Below are positions 1-64,000 of a DNA stretch of 64,000 nt, piece after piece. The stretch is taken from NCBI RefSeq assembly GCF_031769215.1, contig NW_026781943.1, forward strand, positions 744,001 through 808,000, read 5' to 3'. The notes beneath the pieces were generated by a model, which saw nothing but the letters and a program-made list of their open reading frames with translations, was not told the origin of the DNA and made no database searches. A program made the translations under genes and the position numbers. This stretch comes from Ylistrum balloti. Taxonomy: Eukaryota. Positions within the stretch are counted from its first letter, which is position 1. Each line of letters begins with the position of its first letter.

Positions 1-166
1 TTTTACACCTGTGGTGTATAAAATAACTGACTCTCTCAATCTGCACACATCTTGTGTATATTGGTACAGTGACATACTCACCGCATTCTCTTGTCAGCAA
101 CCATATGTACCACTAATAATCCCTTTACACTCAGTTATAAACACTTGTTAGTACAGGTAATAAAAA

Positions 167-228
167 ATCCATGACAACAGGTAATCAGTGATCCATGACA
201 ACAGGTAATCAATGATCCAACAGGTAAA
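167..228. repeat. Short tandem duplication, 24-bp unit (ATCCATGACAACAGGTAATCA[G/A]TG), ~2.5 copies
   Basis: Units start at 167, 191 and 215 (the last is partial). Confidence 0.8.
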
Positions 229-2656
229 AGTCAATTTCCAATCACTTCAGGGACTGGGAGTGGTCAGACTGATTAATCCACCAAATGGATCTTACCATCA
301 AAGTTCGACAGGTTCAACACAGGTAACTGGTGGTCAATTAGCCAACAATTAGCCTGTCTTCAAGAAAACTTTATAAAAAAACTCAACACATGTATTTGCA
401 GTGTAATCAGCAGTCAGATGTAATGTTTCATCCATCTTCAGTTCAACTTGACAAAACAATAAGCACACATATTGCTACGGAATCAGTGATCAGACTATTA
501 ATCCATATTCAAATAAAGCTTTGTTAATAATCCACATAGATAATTTCCTAATTTATGACAAAACCCCTACTTTGAAGTAAGACAATTACCTATGCAGGTG
601 TGGCTTATAATCCATCTCCACCTGTTTTATGATGAATGATGTTAATTTTGTGTAATATGTGGTCATACATAATTAGTCATTTCCATGTCTATCAATGGTC
701 AACACACTTAATAAGTTCTGTGAGTATTCATCACCCAGGTATAACCAGCCATTGACTAAGTCAGGACATCACAATAAGTGTTGTGTCCACCCTTTATATT
801 TACTACAATGTATCGAAGTAGCAAGATGACAACTGCCTACAAAAGTTAAAACATACCGTACCTAACTGTAATCATGTTCTTCCATGATAAGTCTCAAATT
901 CTGACATCAAATCAATATGGCCTGGCACTCTTCTTCTCAGGTAGATTTTTTTTAGAATAATTTAATTAAATATCTACTGCAGATTTCTGTTTTCAGCTGT
1001 CATAGTAATCTGTCAGTTTATCTGTAGATCTCTGTCCCTGATATATCACTAAGCCTGATTAATGGTGGTCACTGCATACACATCCTTCCACATCTGGATA
1101 ACTTTCACTAATTACCAAACAGATCAGGTGTTTCCGACACTGATCATTGGTCCAGAGGTCCAAGTCTGATTCCAGCCAACATCAGTTCCTTTCTGGTCAC
1201 TCACTGTTCAGTCAACCTTAAGCTTTCTCTCTGGCCACTATATAATAGCAGGGATCAGTGGTCACTCTAATCAAGCCAAGGTCAATCAAGCTCTCTTTCT
1301 GGTATACCAATAGGAGTTAATGGTCAGTCTAGCAGGTGTTCACTTTGTCTGGTCACCAATTGTACCAGATTGGTTACTTAGGAACATTATAAGTGAGTAT
1401 ACTGATTAGTATATCCCTGCAGTGAGAAGGAGATAAGGCAGACAAGTAGCCATAGGTCATCTCAGGTCTCAAACTGGTCACTCCAAAGAGATAAAAATGC
1501 ACCCTTTGTTATACCATAATACACTAATGTATAACTTCTATACATAATTCTGCACTGGTCACTATTACATGTGAGGTTTACATGGAAATGGCAGTGTACA
1601 TCAAAAGAGAAAACACTGGATATCTTCCTGTCATCCCAATCAATTGCACCAATCGTAGATGTTCACAACCACTCCTGGTCAGTTTTTTTCTGTATAAATT
1701 AGTCATATATATCACATCTTCACTAGAAGTACCTGTGGAGGTCATCTCAAGGAAAACACTTGTAATCTCTAGTAATTAGTGACGATAAGGCAGAAACCTT
1801 ACAACAGGCTGCTATAAAACACTGTCCTATAGACAAACATTGGTTCTTACTGACCCTCACATTATGAGACCGGTCAGTTTCAGCGGTCAGTCTCCAGGAA
1901 GCATTTATACTCCAATCACTGGTGTTACACAGCACCAGTGGTGCAGGGGTAGTGTTATTATGGGGAATTCACCCAATAGTAATGAGCACAGCAGCCGCAA
2001 CAGGAAGCTGCCTGTACTTAGAGTCCATGTGCTAACATTTATAAGAGGCCCCAGGAGGAGCCAAAAACTCCAGAGGCCAACATAGGGAATTACACAGAAG
2101 ATTGTTTATGAAACAGTAATATGATCAGTTGAATCTTCTTTTTTTTTCATATTAAAACGATTTTTCAGAAGTTCGTATCAGTAGTCATCTGATATGATAT
2201 TGCCTGGGACTGTCAAATGATAATTAAATACAGTATGTGCGTGCTCTGAAATACAAAGGGGGAACTAATTATATTTTCTCTCTTATGCATTTTAAACCTT
2301 GTAGTGTATTGCATGAAGGGTCGTTGTGAGTGAAGAGGGAGAAATTACCAGCTCCCTCTGTCTGTTTCCATGTGTTACGGGTTACTGGCCCTATATAGAT
2401 ACTCAGTTCAAGAGGGGACTATATTGTACTAGTTAATTACCTACACAGAGATATGACCCATCTGTCATTATCACTCGAGAATTAACTGGGTGGAGAACAA
2501 ATACACTGGTAGGACAGATATGTAATCAACTGTTCATTGTTTAAAGTTCTCAAGAAATTTGATATAAAACAAGTTAAAATATTTCTACTGCTGATCAGAA
2601 ATGAAGAACACACAGTACCGTTAGTGTATATTATCTACCGTGTGATAAAACGCTGA

Positions 2657-2950
2657 GGGCGCCAACACATTACATCTGACTCAAAGTCATGAGATGGGCT
2701 TACTGCATGACAACTATGTATTACTGTAGAAAAAAACTTTTATAATAATTAAAAATTCAAGTTCAATATAAGGGCACCAACACATTACCTATGACTCAAA
2801 ATCATGAGATGGGCTTACTGTATATGAAAGCCATGTTGTATTGTAAAAATATTGTCAAATACAAAATCTGGGGGTACAACACATTACATTTGATTCAAAG
2901 TCTTGTGATGTTGCTTAGTACATGGCAACAATGAAGTACACGATGTAAAA
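2657..2950. repeat. Three diverged copies of a ~100-115-bp unit (GGGC[G/A]CCAACACATTAC...GACTCAAA.TCATGAGATGGGCTTACTG)
   Basis: Copies start at ~2657, ~2772 and ~2872; the third is the most diverged. Confidence 0.7.
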
Positions 2951-5454
2951 TTAACTTCTTCTGACTTAACAGTTTTACCAAAAGACGTTTTAATGAACAT
3001 GTGTTTTGCAAAGACATCATGAAATCGACTCAATTTGTTTTATTTGCAATATATCTATTCATCAATGTTTTTTAGACCTCAGAAAAACTGAAAAAATAAT
3101 CCAGGAAAACAATGATTTTTATATCATTTGTCGATATTTCAATGAGGAAGCACCTTTATGTATATGAGTGGGCTTATTACCAGACATGGGCTTGTTGCTG
3201 AATTGATAAGGCCATCTTTATAGGACTAAAAAATCTGAAGATATTGGTACAATACACATATTTATAAGTAGACCTTACACGCCATCCATACAAATCACTT
3301 TTTTCTGTCGTATAATTTGTAAATGCAGCAAAGAACTTCCAACTCTCATTTTTCCCCCTGTTTTATAACAATGCCTACTTCAGACATAAAACTTCAACTC
3401 TGAACTAAGTTTAAAGTGGCCTTTCAGAAATCCTGAGCCACACCCCCATACATGTCATCTTATATCCTCCCTTCCGTGTGTCAGCAATAAAGGACCAATA
3501 CAACATAACCTTTGGTGTACAGATACAAACATGGTATGTAACATGTACCAAACACACTTTAAAATGTATATAAACCAACAGTATTCTACAGTATCACATA
3601 AAGATTGAAAAATTGTATTCACAGCTGTTAGTCTGCTGTATTCACTGAATTTATTAGATGTAATTTTAATCAAGACTCAAGAAAATAAATCTGAGGTTTA
3701 ACGAATTACAACTTCCATACTACACACAGCACTTATAAATCCCTCACTCCAGGTACCAATACAAGAAACACCTGGATTTAATATAAATGTACCATCATCA
3801 TTTTACTACATCACTCTCCTGCATCAGTGTCATAACACAATAAATGTTATTACTGACATGTCATTGATTGGCTATGAATACACAGGATTAAGGTGTGTCA
3901 TGACAGTTTGCATTATCACACAAAAGGAAGAAACCGAGATCCATTGTGATGTTATAGACACAGGGACATGACGCTGCAAGGATAAGCCTTTATAATGTAA
4001 CATCATTACTTTAAAGCAATGTTGTATCAAACCTTTGACCCTTTTGACATTTGACCCTTACGTTCCTGTATAAAGAAGTACATACCTTGACCGTCTCCGT
4101 GTCCACAATGACAACAGCCCTGCCCAGATCATCTTGTAGTGACCAATTGTGATGGTCACTGTCAGCTGACCAGTGGTAATCACACTAAAGCTGACCTATC
4201 ATAATCAACAATGGATCTGGAAATGACCGCTTGGAAAGATAGGTTCTTTTCTGACTTATTCCTTCCTCTGCTTCATATTGTTAAAAACAGAACTTTGAAA
4301 TAGTCTACAGACGATATCACAGTTTGTTGTAAAGAGTGGACAGTTTCAACAATTTCCAATTTACCTTGACATTCTAGTCAAGGTCACAAGTCTAGGTCAC
4401 CTCTTCAATTTGTCTCTTCCTACATCTTCTTCAAGACTTATTTAAGTATTATCAGATTAGTCATAGTGAACATCCTGCATTGATAAAATCTCTGAAGCTA
4501 GAATTTCTATAAATTGGTTCAATTATCTTATACATCACAGTTGCAGTCAATACTGGTTACCATAGTGAGGGCCAGTCAGATGGTCAGTCTGGTGACCTTG
4601 ATGTAAACATTTCCGGGTGTTGACCACCTGCCCCATGATCGGATAGTATTAGTGTGAACTGCTTGCTGTACACTACTTTCAGCTCCTGTATCAATAATTC
4701 ACGTCCACTTTTGTCTCCTGAACAGTCCTGCTATGTAACACATTTCAACTTTTTTTTTTCACTACAGATGAGAAACAGTATCGACCAATAGCACACTATG
4801 TAGCCACAATTTGCGTACATATCCCTTGGGGATAAACCACTTTTCTGGTAAATCCTATCATATCTTCTGAGTCTACCTAGGGTATCAATGCTATACACAG
4901 TATGCCTTGCAGCACTATATTCTGACCACACTCTCAGTACATATCTCTTCTATATACCAGGCCAGGAAAGATATACCATTTTATGTCCAGTGGCTTATTA
5001 AGTGAATCCCGTGATTTTTGTCTTAATTCTAATTGCTTTGCCTGACAACGCAGTGGCATGTTTCCCTTCAAAGAAGAAGTATAAACAAATCTAAGTTTTG
5101 CTTAATCTAACAGAAACGTGCCTGTGTGTTCAGTTATAACACATGTATACCAACCTTGCCCATTATGTTCAGTTCAGAATATGTGGACATAGAGATGGAA
5201 AAATCATCACAAGCTAACTGAAATTGAATTCTGTACATACAGTCATCAACCAAACCTTAACTTATTAACTGAATGCTTCTACTTTCCAAGGTCAAACTTC
5301 GCAACACATCAGTTTTACAACGTCTCTTCACACAGGGAACATCGTTAAATCATTTCACTGTGCTGGCTTCCTTCTTTTTAAAGTAAAAGTTGTCTCCCTT
5401 AACTGTGAAACCAAAGGAGTTTTATCACCAAAGTGTAAAGGAAATGTAGATCCT

Positions 5455-5740
5455 GCTGCTAATTTCAGTACTTATAATTTCTGTACTGCAAATCTCTGCT
5501 GCTTATTTAAGTACTGCTAATCTGCTCCTAACTTCAGTGCTGCTAATTTTTAGACTGTTTATCTCTGCTGCTAATTTAAGTACTGCTAATTTTTAGTACT
5601 GCTAATTTCTGCTGCTAATTTCAGCACTGCTAATTTCTGGACTGCTTATCTCTGCTGCTAATTTAAGTACTGCTAATCTGCTCCTGATTTCAGTGCTACT
5701 TATCTTTAGTACTGCTAATATCAGTACTGCTAATTTCCAC
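5455..5740. repeat. Degenerate minisatellite, 14-16-bp unit (ACTGCTAATTTCAGT-like)
   Basis: TGCTAAT recurs throughout, and a ~70-bp block at ~5484 is repeated at ~5641. Confidence 0.8.
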
Positions 5741-8504
5741 TGATCAATTACTGAAACATACTCTTGTCATCGATTCCTTCAAAATTTGATTTTAGGAAAC
5801 AGAGGTCCAATCCTTTAATTACGCTGGTTATTATATTACAACATTGATGTATTGGTGCTGCTCGTTTGGTTCAACGCTGGCTATATCTTCCAGCACCTGC
5901 AGTCATTTTCTGAGTAATTTTGGTGATGTTCTCTCAGTTTCCTCAAAACCATTACCCCAAGGCCGTTATTTCTATGCCAATATGAAAGTGTTTCTTGTCA
6001 ATCCAATAGAGGGTAAGGTCCCGAAAATTAGTCCAGTATTGTAGGTCATGGAGACAGTATCCAATGCTTTTGGAGCATTAAAGTCATGGAGGAGATTTAA
6101 GACACATTTAATAATTTTTTATCCTGAAGAGTCTTCATGGATAGTTCAGCTGTATATATGATAAGCCTCAGAGTGACAGCAACCAATATTTTCCTTTACA
6201 CATTACTATGTATATACTTCATGATATGACATCACTGTTTCCAGTATGATGTAGAAGCTCAGAGAGATATCTGCTGATGTTTCCCTTTACACAATATTAT
6301 GATATAACAATCTATGTGGTTATTCCTGTAAATATTTCATCATTTTGTTATCCTGCTGGACATCATTCCAATACAAAGAATAGTATCCTCAAAGCCGAGA
6401 TTCCAGTGTAATAAACGTCACAGATGGAGTCTGATATTTCCCTTTACACCGTTTTATATGGCCGTTGATCGTTATGTAACGACTATTGGATTGATCACTT
6501 AAGGGTCTGGTCATTTTGTCCTCCATGGGCACTAAGATTCTGGTACACAATATTCCCTTCAGTAGCTGATGATCACATACATAACCACCTCTGGATCGTA
6601 TGTGGTTGTTTATTTATTCCAGCAAGACATTTCTGAGACACTGTCTGATATATCTGTTTCACTTGCAGTGATACAAGATACAAATAAAAGCCTATGGGTC
6701 ATCTTAGTGAGTTGCCTGCGGTCATCTGGTCATCCCTGTGAGATACAAGTCTCAAGTCGCTACTGCTGCTGGGGTGAGTCAGCAACCCTTTATCAGTCAG
6801 CATGTTGAATCACAATAAACCTTTTATCTTCTGGACCCTGGATCAATAACACCCCATTTAGCAAAGTGAGCTCAACCAAATTACATTATCTGGGATTGTC
6901 CATTAAAATAGCAAGGGAAGTATAGGAAAGAGTGTTACAGAACATTCTGATGCTGTTACTACAACTGTAAGTCACAGAAGCCCAATAAAATGGAGATGAT
7001 AACAGTGAATTGACACATTTCAATGTTTTCCCAGTATCATTTAGACAACAACGCAGGCACTGTTACTTCACCAATTCATAGATATCGTTCCACTGGGATA
7101 AAAACCTCACAATATATTTACTTGGCTATGAGTGTTGAGAAGAATTTGGTTTTAGACTTGCATTGTTTAACGTCCTTAAAACAAGACTTGAGAAAATTGT
7201 TAACATCTGCACAAGCTATACACATAAAAAGATCTGACTTATAAAAGAATTCAAACATGAATAATATGTTTATATTGTTATATTTTTCTTAGTCATGGCT
7301 TAATGCATACAAATACCAACATCATATACTTATTATGATACTCAGTTCCTCTTTACAACCGACCACACTTTGATGTAAAATGAATTATATATATATGATA
7401 CATATATATATATACAATGAAAGATAAAAACCAAATCTCAGTAAGATATAGAAGTATTTACATTATACATATAAACTTGTTGCCGCAGTATATTTCCCAG
7501 ATGTATTTTGTATATTGATGTGGAGAAGGAATTTATTCTGTCAGAACCAGAAGTCTGTGAAATGCTGACTATCATGTAAACAGCAGCACCTGTGAGGACA
7601 CAATTTTAAAGCTCTGATTAACTGGATATGACTTTTTCCCCATCACAAATTCTGGAAATTGTTTGAATTTCATTCTTTGTCTTCAATAAAGTGTTTTCCC
7701 GGTCTTTTATATTAAGAAATTTGCTATCTAAATCTTTGTTTGTCTAATTTAATAAGCAAGCAATCAACAGAGCTTGTACTTAGCCACTGATAAGCCCATA
7801 TATGGTATCAAAATCCACAGTAAACCATTTCATGCTATATCAAAAGAAATGCCATCAAAAGAAATAAAGAAATATTGGATTGGTCCCTTACTGCAGGATA
7901 AATCATACAGCTAAATATGTACGTGATTTTGAGTTTTTTTATTGGTGTAACATGTCTTGCTCAGGGATATAGCTATTAAGGTGGCTAGTGATTCAGTTTC
8001 CAAGGAATCAAACCACACATCTACGATCTTCAAATGAGGAAGATAAGTCAGTGATATTATGTGGAATATACATGTGACATTTTGAAGACTGGTCTCCTTG
8101 TAATAGCTGGTGGCTACCTCAATAAACAATATTAGTAAAGCCTGTCACATTGAGGTAAATTCTCTTACTCATGGACACACCTTCCCAAGTAGAGACGACT
8201 TTGTTTTTCAATGTTCAGAGGAATATACAAACCACAAGGCACCTTAAATCTTGACATGATGTTACACAGGTCAGGATTCTACCCACTGACCTATCAAGTC
8301 CCGTTTTAAAATGTTGATGTTGGTCAAAGATTTATAATGAATTACAACACAACAACAATCAATTTTATATTGTTTTCACAAAAATAACACTTCATGTGTG
8401 ATCAATATTTTTGTGCTCTTTTTCAATATCGATCCTACAATAAGCCTTGTGGTCTATCAAAATAACTCAAAGTCACAGTACAAGTCACATGGTAACATTC
8501 TGTT

Positions 8505-8563
8505 AACTATTTATTGTTACATAACATCCTATTAACAGTCAGGGTCATTCAAGGACATGCCAG
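8505..8563 (-). mobile_element. 3' tail fragment of the SINE family seen at 30082-30289
   Basis: CAGGGTCATTCAAGGACATGCCAG matches CAGGGTCACTAAAGGACATGCCAG at ~30119-30142 and is followed by a similar AT-rich tail. Confidence 0.6.
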
Positions 8564-8859
8564 TACTGATAGAGGGTTTTTTTCACAGTCAATGTGGCCC
8601 TATAGACATATAGATATGGTTATTAAATCTGCTGATGAACTTGCTTTTGACAATCAAACTGATCTATATTTCTGTCATCACATCATTTTCTTTGGGTACT
8701 GAAGTTAAATCTAATTACAGGATAACCCCACTGTGATTTTTTTTTTTAATTTTCAGCATTTTTCCATGACAGTGGATAAAAATGTAATTCACACCTGTTA
8801 TATTTATATCCAAATGGTATAATTATTATTTAAAGAATAAACAGAAGGTGTAATTAATG

Positions 8860-10020
8860 CTTACACCTGATAATCAGAAAGTGTTATTATCATTTACACT
8901 TGTTATCCACAGGGTTTAAATATCATTTACACCTGTTACCAAGATGTAATTATCATTTACAGCTGTTACCCAGAACTTGCAGAAGGTGTAATTATCATTT
9001 ACAGTTGTTACCTAGAAGGTGTAATTATCATTTACACCTGTTACCCAGATGTAATTATCATTTACACCTGTTACCCAGATGTAATTATCATTTACAGCTG
9101 TTACCCAGAAGGTGTGATTATCATTTACAGCTGTTACCCAGAAGGTGTAATTATCATTTACCCAGATGTAATTATCATTTACACCTGTTACCCAGATGTA
9201 ATTATCATTTACAGCTGTTACCCAGAAGGTGTAATTATCATTTACAGCTGTTACCCAGAAGGTGTAATTATCATTTACAGCTGTTACCCAGAAGGTGTAA
9301 TTATCATTTACAGTTGTTACCTAGAAGGTGTAATTATCATTTACAACTGTTACCCAGACTGTATAATTATCATTTACACCTCTTAACCAGGTTGTGTATA
9401 CGTAATTATCATTTACACCTGTTAACCAGACTGTATAATTATCATTTACACCTGTTAACCAGGTTGTGTATACGTAATTATCATTTACACCTGTTAACCA
9501 GACTATATAATTATCATTTACACCTGTTAACCAGGCTGTGTATATGTAATTATCATGTACACCTGTTAACCAGGTTGTGTATATGTAATTATCATTTACA
9601 CCTGTTAACAAGACACTATAATTACCATTTATACCTGTCAACCAGTGGGTGTAATTACCATTTACACCTGTTGCCCAAATGGTATTAAGTATCATTTACA
9701 CCTGTTAACCATAGAAGGTAATAATAATTTCCTTGTGTTATCCAGATGCTGTAATTATCATTTATACTGTTGAGGGTGTTATTACAATTTACACTTGTTA
9801 CCCAGTGGGTGTAATTACAATTTACACCTGTTAGTAGTATAAGTATCATTTACACCTATTAACCAGAGGGTAAAATTACATTTACACCTGTTAACCAGTG
9901 GGTGTAATTACCATTCACAGCTGTTATCTTGAGGGTGTAATTACAATTTACACCCTTTAACCAGAGGGTATAATAACCATTTACACCTGTTAACCAGAGG
10001 GTGTAATAATCATTTATATT
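8860..10020. repeat. Minisatellite, core GTAATTATCATTTACA[C/G]CTGTTACCCAGA(AG)GT, unit variants of 21/30/33/39 bp, ~35 copies with degenerate flanks
   Basis: Directly visible. It generates the repetitive ORFs 8900-9688(+), 9114-9386(+) and 9321-9695(-). Confidence 0.95.
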
Positions 10021-11018
10021 TGCTACATATCAACAGAGTGCAACTATCATTTTGCCTCTTATAATATGCTCATTTATATATGTGTACAACAGTCAAAGTC
10101 AAAGCTTATATCATTTTTACCTTGTACATGTTGCCATGCCAAACAGCCCATCCACACCGTAGCTACATGATTTCTTGTGCTGATCTGTTACCCTACATGG
10201 CCTTCATCCAAATCAAACCTACAATCAGTAATGATATGTTCTTTACATTTAACTTCGTGGTTCTGTCATACAAAACTCATCATCATCCATGACAGTTTAA
10301 ATGTAAGAAGAAAATCGGTTACTACAGATGGCATCAGCATTGCCACATCAACTTTCTTGAGATAGTAAAAAAGAACATGGTTGTTGCTGTGAAAATCTGT
10401 GAAATGTCCATACCCATGTAATGAGCGCAGGTGCTTTTTTAAGTTGTAAATAGTAAAAAATGCTTCTTCTTGAAAAATATGTGCACCAAAAAATCCAGTC
10501 AAAAATGATCTGTGTAAGCCAATAAAATTGACCTCAGAATGTTCAGTTAACACATCAGAACAAAGACTTGAAAGTATTCTCTTAAAAATTCAAAAAAAAG
10601 AAAGTCTTAGATATACAAAAGAAACCATTCTGAAAATACCGATCTAGTATAACAAACAAATACAGATTGAAAACATTTTATAGGGATTGGTATAGGTAAA
10701 GTGTAGTCATAATAAATCATTTAATCAAAGAAAGTGGAAGTGGAGCCTTTTTTTTATAGTTATGAGTTTACACAGAAATTCAACATACATACCAATTTTT
10801 TTTACCTATTAAGGGGTCATTAACTCCAAAACAAAAAAATTCTTTTGCATTAAGACATTGCAAATGCCAATATAACTTACCCATATGTCCCAATTAATTT
10901 AGAATTATTTAATAAGAATAAATAAGGAATAAAAGACAATTCCATATCTACTAGGAGGAAAAAAAACAAAAGAAATACTTGAATTTGACAAAGATGAATG
11001 GTGACAAATACTACTACC

Positions 11019-11194
11019 CAGGGTTTTCCATAATTTTGTCAATAGTAGGCTGTGTAGTGAAAGTAGGAGGCTGTCCTGCCGTGTACATGTAGTTGTGTAC
11101 AGAACATTATTACGGAACTGGATTGGTGTAGGCGGCCAAATGATCAAAGTAGCCGGTCAAATTGGCCGGCGACCGGCTCTTATGGGAAACCCTG
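11019..11194 (+). mobile_element. 176-bp non-autonomous DNA transposon (MITE) with 15-bp TIRs and a 6-bp TSD; hAT-like CAGGG termini
   Basis: Left end CAGGGTTTTCCATAA, right end TTATGGGAAACCCTG; ACTACC flanks both sides (11013-11018 and 11195-11200). A second copy lies inverted at 52266-52441. Confidence 0.9.
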
Positions 11195-12480
11195 ACTACC
11201 ATTCATAATTAGCAGAAATACAAAGTTACAATGGCTTCAATTTAGAATTAATCAACTCAGTTTGACAACTAATGCATATTTATATAAAACAGGTCCTGAT
11301 AGTCCATTTTGTTTCCATTGTAAATTAAAACTGAAAATAAAACTAATGTTTATGCACTTTGGGATTGTGAAAAAGTATAATTTTTTTTTAAATTGAAAAA
11401 AAAATGAGAAAGATTATAAGAAACCACATAATTGAAAGATTAAAGTTATATAGCTAGCTTTGCCTTACAAAACCAACATGTGTTTTAATGTCCCAAACTA
11501 CCTATCAATAGTTTTCTGTCTTTCTAGCTGCTATCACATTTAATAAACACTTCATCCTGATTTTGCATGATACTGATTACAAGTTTGGCATCTTAAACAC
11601 ATCACTGCTAATATGCCACATACTAGTCATTCATCTGAAGTTGATAATGTAATCAATAAAACATAAAACCTTAATTTCTTACTGATTGTGATATAAAAAA
11701 AAATATATTCTACACGTTTTTTCATTTTTTTCACTCATTATTTTACATGTACGTAAACTCAGTTACAATGGCAGAAATTTCAACTAGGATTTTTTTTATT
11801 TGTGTTTTCTTCCAGAAAATTCAAGTTTCATATCTCAAACGCATTTTAAACAGAAACCCAAACCATGTAAATTAAATAGTATTGTCCCAATGATCGATTA
11901 CATATGAATGAATACATGTCTAATAAGAAAGACAACCAATTTTCCAATGATTTCTTTCTAAACAAGAAGTGTGTATTCTACTTTTGTTTTCACTTTTTAA
12001 TATGATCTCCTAACCAATACACAATATAAAGATATTTCTAAAAATAGAAAATTGTAAGATAATCGTTATTATAGGATGCTCATGGAATGATTTTCTAAGT
12101 GAAATTAAGTTTACATTTTCCAACTTATCAAGGTAGAACTAGCAGCATACAATCAAAATGGTGGCCACTTTTGTTCAAAATCAGACGCAAAATGAAGGAG
12201 CATGTCGAAGATATAGTGATTTGAGAAAATGAATGAAGTATGACCATCCACAAAAAATTATATATCAGAGGACCAGTTTGCAAGTTGTGTCATTAATTTT
12301 CATTATGTGTGATTATTTAGTTAGGGTTGATATTATTTATAAGATCACTTGCTAGTTATTATTACAATAGGATGTGTTGATCTCAAGTTTACTTTCTCTG
12401 AAGTAGGTTCTCATCACAAATCAAGACTTCTGAATTTGTAAATCTTAAAAACTTCAACATTTAAATTTGTAAGTATTTAA

Positions 12481-12646
12481 CAGGGCTCTTGATCTGCCAG
12501 ATTTGGGGCCAAATTCCCAATGCAAAATAGTATCTTCTTTTCCCAATTTAGACCCCAAGTTTTCCCAATTCTAAGGAAAACGCTGCTATTTTTCCCAATT
12601 CTAAGGGCCCCGGGCCCCAGTCCCAAAATGGGGTGTGAGAGCCCTG
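12481..12646. mobile_element. 166-bp MITE with 9-bp perfect TIRs (CAGGGCTCT...AGAGCCCTG) and an apparent 5-bp TSD TTTAA
   Basis: TTTAA at 12476-12480 and 12647-12651; internal TTCCCAATT repeats. The TSD is in AT-rich context, so it is less certain. Confidence 0.75.
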
Positions 12647-13476
12647 TTTAAAACTTTAACGTCTGAATTTTCAATTTTATTTCAATTTAAAAAAAAAAAA
12701 AAACTATTAAAACTACACAGGCATGAATTTTGTCACAATTTTCTATTTTTCCCGATAATAGCCAAGGAAAAGGCATTGAATGTCATCCATGGTAAGATGG
12801 CATACCACCTATATAGTGTGCAGTCAAAGAATTTGAAGATTTATTTAAAATGTACAATTCAATTTGCTTTAAATATGACTACAAAGAAGTCTGCTACATG
12901 AGATCATGCAACTGACGCTACATCAACATGTCAGTCAGATAACAAGTTAAACCCCATCTATCCTTTTAGTTTGAAAACACAACACTTATGGAGCAAATGC
13001 AAGACAACCTTAAATTCTTTTGGTCTCACAGTTGCCTGTCACATAGGTTATATTCTAAACACAGCAAATGAAAGCATGACGCTGTGAATATATCTGTCTT
13101 AATCGTAAATACAGATTGGTAAATTTCAGAGCTCCTGTACGCTTCGTTGAAAAATTGAAAGGATAATAAAATGCCGTACCTAGTTTTAATTTAAGTCAAC
13201 ATTTATAACCATTTTATCAAAATTGACAGTGCCTTATTGGAGTCTCGCTAAAAATGGTAAAACAAAGCACCGAATCTTGAAAAAGGAAAGAATGCAGCAG
13301 TTGATGCTTTAACAATTAATAATGAATATTCGAGATAATGCGCATCTTTGGAAGCAACTCAGCATCTGCAACAGGGCACTCGCTGACCTGTCAGAATCCA
13401 ATTTTTTAGGCGTGTTCAAAAACTGAAGCTGAAACCACGCCAATGAAAATCAGAAGACAGCAATAAGAACTCTTAC

Positions 13477-13600
13477 CGTTTGATCGAAGTCTAACCCTGA
13501 ACAGAAACTTTGTTGTGGTCCGTAGTTCTCCTTAGTGGTAATGTTTACAACTTTTGTTCTTTTCTTTTATTGTTGATCAGGAAATCGGAAACCACCATTT
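13477..13600 (-). other. Candidate non-coding first exon of a transcript divergent from ARCN1
   Basis: Donor ACG|GTAAGA on the - strand (intron starts at 13476), next to the ARCN1 promoter. No ATG in the exon; the 5' end is approximate. Confidence 0.45.
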
Positions 13601-14115
13601 TCAATGTGGTCACGTGATTGCTAGTGCGAGGAAAAAAGCGAATGTTGATATGAATAAACTATATTTATTTTCAACGGTAAGTCTATGTAATAAACAAGAA
13701 ACAATGAAAACAATAAGCATACTTTATTCTTATTTTTATGTTCATGTTTAAAACAAATATTTTCATTTCCAACACATCCAGCAGTAACGGAGCAAATTTA
13801 ACTTCCGGCGACGAACTACTTCAATCCGCAGAAGAAAATAAATGTAAAATAAAGTGGTGCTAGATTTACATGTTTTGTGCAATTCAGAGTCAAAAAAGAA
13901 AATATAACTTTAAAAGGGTGACTTGAAAAAATACACATCAAAAGTTATGTAGGTATCATCGAAATGGCAAGGAAAATATAACGGATTTGCGGATTGATAT
14001 AAAACTAGATTGACGTGGCTGGAAAGCTGTGCTGACATTCGTGTACTTGGTAGACGAACAACTTCCAACACGTATACGCCAAATTCGACATCAGTTAAAT
14101 CATCTAGTGACAACC
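13600..14115. promoter_or_regulatory. ARCN1 promoter/5'UTR, probably bidirectional
   Basis: CpG-containing island in AT-rich DNA. E-box GTCACGTGA at 13609-13617, ETS motif ACTTCCGG at 13801-13808, UPRE/CREB3-like TGACGTGG at 14011-14018. Confidence 0.6.
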
Positions 14116-17100
14116 ATGGTAATATCTTAAGTGAATTGATTTATTATAATGCCTTGCATTTTTTTGTTTTGATCAGTTATCTGTCGAATCATCTCTGTTT
14201 GTATGCCGGCTTACACCCCCCCCTCACTTCCCTTGAAATTTTGGTAAAGTTAGTGAAAACAGAGCAGAAAAAAAATGAAATAATACGATAGCTTATGCAG
14301 ATGAACACATTGAATTGATATTTCACGATCTTCTTTGAATTACACGACCCGCTTCGCTGTTGTTGAAACCAGAACGGAATTTTCAGATATGTTTTACAAG
14401 AGTACTTAGAAGCTGGAAGAACCTTATAAAATTGCGGAATTGCAGGGTTGCTTTTACAGCTGGATACAGAATAAGAACCACTGACACTAGACTAGAATCT
14501 AGTAATTAACATTGTTATATAAATAATCACACCCTGTCTCTTTTGTTTACACTATTAGGGTATGCAGTACTATATATCAAAATTGGGTAGATACATCTTT
14601 TCTATACCGGTATATACTAAAGCATATTTTTAGGTCATCTTGAAATAAAACATGTGCATGTCACATTCAGAATGAAATTCATCTTAATTACAAACATCAG
14701 TTGAAACTTTCACACTTGTATGATAAAGGAAATATGCTTTCAAAAGCTTGCAAAAGGTAAACAAGGTTATCAAATTTGTACCTGTCATTTATTTAATTTG
14801 AACCCTTTGTCACCATTCAAATGCAACCTTATCACAGTTTATTGTATTATAATTGAAAATCAGCATTCCATTCAACAATAATATGCAGCTAATATTTGAT
14901 GTGAAGTGTTGCAAACATTTCATGGTGAGAAGGTTAAACTATGTTTGTGTGAGGAAAGTTTATAAAGTTATTTTTCCTGATAATAATTAATGACTGTCCA
15001 TAAAGGATAATAATTTCAGCAAATATGTGTTATATTGGTAGCAGTTTAGCCACACGGGGTGTCAGTTGTCAGCTGACTTAAACAGTTACACTTTTTTCTT
15101 TGCTCAAACATTGACAATGACTCGCTATCATTTCTAAACATGTAAAATTATATCTGTAACCAATAGCCTCCTGTCATGATTTTGATAGTTTTTGTTGCTT
15201 CTGAAAAAATATAAAATTTTGGAAGTAATAAAAGTTATGAAAAAGATCCAAAAAATAACAACAAGCAAAAGGTGTTTGTAATTATCAAATGAGATAGGAA
15301 AATTGGTATGATACCTGAAATCAAAAATCTAGATATTTTATATTTTGGATGCTTGCAATTGAGACTAGGCTTGTTAATGTGGTAAACAATGGAAATAAAT
15401 CATGCTGTAAGACAATCAGTACACAATCAACATTATTGATAATTATGTGATAAACAACATTTGGTTACTAGCGTCACTGCAACAGAGAAAATGTAGTTAG
15501 ACAAGACTGGTATTCAAAGCAATAAACACCTGGTCAATTTCTCTCTTCTATTTCTTGTATTCACTCCTAAAACAATACTATTATCAAACCATTTTATTTC
15601 TACTGCATTCCTCTTTATTCAATTTTGTTATTTCCAAGAACGTTGGTTTTCATTTTTTAAAGTTTCAGACCGATATGAAACCTTGAAACAGGTTCAAATT
15701 ATGACTTAATCTCAGGATCATTAAACTCTAGTGGACAATTTTGCATGATTACAAACTCATTTTGGTAATATTAATGCGTGACTGGGAGGGGCGGTCTACC
15801 AAGGACTGTAAAACATGACCAAGAAATATCACTGATTCAAAAACAGATCTTCATGATATGAAATTTGTTCAAAATGTTTTATGCTGAAAAATCAAAAGTA
15901 TAAAGAGTGGTTGATTAAATTATTTGTTTTATGTTAATAGGTGCTGCTGGCAGCAGCGGTATGCAACAAGTCGGGGAAAGGTAAGTAGCTAAATTATCTG
16001 TTATGACTGGTGGCTAGAATTTTACAGTAACATTTATGCTATGGCTTTTTTGCCAAAATTTTTCATTTCTATTCCTAGGTCAGAAACTTCTGTTCTATTG
16101 TATTCTTGTATGTAATTACACACAATGTTCTTTATTTCTTTAATTTCATATTCTAGATATAGTATCACACATCCGAAACCATGAAAATATAGTTGATACT
16201 GCTATAACTGTTTACAATTATGTAATAATTAGTACCTGGGAAGATCTTTTGTGCTCGTTCTGACATCTATTTTTTTTACAAGAGCAAACTTAAACAAGTT
16301 CACTTCACAAAAGATCATTTCATTTCAGTTGTTTTATATCTATAATACCAAGTATCTGTAGTTGTCTTTTGTGGTTGTCATTGCAGCAATCATCTCACGA
16401 CAGTTCGTTGAGATGACACGCTCCCGTATAGAAGGCCTATTGGCTGCCTTCCCTAAGCTGATGAACACAGGCAAGCAGCACACATTTGTGGAGACAGAGA
16501 GTGTACGATATGTGTACCAACCACTAGAGAAGCTCTATGTTGTTCTGATAACCACAAAGGCCAGTAATATATTGGAGGATCTGGAAACTTTAAGACTGTT
16601 TGCCAGAGTAGTAAGTAGCATCATGCTTCTTTGTATATTTTCTGGGTTTATCACCTGTGAACAGCCACAAACAGAATTATTTAAAAGTGAAGCTTTCTTT
16701 CAGTAACTGGTGGCTACCTCACTGAACATCATGCAGAAAGCATAAAATGTGTCATTCTAAGCATTTTGGATTAAGTGCCTTTGTCATGGACATATTGATA
16801 ACAATGCTTTAGGGATTAACTGATTAAGCAGATATTCTATTATATTTAACACGATTGAAAAATTTATTACGTATTTGACATTTAACTACTATCCTGTAAA
16901 CTTCTGTCAAAGTAAAAAAAAATTGAAGTCCGAGATCAACGAAAACACTAAAAGCCAGTATAAATTACATATCACACCTGTTTGTGTGTGAATGAAAATA
17001 TCTGAAAAGCAATCTTTATGTACATTAGTACATTTCTATGGTCACAATATCTTTTGTATTTTTTAATAAAAAATTAACTGAGAATGTGTCAAAAGCATGT

Positions 17101-20100
17101 GATAATGAAGTATATACAATAATCTTATTACCATGATTGCTGAGTTGTCTTTCTGCTTTACAGATACCAGAGTACTGCAGAAACATGGAGGAAAGTGATA
17201 TCGTAGATCAAGCCTTCCCTCTCATCTTTGCATTTGACGAGGTGGTCGCTTTAGGTTATCGAGAAAATGTCAACCTGGCACAAATTCGTACATTTACAGA
17301 AATGGACTCGCATGAGGAGGCTGTAGCAAAGTCTGTTCGAGAGGTAAGCAAATCTCCTGGTATTCCTCCATACAAAACCACCTACCCCAGAAAATAATCA
17401 GAGTGAAGGAAACCAAATAGACACATCTTTTTAACTGGTTATTGTTGTTTTAATTCAAGCAAAAACATAGATATCAGGATGGAAATACAAAATTTTGTTT
17501 TCATTGACCTATTTAAGAAGTATTATTGCCAAACCCAGTCTTCCAACGCAAATTGATTGAGAGATACAACAATTATTGTTATCTAACCTAATCCCTCGGT
17601 TCTGTTGTTATATACATTGTAGACACAAGAAAGAGAAGCCAAGGATCTAATGAAAAAGAGAGCCAAGGAACTTCAGGCACAACGGCGCGATGCCCAGAAA
17701 AGTGGGGGCCGCAGTGCTGGATTTGGTGGTGGGTTTGGAAGTTCATCCTATTCATCTTCATCCCAAAGTTCTGTCATGGACACACCTACCGACACACCTA
17801 AGCCCTCATACACAGCACCTGCCAGGTAGGAATGCTATCTTCTCTTATCAAATTGTGTATTCTCTTTTTTTTAAGTATTTTTCAATTTATATCCCTACCA
17901 TTTTCATGGTGTTTAGAGTGTTACCAAGGCCTTTCCTGTCATGACGTGTAGTCAAATATCAAGTTCACCTCTCAGAATTTAGACAGAAGTTACGTGTTGG
18001 CCCTTTGGGCTAATTGCATGATAAATATATTTGAGACTGAAATTCTCTGCCAGTTTTATTGATGACCATAGTTGCTGCAGTGTTCATATTTTCTCTATGT
18101 CTGGTCTTTGAATTACAGCCGACCGACAGGTGGAGGAAAAGCCTTGCGTTTGGGAAGTAAGAAGAAGGATGTAGACACATTTGTTGGACAGCTGGAGTCA
18201 GAGGGAGAAAGTATGTACAGAGGAAACTGTCAGAAATAGGTTTATGATATTGAGAGCTTAACAAGATAATATTGCTATCAAGTGATCTTATCTCATTTGA
18301 TTAATAGACAGGTTTATTCTGTTAGGAAATGGTTTTATTTTTCCAATTAGAAGGGTTTTACTAAAAGCTATGGCTAACCTAGTTGTTGAGTTACTGTAAA
18401 GACAGATATTTTTTCTTCTTTTGTTACTCTATCCTTTCCATCCTTGGACAAGTTAGGAATCAGAATAATTCTTAACAAATATAAATATTTCTCAAAGAGT
18501 TAACCCTGTAAATTTCTCACTAAAGAAAATCAACCATTGGCAGGTGCTCTAAAAAAAATGCAGCTGGAAGTAAATATGGTACTGTTTGAATGAATTCTAT
18601 TGTAAGTTTGATGGACTTTTTTGTGTGTTTTTTTTGTTGTTGTTGAGAATGCTGAAAAGAACTATGTTTGGTGTAATTTATGTTGATGTTTACAGAAGTA
18701 TCCAAGGCAACAACATCCCTGTCTTCAACAGTAGCCAAAGCCAGTACACCAGCAGTAGACCAGGATGGGTAAGTGGGCTATCATAAAAAAAATCGTCTGA
18801 CAGTAGATGATTCTGATGCAGTGGAGTTTAAGATTATTCCATAAGAGATTTATTGGTTGGAGAATGTTGATAGATTGGATATGATCTGATTTTGTTTTGA
18901 TCTGATGAAATAAGATGGAAAATTTTGTTTTGATGGAGATTAAATTTGTTTAAATTGAACCTGTATAATGTGTATGAATAGGTTTCATCATTTATATCAT
19001 GTATTTTGATTCAATCCATATGATCAAATTTTGCATCTCATTTGTTAGTGTTTCAGATAATTTATACCAATACTTGGTCAAAATTTGAAATTGAATGTTT
19101 GAATTTTGGTTTTACCATACACATCAGTAAAGATTTCAAACATTGAAATTGTGTTTTTTTGACAGAGTCCACATTGCAATAGAGGAAAAGATCTCCGTAT
19201 CTGCAGGTCGTGACGGTGGCTTACAGAATATGGAGATACATGGAATGTGCAAAGTCAAGGTGAATGACTCTGATTGTGGTCGTATCAAGATCAACATGGT
19301 GAACAATGACCAGAGAGGCATTCAGATGCAGGTAAGTACATGCATATCTCTACTTTAGTAATTTGCGAAGAAACTGAAGATTTTTTCATGGGTACATCTC
19401 TAAAAACGGTTCACATTTTTCTTATCATTGGTTTGGAATGGGTCCTTTTTGCCTCATTTTGGGGGAAAATTTATGAATTGGGAAGGAAATTTTCTAGAGT
19501 AAAGTTCAAATTTTGGTAATTCGGTTTATGGAAGATATGCAACAAATTCAAGTGGGAATGGGGCCCATTATCACCTCCAAAAAGTCTCAGAAGATATCCT
19601 GATACGAGAGATTGGTTTCAGTGACCACCTTTCATGCTTATAAGGCATCAAATTCATGAAAATATAGATCGTTCTTGGGTAAGGAGGTCTTGTTGTTGCA
19701 ATGGTAACATATAAAAAGACACAGCTGAGGTATGTGTTGAGCACTGCTCAGATTATAATTGAAAAACATAACTATTGTTGTGTTCATTTCATATACTTTA
19801 TTCATAATACAAAAACCAATAATCGTAATAACTATATCGTTACAAAAAAGAGAGCTGAAGGGAAACCATTCATTTCTTTTGTAGACTCATCCAAACATAG
19901 ACAAAAAATTGTTCAACTCAACATCATGTGTAGTTCTAAAGAACCCAGACAAACCTTTCCCTATTGGCCAAGATGTGGGTGTTCTTAAGTGGAGGTTCCA
20001 GACACAAGATGAGGCTTTCATGCCTTTGTCAAGTAAGTATAAATATCCTGGGCAATATAACTTTAAAGATATCCCAGTTGATCCCTCTAGTCGTGGTTAT

Positions 20101-22151
20101 GAAGAAGAAAATTATTTGTTGAAGGTTTTTGTTGATTTTAAAATGTTACATTGTTCATCTTTAACTTAAATATTTGTAAGAGCTTTGACTTTGAAATGCC
20201 TTATTACTGACCTTCATATTTGACAAGAATATTTGAATGAGTAAAGATATCTAAACAGTTTTTCTAAGCCTACCATCATCAGATGATGGCCTATTAAAAT
20301 CGCCCTTCGTCTTTAGTCCATACATCTGTGAAGAATTTTTGTTGTCACTATTTCTTGAAAAGGACTGGATGGGTCTTTCTCAGATCTCATATGTAGGGTT
20401 CTTTCCTTTGATCCCTAGTTGTGTCCAATTGATTTTGAGACTGATCAGAAAAAGAAAATGGACACCAGGTGGCCATATTGGATTTCAAAGTTGAAAGTTT
20501 GTAATTGCTATTTCAAAGAGGAATGTTCAAATTTCATGTAATTAAGAGCAAAACAGAGGAGAAAAGAAGTAAAAAGATCCAAACGACCCCCCCCCCCCCC
20601 AAAAAAAAAAAAAAAAGAGAGTAAAAAGATCAAACAATGTTATGGCACAAAAATCCCTCTGGGATCTCTTGTTTACTTTTTGGGCAACACAAAACTTTCA
20701 AAATTTGTGTTTATTCTGTTCTTAGACTCAAGGAAACAAAATATATATTATGGAACAGAATGACATGTTGATATTATTATCCCTTTTGGTTTTCTGATCT
20801 AGAAAAGGCTTTTTTTTTATGGTGATTGTTTTTTATTCATTTATTGGAAAAATAAATGAAATGACGTTTTTTCAGCATGAATCACTTAGCATTTTAATGA
20901 GACTTTCTCTCTAGATAACAAAGTTTTGGTTTCTTTAAACAGTAAACTGTTGGCCAAATGAGACACCAGATGGCTGTGAGGTGAATATTGAGTATGGCCT
21001 AGAACAGCCTTCACTGGAACTGCAAGATGTACTCATCACAATTCCTCTCCCGTAAGTATCCTAAAACTACCTCTAAATCTTACAAATATTTGAAATTGAA
21101 ATTCTTTTCATGAGAATCGACAAAAAAAGAAAAAAACTATTTCACTTTCTTACTAAGGAAAATGATTTACTACAGTGCTTGTCTGGCATTAAGCCCATGC
21201 TTTGAAACAAGCCCACAATATAATACTGTTCAGTAAAAATTTTAACAATGGCCTTTCATTGTCCTGTGATAAGCTCACCTCCTGACATTGGCATTAGGTT
21301 TGCCCCTTGGACATAGAGAACTTACTGCTTGTAATGTTGATTGCAGGTCGGGTGTTGGTGGACCAGTTGTCGGAGACTGTGATGGCGAATATAATTATGA
21401 TAGTCGAAAAAACCAGCTACAGTGGTCCCTTCCTGTAATAGACAAATCCAATAAGAATGGCACTCTAGAATTCAGTATAGCCGGTCATCCCGATGATTTC
21501 TTCCCTGTCGACGTGTCATTTGTGTCCAAATTATCATACTGTGATTTACAGGTATGTTGTTTGTGTATAGGTGATTGTGATCAAGTTATATCATATATGT
21601 TGGAAATACCTCACCCTTAATATGTAGTCAAAAATTTTTTTTTTTGAAAGATAAATTTGAAATATTCTTGATGAAAATAGTTTTACTAGTGTATACCAAA
21701 GAATATTGGTCAAAAACGGCTGAAATTGCCTTAAATGACTTATGATAAGATTCTGAGAAAATGGTCAATCTTGAAAATGAAACTTTTCAGATTTTCCTGA
21801 ATGATCTCAAAGTTTCAAAACTCCTAGAGATTATTAAGATTTAAAACAGTTCTTGATTCTGATGTGCCAGTGACCAGCAACAAGCTTTTAGCTGGCAGCT
21901 TTCATTTATATATGTATTTTTTCTGGGCTTGCACTTGCCATGCACAAAAATGGTAAACGAGCAACCTTGCCACCACCTAATGATGACCAGGTTACCGTAC
22001 ATTCTAAGGAATTTAAGTTTCATCAATCATTTTTAATATTAAGGTCTTGTTATCTTTTCAGATTTCGGAGGTCGTGATGTTGGATGGTGAACAACCAGTT
22101 AAATATTCATCAGAAACGCTGTTTTATGTGGACAAATATGAATTTGTGTAG
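14116..22151 (+). CDS. ARCN1: Coatomer subunit delta (archain 1, delta-COP), 510 aa. Coding exons: 14116-14118, 15941-15980, 16387-16610, 17164-17343, 17623-17825, 18119-18210, 18696-18768, 19166-19331, 19885-20032, 20943-21051, 21347-21551, 22062-22151
   Basis: All introns are GT-AG with consistent phases and total 1533 nt. Translation [60 protein letters not shown]...[13 protein letters not shown]...INCWPNE...[10 protein letters not shown]...VDKYEFV* matches the longin and mu-homology domains of delta-COP. Confidence 0.98.
20262..20673 (+). mobile_element. HINE-like (Helentron-associated) non-autonomous element in ARCN1 intron 9, degenerate
   Basis: 5' hairpin CCATCATC-A-GATGATGG (20273-20289), then a CGTC/GTCC-like microsatellite remnant, and a 3' end GGGATCTCTTGTT. 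Its 3' part is also found at 41050-41185. Family assignment is from recalled bivalve repeat structure. Confidence 0.55.
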
Positions 22152-23841
22152 GAATCATGAACTATTCTAATTTCTTTTGTTTATTGAGACATTGGCAGCA
22201 GTCTGGTGCACTTGATATGTATCTTTGGGGGACTTAGTGGCAGACTAGCTCATACAAAAGCCATACATCAGACATAATCCAGATGTTCTGCAAAAGGTCA
22301 TCTGTTTCTTTTCTGCTTTTGAAGGACATTGAGCCCTCGCTGATCACTATAAACACAGACTGGCTGTAGCTGCCAAAAAGGCGGCAGATTGTATTTAAGA
22401 ATATTTCTGCCACACATCGTTCGGTTTTAAAAATCAGACATGTAAACCAGTGCAGGATTTGAATGTACTGGATTTGTACACTACAAACTGAAAGAGACAA
22501 CAGAAAGTGCTGAAAGGTTTGCAACTGAAAGTCATGAAGCATCATATAAATTAAGTAGTGCATGTTTATAATATTCGTCAGTTTATTTAACACAAACTGA
22601 TGTGTATGTTTTTGTCCCATTGTCAAGGTGTTCATACATGACAATGATATCTTTTACCTTCAAATCAATTATATATCGAAGGTTTGGAGGGTATTCCTAG
22701 AAATGGTTAAGGCTGTGCTTAGAATTATCACAAACAAGAAATTTGAGACAATGCTGGGTGAGGTTTTTTTGAACACCTGTGGACTGAGTATCAATTAGAT
22801 GCTTAGGTGCAATGATATATGTTCTTCACAGGCCAAATTTCTCCTTAATTGTCGGGCTTTGTTGGAGGGGTAGGGGTGGATTCAAATCATACTTTGTGAA
22901 CAAGTGATATCTTCATCTCATAGGATCAGGTCTTTATTTATGTGTGAAAGGACTGTAATGCAGCTGTTCACGACTAAAAAAGGATATCATCTCTTTCGTT
23001 GCAGCGGTCAGAGGATACAGTGAGAGATGGTTGTTTTAGACCTATGAGGAAGGTATTTATATCTGTTTGAAGGCTGGACACTTATTTATCTCTGTAGAGG
23101 CTCAGGGAATTTGCCTCCAACACATTATATTAGAAAAGTATATTTTGCATAGAGGCCATATGTATACTAGCTATTTACAAAGACGGTATTCCATTATCAG
23201 GGAAAGGGTTTGGAGGAGGTCAGACTTTACCTATTTTCATTTGAGGACTTGTCAAGGCTTTCATTCCTAATGATTAACATTGGTTCAATTCACATATTTA
23301 AGCCCCTGAGTTTGGAATAATGTCTGAATATTTTTTCTTGGCTCTGAATTCAGCAACATAATTTTGTCACTAATCGGAATAATGATTAATTTTAGTCTGT
23401 GAAGCATTGAAAAGAGGATATTGAAGTTGCTGACAGGATACAGGAGAGAACAGAAATGTGAAGCTAGTATGCTAGTGAAGGGAACTTCAAGTATACACAC
23501 AGGTGTAAGAGACAGGAAACGGTTCAATAATGGGGAGGTTGTTTTTTTAATTAGAATTAGATGGTTGAGTGGAGGAAAGAGGGTTTGGAGGTGGGGGGGG
23601 AGTGAAGGTTAAAGTAAATGATGGGGGAAGTTTTTGTTGGCTGGTGAGCATTAGGAGAGGGTTAAGTAATCGGGAGGGTCTTTTGTTGTTGACTGGGTTG
23701 GTGAAGAGGGGCATGTATGATAGATATGATAGATAAATATATATAAGGAGGTGTGCGAGAGACGTGATATATTGTCCATAGGTCTGGGTGATACCTGACC
23801 ACATGAGACCGTGTCAGTCTGTGTTGTAATATTTATATCTC

Positions 23842-23847
23842 AATAAA
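23842..23847 (+). terminator. Candidate ARCN1 polyadenylation signal
   Basis: First AATAAA I found after the stop codon, implying a ~1.7-kb 3'UTR; it is followed by GT-rich sequence. Confidence 0.5.
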
Positions 23848-24126
23848 GACTGGGAACCACTCTCTTGTCAGCTGTGTTTGTTAACAGAAGCTTACAAAAA
23901 TAATGGAAATTCATTTTGATTTTTCTTCAGCACTGTATCTTTAATAAAACAACCGGACATTATGACAATATCTTAGAAGATATGAAATATGCTTCATAAA
24001 ACCATTTCCTGTAGCCTTTTAATGACCTGCAGGTCATCTTAATTCTGAAATTTTACGCCTGGCTAGTTTCACTTTGGGGTGGAGAGAAGGCAATTTCCAT
24101 CAGAGGAGAAAGATTATTAAGTTGCC

Positions 24127-24617
24127 AATATATACAAGGCTTCCTTATATGGAATCTAACCCTTCCACAAGAGGGTGAATATTAATTTTAATATACATGG
24201 CTTCCTTATTTGGAATCTAACCCTCCAACAAGAGGGTGAATATTAATTTCAATATACAAGGCTTCCTTATATGGAATCTAACCCTTCCACAAGAGGGTGA
24301 ATATTAATTTTAATATACATGGCTTCCTTATTTGGAATCTAACCCTCCAACAAGAGGGTGAATATTAATTCTAATATACAAGGCTTCCTTATATGGAATC
24401 TAACCCTCCCACAAGAGGGTGAATATTAATTTCAATATACAAGGCTTCCTTATATGGAATCTAACCCTCCCACAAGAGGGTGAATATTAATTCTAATATA
24501 CAAGGCTTCCTTATATGGAATCTAACCCTCCCACAAGAGGGTGAATATTAATTCTAATATACAAGGCTTCTTTATATGGAATCTAACCCTCCCACAAGAG
24601 GATGAATATTAATTCTT
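24127..24617. repeat. Tandem array A: 61-bp unit, ~8 copies
   Basis: Unit AATATACAAGGCTTCCTTATATGGAATCTAACCCTCCCACAAGAGGGTGAATATTAATTCT; period 61 checked at 24136/24197/24258. Confidence 0.95.
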
Positions 24618-24639
24618 ATAGATCCCTACAATCTTTCTC

Positions 24640-25925
24640 CTAAGGAAGAGTTTTCCCTAATATTTCCTTTTGGGTCGAGATCTCGCCCATCTTCCCCCTT
24701 TGAATCCCCCAAATCTTCCCCTTAGGATGAGATCTCCCTAATATACCCCCTTTGTTTGAGATCTCCCTAATCTTCCCATTGTGATGAGACCCCTAATCTA
24801 CCCCGTTTGGTTGAGATCTCCCTAATCTAACCCCTTTGTTTGAGATCTCCCTAATCTTCCCATTGGGATGAGACCCCTTATCTACCCCGTTTGGTTGAGA
24901 TCTCCCTAATCTAACCCCTTTGGTTGAGATCTCCCTAATCTTCCCCTTAGGATGAGACCCCTAATCTACCCCCTTTGGTTGAGATCTCCCTAATCTTCCC
25001 ATTCGGATGAGACCCCTTATCTACCCCCTTTGGTTGAGATCTCCCTAATCTTCCCCTTAGGACGAGATCTCCCTAATCTTCCCCTTAGGATGAGATCTCC
25101 CTAATCTTCCCCTTAGGATGAGATCTCCCTAATCTTCCCCTTAGGACGAGATCTCCCTAATCTTCCCCTTTGGTTGAGATCTCCCTAATCTTCCCCCTTT
25201 GGTTGAGGTCTCCCTAATCTTCCCCTTAGGATGAGATCTCCCTAATCTTCCCCTTAGGATGAGATCTCCCTAATCTACCCCCTTTGGTTGAGATCTCCCT
25301 AATCTTCCCCTTTGGTTGAGATCTCCCTAATCTTCCCCTTTGGTTGAGATCTCCCTAATCTTCCCCTTAGGATGAGATCTCCCTAATCTACCCCCTTTGG
25401 TTGAGATCTCCCTAATCTTCCCATTGGGATGAGACCCCTAATCTACCCCCTTTGGTTGAGATCTCCCTAATCTTCCCCTTAGGATGAGATCTCCCTAATC
25501 TACCCCCTTTGGTTGAGATCTCCCTAATCTTCTCTTTAGGATGAGACCCCTAATCTACCCCCTGCGGTTGAGATCTCCTTAATCTTCCCTTTAGGATGAG
25601 ACCCCACATCTACCCCCTTTGGTTGAGATCTCCCTAATCTTCCCTTTAGGATGAGACCCCTAATCTACCCCCTGCGGTTGAGATCTCCCTAATCTTCCCT
25701 TTAGGATGAGACCCCTAATCTACCCCCTGCGATTGAAATCTCCCTAATCTTCCCATTGGGATGAGACCCCTAATCTACCCCCTGCGGTTGAGATCTCCCT
25801 AATATACCCCCTTCGGTTGAGATTTGCCTAATCTTCCCATTGGGATGAGACTCCTTTTATCTTTCCTCAGATGAGATCCCCCAATCTTTCAACTTTGGTT
25901 CAGATCCCTCCTAATCTTCCCCTGC
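24640..25925. repeat. Tandem array B: 27-29-bp C-rich units, ~45 copies, almost all containing CCCTAA
   Basis: Variants GAGATCTCCCTAATCTTCCCCTTAGGAT, GAGATCTCCCTAATCTACCCCCTTTGGTT and GAGACCCCTAATCTACCCCCTGCGGTT. Confidence 0.95.
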
Positions 25926-26180
25926 CGCAGTATCAGCATTTATTTGCATAGCCAAGGTAAATGATATTTGACAGAAGTAATCATTCACATCATCGGAGAT
26001 AAAATGGCAGAAGCCTTCTCTTATCCTGATTGTAATATTTAAAATACAAGATGAAACAAATTTTGTTCAATATCTTTAATATTCTGGTGAATGCAGTAGC
26101 AAATGGTGACGAATCATTACAAGCTGCGACAGAAGCTTATATCAGTATCATACACATACAGTGTTAAGCTTGTAGGTGAT

Positions 26181-27621
26181 ATACATTTACCAAATACACA
26201 AGTCTTGTACTCAATCAGGATCAGAGTTAATCAATAACATTTACCACTAAAGGTTATAAATGAGGTATTTACCAAATACACAAGTCTCGTACACGATCAA
26301 GACCGCAGACTAAATGACATATATTTACCAAATATACAAGTCTTGTACAAGGTCAAGACTGAAGATTATACATGACAGATATTTACCAAATATACAAGTC
26401 TCGTACACGATCAGGATCGAAGACTAAATGACATATATTTACCAAATATACAGGTCTTGTACATGATCAAGACTGAACTATAAATGACAGATATTTACCA
26501 AATATGTCTTATATAAGTCTCGTACACGATCAAGACCGAAGACCATAAATGACCAATATTTATCAAATATACAAGTCTCGTACACGATCAGGATCGAAGA
26601 CTTTAAATGACAGATATTTACCAAATATACAGGTCTTGTACATGATCAGGATCGAAGACGTTAAATGATAGATATTTACCAAATATACAAGTCTTGTACA
26701 CGATCAGGATCGAAGACGTTAAATGACAGATATTTACCAAATATACAGGTCTTGTAGACAATCAGGATCGAAGACTTTAAATGACAGATATTTACTAAAT
26801 ATACAAGTCTTGTACACGATCAGGATCGAAGACTTTAAATGACAGATATTTACCAAATATACAAGTCTCGTACACGATCAAGACCGAAGACTAAATGACA
26901 GATATTTACCAAATATACAGGTCTTGTACAAGGTCAGGATCGAAGACTAAATGACAGATATTTACCAAATATACAAGTCTTGTACACGATCAGGATCGAA
27001 GACTTTAAATGACAGATATTTACCAAATATACAAGTCTTGTACACGATCAGGATCGAAGACTTTAAATGACAGATATTTACCAAATATACAAGTCTTGTA
27101 CAAGGTCAGGACCGAAGACGTTAAATGACAGAAATTTACCAAATATACAAGTCTTGTACACGATCAGGATCGAAGACGTTAAATGACAGATATTTACCAA
27201 ATATACAAGTCTTGTACAAGGTCAGGACCGAAGACAATAAATGACAAATATTTACCAAATATACTGGTCTTGTACACGATCAGGATCAAAGACGTTAAAT
27301 GACAGATATTTACCAAATATACAAGTCTCGTACACGATCAGGATCGAAGACTATAAATGACAGATATTTACCAAATATACAAGTCTTGTACACGATCAGG
27401 ATCGAAGACTATAAATGACAGATATTTACCAAATATACAAGTCTTGTACACGATCAGGATCGAAGACTTTAAATGACAGATATTTACCAAATATACAGGT
27501 CTTGTACACGATCAGGATCGAAGACTTTAAATGACAGATATTTACCAAATATACAAGTCTTGTACACGATCAGGATCGAAGACTTTAAATGACAAGATAT
27601 TTACCAAATATACAAGTCTTG
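26181..27621. repeat. Tandem array C: 56-58-bp unit, ~25 copies
   Basis: Unit ATATTTACCAAATATACAAGTCTTGTACACGATCAGGATCGAAGACTTTAAATGACAG; copies at the left end are degenerate. Confidence 0.95.
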
Positions 27622-29105
27622 ATATACACAATTATTTCTGGATTAACTGTAGTATTACATATATAGATTCTACATTGATATGATGACAGATTTGTTTTGT
27701 TTCAACATTAACGTCCATGTCTGTTATAAACCTCATCATGTTATCACAAAGATCTTCAATAACAAGATTATAGTCTTGCAGGATTTACATTCAAATGATG
27801 TTTAAAAATCATATAGACTCTAGACTCTAGTTTCTCCTATCCCTGTTGCTTCCTTTATAAGTGGCCATAGTAACCATTTACACTTTGTCCACACAAGATA
27901 ACATAAAAAGAAACAAAAGTTAAAAAATCTCTCCATCTTGATGGAAAACAATTCCAATCACAATTTGGCATCACACTTTGCATCAAATTTTCACCTGATC
28001 AGAGAAATTAAAGTAAATGATTTCTGCGTTAAATTCGATATGTATAAGAAGAATACTTAAACATATGAACTGCTTTGAAAACTATACCCAAAATAAACTA
28101 CTTGTTGAATTTTTGGGTATAGGGTAGATATAAGCATAGTTTTTGGCATTAGAATCATAATTCTGCTCGTCAGTACTCTAAACCTCCAATATTTCACACT
28201 CCTGGTAACAGCAGTGATACAGAGAACTACAATTGATTTCAAGTTAATTATAAATTTCAAATTATCACTTCCTTTTCCAAACCGAAATGTTTTTTTATTT
28301 ATCAAGAACATTAACAATAATGACATGATGAGAGATTTTATTCATTCAGCTAAATTAATGAATAGATTATTTTCTTAAACTTAAAAATGACCTGCATTTA
28401 TGTATAATATCTTCAGAAAATACTGCATACAATAAACCATGGTATTAAAAGTCAATTAAACAAGTTTATTGTGTAAATAAATTTCACTTCCTTCTTAAAA
28501 TATTCAATATAGATATGCAAGCAAAGGAAAAAAGACACTCTACTAGTACACAAGCACACCCACAACACTGGTTTTTTTATGGTGTATGGTGACTGCGGAA
28601 TGTTGACAATATATTTCAGTTTTCACATTTTTTAAAAAAAAAATTTTTCAATATCTATATAGTACGAACAATTATTTCAAACTAAATTATTTCAATTGTC
28701 AAATATAAGCTGCTATGAAATTTCACAAATATTAACATAATACAACAATTTCAATGACTTTGAAGGGAAGATTGAATGTTTAAATGTTGATAAGTATGTT
28801 AGAAAAGACTTAACCTGTGAGATGTTATTGTGGCTGTATAACATTGAAGGAATAACACTACTTACACATAATTCTTCAATCATTTCTGTAATATCATATT
28901 TAATGTGAAATCTCATGATAAAAGACTGCCATACGAGCTAAATCTGTTATAGTCATTTTCATGAATGATATTTTACTTCTAAAATTATGTGTGAATCAAT
29001 TTCTATCATGAAACAGGAATTTTTCAATTTCATCCAAATTTATAACTAAAGTTTACTTCTTATGAAATTACAATGTACATGTTTCACCCAAATCTATAAG
29101 CAATA

Positions 29106-29292
29106 CCGTATATCGGGATATTTTTGCGTCATGCAAAGATGTAGATTCATCAACTCTAATGGTGCATTATTTACATATTTCCAATAACCAGAAAACATGC
29201 AATTTTTTTTAATTAATTCATTTTTATCATTTTTGAAATGGTTGCTAAATACACAAAAATATAAAAACCAGCAAAAACTTCCTGATATGCGG
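29106..29292. mobile_element. 187-bp Tc1/mariner-type MITE with TA TSD
   Basis: TA|CCGTATATCGGGATATTTTTGC ... GCAAAAACTTCCTGATATGCGG|TA; imperfect ~22-bp TIRs with 4 mismatches. Confidence 0.75.
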
Positions 29293-30081
29293 TATACTTT
29301 TTTGATAAACATACCCGGTATAAACAGAAAAATATGTTTCTGAGTCCTAGAGATGAAATACATTGGGCAGTAGTTGGAAATACATTGTTAAATAGGTTGT
29401 GGCACACATTTTCTTACATTGATCATAATACTAGCATACAATTAAACATAACAGGTAGGAACAAGGGGAAACAGCTTAAGAAATCATTTCTCTATGTCTT
29501 AATAACAAAGAAAATAGAAAACCAAACAACAAAAATGATCCTGGATCACTGGGGGTAAAACAACAGAGATTAAGTGCAGGCATTGAACAGCACTGGGTGG
29601 TATCAAAACAGTGTATGACAGTGAAGTAAACTGCACTGCAAGGTTGTGTGACTTCCATCCTTTATTCAGATCACTGATCACTGAAGGAATTAGCCTTCTA
29701 ATGATTCAGAGAACCTAATTCTTCTCTCCTGAACTCCTGTCTGATGGTTGAAACAGACTCGGCTCCAATTTCAATATTAAGATACTCAATAATATTGAGT
29801 AATTCTCCTAATGTAATATACTGGAATTAGTTGTACCATGTTCCTGTGGTTAGTTCAGGAACCCACTAAAATAATCTGAGTCAACGAGCACATGGGACTT
29901 AATGATTTTAATTGATATACAAGGATTAATAAGACTAGATTGTGAAAAATCGAAAAAAAAAACCCAGAAAATTTTATTGAAACAGTGTGTTTATTTCCTA
30001 AGTAACAGGCTGTATGAACCACCAGGCTTATAAGTTAACACCAGGTATCTAAATTGGACTAAATAACTATATTCCCCTTTT

Positions 30082-30289
30082 GTTTAATTTGATTTGTTTA
30101 TTGTTATTTACATCCGTTCAGGGTCACTAAAGGACATGCCAGGTTTGGCTTGTGAAGGAAAGATGGAGTTCCAAAGGAAAAACCACCAACTTGCAACCAA
30201 TACCTGGTGAATGCCTCATGTGGGTCTTGAACCTGTGACCCAGAGGTCAGACTGTCAGACGGCTTAACCACTCAGCCATCGCAGCCCCC
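30082..30289 (-). mobile_element. tRNA-derived SINE with a conserved central domain
   Basis: On the - strand: GGGGGCTGCGA, A box TGGCTGAGTGG (30268-30278), B box GGTTCAAGACC (30223-30233), central GGTGGTTTTTCC...GGAACTCC..TTTCCTTCAC and an A-rich tail. It lacks a tRNA 3' acceptor stem. Confidence 0.8.
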
Positions 30290-31017
30290 ATTTTTTAATT
30301 GCTATGAGTAAACTTTATTTAATATGGAATGTCCAAGATACATCATAAATATTTTAACACTACCATACTTGGATCTGGGCAGAAGCCTTTGAATATGGCA
30401 AGAATCCAATCAGTGTGACATCCAAGGACTGTCCTGGCTATAGTTAACATGATCCTTAACAGTCATACATGGATAGCACTTTAGTTCACAAAATCAGTAC
30501 AGCCTTCATGGGACAATAGGTATACTCATGTACAACATGATGCTTTTGTGAAGAACTTACATGTTTTTTTTCTCAAACAGGTACTGTTTGCTAATCGACT
30601 TAAATGGCAAAGTGCTGTACACTTTTACTAAAAATGATGTTCACAAACATCCTGTTTTCCATGGTAACAAAAAATGTGAAAATGGAGACTAAATATCTCA
30701 GCAATATAGAACAAACATCATATTAAACTTTTCCTCTTAATCACACATTCTTATACTTCATTATTTTTTTTTACTTTATTGTTGGTTTTGTAACAAAGCC
30801 TTCATAATTCACAACAGAAAAGACTTGGCTGCTAGATATATCTTCATACAATAGTATTATCAGCGTGACCACTCAAAATACCCAAGGATTACAATAGGGA
30901 TAGTGCCAAATTCCACAAGAAAAACATTCTTCCGACTCGATATGATAAACTTCTTACAAAAAGCTAATATTCCGCAAAGCAGAAAGATTGATCCAATAGA
31001 CTACTAGAGTCTACAGT

Positions 31018-34000
31018 TCACTGAGTATCAGATGCGAGGTCCCCAGCCATTGAGCCTGTGTCAAAGGACACATTGTCTACTTTGACAAAGAGCTGTAACA
31101 AGTGTTCAACCACCTCAAGCAGTGGTTCACAGAGCTTTGTGTAGCCTTCAGGTGTCAGATGAAGGTAGTCGTACATGTCACCTGCCCCTATTGTCCCATC
31201 ACTGCCGATAAACACCTCATCTTCCACAGCAAAGAACGTCACGTTTTCCCGCCGTTGTAGTTTTCCTTCAAGTAAAGAATTCACTTTGCTATTCTTTATC
31301 CTCAGAGGGTTAGGATTTTGTCCTCTGGGCAGGACACCCTGAAACACAAAAATCACAATATCTAGGCCTTTGTTGATGTTGGTGACAGAGAAATATATAT
31401 CACACTAAAGGTCAATGTACAAAGTGATACACAGAACTCAATTTCAACCCCCCCCCCCCCTCCCCCCACTTCTCAGAGAAACAGATTTTTTTATCTAGCA
31501 AATACCTAGGTAAGTTCACAGACAGCTAATAAACTCTGTAATATACATCTCTGTTTAATAGAATCCACATTATAGCTGTTCTTATTGATGTCTGAATTAG
31601 TAGAGGCTGATGTTGATTAATTTTAACTGAGGAAAAAGAATTTAAAACACTTGTATCTATTTCATGGTACCAGACGCGACCTTCCTCCAAACAAGTCTTA
31701 GATGCAGCTTTAAGTAAATAACGAAGTTCTTTTAACCAAGAATGTTTTCAGTCCAACAAAAAATTGGTAGATTGTCCCTATTTGGCCCTGTTCTTCTGGC
31801 CTCAGGGGACTAAAACCCACCGTTATACATAACTAATTTTCCTTCACCCAAGCATGCTTCAGACTTAATTTGGATAATATCATACGACTCATGAAGAACA
31901 AGAGAGATTTTGAAGAAATTGATAGATTTTCCCTATTGGGCCTGGATTTATTGGTAAATGTCATTTCTTTTGTTCTTAAAACTTGCCGGGCTTTGACCTA
32001 CTAACAGCTTTCCACCAAATATCCTGCTTCTTGGACTTTTGGTTTACCAAAAGAAGTCTTTTACAAGTTTTGATCTTTTGACCCCAGTGACCTTGAATAT
32101 GGTTCAATGTCATCTTTTTTTCTGTTTTTTTTTTTTGCAAAAATTGTCAGGCTTCATCCCAAAGACCTATCAGCCAAACATGCTTCTTCACCTTTAGTTA
32201 ATCAGAAGAAGTTCAAGGTTTTACCAAATTTGATCCCTTTGACCTTGAAGAAGGTTTAGGATCATTTCTGTTTAAAAAAATCCCATGAGGCCTCATCCTA
32301 GGAGCCTGTAATCCAAATACCATGCTTCTGCACCTTTTTGCTAGGCTTAAGAAGTAATTTGAAGGTTTTAACAAATTCAACCCTGAGACCTTGAATATTT
32401 GTCAAGTTCCTTTTTGTTGGCAAACATTGTTGGGCTTCATCATATGAACCTATTAGCCAAATATCTTGCTTCTTAAGATTTTTGGTTGGTCAGAAGAAGT
32501 TGTTTAAGGCTTTAACGAATTTGATCCCTGTGACCTTAAAGTTGGGTCAAGGTCACTTCTTTCCTCAAGATTTGTTTGGCCTTATCCAAGAAACCTGTAA
32601 GCCAAACAATAACTTTAGGGCTCCAGTTTATTGAGAAGTCTTTCAAAATAGGAAAGTTGACATTGGTCGGACAGACACCACACCACAACATAAGCTCATT
32701 TGGCTCTTTAGTACGGGTGAGCTAAAAATAAAAATACATTTCATATCTTTTATACATTCTCTGTAAACAGTCTTTATGTATGTCAACATTAACAGTTTCC
32801 ACATGTAAACTTCAATCTATCCCATCAAAGATCAACACCCTCTATTCATCATGACTTTTTGTGTAGACTAGTCTGTGTGGATGAAATAATCTGCCCTTTA
32901 GAAGCTTGCTGTCATACTGCAATGGGCCTCGTATATGTTGTTCAGCAAAGTAATCACCAGCTAGTACTAGGAGACCTCAAATTGATCCTCGCTGTTGACA
33001 GGGCAATAAACCAAGAAAAGAAAACAATAGCAACGATGATAAATAATCAGTTAAAACATTACCATGACGACAAGTTGTGCATCCTTTTGCTTACTCCGTA
33101 TCACACAAACAATCTCCATGATCCCATCCACGATTTGCTCAGCAGTGTGGTTATGGTTATTGGTACCAACCATAAGAACGATTACCTAGTCAACATGAAG
33201 ACAATAGTTATCATCAGATATAGATCCTCTGCTTGTGTGGGGCACATTTTATCAATTCTGTTCAATATCCACAACAGTTTCTAATAATCAACTCTGAATT
33301 TTTTTTCCTCAAAATTTGTCAGGCTTTGACTTGGCTACATGTTTCCACCAAATATCCTGCTTGTTGGATTTTCCTTAACTTAAGAAGTTGGTTACAAGTT
33401 TCGACAATTTGTCCATTGTATCCTTGAATAAGATTCAGGGTCATTTCTTTTTATAACCTTTGTCTGGATATTTTGGTTAGTCAGAAGAAGCTATTTTAAT
33501 AGTTTATCAAATTTGACCTCGTGACCTTGAATAAAGCTCAAGATAATTTTTTTCTTCAAACTTTTTCAGGCTTCATCCAAGCAATCTACTTGCCAAATAT
33601 CACGACATATGTAAGTTATTGAGAAAATGTCATTTAAATGGAAAAGTTGACACCAGACAACTGACGACAGAAGCTACATCACAGCATAAGCTCATCTGGC
33701 CAAAAGGGCAAGGTGAACTAAAAAAATATACAATTACAGCCGAGTAAAAGTGTTTCAAACCAGGATTATCTGCATTTGAGAATCTGTTTTTAAGCAGAAC
33801 AATGTCTAAAATTCTATCTGAATGAACAGTCAATTTCCAAGCGTGATTAAATACATAATTTTACTCCTAAATCACAAAAAAAAATCTTTGACAAAAGAAT
33901 GTGAATCAATGATAGCCAGTCTAAGGAATATTTTCACAGAATGATAACATCTATCTATATCAACAGCTTTTTGAAATATTTTCTAGGAAGGGTTATATAA

Positions 34001-36569
34001 TTTTGGAATATTGTGTTCATGAAGAGTTGCCTACCTTTGGTGATACATCATCCAGCTCTCCATTAGTGGCTCGCCACAGAACATGTTGTGTCTGGTCACC
34101 ACCGATACCAAAGTTAAGACAATGCAGAGGTTCGAATAGGGTATTCCACACCTAAAATCAAATAGCTCAATCTTGTCCAAATTATTCTGACATTCTATCA
34201 ACTTTTATATCTTGTTGAGTTTGTTGTATTCAAGTTGATATAAAAGTTGATAGAAAGCCAGAAAGACTATGCTCATTCATAACCTGGAATTTTTTGCTAG
34301 TACATTTCAACTTCCACATATTATTCAATTTTATTATTACATAACGAGGTATACCAACTGTTGCACATATTCTGGTCACATCACCAGATGCTAAATATAC
34401 CATCTGAGGTGTTGCCCACACCATCCACTTCTCAGTTAAAGGTTAAAATGCCTAGTGTTGGGCCCTGAGGCAACCCCTACTTATTTACATTCATTCTGTG
34501 AATCAAGTCCCGGGCATCTTTGAAATGTTACTAGACAGGTTAACAATTTTTTTTATACAGAAATGTATTCAGTCTCAAAAGAATAATAATCCACATTTCA
34601 GTTTGTTCAGTTTGAATATTCGCGGTAATGCGATGATGTTGTCCTAAACATATAAATATATAGAAATCCAGTATATAGCTGCTTGATTGTTAACATACAA
34701 TGATCATGAAATGTTTCCTTTAGACCATGTACACGACAATGTAATCACGTGTACTGTTGGATGTCAGCAATACTAGATTGCAGCCCTTGGATTATACCGA
34801 AAGTAGATGGCCTTTACGTTAAAGAGATTACCTTATTTGGTAACTGCAGTTAAACTTACTCTGGATTCTAACAAGCAAACATTAATACTCATTTTAAAAA
34901 CTTTTTGGACTAACTTTCTGTGATGACAAGATAAAAGTGCCTGGTCTTCATACGAAATTACAGAATTATTACTTACTTTGGAAAATCTCATTTGCTGGAT
35001 AATTGAATCACCAATGAGGAGGACTTCTGGCTCTTTTTCTTTTCCCTCAGTAATAAATCGTTGATGCTGAAACAAAAAATATAAAACCAGTACAGACACT
35101 ATACTAGTTTTTTTTTCTCAGCAGAAATCTGGGGCCAAATATGGGCCATGTGACAAAAGCAAAAGACACATGACATTTTGACAACATAAAGTTGACTCTG
35201 ATACCATGGCTCCCCATGCTGAACTTACTGGCTCATTTTCAGTAATTTGTCCCATTCCAAGCATTATAATTCCCCAAAGTATGGTAATTTAATAAATTGT
35301 TTAAAAAATTCAGATGGTGCCTTTCTGTGACAACTTCGTGACAGTCTACCCTGGTTTAGATATTTTAAGTGCACTTTCGTGACAATCATTTTCTGTTACC
35401 TTTTGATATCTATAAAACAAAATGCATGTTTTAGCTACATACAGCTGAAATACAGCCTTGTATTGTATACTATTTTCAGCTCGAAATATGAAAAAAAATT
35501 TGAATAAATGGCATTTAAAAGCTGAGTAATTTTCTGATTGATTTTTATTCTTTTTTGCCGTATGTCACTTTTGATGTATTTGTATTATTTTTCTTACAAA
35601 AAAATGAGATTCACCTGTCATTAGCCGACAAAATAGCTTCGCAAAAATGCTGTGTGGCATTTTAAAAAAGAGCAGGCATGATAACGCCAGTCCAGGGGTT
35701 TAGGGACAGTGTTTGGCAACACTATTTTTTAAGGCATTAGGTGGATTTCAAAATTACCCTGTCCTAAATCAAATCTATGCCGGCCCCCTAACCTTCCCTT
35801 CCACTTCTGGACATGTTTCAGACTGAGTTCAGAGTTAGGTTAAGGCATTATTAGGCCATGGAGCCGTCTTCTAAAACTCGCCTAATCATACACACACCCC
35901 AAAGACTGTTCCACCACACTGAGGGGGATGCAGGTCACTCCCTCACATCGCTGGAACATTTTCATTCATCCGTGAGATGATATCCATCAATGGGAGGAGT
36001 CACAGACGGAAAACCTGCCTACCATCCAACCTGCCAAGTCACTACTGGGCCCAGTTTCTTATCCCTCTATATTAAATGCCCCTGCATGTACCTATCGATG
36101 ATGATTTAAATTGTTTTTTGTAGGAAATTTTATAATGCTGTTTTCACATATTGAACAGGCACTAACCTCGTTTCCAAAACAGTCTGAAAGCCTGTTGCAG
36201 TGTTGACACACACGCAAATGACTAGCAAACAAAACCCGCGTTGAGTTCTTTCATGAATACACTCATGGGGGAAAAGTTGTGAGTGGACAGGTTGGGGAAG
36301 CGTTGTGTAGTTGTCTTAGAGCCTGATCATGAAAACTGATAGAGGGTCTGAACAAAATTCCATTTTGTTAAATATATCGTGTCAGGGTCAGTGAAAGAGG
36401 CAATCTCGAAAAAGACGGATATGCGGGAAAAAAAACAACAACAGACACGATTGGTGAATTCACTGCATAAATAAAACAAACAAGTGACTACCTGACTCAT
36501 CCAGCGTCCATCCCCCTGAACATCTTCTACAGGTTCCGGACTATCTGCACAATTTTTCATTTCTGCCAT
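31018..36569 (-). CDS. PAFAH1B2: Platelet-activating factor acetylhydrolase IB catalytic subunit (alpha1/alpha2 co-orthologue, SGNH hydrolase), 242 aa. Coding exons (-): 36569-36492, 35066-34977, 34151-34035, 33185-33063, 31338-31018
   Basis: Five phase-0 exons with GT-AG introns. Motifs EDVQGDGRWMSQH, GDSI (catalytic Ser), LNFGIGGD.TQHVLWR, VGTNN, GVLPRG..PNPLR and DYLH (Asp/His) are all intact. Confidence 0.96.
31690..32728 (-). mobile_element. HINE-like element with internal ~145-152-bp tandem subunits, in PAFAH1B intron 4
   Basis: The right end has the AGCTCA...TGAGCT hairpin plus A run (32693-32728) preceded by GGACAGACA. GACCTTGAA-type anchors occur at ~32089, 32241, 32387 and 32532. 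The left boundary is approximate. Confidence 0.65.
33290..33726 (-). mobile_element. Second, shorter copy of the same HINE-like family, in PAFAH1B intron 3
   Basis: Same subunits (CCAAATATC.TGCT...CAGAAGAAG...AAATTTGACC..GTGACCTTGAA) and the same end (ATAAGCTCATCTGGCCAAAAGGGCAAGGTGAACTAAAAAAA). Confidence 0.65.
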
Positions 36570-37173
36570 GTGATGTGGAGTTGTCAGCAAATCAATGCAT
36601 CACGGAAGCAACATCTGTCGGAGGATGCGCAGCCATGCCGAATACAGTTGGCTAGCTTTTGTGTGGTCGAGACGACATAAACTATATTATGGTTGGTTCG
36701 ATCAGAACAGCCAGTCGTAAAAATCGCAGCTTGATTAGTTTTGCTTGTAATGGCAAATAGGAAATGTGCTGGTTGGAAAAAAGACAAATATTTTGAACTG
36801 ATTACATTACATGTAATCGAAATCAGAGACCTTCTCTGTCGAAAAATAATTAAAATAGCAGAAGTTCTATGCCACACCATTAAAAAGAAACAAATGAAAT
36901 TTCTCTATGTTAATGATGTCTTTTGGAATGTCAGATTTGATCATCAAAGACATTAGTCATAATTATCTCAAAATCCTTTATAAAAAACCGTGACACTCGA
37001 CAAAAACCATTGCCGGTACGATAATTATTGATGCTAACCGAACGCACCTCCCAAGGCTTAAAATCATATTTCTGAGTAGGTGAAATGCTTGAAACAACTC
37101 ATTATCAGCAGAAGTTTATAAGCATCTGAATAACTTAGAGTGACATTGGATATGGTGATATTGCTTCAACACA
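36570..37173. promoter_or_regulatory. Bidirectional promoter region between PAFAH1B (-) and COX18 (+)
   Basis: The divergent start codons are 604 bp apart; CpG-containing stretch at 36590-36730 with CGGAAGC and TGCGCA motifs. Confidence 0.6.
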
Positions 37174-40100
37174 ATGATTCCCAGGTTGAATAAGTTGGCT
37201 CATTCGTCGTGTTGTAGAACCATCAGCGCAAATGTCAATAATATTTATCAAACTAAGACACATCCTGCCATCTGTACGCACAGAACGGCCCTCCTAGTCC
37301 AACCAGGGAGTCATTCTTACTCCACAATATCTGGTGTGTCGCGTTTGGACCGTTCTTACTCTTTGTCAGACGAACCAACAGAGAAGTACAGACAACTAAA
37401 TGCAACAATACTTCCTAAACATACACTCTTACATACGTGTGGCAGACATATATTGACACATCAGAAAAGTTCTCCATGGCTCCCATGTGGGGTCGGTTTA
37501 GGGGTAACGGGGTCATCAAGAGGTTTTACAGCGTATGTAAGTCATATATTTTACAAGTTGGCTGGGATTGTCATTGAGAGTGAGCCGGTTGGAGCGTCAA
37601 GACAATTTTTTATTGGACTCCATGACATTATTGGAATGCCTTGGTGGCTAACTATTATTTCCGGGACGTTGATGTTTAGAATGACACTGCTTCCTTTAGC
37701 TGTTATCATTATCAAATCTCAAGCGAAGCATGCCTCAGTTTTACCAGAGATCCATGCCAGAGCAACAGATATTCATTCAAATATTTTGGCACATGGGCTG
37801 TATCATCATATGAAACCATTTACAATGAAGAGAGAAACAGCTTCACAAGTATGTGTCTACATTTACCTTAATGCTATCATGTATTTGGGAGGTACATTTC
37901 TCTGTGATCCTTTTATAAATGCATAGAAATTACAGGTTAAAACTAATCTTTGGATGATATTTAACAAGGACATGTTAAAAACCACTTTTATTACTTAACA
38001 TACATATTTTGCATGTAGTATAATTCTAAATGTATCTGCTGACAGTTCAACAAGTAACAAATGAGTAATAACTATAGGAGAGTGTATATTTAACACTATG
38101 TAAAGGGTGTTTCAGAAAACTTGTCTCAAATTAATGTTTCATAAAATTAAAAATATTTATGAAAATATAAAGAGTCGAAAGGGTACATTCATACAGTTTC
38201 ATGGTTTGACTGTACTGTATGTCTAAATCATTAAAAGGTGCTATTCACTTGTGTGTATTTTGTACAATTTCTAACTTTTTTATTCATATCTTTGTGATAA
38301 AAGAGTTTTGGTATCGACAATATTTACACTAATATAAGATTGATATATGTAACAATATTATCATTGGTTTTCAATTACTTGCAGATAAGGCAGATGAAGC
38401 GTGAAATGTATGTAAAGCATAATTGTTCCCCAATAAAACCATTTTTGAATGTGTATGTCCAAGTGCCAGTGATTGTAAGCTTTGGAGTCGCTCTGCGATC
38501 TTGTACAGGACGATTTGGACCGATAGGTTGGTATAGTCACTGAAATATGTAGCCCCAATAGAACATTTATATACCTGTGTAGCATGGTATTGTGAAGCAT
38601 GGTGAAATGAACAGGGGTCAAAATACCATAATGGTGAAATGAACTCTCCCGCCTCCTGCTCTATGATAAAGTAAAGCAGCTTTATAATTTGATGTTTCTT
38701 CAGTGAATTTTTGATCACTTTACTTAATTATGTTCCTCCATACATTAAAAAAAAGCCCAGAAAAATAACAAGTGTGGGGAAATTTAGGGTGGGGGCGGGT
38801 GATGGGGGGGGGGGGGGGGCAGGTTCACTTTACCATGAAGCATTTCACTATTTTCTTCATTCATTGTTATATAAAATTCAGATCCTAATTTTCAGCTCAC
38901 TAGGTCTGAAGAACTGGTGAGGTTATGCCATAGGGATGGCATCTGCTACTGGTCATGAACAACTGATTGGATTTTAGGGGAATGGGAACATTTTTTTGTA
39001 AAATGGTGTGTCCTGGCCCCTAGGGCCTGTAGGGTGGGGCCCAAAAGGGGAAATATTGCTAGTTCTTCAAAATTCTTCTTCTCTTGTAGGAATGATTGGA
39101 TTCTGCCTAAATTTGGTCTGTAGCATTTGGCAAATGGGAATTAATGGTCTCTGCCCTCATTAGTGAAAGGAAATCAATTTTGTATAAACAGTCTCAGACC
39201 ATGGTATGGGTGGGATGGAGTGATTTGGTCTGAAAAGTATTTTAGCTGACCCCACAGAGAGTAGGGACAGAGGTTTTGAGACCATTAGGAAAACAGATAT
39301 GTTGTCTGTTTTCTGATTAGATGATAAGAATTTTTTTCCTTAAGTTTTAAGCCAAGCTAAAGCCAAGTGAGCCCTACAGACCCTATGGGCCTTTTGTCCT
39401 AATTCATACACATGTGAGAAAGATGATTAGCATTATAATATAGATATTGAAGATATGCTCCAGTGTTTGTCACTTGTTGTCACAAAATTAAATAATGCAG
39501 TAGTGATATTTTGTTCGTTTTGATTATTTCAATTCTTCACCTGTCTTTGTTGATATATTATCAACTTAAACAAGTCAGCAATGATTGGTTAAACCTGATC
39601 ATATGTCTATAACGATTGGTCAAAGTAAATCACAAGTCAGCAATGATTGGTTAAACCTGATCATATGTCTATAACGATTGGTCAAACTAAATCACAAGTC
39701 AGCAATGATTGGTTAAACCTGATCATATGTCTATAACGATTGGTCAAACTAAATCACAAGTCAGCAATGATAGGTTAAACTTGATCATATGTCTATAATG
39801 ATTGGTCAAACTAAATCACAAGTCAGCAATGATTGGTTAAACCTGATCAGATGTACCTCTTTGTTTCAGCGGATCATTATTTTCAACCAGAAATGATCTG
39901 CGAAGGCATCTCGTGGATTTCGAACCTTACAGTTGCAGACCCATACTGTATAATTCCAACAGTCAGCTGCTTCACATCTCTTTTTGCACTAGAGGTAGGA
40001 TATGTTGTTCTTTGTCCTCACAGATTTCTGTTAGTGAGGACAAAACTACGTTTTCTGGCAATAAGTTTATGCTTGGTAACAGGCTGTCATATGTCTTTTT

Positions 40101-41690
40101 CTGATCAGTGAAAATGTGCACAGACACTGTTGCCTTATAATAAGCCCATCCTCTAACCTTAAGTCAGGTGTAATATTCGTCCCCTCCCCCTCCCTCCAAC
40201 CTTTAACCTACATAAATATTTAACATACATTTCTCAATGGACAGACTGACTCTTGCAGCAGACCAAATCACTTTAAATTTCCTTTTACATTTATCATTTC
40301 ATTCAAAAGGATTATGGTATTCATATTAACTGCAATACCTTGTTGTGTAATATTCCATTCTGCATCCAAGAAAACAACTTCTCAGTAACCAATAAGCCGA
40401 GGACACTGATATTGGGCCTGTAGCCTACTGGGATGAAGGGCTACCAAGATTGTTTGAATGAATAAACTTGATCAACTTTCATGGTTACAAGGTTAATGTC
40501 AAAATTTCAGTAAAATTCTTCTCAGTAACCAAAAGATACACAACATTTGGACAATTATTATTTTAGAAGATGGTTCAAAAGACAAAAGGTGAAAGCACCT
40601 CTAAATACAAATTTATAGAGATCAATTTAACTGCATCTTTCACTCTAAGACTCATCTATGATGCAACATTCCTAAATTTGAAAGCTATGAGATGACAGAG
40701 GAAAATCCTAAGTGTTTAAATGTAGGTAGAGAGGAGCTTTAGAAGTAAAGATTAAGAAACCAGTTTTTTAGTGATTGATTGAATCACCAAGTTTTCTGTT
40801 CTTCTGTTACAGTATTCCATGCTGCTGAGGAAGGTCAATCACAATCAGATGAACTTCGGTGTTGTTGTAGCACCCGAAACAAAAATGCAAAAATTTTTAA
40901 ACTACGTCACACGATTTGGTCAGCTTGTGGTTATCACAGTTTATCCGTTTCTCTGCTTTGCTCCTAGTGTGAGTATTTGTTTTCAATGAATCAGTTAACA
41001 TCTCTCCTTATATTTAGCTAACTTGTCTGATTATAACTATTTCTACAGAGGAATTTTCAAGTTTCATATGATATAGAGCAAGAACAAAACAAAGAATAGA
41101 AAAGAAGTGAAAAATCAAACTTTTAAAAAAACAAAATTAAGACCAAACAATAGTAAGTGCCAAGATTCCTTTTGGATCTCTTGTACACTTAAATATAGCA
41201 TTGATCACAAGTATGTATTTGCGTAAAGTTGTTCATATATATATATAATTATTTCATGGGGGCATATTGTTCAGGGTTATTGATAGCTGTTATGTTCCTG
41301 TCTCATCTTGGTTTATCTTCAAACATTGTTGCTGCAATGGTGAATTTCTTAAAATCAATTAAAATTTCTCCAAACACCTTTTGAAATACTCATTAAGGAA
41401 TATGAAGAAGTCAAGGTCACTGGTATATTTTAAGGGAAATTATATATGTTTTCTAGAACAAGTCTTCCTTCTCCCCTGAATATTTTTTTCTTTCTGTTTC
41501 TCAGGCTTTAACCTTATACATCTGTACCACAAGTTTATGGAGTGCAACACAGCTGCTTTCTCTCAACACCCCTGCAGTCAGGCGAGCTCTGAGCATCACA
41601 AAGTCTAGGCTAGATAGCCCTACACCTCATAGAGATGTGTTCAAATTATTCAAGACCAAATATTTCAGTTTTGCAAAGAAATCCAAATAG
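37174..41690 (+). CDS. COX18: Cytochrome c oxidase assembly protein COX18 (Oxa1/YidC family insertase), 427 aa. Coding exons: 37174-37848, 38385-38526, 39870-39994, 40813-40968, 41505-41690
   Basis: Phases are consistent and total 1284 nt. Motifs LHDIIGMPWWLTIISGTLMFRMTLLPL, QVPV...ALRS, GISWISNLTVADPYCIIP, APS|ALTLY and a C-terminal DSPTPHRDVFKLFKTKY. The short basic C-terminus without the long OXA1L tail favours COX18. Confidence 0.9.
38889..39397 (+). mobile_element. HINE-like element in COX18 intron 2, degenerate
   Basis: 5' TTTTCAGCTCACTAGG...CTGGTGAGGTTATGCC and 3' CAAGTGAGCCCTACAGACCCTATGGGCCTTTTGT hairpin end. The 5' end resembles the reverse complement of the ends at 32728 and 33726. 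Confidence 0.55.
39571..39849. repeat. 62-bp tandem repeat, ~4.5 copies, abutting the COX18 exon 3 acceptor
   Basis: Units start at 39571, 39633, 39695, 39757 and 39819; each full unit normally carries two GATTGGT motifs. Confidence 0.95.
40125..40560 (+). mobile_element. Degenerate interspersed repeat with duplicated CTTCTCAGTAACCAA subunit starts, probably HINE-class
   Basis: CTTCTCAGTAACCAA occurs at ~40378 and ~40518, about 140 bp apart. Class assignment is from resemblance only. Confidence 0.4.
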
Positions 41691-41789
41691 TCTAAACACA
41701 AACCAGAATAGCTCCGTTGTAAGATCAACAAACTGACATAACTTTTTGGGAGGGTTTGTTATTGCAGATGGTGTTACGTAATGATTTAT

Positions 41790-41795
41790 AATAAA
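41790..41795 (+). terminator. Candidate COX18 polyadenylation signal
   Basis: AATAAA 100 nt after the stop codon, followed by a GT-rich tract (GTGTGTTTGTTG). Confidence 0.6.
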
Positions 41796-41924
41796 ATTTG
41801 CCATTGATCACAAGTGTGTTTGTTGTTAGTATACATTTATACAGTAGTAACAATGAATTTGGTCCACTATACATCCTCTTAGTATTCAGGCTATCGCATT
41901 TCGATTTATATACAAACCCTATTT

Positions 41925-43000
41925 GATTAGAATTCCCGTTTATATGGACCCTGTATTAGAATTCCTGTTTATATGGACCCTGTATTAGAATTCCGGTTTA
42001 TATGAACACTGTATGATTAGAATTCCTGATTATATGAACACTGTATGATTGGAATTCCTGATTATATGGACCCTGTATTAGAATTCCTGATTATATGAAC
42101 ACTGTATGATTAGAATTCCTGTTTATATGGACCCTGTATTAGAATTCCGGTTTATATGAACACTGTAAGATTAGAATTCCTGTTTATATGGACCCTGTAT
42201 TAGAATTCCTGATTATATGGACCCTGTATGATTAGAATTCCGGTTTATATGAACACTGTAAGATTAGAATTCCTGTTTATATGGACCCTGTATTAGAATT
42301 CCTGTTTATATGGACCCTGTATTAGAATTCCGGTTTATATGAACACTGTATGATTAGAATTCCCGTTTATATGGACCCTGTATTAGAGTTCCGGTTTATA
42401 TGAACACTGTATGATTAGAATTCCTGATTATATGGACCCTGTATTAGAATTCCTGATTATATGAACACTGTATGATTAGAATTCCGGTTTATATGAACAC
42501 TGTATGATTAGAATTCCTGTTTATATGGACCCTGTATTAGAATTCCTGATTATATGGACCTTGTATTAGAATTCCTGATTATATGAACACTGTATGATTA
42601 GAATTCCGGTTTATATGAACACTGTATGATTAGAATTCCTGTTTATATGGACCCTGTATTAGAATTCCTGATTATATGGACCCTGTATGATTAGAATTCC
42701 TGTTTATGTGGACCCTGTATGATTAGAATTCCTGTTAATATGGACCCTGTATGATTAGAATTCCTGTTAATATGGACCCGGTATGATAAGAATTCCTGTT
42801 AATATGGACCCGGTATGATTAGAATTCCTGTTAATATGGACCCTGTATGATTAGAATTCTTGTTTATGTGGACCCTGTATGATTAGAATTCCTGTTTATA
42901 TGGACCCTGTATTGTAAGAATTCCTGTTTATATGAATCCTGTTTGATTAGAATTCCTGTTCATAGGGACCCTGTATGATTAGAATTGCTGTTTATATGAA
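41925..43000. repeat. Minisatellite of mixed 29- and 32-bp units, ~35 copies, nearly all with GAATTC
   Basis: TAGAATTCCTGTTTATATGGACCCTGTAT (29 bp) and TAGAATTCCGGTTTATATGAACACTGTATGAT (32 bp), often alternating. Confidence 0.95.
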
Positions 43001-46000
43001 TTTCTTTTACACTTGCAATTGTACAAACTTGATTTCTGTACATAAATCTGTAGATGTTATACATCCCTTGGCCAATCAGATTTCTATCTACACATTCCTT
43101 TGCCTAATCAGGATTTCTGTCTATACCAGACCTTGTCTGTTCTGTTTTTTTCACCATGCCTCTCATCTGATCTAGAACCATCTTGTCTGTAAGTGGCTAT
43201 TTCAGATTTCCATTTCAGACAACAATGTCTATTTCAGATATTTTTGCAGGGAAAACTAATAAAGTAATTGAGTAAGAAAATAACAAAAAGTCTCTTTTAA
43301 AAAAGGTTGTAAGTTTAATAAACGATGTTTTTCTCAACATTTATACAAGACAAGATAATATACTACTACAATTTACATACCATTTAAGGGTTTTGTGTAG
43401 GGTCACAACACTTACAAAATACCATGACCTGTATCCAAGCAACCATTCACATGCTCATTAATCTATTTTCTAACCAAACTTTTCAATCTCATGAAACATG
43501 AATTTCTGTTAGTAAGTAATGTTTAGCTATAATTATGCAGAGACACTAATTTGTTATATTACTCAGTTCATTGCGACAGTTTTTTTTTCTTGAGCATGTC
43601 AGTGGTTGAATGAATACAGGCTAAGAACTACCGTATCATGGCAGCCAATCACAACAACTTAATAAGGTCACCTGATGTAACATTGACCAATCACAACACA
43701 TTTTAAAGGTCAAGAAACTAGATGTGCAATTATGACAATGAAGGACAATGCTAGCATAATAAAGCTACACTGTGGGTTTTTGTTGTAATGGTACATATTT
43801 GGCTTTCATAGGGACATTTGGCTCTGTACAAGATTAAACAGCAGACAACATTTAGATGAAGTTCTTGAGTAAACCTAGTGATAAAAACATCATCTCATAG
43901 GAGCGCTTATTACAGAACAATGAAATAGTATTTCTAATGAATAACAATAGATATGGGTGGGCTTATTACCAAGCATTAATGAAAAATACAACAAATCAAT
44001 AGTAAACATAATATTTTGCTGCTTATCTCAACAGTAATACTGTAAACCTGCACAGAATTAAACAAGTCAAGATTTTTGGTGAAATCTTGTTCATCTCCCC
44101 TCTTATGTTGATAAAATTCCACATTCCATATACAGTTAAATAATGATAACCTAATGAAAAGGAGTGCTCAATGACATCCCAATCCTACAAGTGACATGAC
44201 TTGTGTTTTATCTACAAAGTTGTTTGCATAGAGTAGAGACTGATGCTGAAGGACCGACATATGAAAATAGTAACATGTATATGTAAAATATTGCCTCCAT
44301 TCAACCATGATAGGATTTCACAAGGCATTGGGACATGCAGGGGCATGTTCCTTAATGCAGATAACCTGGTTCTTCTATATTCAAATGTACTAGCAATGTA
44401 CCTGTGCACATGTTTGTACTGACCTCAGAAGTCTATCTTTTTTCATGAACACCTTCATCCAACCAATAAGCAAAAAAGGCCCCGGTATTAGGTAGCACTA
44501 AATTATTCCAACTGGTAAATAAAGACAAATATTGCTTTTTACAACAAAACAGGTTATCTCCCTTGGTTATTGTCACCTTTAAGCACCAGGACTATCTGAG
44601 AGATGGATAATCTAAGTCACAACCTCTTACGATATGATCCATATATCTACAGACAGACTTTAGAAAAATTAAAATTTTGAGATCAAAAATTTCTGACATA
44701 AATTGCCAAATGCTTTTAAAATGTAATGCAGAAGTTATGAAAAGACATAAGTGCATCTTCTGGATGGTAGAAAACTATACATACACTGTACAATGCTTAT
44801 GAATAATACTATAGGATACCTAATCTATCTGGACATAAACTGAATTGTTCACTCAGTTTTGGTCTTTTTGTCACATGTGTATATAAGAATGGTGAACAAA
44901 CCTATTCTGATGTAGTTCAGTATGCATGGATGAACCAGCACCTATAAATCCTAACATTCCTATTTCTTTGTGATGTTTCCAAAAAGTAGTTGTCACTGCA
45001 CATCTCATAAAGGTGGCATACAGCCTTAACTAACCCTTCAACTTGATAAAATGCAGATGATGGGTAAAAACTACAATGGACAAATTTGTGAACTACGAAA
45101 CCAAAATATAAGTATTTTTTTCTTTTTTTTTACGCCCTCTAATAAGATTATGTATCGATACAATTGCACAAGGCTTACTTTGTTTGATCCTAGAATTTAT
45201 AGGAAGGGTTGTTTCCAAGTCTTTCTGAGGACAGAATTTTAGTGTCTATTCTATGGAATGGATTGTACTATTGATGAATCAAAACCCTTTACTTTCAAAA
45301 AAAAATTAGAAGGAAAAGTGTAAAATTAACAAAACCATGTGCAGTATCCGGCATTTGATCTAGGTGTATACTCGATCCAGATATATATACATAAATCAGA
45401 AGTTTACAACCTTACAAAAGGTTGAATGAATTTTTTTGTTCACAGACATGTATATATCATTTACATATACACTGGTTGCACTCCACTGAACAAGGAAGGT
45501 ACATAGCAATATTTCATCATACTTTACAAGAGATTATATGTTATATTATCTACAAAAGGCAAAAAGCAAAATAAGTTATTGCAGTATTAAATTATGTCTT
45601 TCTCCTTTATTGACTTCTACTTAAAATATTGAATACAAAAAAAGTTTCACTATAAAAAATGGCAAAATGTTGAAGAATATATCCTAAATTCAAACTATTT
45701 CAAGTGTTTTTTTCACACTTTAAATCTACACACAGTGCTATATATGTACATCTTGCATACAGTGAAACTGATAACACAGTTGACTGATCACACATCTTAA
45801 TATTACTTAGACAACATGATGGCTTCCTGTGATCGGTGAACCATGACATGTTATGTACATACGAGATTCTTCATGTATGAAATACCACATAAACTGGCTC
45901 GCTCCTCTAGTTAAAGCTATATTTTATCAGTTTCATGCACCAAAGTACGAACTCTCACAGTGAAGATGATTGAAAGTAGAATGTTTATATACAGGGTAAC

Positions 46001-47463
46001 TCCCATTCCCCCCAAACAACTACAAAGGGGTGAATTAAAATTTCTAGATTACTTCTTGATCAATAAGGTGTCTTTTAGAAACAAGAATATAAAGATTAGT
46101 ATACACCTGCAGAAGTTAACTTCATTTGCTGGCTGGACTGTTCTAATTTTGATACTTCAAAGTATTTCAAAATGAATGAATTAAGTTGATTATTTAAATC
46201 TATGAAATTTGGTCTTTAATGGCATATAATTACTATCATGATCCTAAAGTGACGGTGAATTAAGGTGTAAAATGATGAATATTTTGATTTCAACAATGAC
46301 TACATCCACTCCACACACTACGTAAAAATTTATGGCACGTTATGTTTTAACTTTACCTTATTCCACATGTTCAAATGTTATACAATATCTTTTTATTTAT
46401 TTCATTTTTTTTTAATAATTACCGAAGTTATGTATATACTGTATGTATCAAATACAAAACAAAAAGTAGATTTAGCAATATTCAACAATGCTTTCCACAA
46501 AACGGTAAAAAATCTTCACTTTCCATAAGAAGACCAAATTACAAAGAGGGTAACATTGACTCTTCTAAATATAGACTACACATTGAAGTAGGCAACAGAC
46601 ATGAAATTTGCAGATATTGCTCAAAAGATTTCAACGGCTTTGTTCCCATTAAGATGATCTAACACTTTTTTTAATTCTCATCGATCATAATAAAAGCTAT
46701 GTTTGTCTGTTACAACATTTATAAACTCATATATATCTCACAAATTGGTCTCTGGACATCATTTACTACTCCAGAAGACAAAATACAGACACCTAGATAA
46801 TACAGTTTATTACAGAGCATTTATGAATCTGTTTACTTCAACTTGCTTCTATATCCACTGTCCATGTTTGACAAACCAAGCTTTCAAAATCCTCACACTG
46901 GCTAGATTTTAAATTTTTGCTGGATTAGCTCTCAGAAACTGAATTCATTACAAACTTTCAGCACTGATACTGAATTTTTTCTGCTTGAAGAGACTTCCCT
47001 CTCCTTTCAAAATAAGCCAATATAACGCTAGATATAACCCCCTTCGTCTCTCATCAACCCAAGAGAACCACCACTGCATTTATTTCTATAATATTCTTAT
47101 TCACCAAATTACACAGTATTTCTATCATATGAAAGTTACATCTAAGCTAAACCTACATATGGAAGTTTTTGATTAGTTTTTTGAAGGAAAAGAATTGGTG
47201 AAAATTGAGATTCCTGATTTTGGAAAAACACAACAGATATATAGTGATAGATCTCAAAAATGAAGTTTCAAATATTTGGACTCCACTTCACTTTGCTAAG
47301 GTTTTTGGATTACACTGCCCTGAAGAACCTTCAGAAATTCTGATTTCAAAACAAATCTGTTTGCTATGGATACTTCTGAAGAAACCTATATGAGAAAGCT
47401 TAGCCGTTCGAGATTAAAATTAGGTTTCCAAGTTGAGTCTTAGCATTAAATGTTGTATATGTA

Positions 47464-50400
47464 TTACACGGAGGTCTCTGAGTTAAGTCTCAACACAAAC
47501 TTGTTATTTTTAGGATCAATGACCTCTTCCGTGAGATTAAAATGTGGAATACGTTTCACAGTGACAAGAAGCGATACTTCGTTTTGTCGTAGCTGAAATA
47601 CTGTGTTGTGTTCCATCTCTCTAGTAAGAAGTTGATCACAAACCAAAACCCACTTCTGTATGGGGCGATATGCGTGATCGTCCATAATCACTGGACCCTG
47701 CGTCAGGTAACGCTCGATAAATGCCCGCGGGCTCATGTCGTGGCCCACACACACAGCCAGATGTTCCAGCACTGCATCCATCGTGTAACGGGGCTGTTGT
47801 CGTGTGATACGCAGGTACTTCTGTAATGCTCGTGCCATAGACGGAAATACAGCATGAGCAGCCTCCTTTGGATCCATAGGAACAGGAGCACCTGGAAACG
47901 ACAAAAGAAAATCTATAACTAGCGGTAGGTAATGGCATTCAAAACTTCAATTCAACAAGATTTGGTCATTCTTTCGGCAATTTTACTTATTCCTTTTGTG
48001 AAACCACAATTACTATGGTAAAAACAAACTTCTATATAGATATATACATAAATTTCAATTTCATACAAAATCTATTAAATGACTCTCTGAATTTTCTGTG
48101 ACCAATTTCATAAAACAAATTTGATATGGAAAACTATACAATATGATTCATATCACATGATAGAGTCTTATTGAAATTATTGTGAATAAAAGTGCTTTCT
48201 TGAAGTCATTGTCATAGTGTCCATTTCTGTGTCATAAAGTAATGTGTTAGTGTTTGACATAATTTCATGTTATAATTAGTTTTGTACAACGACTTCATAC
48301 TCAAAAATATTTTCAAACAAACTTAAAATCAGTTTTTTTATTTTTATCAACAAAATCATCTTCATTTTGATTTTTGAAGTTTCACGGTAAGTCATGAGTT
48401 ATATATTATTTTCAAGGTGGAGTGTACACAACCTTCAATATTGTTTCAATAACGACACATTCCAGGACAATGTAGATTTTATCCAAAGAAAACTCTTTGA
48501 TTTCAAAAATGTGTTAACCAATTTTCTTCAGCAGCTATTAAAGATATTTCAATACCATGATCCTAAAAATTCTGAACACATGTAACATTGTCTAATAAAC
48601 TGCCATAGAAATACTGAACACATGTTACATTGTCTATCAAACTGTTACAAAAATACTTTGGTTTTTAAAACCTGGAAAGAGCCTACTGATTAGATCAGAC
48701 TGGGTTACAATTATTTGTAATGTGCCTCCACTGGGTGAGTGCCAGATGTGACCCCAGACTCCATCTCCCATCTGGGGCCCCCTACTGTGTCTAACACTCA
48801 ACTCGGCAGCAATGTCTTACCTGGAATGTTTTGGCAATATTGTAACTTCAGGGGCTCAACACAGGTTTAAAATACATATCAGGAACCCCTTATTGATGTC
48901 ATAACTTAGATTCAGGGGAAAACAAAGAACAAAGTTAATTTTTTTGCGATTTATTTTGCTGAAAATTCTTGGCCTGTATCCTTAAAATTCTGAAGTCTTC
49001 ATATTTGCTGAATTTCTCTATTTTGAAATTCATTCCTTGGCTGTTATTTTCAAATTTACAATCACTTTTCAGGTAACAAGAATGAGCAGCATTTTATGAC
49101 ATTTAATGATTTTCTGGACACAGAACCAACTTTATATCTCTTATCATTGGGACTCATCAAAATTTTGGAATTTGATGCCCTGAAAATATTGTTGAAAAAT
49201 ATGTAAACAGAATCCCTAGGTCTGAGAATATACCTAATAATTGTCTTCAATGTTTCTACTCTGTTAATATTACTGCAGCAGGTGCCCTCATAGATTGGAA
49301 AATTATAGAAAAATTATCTGATAAATTAGGAAAATATTTTTTTAATTTTGCTTCTTTTTGGGAAAATAACACATTTTTGCTTCAGGAATCAGCCTTTTTT
49401 AGCTGCAAAATAGAGAAAATTAATATTGGTCCTAGCCTACTAAACTTGGAAAAAAATGTCTTAAAATAAGTGTATGTGACATTGAAAATGGAGATTACAC
49501 ACGTACTGCAATTATCTTGCAATATGCTTATATGGGAAAAATATTACTTCTCTAAATCAGAAAGTTGGCTTATTGAAGCACCCCTGGGGAACAACATGTC
49601 ACTTCTTCCTCAATGTCAGGGAGTGGGTTTATTACAGGAATACTGGGAAACAGCATATCACTTCTTCCTCAATGTCAGGGAGTGGGTTTATTACAGGAAT
49701 ACTGGTAAACAACATATCACTTCTTCCTTATGGTCAGGGAGTGGGTTTACTACAGGAATACTGGGAAACAGCATATCACTTCCTTAATGTCAGGGAGTGG
49801 GTTTATTACAGGAATACTGGGAAACAGCATATCACTTCTTCCTCAATGTCAGGGAGTGGGTTTATTACAGGAATACTGGGAAACAGCATATCACTTCTTC
49901 CTCAATGTCAGGGAGTTGGTTTATTACAGGAATACTGGTAAACAACATATCACTTCTTCCTTATGGTCAGGGAGTGGGTTTACTACAGGAATACTGGGAA
50001 ACAGCATATCACTTCTTCCTCAATGTCAGGGAGTGGGTTTATTACAGGAATACTGGGAAACAGCATATCACTTCTTCCTCAATGTCAGGGAGTGGGTTTA
50101 TTACAGGAATACTGGTAAACAACATATCACTTCTTCCTTATGGTCAGTCAGGAGTGGGTTACATACAAATTCTAGTCAATGTCAGAGAAACATTACATAT
50201 CACTTCTTCTGAGATATTACACACAATGTCAGAGAGTGGGACATTACATACAAAGGAATACTGGGAAACAGCATATCACTTCTTCCTCAATGTCAGGGAG
50301 TTGGTTTATTACAGGAATACTGGTAAACAACATATCACTTCTTCCTTATGGTCAGGGAGTGGGTTTACTACAGGAATACTGGGAAACAGCATATCACTTC

Positions 50401-53400
50401 TTCCTCAATGTCAGGGAGTGGGTTTATTACAGGAATACTGGGAAACAGCATATCACTTCCTTAATGTCAGGGAGTGGGTTTATTACAGGAATACTGGGAA
50501 ACAGCATATCACTTCTTCCTCAATGTCAGGGAGTGGGTTTATTACAGGAATACTGGGAAACAGCATATCACTTCTTCCTCAATGTCAGGGAGTGGGTTTA
50601 TTACAGGAATACTGGGAAACAGCATATCACTTCCTTAATGTCAGGGAATGGATTTATTTTAGGACAATGAAATTGCATTGGTTAACAAATTGCAATTTTC
50701 TACTATCAGCGATATAGGCAGGCTAATAAACAAACATTGCAGTACTTTACAGCCATTCTTCTTTTATCAGGCTCTTGTCTATTTAGGAATTGGTACCCAA
50801 CAAGAAGCTAGCCATTACAATCTGTACCCTTCATCAACAATGAATTACACTACTACATGCAGGTTTAATGTAATGGACCATATCCTTTGTCTAAGTGTGG
50901 GACAATAGCTGATTTTTACTTTAAGATACAGAATGTAATTTCAGCTCTAAACACCTCGACTACAGAACATCATCACATAGAAAATATGGTTGGGTTGATA
51001 TGGTTTTATTGGCTGTTGTAACCTACAGACTTTTGATCTCCCCATGCTAATTTTGTAGGCGGAACATTCCTCCTCAGAACCCCTAATGGGAAAATTAGTA
51101 AAGTCTGTTTGTTATTAGGATATTTCTCTTGAAGTAGGGAGCTGGTGTTTTAAGAGTATATAGATAGTCCTCGCAGGTCATCTCAGACAAAGAGTTATAC
51201 TCGTCACTGGTTTTATCTGGTTTTATCGACAGGTACATTTATAACAACGTTCCATTCATATATCAGGGAGTCTACTCCACATCAGGTTCAGAATTCTTCT
51301 TCAACAATTTTCGCAACGGACTGTTTGTCATCATTAAACCATTGTCCCTACTAAGTTATTTTAATTATCATTTTAATGACTGGTACTTATGCCTAACAAA
51401 TAACTAGCTTTGGTTTCCTGTCACTTTAGAAACATTTTATTTGTCTACTTTTAAGACAACCACTGTGAAAGTCATGATCCTCCATAAAATATTCAAAATA
51501 ATGAAATTGTTTACCTACCTACCCTATGTCTTGACAGACATTTAACAGGAAACCAGTATGTTAAATATTCGTCCTAAGTATTACCTAGATTGATCTCAAA
51601 TTAAAAAATATGTACCCGCCTGGTAAAGGCTTTGAGTAATATCTTTTTCGAAGTAGTAATTTTAAATCACAATGTCTAAAGATATAAAGAAATTTCAGAT
51701 TATCAAAAAGCAGAGGTTTTCTGCAAGTACCTAATTTTTGAAATTTAACTACAATTTCAAAATCGCAAAGAACTGAAATTGCAAAATTTGCATGTTGTCT
51801 TTTTGTTGTAAATGCATGAGAAAGGCATCTATAGAGATGACATACCTATATGTACCTGAACACTTTCAAGTCATGAATATTTCTCCAGTTTGATGTAAGA
51901 ATCTACACTGGTACAGCGAAACTTCTCAATATCATGTTCCATTTGTCAGGGAAAATGTGATAATAATAAGAATGTGACATTAACAGTTGAAACATTTTTT
52001 TCTGACATCTTAACCCGAAAGTTAATCTTCAGATCTAAATGCATCTAACCGACTTGTTTCGTACAAAAAATATTTGACGACAATAGAAATTTGATTAGCT
52101 TTTCCCATAAGAGCAGTGATTTTCCTTAACTTTTGTTTGAATATTCTTTCTTTATTCAATGAAACTGACCAAAAAAAAATTACAAAAAAAAAAAAAACTG
52201 CAAAGATATATTGTGGATTTTCACAAAAATTGCACAGAGTCAAAATCTCCCAATATACAGTAAATCAGGGTTTTCTATAAGAGCCGGTCGCCGGCCAATT
52301 TGACCGGCTACTTTGATCATTTGGCCACCTACACCAATCCAGTTCCGTAATAATGTTCCGTACACGACTACACGTACACGGCAGGCCAGCCTCCTACTTT
52401 CACTACACAGCCTACTACTAACAAAATTATGGAAAACCCTGGTAAATAATACTTGTTTATGCCAATGCCAATAGTCTGAAATACAGTATTTTTTGTATCA
52501 GAGAGAGAGTGCTACATACTATAAGACTTTTTCAGTAACAACTTGATATCATAGGTTAACCACTGTGTAACCGGTTTTTGAAATTTCATTTTGTAAATTC
52601 AAGATCGAAAAGTGTTAACATATTTTAATTTACAGTAATATAAAGATTCACCAAGATGCATATCAAATTCAATTTTTGTTGACACTGCTATAAAAATTTA
52701 AAAACATTATTTAGTATTACAGTCGATCAAAGGTTACAATACAATGCTGAAAATGCCTCCTGATTGTCGTGACATGGTCTATGATTTTTGCCATTAGAAA
52801 CATTCCATGTTATTGGTTATATGTAGGTTAAGTGTTTTAAAATAATTTTTCATTGTTTCTTTGATTCATACTACATTGATATCGTGAGTTCTGATACCAT
52901 GTTATTGTACTATATTTGCCGTTTATGTTCCTGTTAATGTTGACAATAAATACAACTGAATGAAACAAATAAGAAAAACCATGAAATAATGTACATCATG
53001 ATGCTCTTCAACAATGTAATCTCATATATCACGCATCACTACAACTTTTCTGTTACAAACCTTGTCAGGATTTTTCACCAGATCAGTATCAGTTGATTTT
53101 CCTCCTGACTAAAGAACACTTACCTTGTTCATCTTGCATGCGTTTGATGTGAGTAAATGCCTCCTCAGCAGCTACAATCAGTCGAGCACGACGTTTACGC
53201 ACTCTGCGGTCATACTCCACCTCCTCGTAGAATCGGTCATTATGACTGGCATCTCGTCGACGAGCTGCTGCAGCAAATATCGCTCTGGACTTCCCCTGAT
53301 TATTTGTTGTGTTCCCATCAACTTCGTAGAACTTAAGTCCCGACATCTTGGAAGGTCGCTTGGCAACCATTTCCAAATAAGGGTTGTAGACAGGGAAGTC

Positions 53401-55609
53401 ACGATAGTATTGTTCCAATACCCAAGCTGCAGCTCTCTGTATGCTTAAGCACCCAATGTTATATGTGCGGCTCTCCCCGTCCGGAGATCGTGTGACTTTG
53501 ATGACAAATTGTGGCTGAAGTTGTCTGATTTCAAGCAAGATGACAGCAATGTAATGAATGAAAAGCAGAGCATCTACAAGTGACACAGAAAACTGTACAA
53601 TCTTGTAATAGTCTGACATCTGCTCCTTAAAGATCCGGACTCCATAGAACAACCAGAATGCAAATGTTAAAACAAATACAAGAAATAAAACTACAGCACG
53701 AAATACAAACACCCGAGGCATCGTCGCCTTCGGTTGACGAAAAAATAAGGCCACTGTTCCAAGTAACAAAATCAGCAGTTTAAACGCACAACTGATTAAG
53801 AGTCCTTCACACTCCGGATCACAAGGCAGCGTCTGCCAGCCGTTGATCTGAAGTTTGGGTAAGATTATCATTGCAATGGGCGACAGGAACCCAGCAATGC
53901 TGAGGACACCTGCCAAGGCTGTGCCAACGTATCGGGCGCAGCCTATCCCGATACTGCTCTCGAAACTCTCCTTGGTATTGAACTTACGGATATCCTCCAT
54001 GGAGAACCCTGTCTCGCTTGTATTACCTGTAAGTAAAACAAAATATCTAGAGACTGACAAAGTACAACCTTGCAACATATCAAAGCTTTTTCATCCCCTG
54101 TTGAACTTCCCTCAAAAGATATAAAAAAAAATTTGTATAGGATCATTTTGCCGCCAATGATATTTTGCAACAAACAATTAGTCTTCAATCACAGTATTTC
54201 TGATTACAATATTACCTCTAGAATCTATGTGTAAATTTAACATTATATCTTTCACACCCTTACCTGTTAAGGCTGGGGCATCCCTCCTTGCATGTGTAGG
54301 CTTTTGCATTATTCCCGTCTTACCTGTGCAGGTTTTAGTGTCCCCCCCCCCATCCTATACCTGTGTAGACTGTTTTGTTATATCCCCAGGCCTTACCTGT
54401 GTAGACTGTTGTGTTATATCTCCAGGCCTTCTCTGTGTAGGCTGTTTTGTTATCTCCACCTTACCTGTGTAGGCTGTTGTGTTATCCCCCACTTACCTGT
54501 GTAGGCTGTTGTGTTATCCCCCACTTACCTGTGTAGGCTGTTGTGTTATCCCCCACTTACCTGTGCAGGCTGTTGTGTTATCCCCCACTTACCTGTGTAG
54601 GCTGTTGTGTTATCCCCCACTTACCTGTGTAGGCTGTTGTGTTATCCCCCACTTACCTGTGTAGGCTGTTGTGTTATCCCCCACTTACCTGTGTAGGCTG
54701 TTATGTTATCCCCCCTACCTAGTTGGTTGTTGTGTTATCCCCCACTTACCTGTGTAGGCTGTTGTGTTATCCCCCACTTACCTGTGTAGGCTGTTGTGTT
54801 ATCCCCCACTTACCTGTGTAGGCTGTTATGTTATCCCCCCTACCTAGTTGGTTGTTGTGTTATCCCCCACTTACCTGTGTAGGCTGTTGTGTTACCCCCC
54901 CTTACCTAGTTGGTTGTTGTGTTATCCCCCACTTACCTGTGTAGGCTGTTGTGTTACCCCCCCTTACCTAGTTGGTTGTTGTGTTATCCCCCACTTACCT
55001 GTGTAGGCTGTTGTGTTACCCCCCCTTACCTAGTTGGTTGTTGTGTTATCCCCCACTTACCTGTGTAGGCTGTTGTGTTACCCCCACTTACCTAGTTGGT
55101 TGTTGTGTTATCCCCCACTTACCTGTGTAGGCTGTTGTGTTACCCCCACTTACCTAGTTGGTTGTTGTGTTATCCCCCACTTACCTGTGTAGGCTGTTGT
55201 GTTACCCCCACTTACCTAGTTGGTTGTTGTGTTATCCCCCACTTACCTGTGTAGGCTGTTGTGTTACCCCCCCTTACCTAGTTGGTTGTTGTGTTATCCC
55301 CCACTTACCTGTGTAGGCTGTTGTGTTATCCCCCCAGTTATCATCCTGTGGAAGTATCTGAACCTCTATCCTCTCCTCCCCTGATGGTCTGTCCTCACAC
55401 TCCGACATGTTTCCTGGCATCTTAATGGTCACAGAACGATCATCCCGGTCCCTGTCTCGGTCCCGTTCCCTGTTCATGCCACTCCGTTCAGAGCCACGGC
55501 TGCTGTGCCTCCCCACATGGTGCCGATGGTGATGTCTACTTCCATGACTGTGCCTTGACCGTTCAGATCGGTCACTACGTCCAGACCGTACAGATTCTGC
55601 CCCGTCCAT
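47464..55609 (-). CDS. VANGL: Vang-like protein / strabismus (planar cell polarity), 543 aa. Coding exons (-): 55609-55309, 54026-53124, 47891-47464
   Basis: Phase-1 GT-AG introns, total 1632 nt. Motifs IEVQILPQDDNWG, four hydrophobic TM segments, LEIRQLQP, RSPDGESRTY, SIQRAA.WVLEQYY.DFPVYNPY, AAARRRD.SHN.RFYEE, VRKRRARL..AAEEAFTHIKR, AIF-like AVFPSMARALQKYLR.TRQQ and the C-terminal PDZ-binding ETSV. Confidence 0.98.
49590..50650. repeat. 59-bp minisatellite, ~18 copies, with a degenerate block at ~50145-50255, in the last VANGL intron
   Basis: Unit AATGTCAGGGAGTGGGTTTATTACAGGAATACTGGGAAACAGCATATCACTTCTTCCTC; it explains the repetitive ORFs 49470-50717. Confidence 0.95.
52266..52441 (-). mobile_element. 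Second copy (inverted) of the 176-bp MITE at 11019, with a 6-bp TSD
   Basis: Its reverse complement aligns end to end with 11019-11194 at over 90% identity by eye; GTAAAT flanks both sides (52260-52265 and 52442-52447). Confidence 0.9.
54258..55335 (-). repeat. Minisatellite of 31-32-bp units made of the VANGL exon 3' end plus its splice donor; ~28 homogeneous and ~5 degenerate copies
   Basis: Unit on the - strand: TGGGGGATAACACAACAGCCTACACAG|GTAAG. The first copy is the real exon end (55309). Confidence 0.95.
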
Positions 55610-56829
55610 TCTTTGATACTGGCTTGGTCTGCGGGGCCAGTGGTCAAGAGGCCAATAGAACTCACCCTGCAATATATAAAGTGTTTTCCTCAGTCAAAAT
55701 AAAGTGTAAGTACTGAATTCTTTTTGAAAATTGAAGACCAAAAGCAAAAAACACTAAGGATAGATTTTTTGTAACCTCTTTATCATAAAAATTACTACAA
55801 AGATATCAACCAAAAGTGCAAGTCACTTTTAATGAATTTACTTTTTGAGTTAATTCACAGAAAGACAGACTGCTTGTAGCTTGATTCGTTGTTAATTTAC
55901 AACTAATATTCCAAATCTAGATCTTAAACTTACAAACTGTATTTATGACATTAGCATTGCCCTTTTCAATTTTGAAAGACAACATCTGCTAGAAAAATTA
56001 ATTCAAAACTTAGAATATGCCATGATATTTTTTCCTTTCTTTTTTAACCAAAAAAACCTAACATCTTAAACTTACAAACTGTGACATGCAAGTGATACCT
56101 TTCACTGTAATTTGTTTACATCCTTTCCTTTGTCACTGACAACTCTAACTAACAGGGAAACAAAGCTGTCAACCCTTGTAACTTCCCTTCTACCCAGTCT
56201 TCAAAGGGAGGCATTGTGTATATTTTAACACTATGGTGTGTGGCAGACTAGCAGAGGTGTCAAAACATTGGCCCAGGGCAAAGTCAGGGCAGAAACCACT
56301 CTACATGGTTTTCCCTGTCAGATAATTATTGTAAATCTCTACACCAGATAATTATTCTCCAAATGACTTTAATCTAAATGCTAACATTACAGCTTTTATA
56401 GAAACTGGTACAATTAACACCTCCAGGCTACTTGCTTTCTATATTTATTTATAACTGTAGGGTTTTATATTGATAAAATAATAATATACCATTCAGGGCT
56501 CATGTTATAATTTCAGTTGAAATGTGTTCTATAAACACAGATACCATTGAATATATATACCTGTCTGACCTAGTAAAAACATGCACTTTATGGGGTTGTG
56601 TAATTATTTACACAGATTACAACCAGTACAGAAGTATATAGAAAATATTTCTATAATGTATTTTTACTAGATACTATTGAATACTATTTGCAATGCAATT
56701 TAAAAAATACATTGAAATCAGCTACAATGAATACTAGTATATATATATATATATATGTATCAATTCATTAATCAATGCACCTTTTGGTTTGTTTAATGTT
56801 ATTTCCTTTTTGATCCCTGTGTGCATTAC

Positions 56830-56935
56830 CGTTTGATGGCTCTAATGACCCTTTATGTGTTGACGGGCCGTTAAGAATGTAATAATAATAATAATAATAT
56901 AATATGATGATAATAATAAAATAATAATATCAATA
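56830..56935 (+). mobile_element. 3' end of a SINE-like element with an (AAT)n tail
   Basis: CTCTAATGACCCTTTATGTGTTGACGGGCCGTTAAG followed by (AAT)n resembles the GACCCTG.CTGTTAATAGGA.GTTA tail of the 8505 fragment. Confidence 0.45.
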
Positions 56936-58739
56936 AATGCAGTATACAATTTATCCTGTCAATATCTAGATCTGATTACAATGAAAGTAACATTTATAAT
57001 TTATAATGTAGGATTAATATTACTGTTTAGACAGCTACATCAAACATTAACTTTACCAAACAGTTATACCTGTGTATACAAACTAAGTTAAAAAAAAACC
57101 CACAATAGCAGTAAATAACTCATGATAAACATGTGTACATTACCTAAGCAGACAGCCCCTTCCCTTGAAATGCTTCATACCACTTTCCTACATATCTATA
57201 TATTAGTAAAATGGCACTCTTATACTATACATGTTTATATATCTTTATACAACAATGATACAGATGGGCCCTCTTCATCCCCTGCCCCTCCAACTGGTTA
57301 CATACTTTGCCCTAGATGAAGCTTGGTAAACATACAGTGCCCCTGCTCACAAATCAATGTTATCTTTCCCCTTGTCCTTTTCTAGCTCCATATGTTTTAT
57401 CTTCCTTCCCTGTAAAACACTGGCAGCTTTACATACCTATACCCGAAGTCTAAATGTCACTATTGTTACACCTCACTGCCTCAGCTATTACTAGGCCCAA
57501 TGAACACCTGTTATGTATATACAGATACCACAACTCCTTGTGCCCCAACGTTTACATACCACACCTGGCACCCACTGTCTTTGTACAGATCAGCCTGATA
57601 ATCATGTTACCATCTTTAAGAGCTTTTAAACCTTCTTTTGTTCCTAAAACACTGCTGGTTTACTGAACCATTGATAATGTATAGAGTGCTGTCTCTACTT
57701 ACACCTCCGAGTCTTCAAATGATTTATCCTACGTTGTTTTACAGGTCAATTTTATTCTGGTGTCAACTTTTTGTTTGTCTGGGTCTTTTTTCTTTTGAAA
57801 ACTTTAATCATTTAATGCACATCAAAGATATTTAATCAACATTGATTCTTTATGTATCAGTTTAACTTCCTTTTTCTATAAATATACTGTATTTATATAC
57901 ATAATAACTAGGGTGAACTAAATTTGTATTTCTCTTTGGATTTTTTACATATTATTATCATTCATGAATCTGCAGCATATCAATTAAAAAATCCATTGAC
58001 ACATTTTAAATTATAATTTATCATTACGAATCAATCATACGTTCAAACTTTCAAACAAACATGGTGATGTTGTCTACTTGGCTACGACAAAATTCAATTT
58101 ATAATCATCATGTACTTTTATTTTTGTGTCAAAAAATGTCAAGTCTCTAGTATTGTATAGGATATAATTTTCCATGCTCTATTCTTTGAAAAACTTCAAG
58201 CAATCTAGATGCAATCTTTCATGCCATTTTACAATTTGTTTACAAGTCATTTAAAAACCTTCAACTTGAAAATGGATTTTTAACTCAATACATTGTTTCA
58301 AAGCGACTATTATCATTGATCATCTACTGTCAGATCCAGACAATAGCCAGTACATAAGTGGAAAATAACTGAAGGTTAAGATTTGTTTGAGGCGCTTTAT
58401 GTTTTAGTGATGATAATATCTTATACGCCCCTATATCTGAAAATTTAATTGGCAACTTAACCTACAAATAAAGGTCGTAACAATGCTCTACCTGTATGCT
58501 TTTAACATACTTCCCGTAAAAAATTTGGAATTAAATCTTTTGATGTAATAATGAACCAGCAGTATCTTAAAACAGACTTGAAATATATATGTGTGAGTAT
58601 GTGAAAAAGAACAAGACAGTATGTGCTAAAATAATTTTTGATTTTTCAAGTTATTGATTTTGAGAGTTCTTACATAAACTATTCAGGCTGTTTTGTTTAC
58701 TATTTCAGAAATATTTAAATAGTCATTACTATCCAACTG

Positions 58740-59660
58740 ATTTCACCAATGCCCAGCTGCAGAATCTCAACCCGATTCTTGTTTCTTGGCTGTGTCCGTT
58801 CAACCGTATGAAAAGCGCGCGACCCCGACCTCATTTTAAACAAAGCACGTACTGAACTAATTACACCCCACACCCCGGCATCTATTACCGTGCGTCTAAA
58901 ATTGTGGCGGGTTCCGGTTACATCAAAACATATTCCGCCGAAAAAAGCACCACATAACAAGTTTTTGAGTCGAAGATCTAGATACGACATGCGTGTTCGG
59001 TGCTAAGTGCACTGCGAGATGACTCAACACAACATAATACAAATGCGAAATGTCAATGAATATTCCTTTCAACCAATTTTGATTGCATTTCCATCAAGAT
59101 ATCATGAAAATAAACGATACAGGAATATAAAAGGATAACCTTACCGGACAAACTTAACATTCAGTGTCCAAATTATTATAAACGATCGTGAGATATCAAC
59201 AGTTCTTTTTTGAATAACGTAAACTGCAGTGCAGAGACGAGAGCTTTGGTTTAACCGGTAGGCTAGTGGTAAGCACAGATCACACACATACCTACCTTGT
59301 TGGTTCAAACACGTAATAACGCTTTAAAAGTTGTCCCAGATTGACTAATATAGTTCATGTCATTGTCTGCTTCTTTCAAACAATGAACCAATCTCCATTC
59401 TCGCAAAGAAATCTCATTCCGTTCTGTCGTCCATTTTGATTCTCAGCCAAGCTTTGCAATAGCCGTTATGTTTACCGCCCTCCGATGTAAATCTTTGACT
59501 TACCTGCTGTTTGTATCGTTTCCTTCAGCCTATATGCAACTGTTCTAAAATATCCTAGTTAATCACATCACCGAATAATAATTAACTGAACTTATAACTA
59601 CAACTTTTCATCTGGCTTAGCACTTCATTATTATGCATCTAGTAGGGAGGACAAAGGAAT
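58740..59660. promoter_or_regulatory. CpG-rich regulatory/bidirectional promoter region shared by VANGL (-) and the PhyH-family gene (+)
   Basis: Marked CpG enrichment at 58770-59010. Minus-strand donors end candidate VANGL 5'UTR exons at 59504, 59296 and 59145; a plus-strand first exon ends at 59738. Confidence 0.55.
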
Positions 59661-59738
59661 GGCTACTACAGAAATCTATTTCCGGTTGAGATACGGCCAG
59701 GTGCGCCGAGATCAGACTATCTCCACAAACGATCACAG
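59659..59738 (+). other. First (5'UTR) exon of the PhyH-family gene, carrying a 27-codon uORF
   Basis: Donor CAG|GTAAGA at 59738/59739. The ATG at 59659 (GGAATGG) reads MATTEIYFRLRYGQVRRDQTISTNDHR and stops at TAA 61124-61126 after splicing to 61123. Confidence 0.55.
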
Positions 59739-61139
59739 GTAAGATTCCTTTGATCTAACAGGTAGTTTCGCGGTCTCATTAAAGCTGGCATTTTGCTCTT
59801 TAAGATGCCGACAAAAGGATATACTGTCACACCGCTGGGATTTCGTTCAAACTACCAAACCGATATAAACACGACATAAACTGAATTATCAAAGTTTTAC
59901 AAGTATATCACGTGATGGTATATTAGATACGAGGAGGGAAAATATGATAAGAAATACATCATTGAGTTAGATAGATATATGATAGATATCGTTTTAATTT
60001 TTGCAACATAAAACCGACTTACCTGTTAAATACGTTTATTTAAATTTTCTTTTCTCTGGATTCCTACAGTAGAGATAAAGAGATAGAGATAGAGAGATCC
60101 AGGTACTCATAGTTACCTATCAAAACTTAGTACTATCAGGCCTACACATATATAATGTACATATGATATCCTGTCATACGTTCTCTGTTGATTGATTGGT
60201 TTACAAATATATTGAACTTAATTTTTTTATGAATGAAATACGGACTTAGATATATCATGTTTATCAGAAGATCATATAATTATATAAAAGGTCTATTGAC
60301 CATTTTTGTAATAAAATACAATTGATTTCATTTCAAGTGGTCATAACTTACTGGACTCTGTCTACTTTAATGTTATAGTTTTGCATCTTCTTGTATTTTG
60401 GAGCAAGGGTTACTATATACTTGCTACTCCTACTCCAGCAATATCAGAGTTTTACACATCAGGAATTTCTGACAGGTGTACACATCTGTCGAAGCCAGCA
60501 CAAGAACATTAGATAAAGAATCGACAGACCAGTGGCCTCTTACGTTAAAGGAGTAAATTTGTTCCTGTGTTAATCAGCTATGTTATGTAGCTTTGCAACT
60601 CTTTTGGTCTAAAATGTATTTCATTGCAGAATAAATTTGGAAAAACCATTGATATCTAAATGAAAACCAAAAAAAGTATGCTAGTGCATTATCAATACAG
60701 GCCCATCTAGGCCACTGATGTGTCACATGTGCTTAGCAACAACTAGACAATGATATCTAGGCTGTGTATCTCTGTATCAATGACAGTAGACTAAGGGATG
60801 GGTGTGTATGGGGAAGATAACACCCAGGTAAATGTAACATTATCCAGTTCTGAATTAAATGATCTACAGTACATTTAATGTATACCTGTGTTATGTCAGT
60901 CACAGCAGGTGTATGATGGCAGTTTTATTATGATTTCTATGAATTATCTTGATTAAATTTTGTCCCATATAGACAAAAGAAATAAGGAAATTTAAAAAAA
61001 AAAAATTTAATTACACTAACCTTTGGTGTTTAAAAAGAAAATAATAAAACCACAACAAATTTTCAAAATTATTCTTTAATGAAAATAGAAATGTTTTCTA
61101 AACAGTAATTTGAATGTTTCAGATAAATAAATACAAATT

Positions 61140-63721
61140 ATGCCAGCATCTCCGAAAGATTTCATGCCAGGTGTTCCAGACTGGAGTACCGTACATGAAC
61201 CCACAGGAAAGCTCTTCAATCCCATAAAGGTAACAACTTAAGGTAACCCTTAATGGGACATGCTGAATCTTTTTGCATATTTAGAAAATAGGAGGTAATC
61301 CAATGATAGTGCAATATGGTTTATTTTTGTTCAATCTTTTGAAAGTGAAGTATTGTATTTTCATTAGTGCAATTTCAAATTTATGTGAATTGGAATTATT
61401 GTAAATTCTGGCAGTTATTTCAAACATATTATTTTTACACTTAAACAATAATTTTCCAGCTGATGATCAATTAAATTCAGCGTATTCATATATATTTTTT
61501 ATTAGTAGCTAATTTTCATTTCTTTTTATGAATATATGAGCATATCAAATTTATAATAACTTGTTAAATGTCATTCTGATGTCAGCCTCAGAAAAGTAAT
61601 AAATATTCTTCACAGAACATTTTTTTTTGCAGTGATTTTATTGCAGTATATATTATCAATGTGGTCTGCATCTTACAACATACTAATTAGTGATTATATT
61701 TATTTTATATTTACTTAATATTATTTGTTTGTAGGATAAATCAGAATGGAGCAAATTCCTGTTCAGCGATGATCAGGTGGAGAAGTTCTGGGAGGATGGT
61801 TTTCTTCTGAATGTCCCTCTGTTGTCAGAAGAAGACTGTGATAAGATTTTGACGGATTACCAATATTTCACAGTAAATATAAACATTATAGTGATTTTTT
61901 CTCATATCAAATAGCAGAAAACAGTCTTTTTTCACAATCTTACAACATATCGTTTTCCCAAAATTTTCATATCCATTTACCCAATTTTATTTAAAATATA
62001 AGCTCTTTAAGCAGACAAAGACTGCAGTGAGATTGAGGTAGAAAAAGAAACTGCTTTAGTTAAGTAAGATTTGAAGAGTCCTTTGAAACTGGTATATTCT
62101 AAAACTTTTTTGTCTGTTTTGAAATTATGAATATTTAGAACATTAAATTTTGGGATATTTTATTTTGTTGATTGTAAATGATCTATTTCATAATCAGCAA
62201 CTGATATTTTTTTAGGGTGAAAACCAACATAATGGAATGGGTATGTTGTATGAATACCATAGCAACCAGAGTGGTGATGCTAACAATGTGTTAATGCATT
62301 GTCTGGGGCATTGGAGGTTGACTGAGCTCTTCCATGATCTGGCATTCCTCCCTCAAGTTGTGGTAGGTTTTATTTTTGTGTTTTAAGTGTTCATCTGTCA
62401 TCTTTCCATTTATCACTCATGTTTATTTGGAATCAGAAAAAAATTGTCTTGGATTTTCATGTTGTTTTCTTGTAATTGAAAATCCCATACAATAACACTG
62501 GTTTTACCTAAAGTTTGATTTAATTGTAACATTGTTATTTATTCCAATGCTTTCCATTAGGGATTGAACCAAAACCTTGGCCTTGTTAGACTAACACTCA
62601 ACCAATCATCAGCTAGAAAGAGAATCTCTCTAGTAAAGCATTAGATGGCAGCTAGCATTTATCATGGGTATATTTTCAACTGCACAAAAATTTTTTTTGT
62701 AAATATTGAAGCAGGAACTACGGACCTATCCGTTGATTCATTCATCTGTCTGCAGGAAAAGGAAAAAAAGAACAGTACTGTCAATAGATGAAAGATTTGC
62801 AGTGTTACAATGCATGATACAGATGCCGAGTGTTACCCACAATTCAGGCTTCAGTGACTTAGTATAAAATCAGACTGAGAGATATTGCTTAGTCTATATA
62901 AGGAAAAATATTGGTGCTACTGGATTGTACTGGGTCAGTTATCAAAAGCAGTTGGAAATTAATTGAATAAGGAATTTGTTTTTATTTTATTCATTTTTAG
63001 TCGTTTCCAAAATTGTAAAGATGATTACAGGTAATGGTTAGAGCTCTGGAATAACTCGGAGATCCCAGAGATGTAAAGTTGTTTATTTAGAGATAATATA
63101 CAACCTGAAGACAATAAAAGACTTGTGTCAGTGGTGTTCAGTAAATAGAAGATACAGGTTTAGTAACAGATCGAAAGCTTCTAATAGTCATTGATTTAAA
63201 AATCTACAATAATTGCAATGCAGGAAACAGAGTGAAACAAAGGGCAGTAACTCTGGGAAATCAGAATGGAAACCGACGACTACAAATATTTTGCATTTAA
63301 AATAAGAAACTGATTATGATTATGGATAACATATTTTTAATTTTCAGTTATGAAACTTGGACCAATTCCTATCACTGCTTCCTAGATAACACTTGTTTGC
63401 CACTATTACTCTGTGTATTTTCTAATTGCCAAAATGTATTACACTATGATAAGTTATATCTGAAAACTATGATATATCTGCTATGTCTGCTGGAAAGCCA
63501 TGAGATATGTAAATGAACTACAGTTTCCATGAGTTGAGGCGTTGATGATGATTCTTTTTGATTAAGTACATTTGTGACTGTAGTGAGAAATATCATTTGT
63601 TCAACTATATCCTTTAGGTTCCTGGTTCACAACTGCTAGTTCAGAACAAGACAACGCCTGTACGTTTCTGGCATGACCAACTGTTCGCGAAGCCAGCAAA
63701 GCATGGAGGTGTAGTTGCCTG
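61140..63721 (+). CDS. PhyH (phytanoyl-CoA dioxygenase) family Fe(II)/2OG dioxygenase, 5' partial. Coding exons: 61140-61229, 61735-61872, 62216-62362, 63618-63721; continues beyond the window
   Basis: GT-AG introns in consistent phase. Translation includes [35 protein letters not shown]...MHCLGHWR...FHDL and [21 protein letters not shown]. The HxD iron ligand (W-H-Q-D) is expected at the start of the next exon. Confidence 0.85.
62545..62620 (-). mobile_element. Degenerate tRNA-derived SINE head
   Basis: On the - strand: TAGCTGATGATTGG (A-box-like) and GGTTCAATCCC (B-box-like, 62560-62570) at tRNA-like spacing. Confidence 0.4.
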
Positions 63722-64000
63722 GTAAGTATAGTGTTATAGCTTAAAAACTTTTGTTTTAAAAAGTTCATGAATTTCAAAAGAATTATCTTTGTACTTTCAT
63801 CTGTTATTTTGATACCACAAAGTCCATACATATTCTAATTATTTTGTGATTTTATTGAATGATCAGTATGAATATCTGGAAAAAGACTGCTAAAACTTCT
63901 ACAATACAACTAACACCACAAAGGTAGTACCAGTAATCTCCCTTGTCCTATATCAGCCACTATAGTAGCAGACTTATTGCAGTTTCAAACTCCTGTTGGG

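What the first reader, a model, noticed from the sequence alone, without database searches (positions are those of the whole stretch)
54258..55335. VANGL exon-intron junction amplified into a tandem array of ~28 splice donors, where every extra donor leads to the same premature stop
Seen: the repeat unit is the last ~26 nt of VANGL coding exon 1 (encoding WGDNTTAYTG) plus GTAAG. I count 18 copies of CACAG|GTAAGT including the real one at 55309, one CACAG|GTAAGG, and 9 variant copies AACTAG|GTAAG or GTAGG. The 2nd donor (+31 nt) gives ACT AG|G TAA on joining exon 2, and reading into any later donor passes AGG TAA, so only the most 5' donor yields protein. Known: this segment corresponds to the conserved N-terminal Ser/Thr phosphorylation cluster of Vangl proteins, and Vangl function is dosage sensitive in vertebrates. 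Inference: the array is a battery of perfect competing or decoy U1 sites. It could route transcripts to NMD and make VANGL output depend on VNTR copy number, or it could show unusually strict exon-definition choice of the most 5' donor.
Basis: partly seen in the sequence, partly recalled or inferred. Interest (0 to 1): 0.82.

Follow-up and report, generated by a model that had tools for sequence, protein, structure and literature searches.

The report
Splice-donor echo minisatellite in scallop VANGL
The first coding intron of a scallop's only VANGL (planar-polarity) gene is mostly a tandem repeat copied from the end of the preceding exon plus its splice donor, a real but already described kind of repeat ("mirage", like human F7 intron 7) that most likely leaves splicing unchanged.

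Summary
On the minus strand, window 55334-54258 holds about 33 tandem units of 31-32 nt. Each unit copies the last 26 nt of a VANGL coding exon plus GTAAG. Eighteen sites are the full consensus CAG|GTAAGT, counting the real donor (GT at 55308). None of the 28 extra AG|GT donors gives a frame-preserving, stop-free product; the first stop is TAA at 55276-55274.

The genome is most likely the scallop Ylistrum balloti, and VANGL is single copy in it. The same junction carries echo arrays in Argopecten, Mizuhopecten and Pecten, each built on a different unit. Pearl oyster and oysters have the same intron position but no echoes.

Argopecten RNA contigs join the first donor directly to exon 2 despite three echo donors. 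The premature-stop rule is not conserved: in Mizuhopecten the second donor is in frame and stop-free. Arrays carrying consensus donors are about ten times commoner than a control pattern across this genome.

This scan has already reported the same kind of repeat on other DNA of this genome. It is a new member of a known kind (amphioxus "mirages", the human F7 IVS7 VNTR). A dosage or NMD regulatory role is unsupported but not excluded.

The parts
55309..55667 (-). VANGL coding exon 1. It is an internal exon of 359 nt, with the acceptor TATTGCAG|G at 55668/55667 and the ATG at 55609-55607. It ends ...GCC TAC ACA G in phase 1.
   Evidence: Pfam PF06638 matches at E 5e-8. The peptide is 100% identical to the N-terminus of P0121, Ylistrum balloti. 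The acceptor was inferred from Argopecten mRNA against its genome.
54027..55308 (-). Intron 1, 1282 nt. About 82% of it is the echo array. The last ~236 nt are non-repetitive and end in a normal pyrimidine-rich acceptor ...TTTTACTTACAG.
54258..55334 (-). The whole exon-end/donor echo minisatellite. Its first unit is the last 26 nt of the exon plus GTAAGT.
   Evidence: TRF; unit table; shuffle control
54814..55308 (-). Proximal block, units 2-16. It is a 62-nt higher-order repeat of two 31-nt unit types, one ending AACTAG|GTAAG and the other CACAG|GTAAGT.
   Evidence: TRF period 62 with 95% matches
54465..54813 (-). Middle block, units 17-28. These are mostly 32-nt monomers that match the real junction word at 31-32 of 32 positions.
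54258..54464 (-). Distal decayed units 29-34, matching the junction at 19-27 of 32 positions. Two of them have lost the GT.
55274..55276 (-). First in-frame stop (TAA) met when the real donor is read through. The same TAA arises when donor 2 is joined to exon 2.
53124..54026 (-). VANGL coding exon 2, 903 nt, encoding the transmembrane core. Its donor is CAAG|GTAAGT.
   Evidence: Pfam PF06638 at E 6e-139; 100% identical to P0121
47464..47891 (-). VANGL coding exon 3. It ends with the ETSV PDZ-binding tail and the stop codon.
   Evidence: Pfam PF06638 at E 1e-62

Best explanation
This is a 'mirage'-type minisatellite. Tandem duplication of the exon 1/intron 1 junction of the single-copy VANGL gene arose in the scallop lineage. 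It has since been expanded, homogenised and partly decayed by unequal exchange, slippage or conversion.

The exon copy is the only unit under purifying selection, for the WGDNTTAYTG coding sequence and for the donor. It therefore acts as the anchor that keeps re-seeding the array. This would explain why each scallop's units carry that species' own exon-end and donor variants.

The extra donors are most likely silent. The splicing machinery pairs the upstream acceptor of this 359-nt internal exon with the first donor it meets (exon definition, or 5'-to-3' oriented choice as shown for human F7 IVS7). Any leak to a later donor carries a premature stop well upstream of the exon 2/exon 3 junction and would be removed by NMD.

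Shown here: the anatomy, the exon origin, the presence in four genera and absence in outgroups, first-donor use in Argopecten mRNA, and the genome-wide abundance of donor arrays. Inferred: the silence of the echoes in this species, NMD of any leak, and the anchor/re-seeding dynamics.
For: - Array anatomy.
- Exon motif conserved in all molluscs examined, with the same intron position in Pinctada and oysters but no echoes there.
- Echo arrays at the same donor in Argopecten (3 echoes, ~76-nt period), Mizuhopecten (~30-nt units) and Pecten (about 30 units of 50-60 nt).
- Pecten's units carry its own synonymous TAT and its own GTACGT donor.
- Argopecten RNA contigs L061/L062 are 99-100% identical to the Argopecten genome, and their protein P0124 is 100% identical. 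They join the first donor to exon 2.
- The RefSeq model for Ylistrum balloti (P0121, 543 aa) equals the first-donor product in length and in the exon 1 and exon 2 sequence.
- VANGL is single copy in the genome, so the productive donor must be used.
- Three CAGGTAAG at 15-40-nt spacing occur 6126 times, against 593 for the reversed control.
- Precedents: amphioxus mirages and F7 IVS7.
Against: - No RNA data exist for this species. The RefSeq model may rest on homology.
- Assembled transcript contigs show only the dominant isoform and would miss NMD-degraded minor forms.
- All echo donors here are the perfect consensus. In the F7 study, only perfect-consensus pseudo-sites could draw some splicing away from the first site, so some leak is plausible.
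- Persistence at one junction in four genera could also reflect selection.
Confidence: 0.78

Rival explanations
1. Regulatory decoy-donor array. The echoes compete for U1 and the acceptor, divert part of the transcripts to stop-containing mRNAs removed by NMD, and make VANGL output depend on copy number.
For: There are 17 extra perfect CAG|GTAAGT sites, and all extra donors lead to a stop. VANGL is single copy. An array is present at this donor in four scallop genera. Perfect-consensus pseudo-sites can compete in the F7 system.
Against: The stop property is not conserved: the Mizuhopecten donor at +30 nt is in frame and stop-free. Unit length, content and copy number (3 to about 33) differ in every genus. 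GT is no better conserved than the flanking positions, and 6 of 33 Pecten units lack it. The same kind of array is common across the genome (earlier scan notes), so no gene-specific role is needed. Argopecten mRNA contigs show only the first donor.
Confidence: 0.1
2. The array is a member of a dispersed minisatellite family that landed next to the exon. On this reading it is not a copy of the exon, and the resemblance to the exon end is secondary.
For: An unlinked 31-nt array (G000 C651:123.6-125.3 kb, ~57 units) shares the 17-nt core CAGCCTACACAGGTAAG. Other arrays (C288, C501, C752) share CTACACAGG.
Against: The exon-end coding sequence is ancestral: it has the same motif and intron position in oysters, pearl oyster and other molluscs that have no array. 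The exact 27-nt unit word occurs only at the VANGL locus. The C651 flanks are single copy, so there is no transposon vehicle. With this many ~30-nt arrays in the genome, shared 9-mers are expected by chance; the 17-mer is less likely to be chance and remains unexplained.
Confidence: 0.04
3. The echoes act positively. A cluster of U1 sites strengthens definition of the exon or protects the nascent transcript, or the CAG|GTAAGT junctions serve as recursive splice sites that remove the array stepwise and regenerate the same donor each time.
For: Each unit boundary is a juxtaposed AG|GTAAGT. Splicing between any two unit boundaries would regenerate the authentic junction (read directly).
Against: The 20 nt upstream of each AG are A/C-rich (about 9 of 20 pyrimidines), with no pyrimidine tract. 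The 31-32-nt units are shorter than any workable intron. The intron is only 1.3 kb, so there is no evident need for recursion or protection. No conserved unit design exists across genera.
Confidence: 0.04
4. Assembly artefact: the array is collapsed, expanded or invented.
For: Tandem repeats are error-prone in assemblies. Only one haplotype is present in G000.
Against: The array is about 1 kb with a structured series of variants, unique flanks and no N. The same phenomenon appears at the same junction in three independent assemblies of other scallops.
Confidence: 0.03

Closest known systems
Human F7 intron 7 (IVS7) 37-bp VNTR with silent 5' pseudo-sites (Borensztajn et al. 2006, PMC1557585)
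   Same: A minisatellite whose first unit spans the exon/intron boundary, so the real donor is followed by identical donors. In F7 only the most upstream donor is used. Secondary structure does not explain that choice there, and none is predicted here.
   Different: F7 has 5-9 units of 37 bp with a sub-consensus donor. Here there are about 33 units of 31-32 nt with the perfect 9-nt consensus, the gene is an invertebrate one, and the array is shared at the same junction by four genera. Splicing has not been measured in this species.
Amphioxus 'mirage' minisatellites (Adh3 and globin genes; Ebner et al. 2010, PMC3087553, citing Canestro et al. 2002)
   Same: Tandem duplications of exon/intron boundaries that carry copies of AG/GT signals, do not disturb normal splicing, evolve in concert with decayed edge units, and vary in length.
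   Different: These are in a mollusc, not a cephalochordate. The units are shorter than the globin mirages (150-160 bp). The array is on the donor side only. Orthologous arrays across genera are documented here.
Interferon-induced 6-16 (IFI6) gene minisatellite providing multiple splice donors (Turri et al. 1995; from my own memory, not retrieved here)
   Same: A tandem repeat at an exon/intron boundary in which each unit carries a donor.
   Different: There the unit is 12 nt, which preserves the frame, and several donors are really used, giving in-frame isoforms. Here the unit is not a multiple of three and every extra donor gives a stop.
Regulated unproductive splicing (poison exons or donors coupled to NMD)
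   Same: Alternative splice-site use would introduce a premature stop upstream of a later exon junction.
   Different: There is no evidence that the alternative donors are used, and the stop-inducing design is not conserved among scallops.

Membership tests
Mirage / exon-junction minisatellite (F7 IVS7 type) | A tandem array whose first unit spans the exon/intron boundary | tested here: met
   The unit is the last 26 exon nt plus GTAAGT. The array starts at 55334, inside the exon.
Mirage / exon-junction minisatellite (F7 IVS7 type) | Repeat units carry copies of the splice signal | tested here: met
   There are 28 AG|GTRNG sites in the intron, and 17 of them are the perfect CAG|GTAAGT.
Mirage / exon-junction minisatellite (F7 IVS7 type) | The exon is the source: the exon sequence is ancestral and the repeat is derived from it | tested here: met
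   The motif and intron position are conserved in molluscs that lack the array.
Mirage / exon-junction minisatellite (F7 IVS7 type) | Normal splicing uses the authentic, most upstream donor | tested here: inconclusive
   This is shown for the Argopecten orthologue by RNA contigs. For this species there is only the RefSeq model P0121 and no RNA.
Mirage / exon-junction minisatellite (F7 IVS7 type) | Concerted evolution with decayed edge units | tested here: met
   Units are homogeneous in the proximal and middle blocks and decayed in units 29-34. Pecten units share Pecten-specific exon and donor variants.
Mirage / exon-junction minisatellite (F7 IVS7 type) | Length polymorphism (VNTR behaviour) | not testable with these tools
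   G000 holds only one copy of the locus, and there are no reads.
Regulated unproductive splicing (AS-NMD) | Alternative sites introduce a premature stop | tested here: met
   All 28 extra donors give a stop in this species.
Regulated unproductive splicing (AS-NMD) | The stop-inducing design is conserved among related species | tested here: not met
   The Mizuhopecten second donor is +30 nt, in frame and stop-free. Periods differ in every genus.
Regulated unproductive splicing (AS-NMD) | The alternative sites are used in vivo | not testable with these tools
   No RNA-seq reads were available. The assembled Argopecten contigs show only the first donor.
Recursive splice sites | A juxtaposed 3'/5' splice site with an upstream pyrimidine tract and branch site | tested here: not met
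   AG|GTAAGT is present, but the 20 nt upstream are A/C-rich with about 9 of 20 pyrimidines (sequence).
Vangl / Strabismus protein family (the host gene) | Strabismus domain over the whole length and a C-terminal ETSV PDZ-binding tail | tested here: met
   PF06638 profile positions 16-503 are covered by the three exons. The ORF ends ...NSETSV.

The most novel reading that the evidence does not exclude
The array persists at this one donor in four scallop genera because it is selected. On this reading it is a copy-number-tunable battery of perfect U1 sites that sets the output of the single VANGL gene, either through leak to stop-containing isoforms removed by NMD or through U1-dependent effects on the nascent transcript. 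Array length would then be a heritable dial on planar-cell-polarity dosage.
Probability: 0.08. Interest if true: 0.75.

Novelty: new member of a known kind. Interest (0 to 1): 0.3.

Why it matters
As a single locus it is ordinary: one more exon-junction minisatellite.

Its value is as a clean natural test case for 5' splice-site choice. A single-copy gene that is a core planar-polarity component in other animals carries 17 extra perfect-consensus donors in identical local context. It is still expected to make its product from the first donor.

The comparison across scallops also shows that the same junction has been re-amplified, or homogenised with the exon copy, in each lineage. Together with the roughly ten-fold genome-wide excess of donor-bearing arrays, this suggests a mutational process in scallops that favours exon-donor junctions. 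That class-level question has already been raised by this scan on other DNA of this genome, and it is more interesting than this individual array.

Tried and rejected
- RNA structure masking the echo donors: the fold of 55400-55120 is no better than shuffles (z -0.56).
- Known RNA families: Rfam finds none in 53000-57000.
- Paralogue redundancy: rejected, because there is only one VANGL locus in 648.5 Mb.
- Transposon-borne repeat: rejected. The exact unit word occurs only at this locus, and the flanks of the similar C651 array are single copy.
- Plus-strand ORFs of 52 aa across the array: these are repeat artefacts.
- Selection on GT within units: no excess conservation.
- Other arrays in the window: the one in VANGL intron 2 (49584-50658) and the one at 41916-42998 do not resemble neighbouring exon ends.
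- Look-ups of P0121 (Ylistrum) and P0014 (Mercenaria) genes returned nothing on record, so no transcript or second assembly of this species was available.
Exons were searched one by one by reference, and full-length comparisons used database proteins.
- No contig looked human.

Full report
**What is there.** Read on the minus strand, window 55800-54000 shows a coding exon. It starts with ATG at 55609 and ends ...GAT AAC TGG GGG GAT AAC ACA ACA GCC TAC ACA G at 55309, followed by GTAAGT. The last 26 exon bases plus the donor are then repeated head to tail down to about 54258.

Tandem Repeats Finder gives a period of 32 with 30.9 copies, and a period of 62 with 14.4 copies at 95% matches. A listing of donor-like sites and a unit-by-unit table show three blocks:
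- Units 2-16 form a 62-nt higher-order repeat of two 31-nt unit types. One ends AACTAG|GTAAG and the other CACAG|GTAAGT.
- Units 17-28 are mostly 32-nt monomers that match the real junction word at 31-32 of 32 positions.
- Units 29-34 are decayed (19-27 of 32), and two of them have lost the GT.

Eighteen sites are the full consensus CAG|GTAAGT, including the real one. The 22-nt junction word hits the intron 23 times at 17/22 or better, against 0 in 200 shuffles.

**The gene.** Three open stretches on the minus strand match Pfam Strabismus (PF06638) at profile positions 16-58, 60-359 and 366-503. The last ends in ETSV.

The exons are 55667-55309, 54026-53124 and 47891-47464. This gives 543 codons, the length of the RefSeq protein of Ylistrum balloti (P0121). 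P0121 is 100% identical to the exon 1 and exon 2 peptides. The genome is therefore most likely that scallop or a very near relative.

A six-frame search of the whole 648.5-Mb assembly finds only this VANGL locus.

**Consequences of using an extra donor.** Reading through the real donor meets TAA at 55276-55274. Joining donor 2 to exon 2 creates the same AGG TAA. None of the 28 AG|GTRNG donors in the intron yields a frame-preserving, stop-free product.

**Origin.** The motif DDNWGDNTTA[Y/I]TG|NTSETGFSM is invariant or nearly so in scallops, pearl oyster, mussel, oyster, limpet and clam. The intron sits at the same codon position in Pinctada (624 nt) and in Magallana/Crassostrea (271 nt), and neither has any echo. 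The exon end is therefore ancestral and the array is copied from it. Without the array, the intron here would be about 236 nt.

**Related scallops.** The orthologous intron carries echo copies in all three other scallop genomes I could fetch:
- Argopecten irradians has three echoes with a period of about 76 nt.
- Mizuhopecten yessoensis has two near copies plus about ten units of roughly 30 nt.
- Pecten maximus has about 30 units of 50-60 nt that fill most of a 2.2-kb intron.

The constant part is the 26 exon bases plus the donor, while the intron-derived remainder differs in each genus. Pecten's units carry Pecten's own synonymous TAT codon and its own GTACGT donor. The arrays have therefore been rebuilt or homogenised together with the exon copy in each lineage.

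The stop rule is not shared. In Mizuhopecten the second donor lies +30 nt downstream, in frame and stop-free. Within units, GT is no better kept than the neighbouring positions, and 6 of 33 Pecten units lack it.

**RNA evidence.** Logan RNA contigs L061 and L062 encode P0124, which is 100% identical to the Argopecten protein from residue 46. They are 99-100% identical to the Argopecten exons. They join ...GCCTACACAG directly to the start of exon 2, so they use the first donor although three echo donors follow. Seven contigs carry this product.

The same contigs show that the coding exon is internal, being spliced to an upstream untranslated exon. Two further transcript contigs from unidentified pectinids show the same junction. 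No RNA for the window's own species was available.

**Genome context.** Three CAGGTAAG at 15-40-nt spacing occur 6126 times in this genome, against 593 for the reversed control, at many separate loci. The window alone holds about eight minisatellites, several with periods near 30 nt.

Earlier notes of this scan describe the same kind of exon-end/donor arrays in other genes of this genome and gave me the leads 'mirage' and F7. I checked both papers:
- Amphioxus mirages are tandem duplications of exon/intron boundaries that do not disturb splicing and evolve in concert.
- The human F7 IVS7 VNTR begins in exon 7. Its identical pseudo-donors are functional but silent, because the most upstream site is chosen. 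Only perfect-consensus pseudo-sites could draw off some splicing.

**Interpretation.** The best reading is a mirage-type minisatellite anchored on a selected exon copy. It is tolerated because the first donor after the upstream acceptor is chosen, with NMD as a backstop.

The regulatory decoy idea is not excluded. The echoes here are perfect-consensus sites, so some leak is plausible. However, the idea lacks support from conservation, and no gene-specific role is needed for a repeat type that is common genome-wide.

Predicted RNA structure does not distinguish the real donor (z -0.56). Rfam finds nothing in the region. A transposon origin is unlikely, because the exact unit word is unique to this locus.

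**Loose end.** An unlinked 31-nt array on contig C651 shares a 17-nt core with the VANGL unit, and its flanks are single copy. Its relation to the VANGL array is unexplained. It could be a secondary copy or a coincidence among very many donor-bearing arrays.

**Verdict.** This is a new member of a known kind, of modest interest as a locus, and useful as a natural test case for 5' splice-site choice.

Noticed in passing
G000 C651:123575-125350 (locus L006:1316-3088): An unlinked 31-nt minisatellite of about 57 units has a unit that shares the 17-nt core CAGCCTACACAGGTAAG with the VANGL array. Both ends are decayed, no exon is evident next to it, and both flanks are single copy. It may be a secondary copy of the VANGL array or a coincidence; this is unexplained.
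   Followed up: partly
G000 C288:~826.2-827.3 kb (L047), C501:~311.6-314.5 kb (L054), C752:~153.3 kb onward (L012), C751:~387-393 kb (L008): Further large arrays with 29-39-nt units share CTACACAGG or GGGTAACACAACAG with the VANGL unit. Given the number of ~30-nt arrays in this genome, these short shared words may be chance.
   Followed up: partly
whole genome G000: Three consensus donors CAGGTAAG at 15-40-nt spacing occur 6126 times, against 593 for the reversed pattern. Donor-bearing minisatellites are therefore a genome-wide feature of this scallop. I did not test how many start at a real exon end.
   Followed up: partly
L058:3880-4444 and 5080-5644 (Argopecten irradians VANGL): The last ~60 nt of intron 1 plus the first ~507 nt of exon 2 occur twice, 1.2 kb apart, at 100% and 99% identity to the mRNA. 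The mRNA holds one copy. This is either a local duplication or insertion, or an assembly duplication.
   Followed up: no
window 49584-50658: A 59/174-nt minisatellite of about 18 units lies in VANGL intron 2. It does not resemble the neighbouring exon ends.
   Followed up: partly
window 8842-10016, 24130-27621, 39570-39854, 41916-42998: Several more minisatellites have periods of 28-33 nt or about twice that. A period near 30 nt seems favoured in this genome. The 8842-10016 unit contains AAG|GTGTAA-like words on both strands.
   Followed up: no
L061:183-359 / 356-1843 and L062: In the Argopecten RNA contigs the gene caller splits VANGL into a 58-aa and a 495-aa ORF that overlap by 4 nt. This indicates a frame difference from the genome model within the His/Arg-rich N-terminal low-complexity part. 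It is unrelated to the junction.
   Followed up: no
window 54026-54021: Exon 2 begins GTAATA, so the spliced junction reads CAG|GTAATA, which itself looks like a donor. This is not conserved (Argopecten has GGCAAC) and is probably a coincidence of the Gly-Asn codons.
   Followed up: partly
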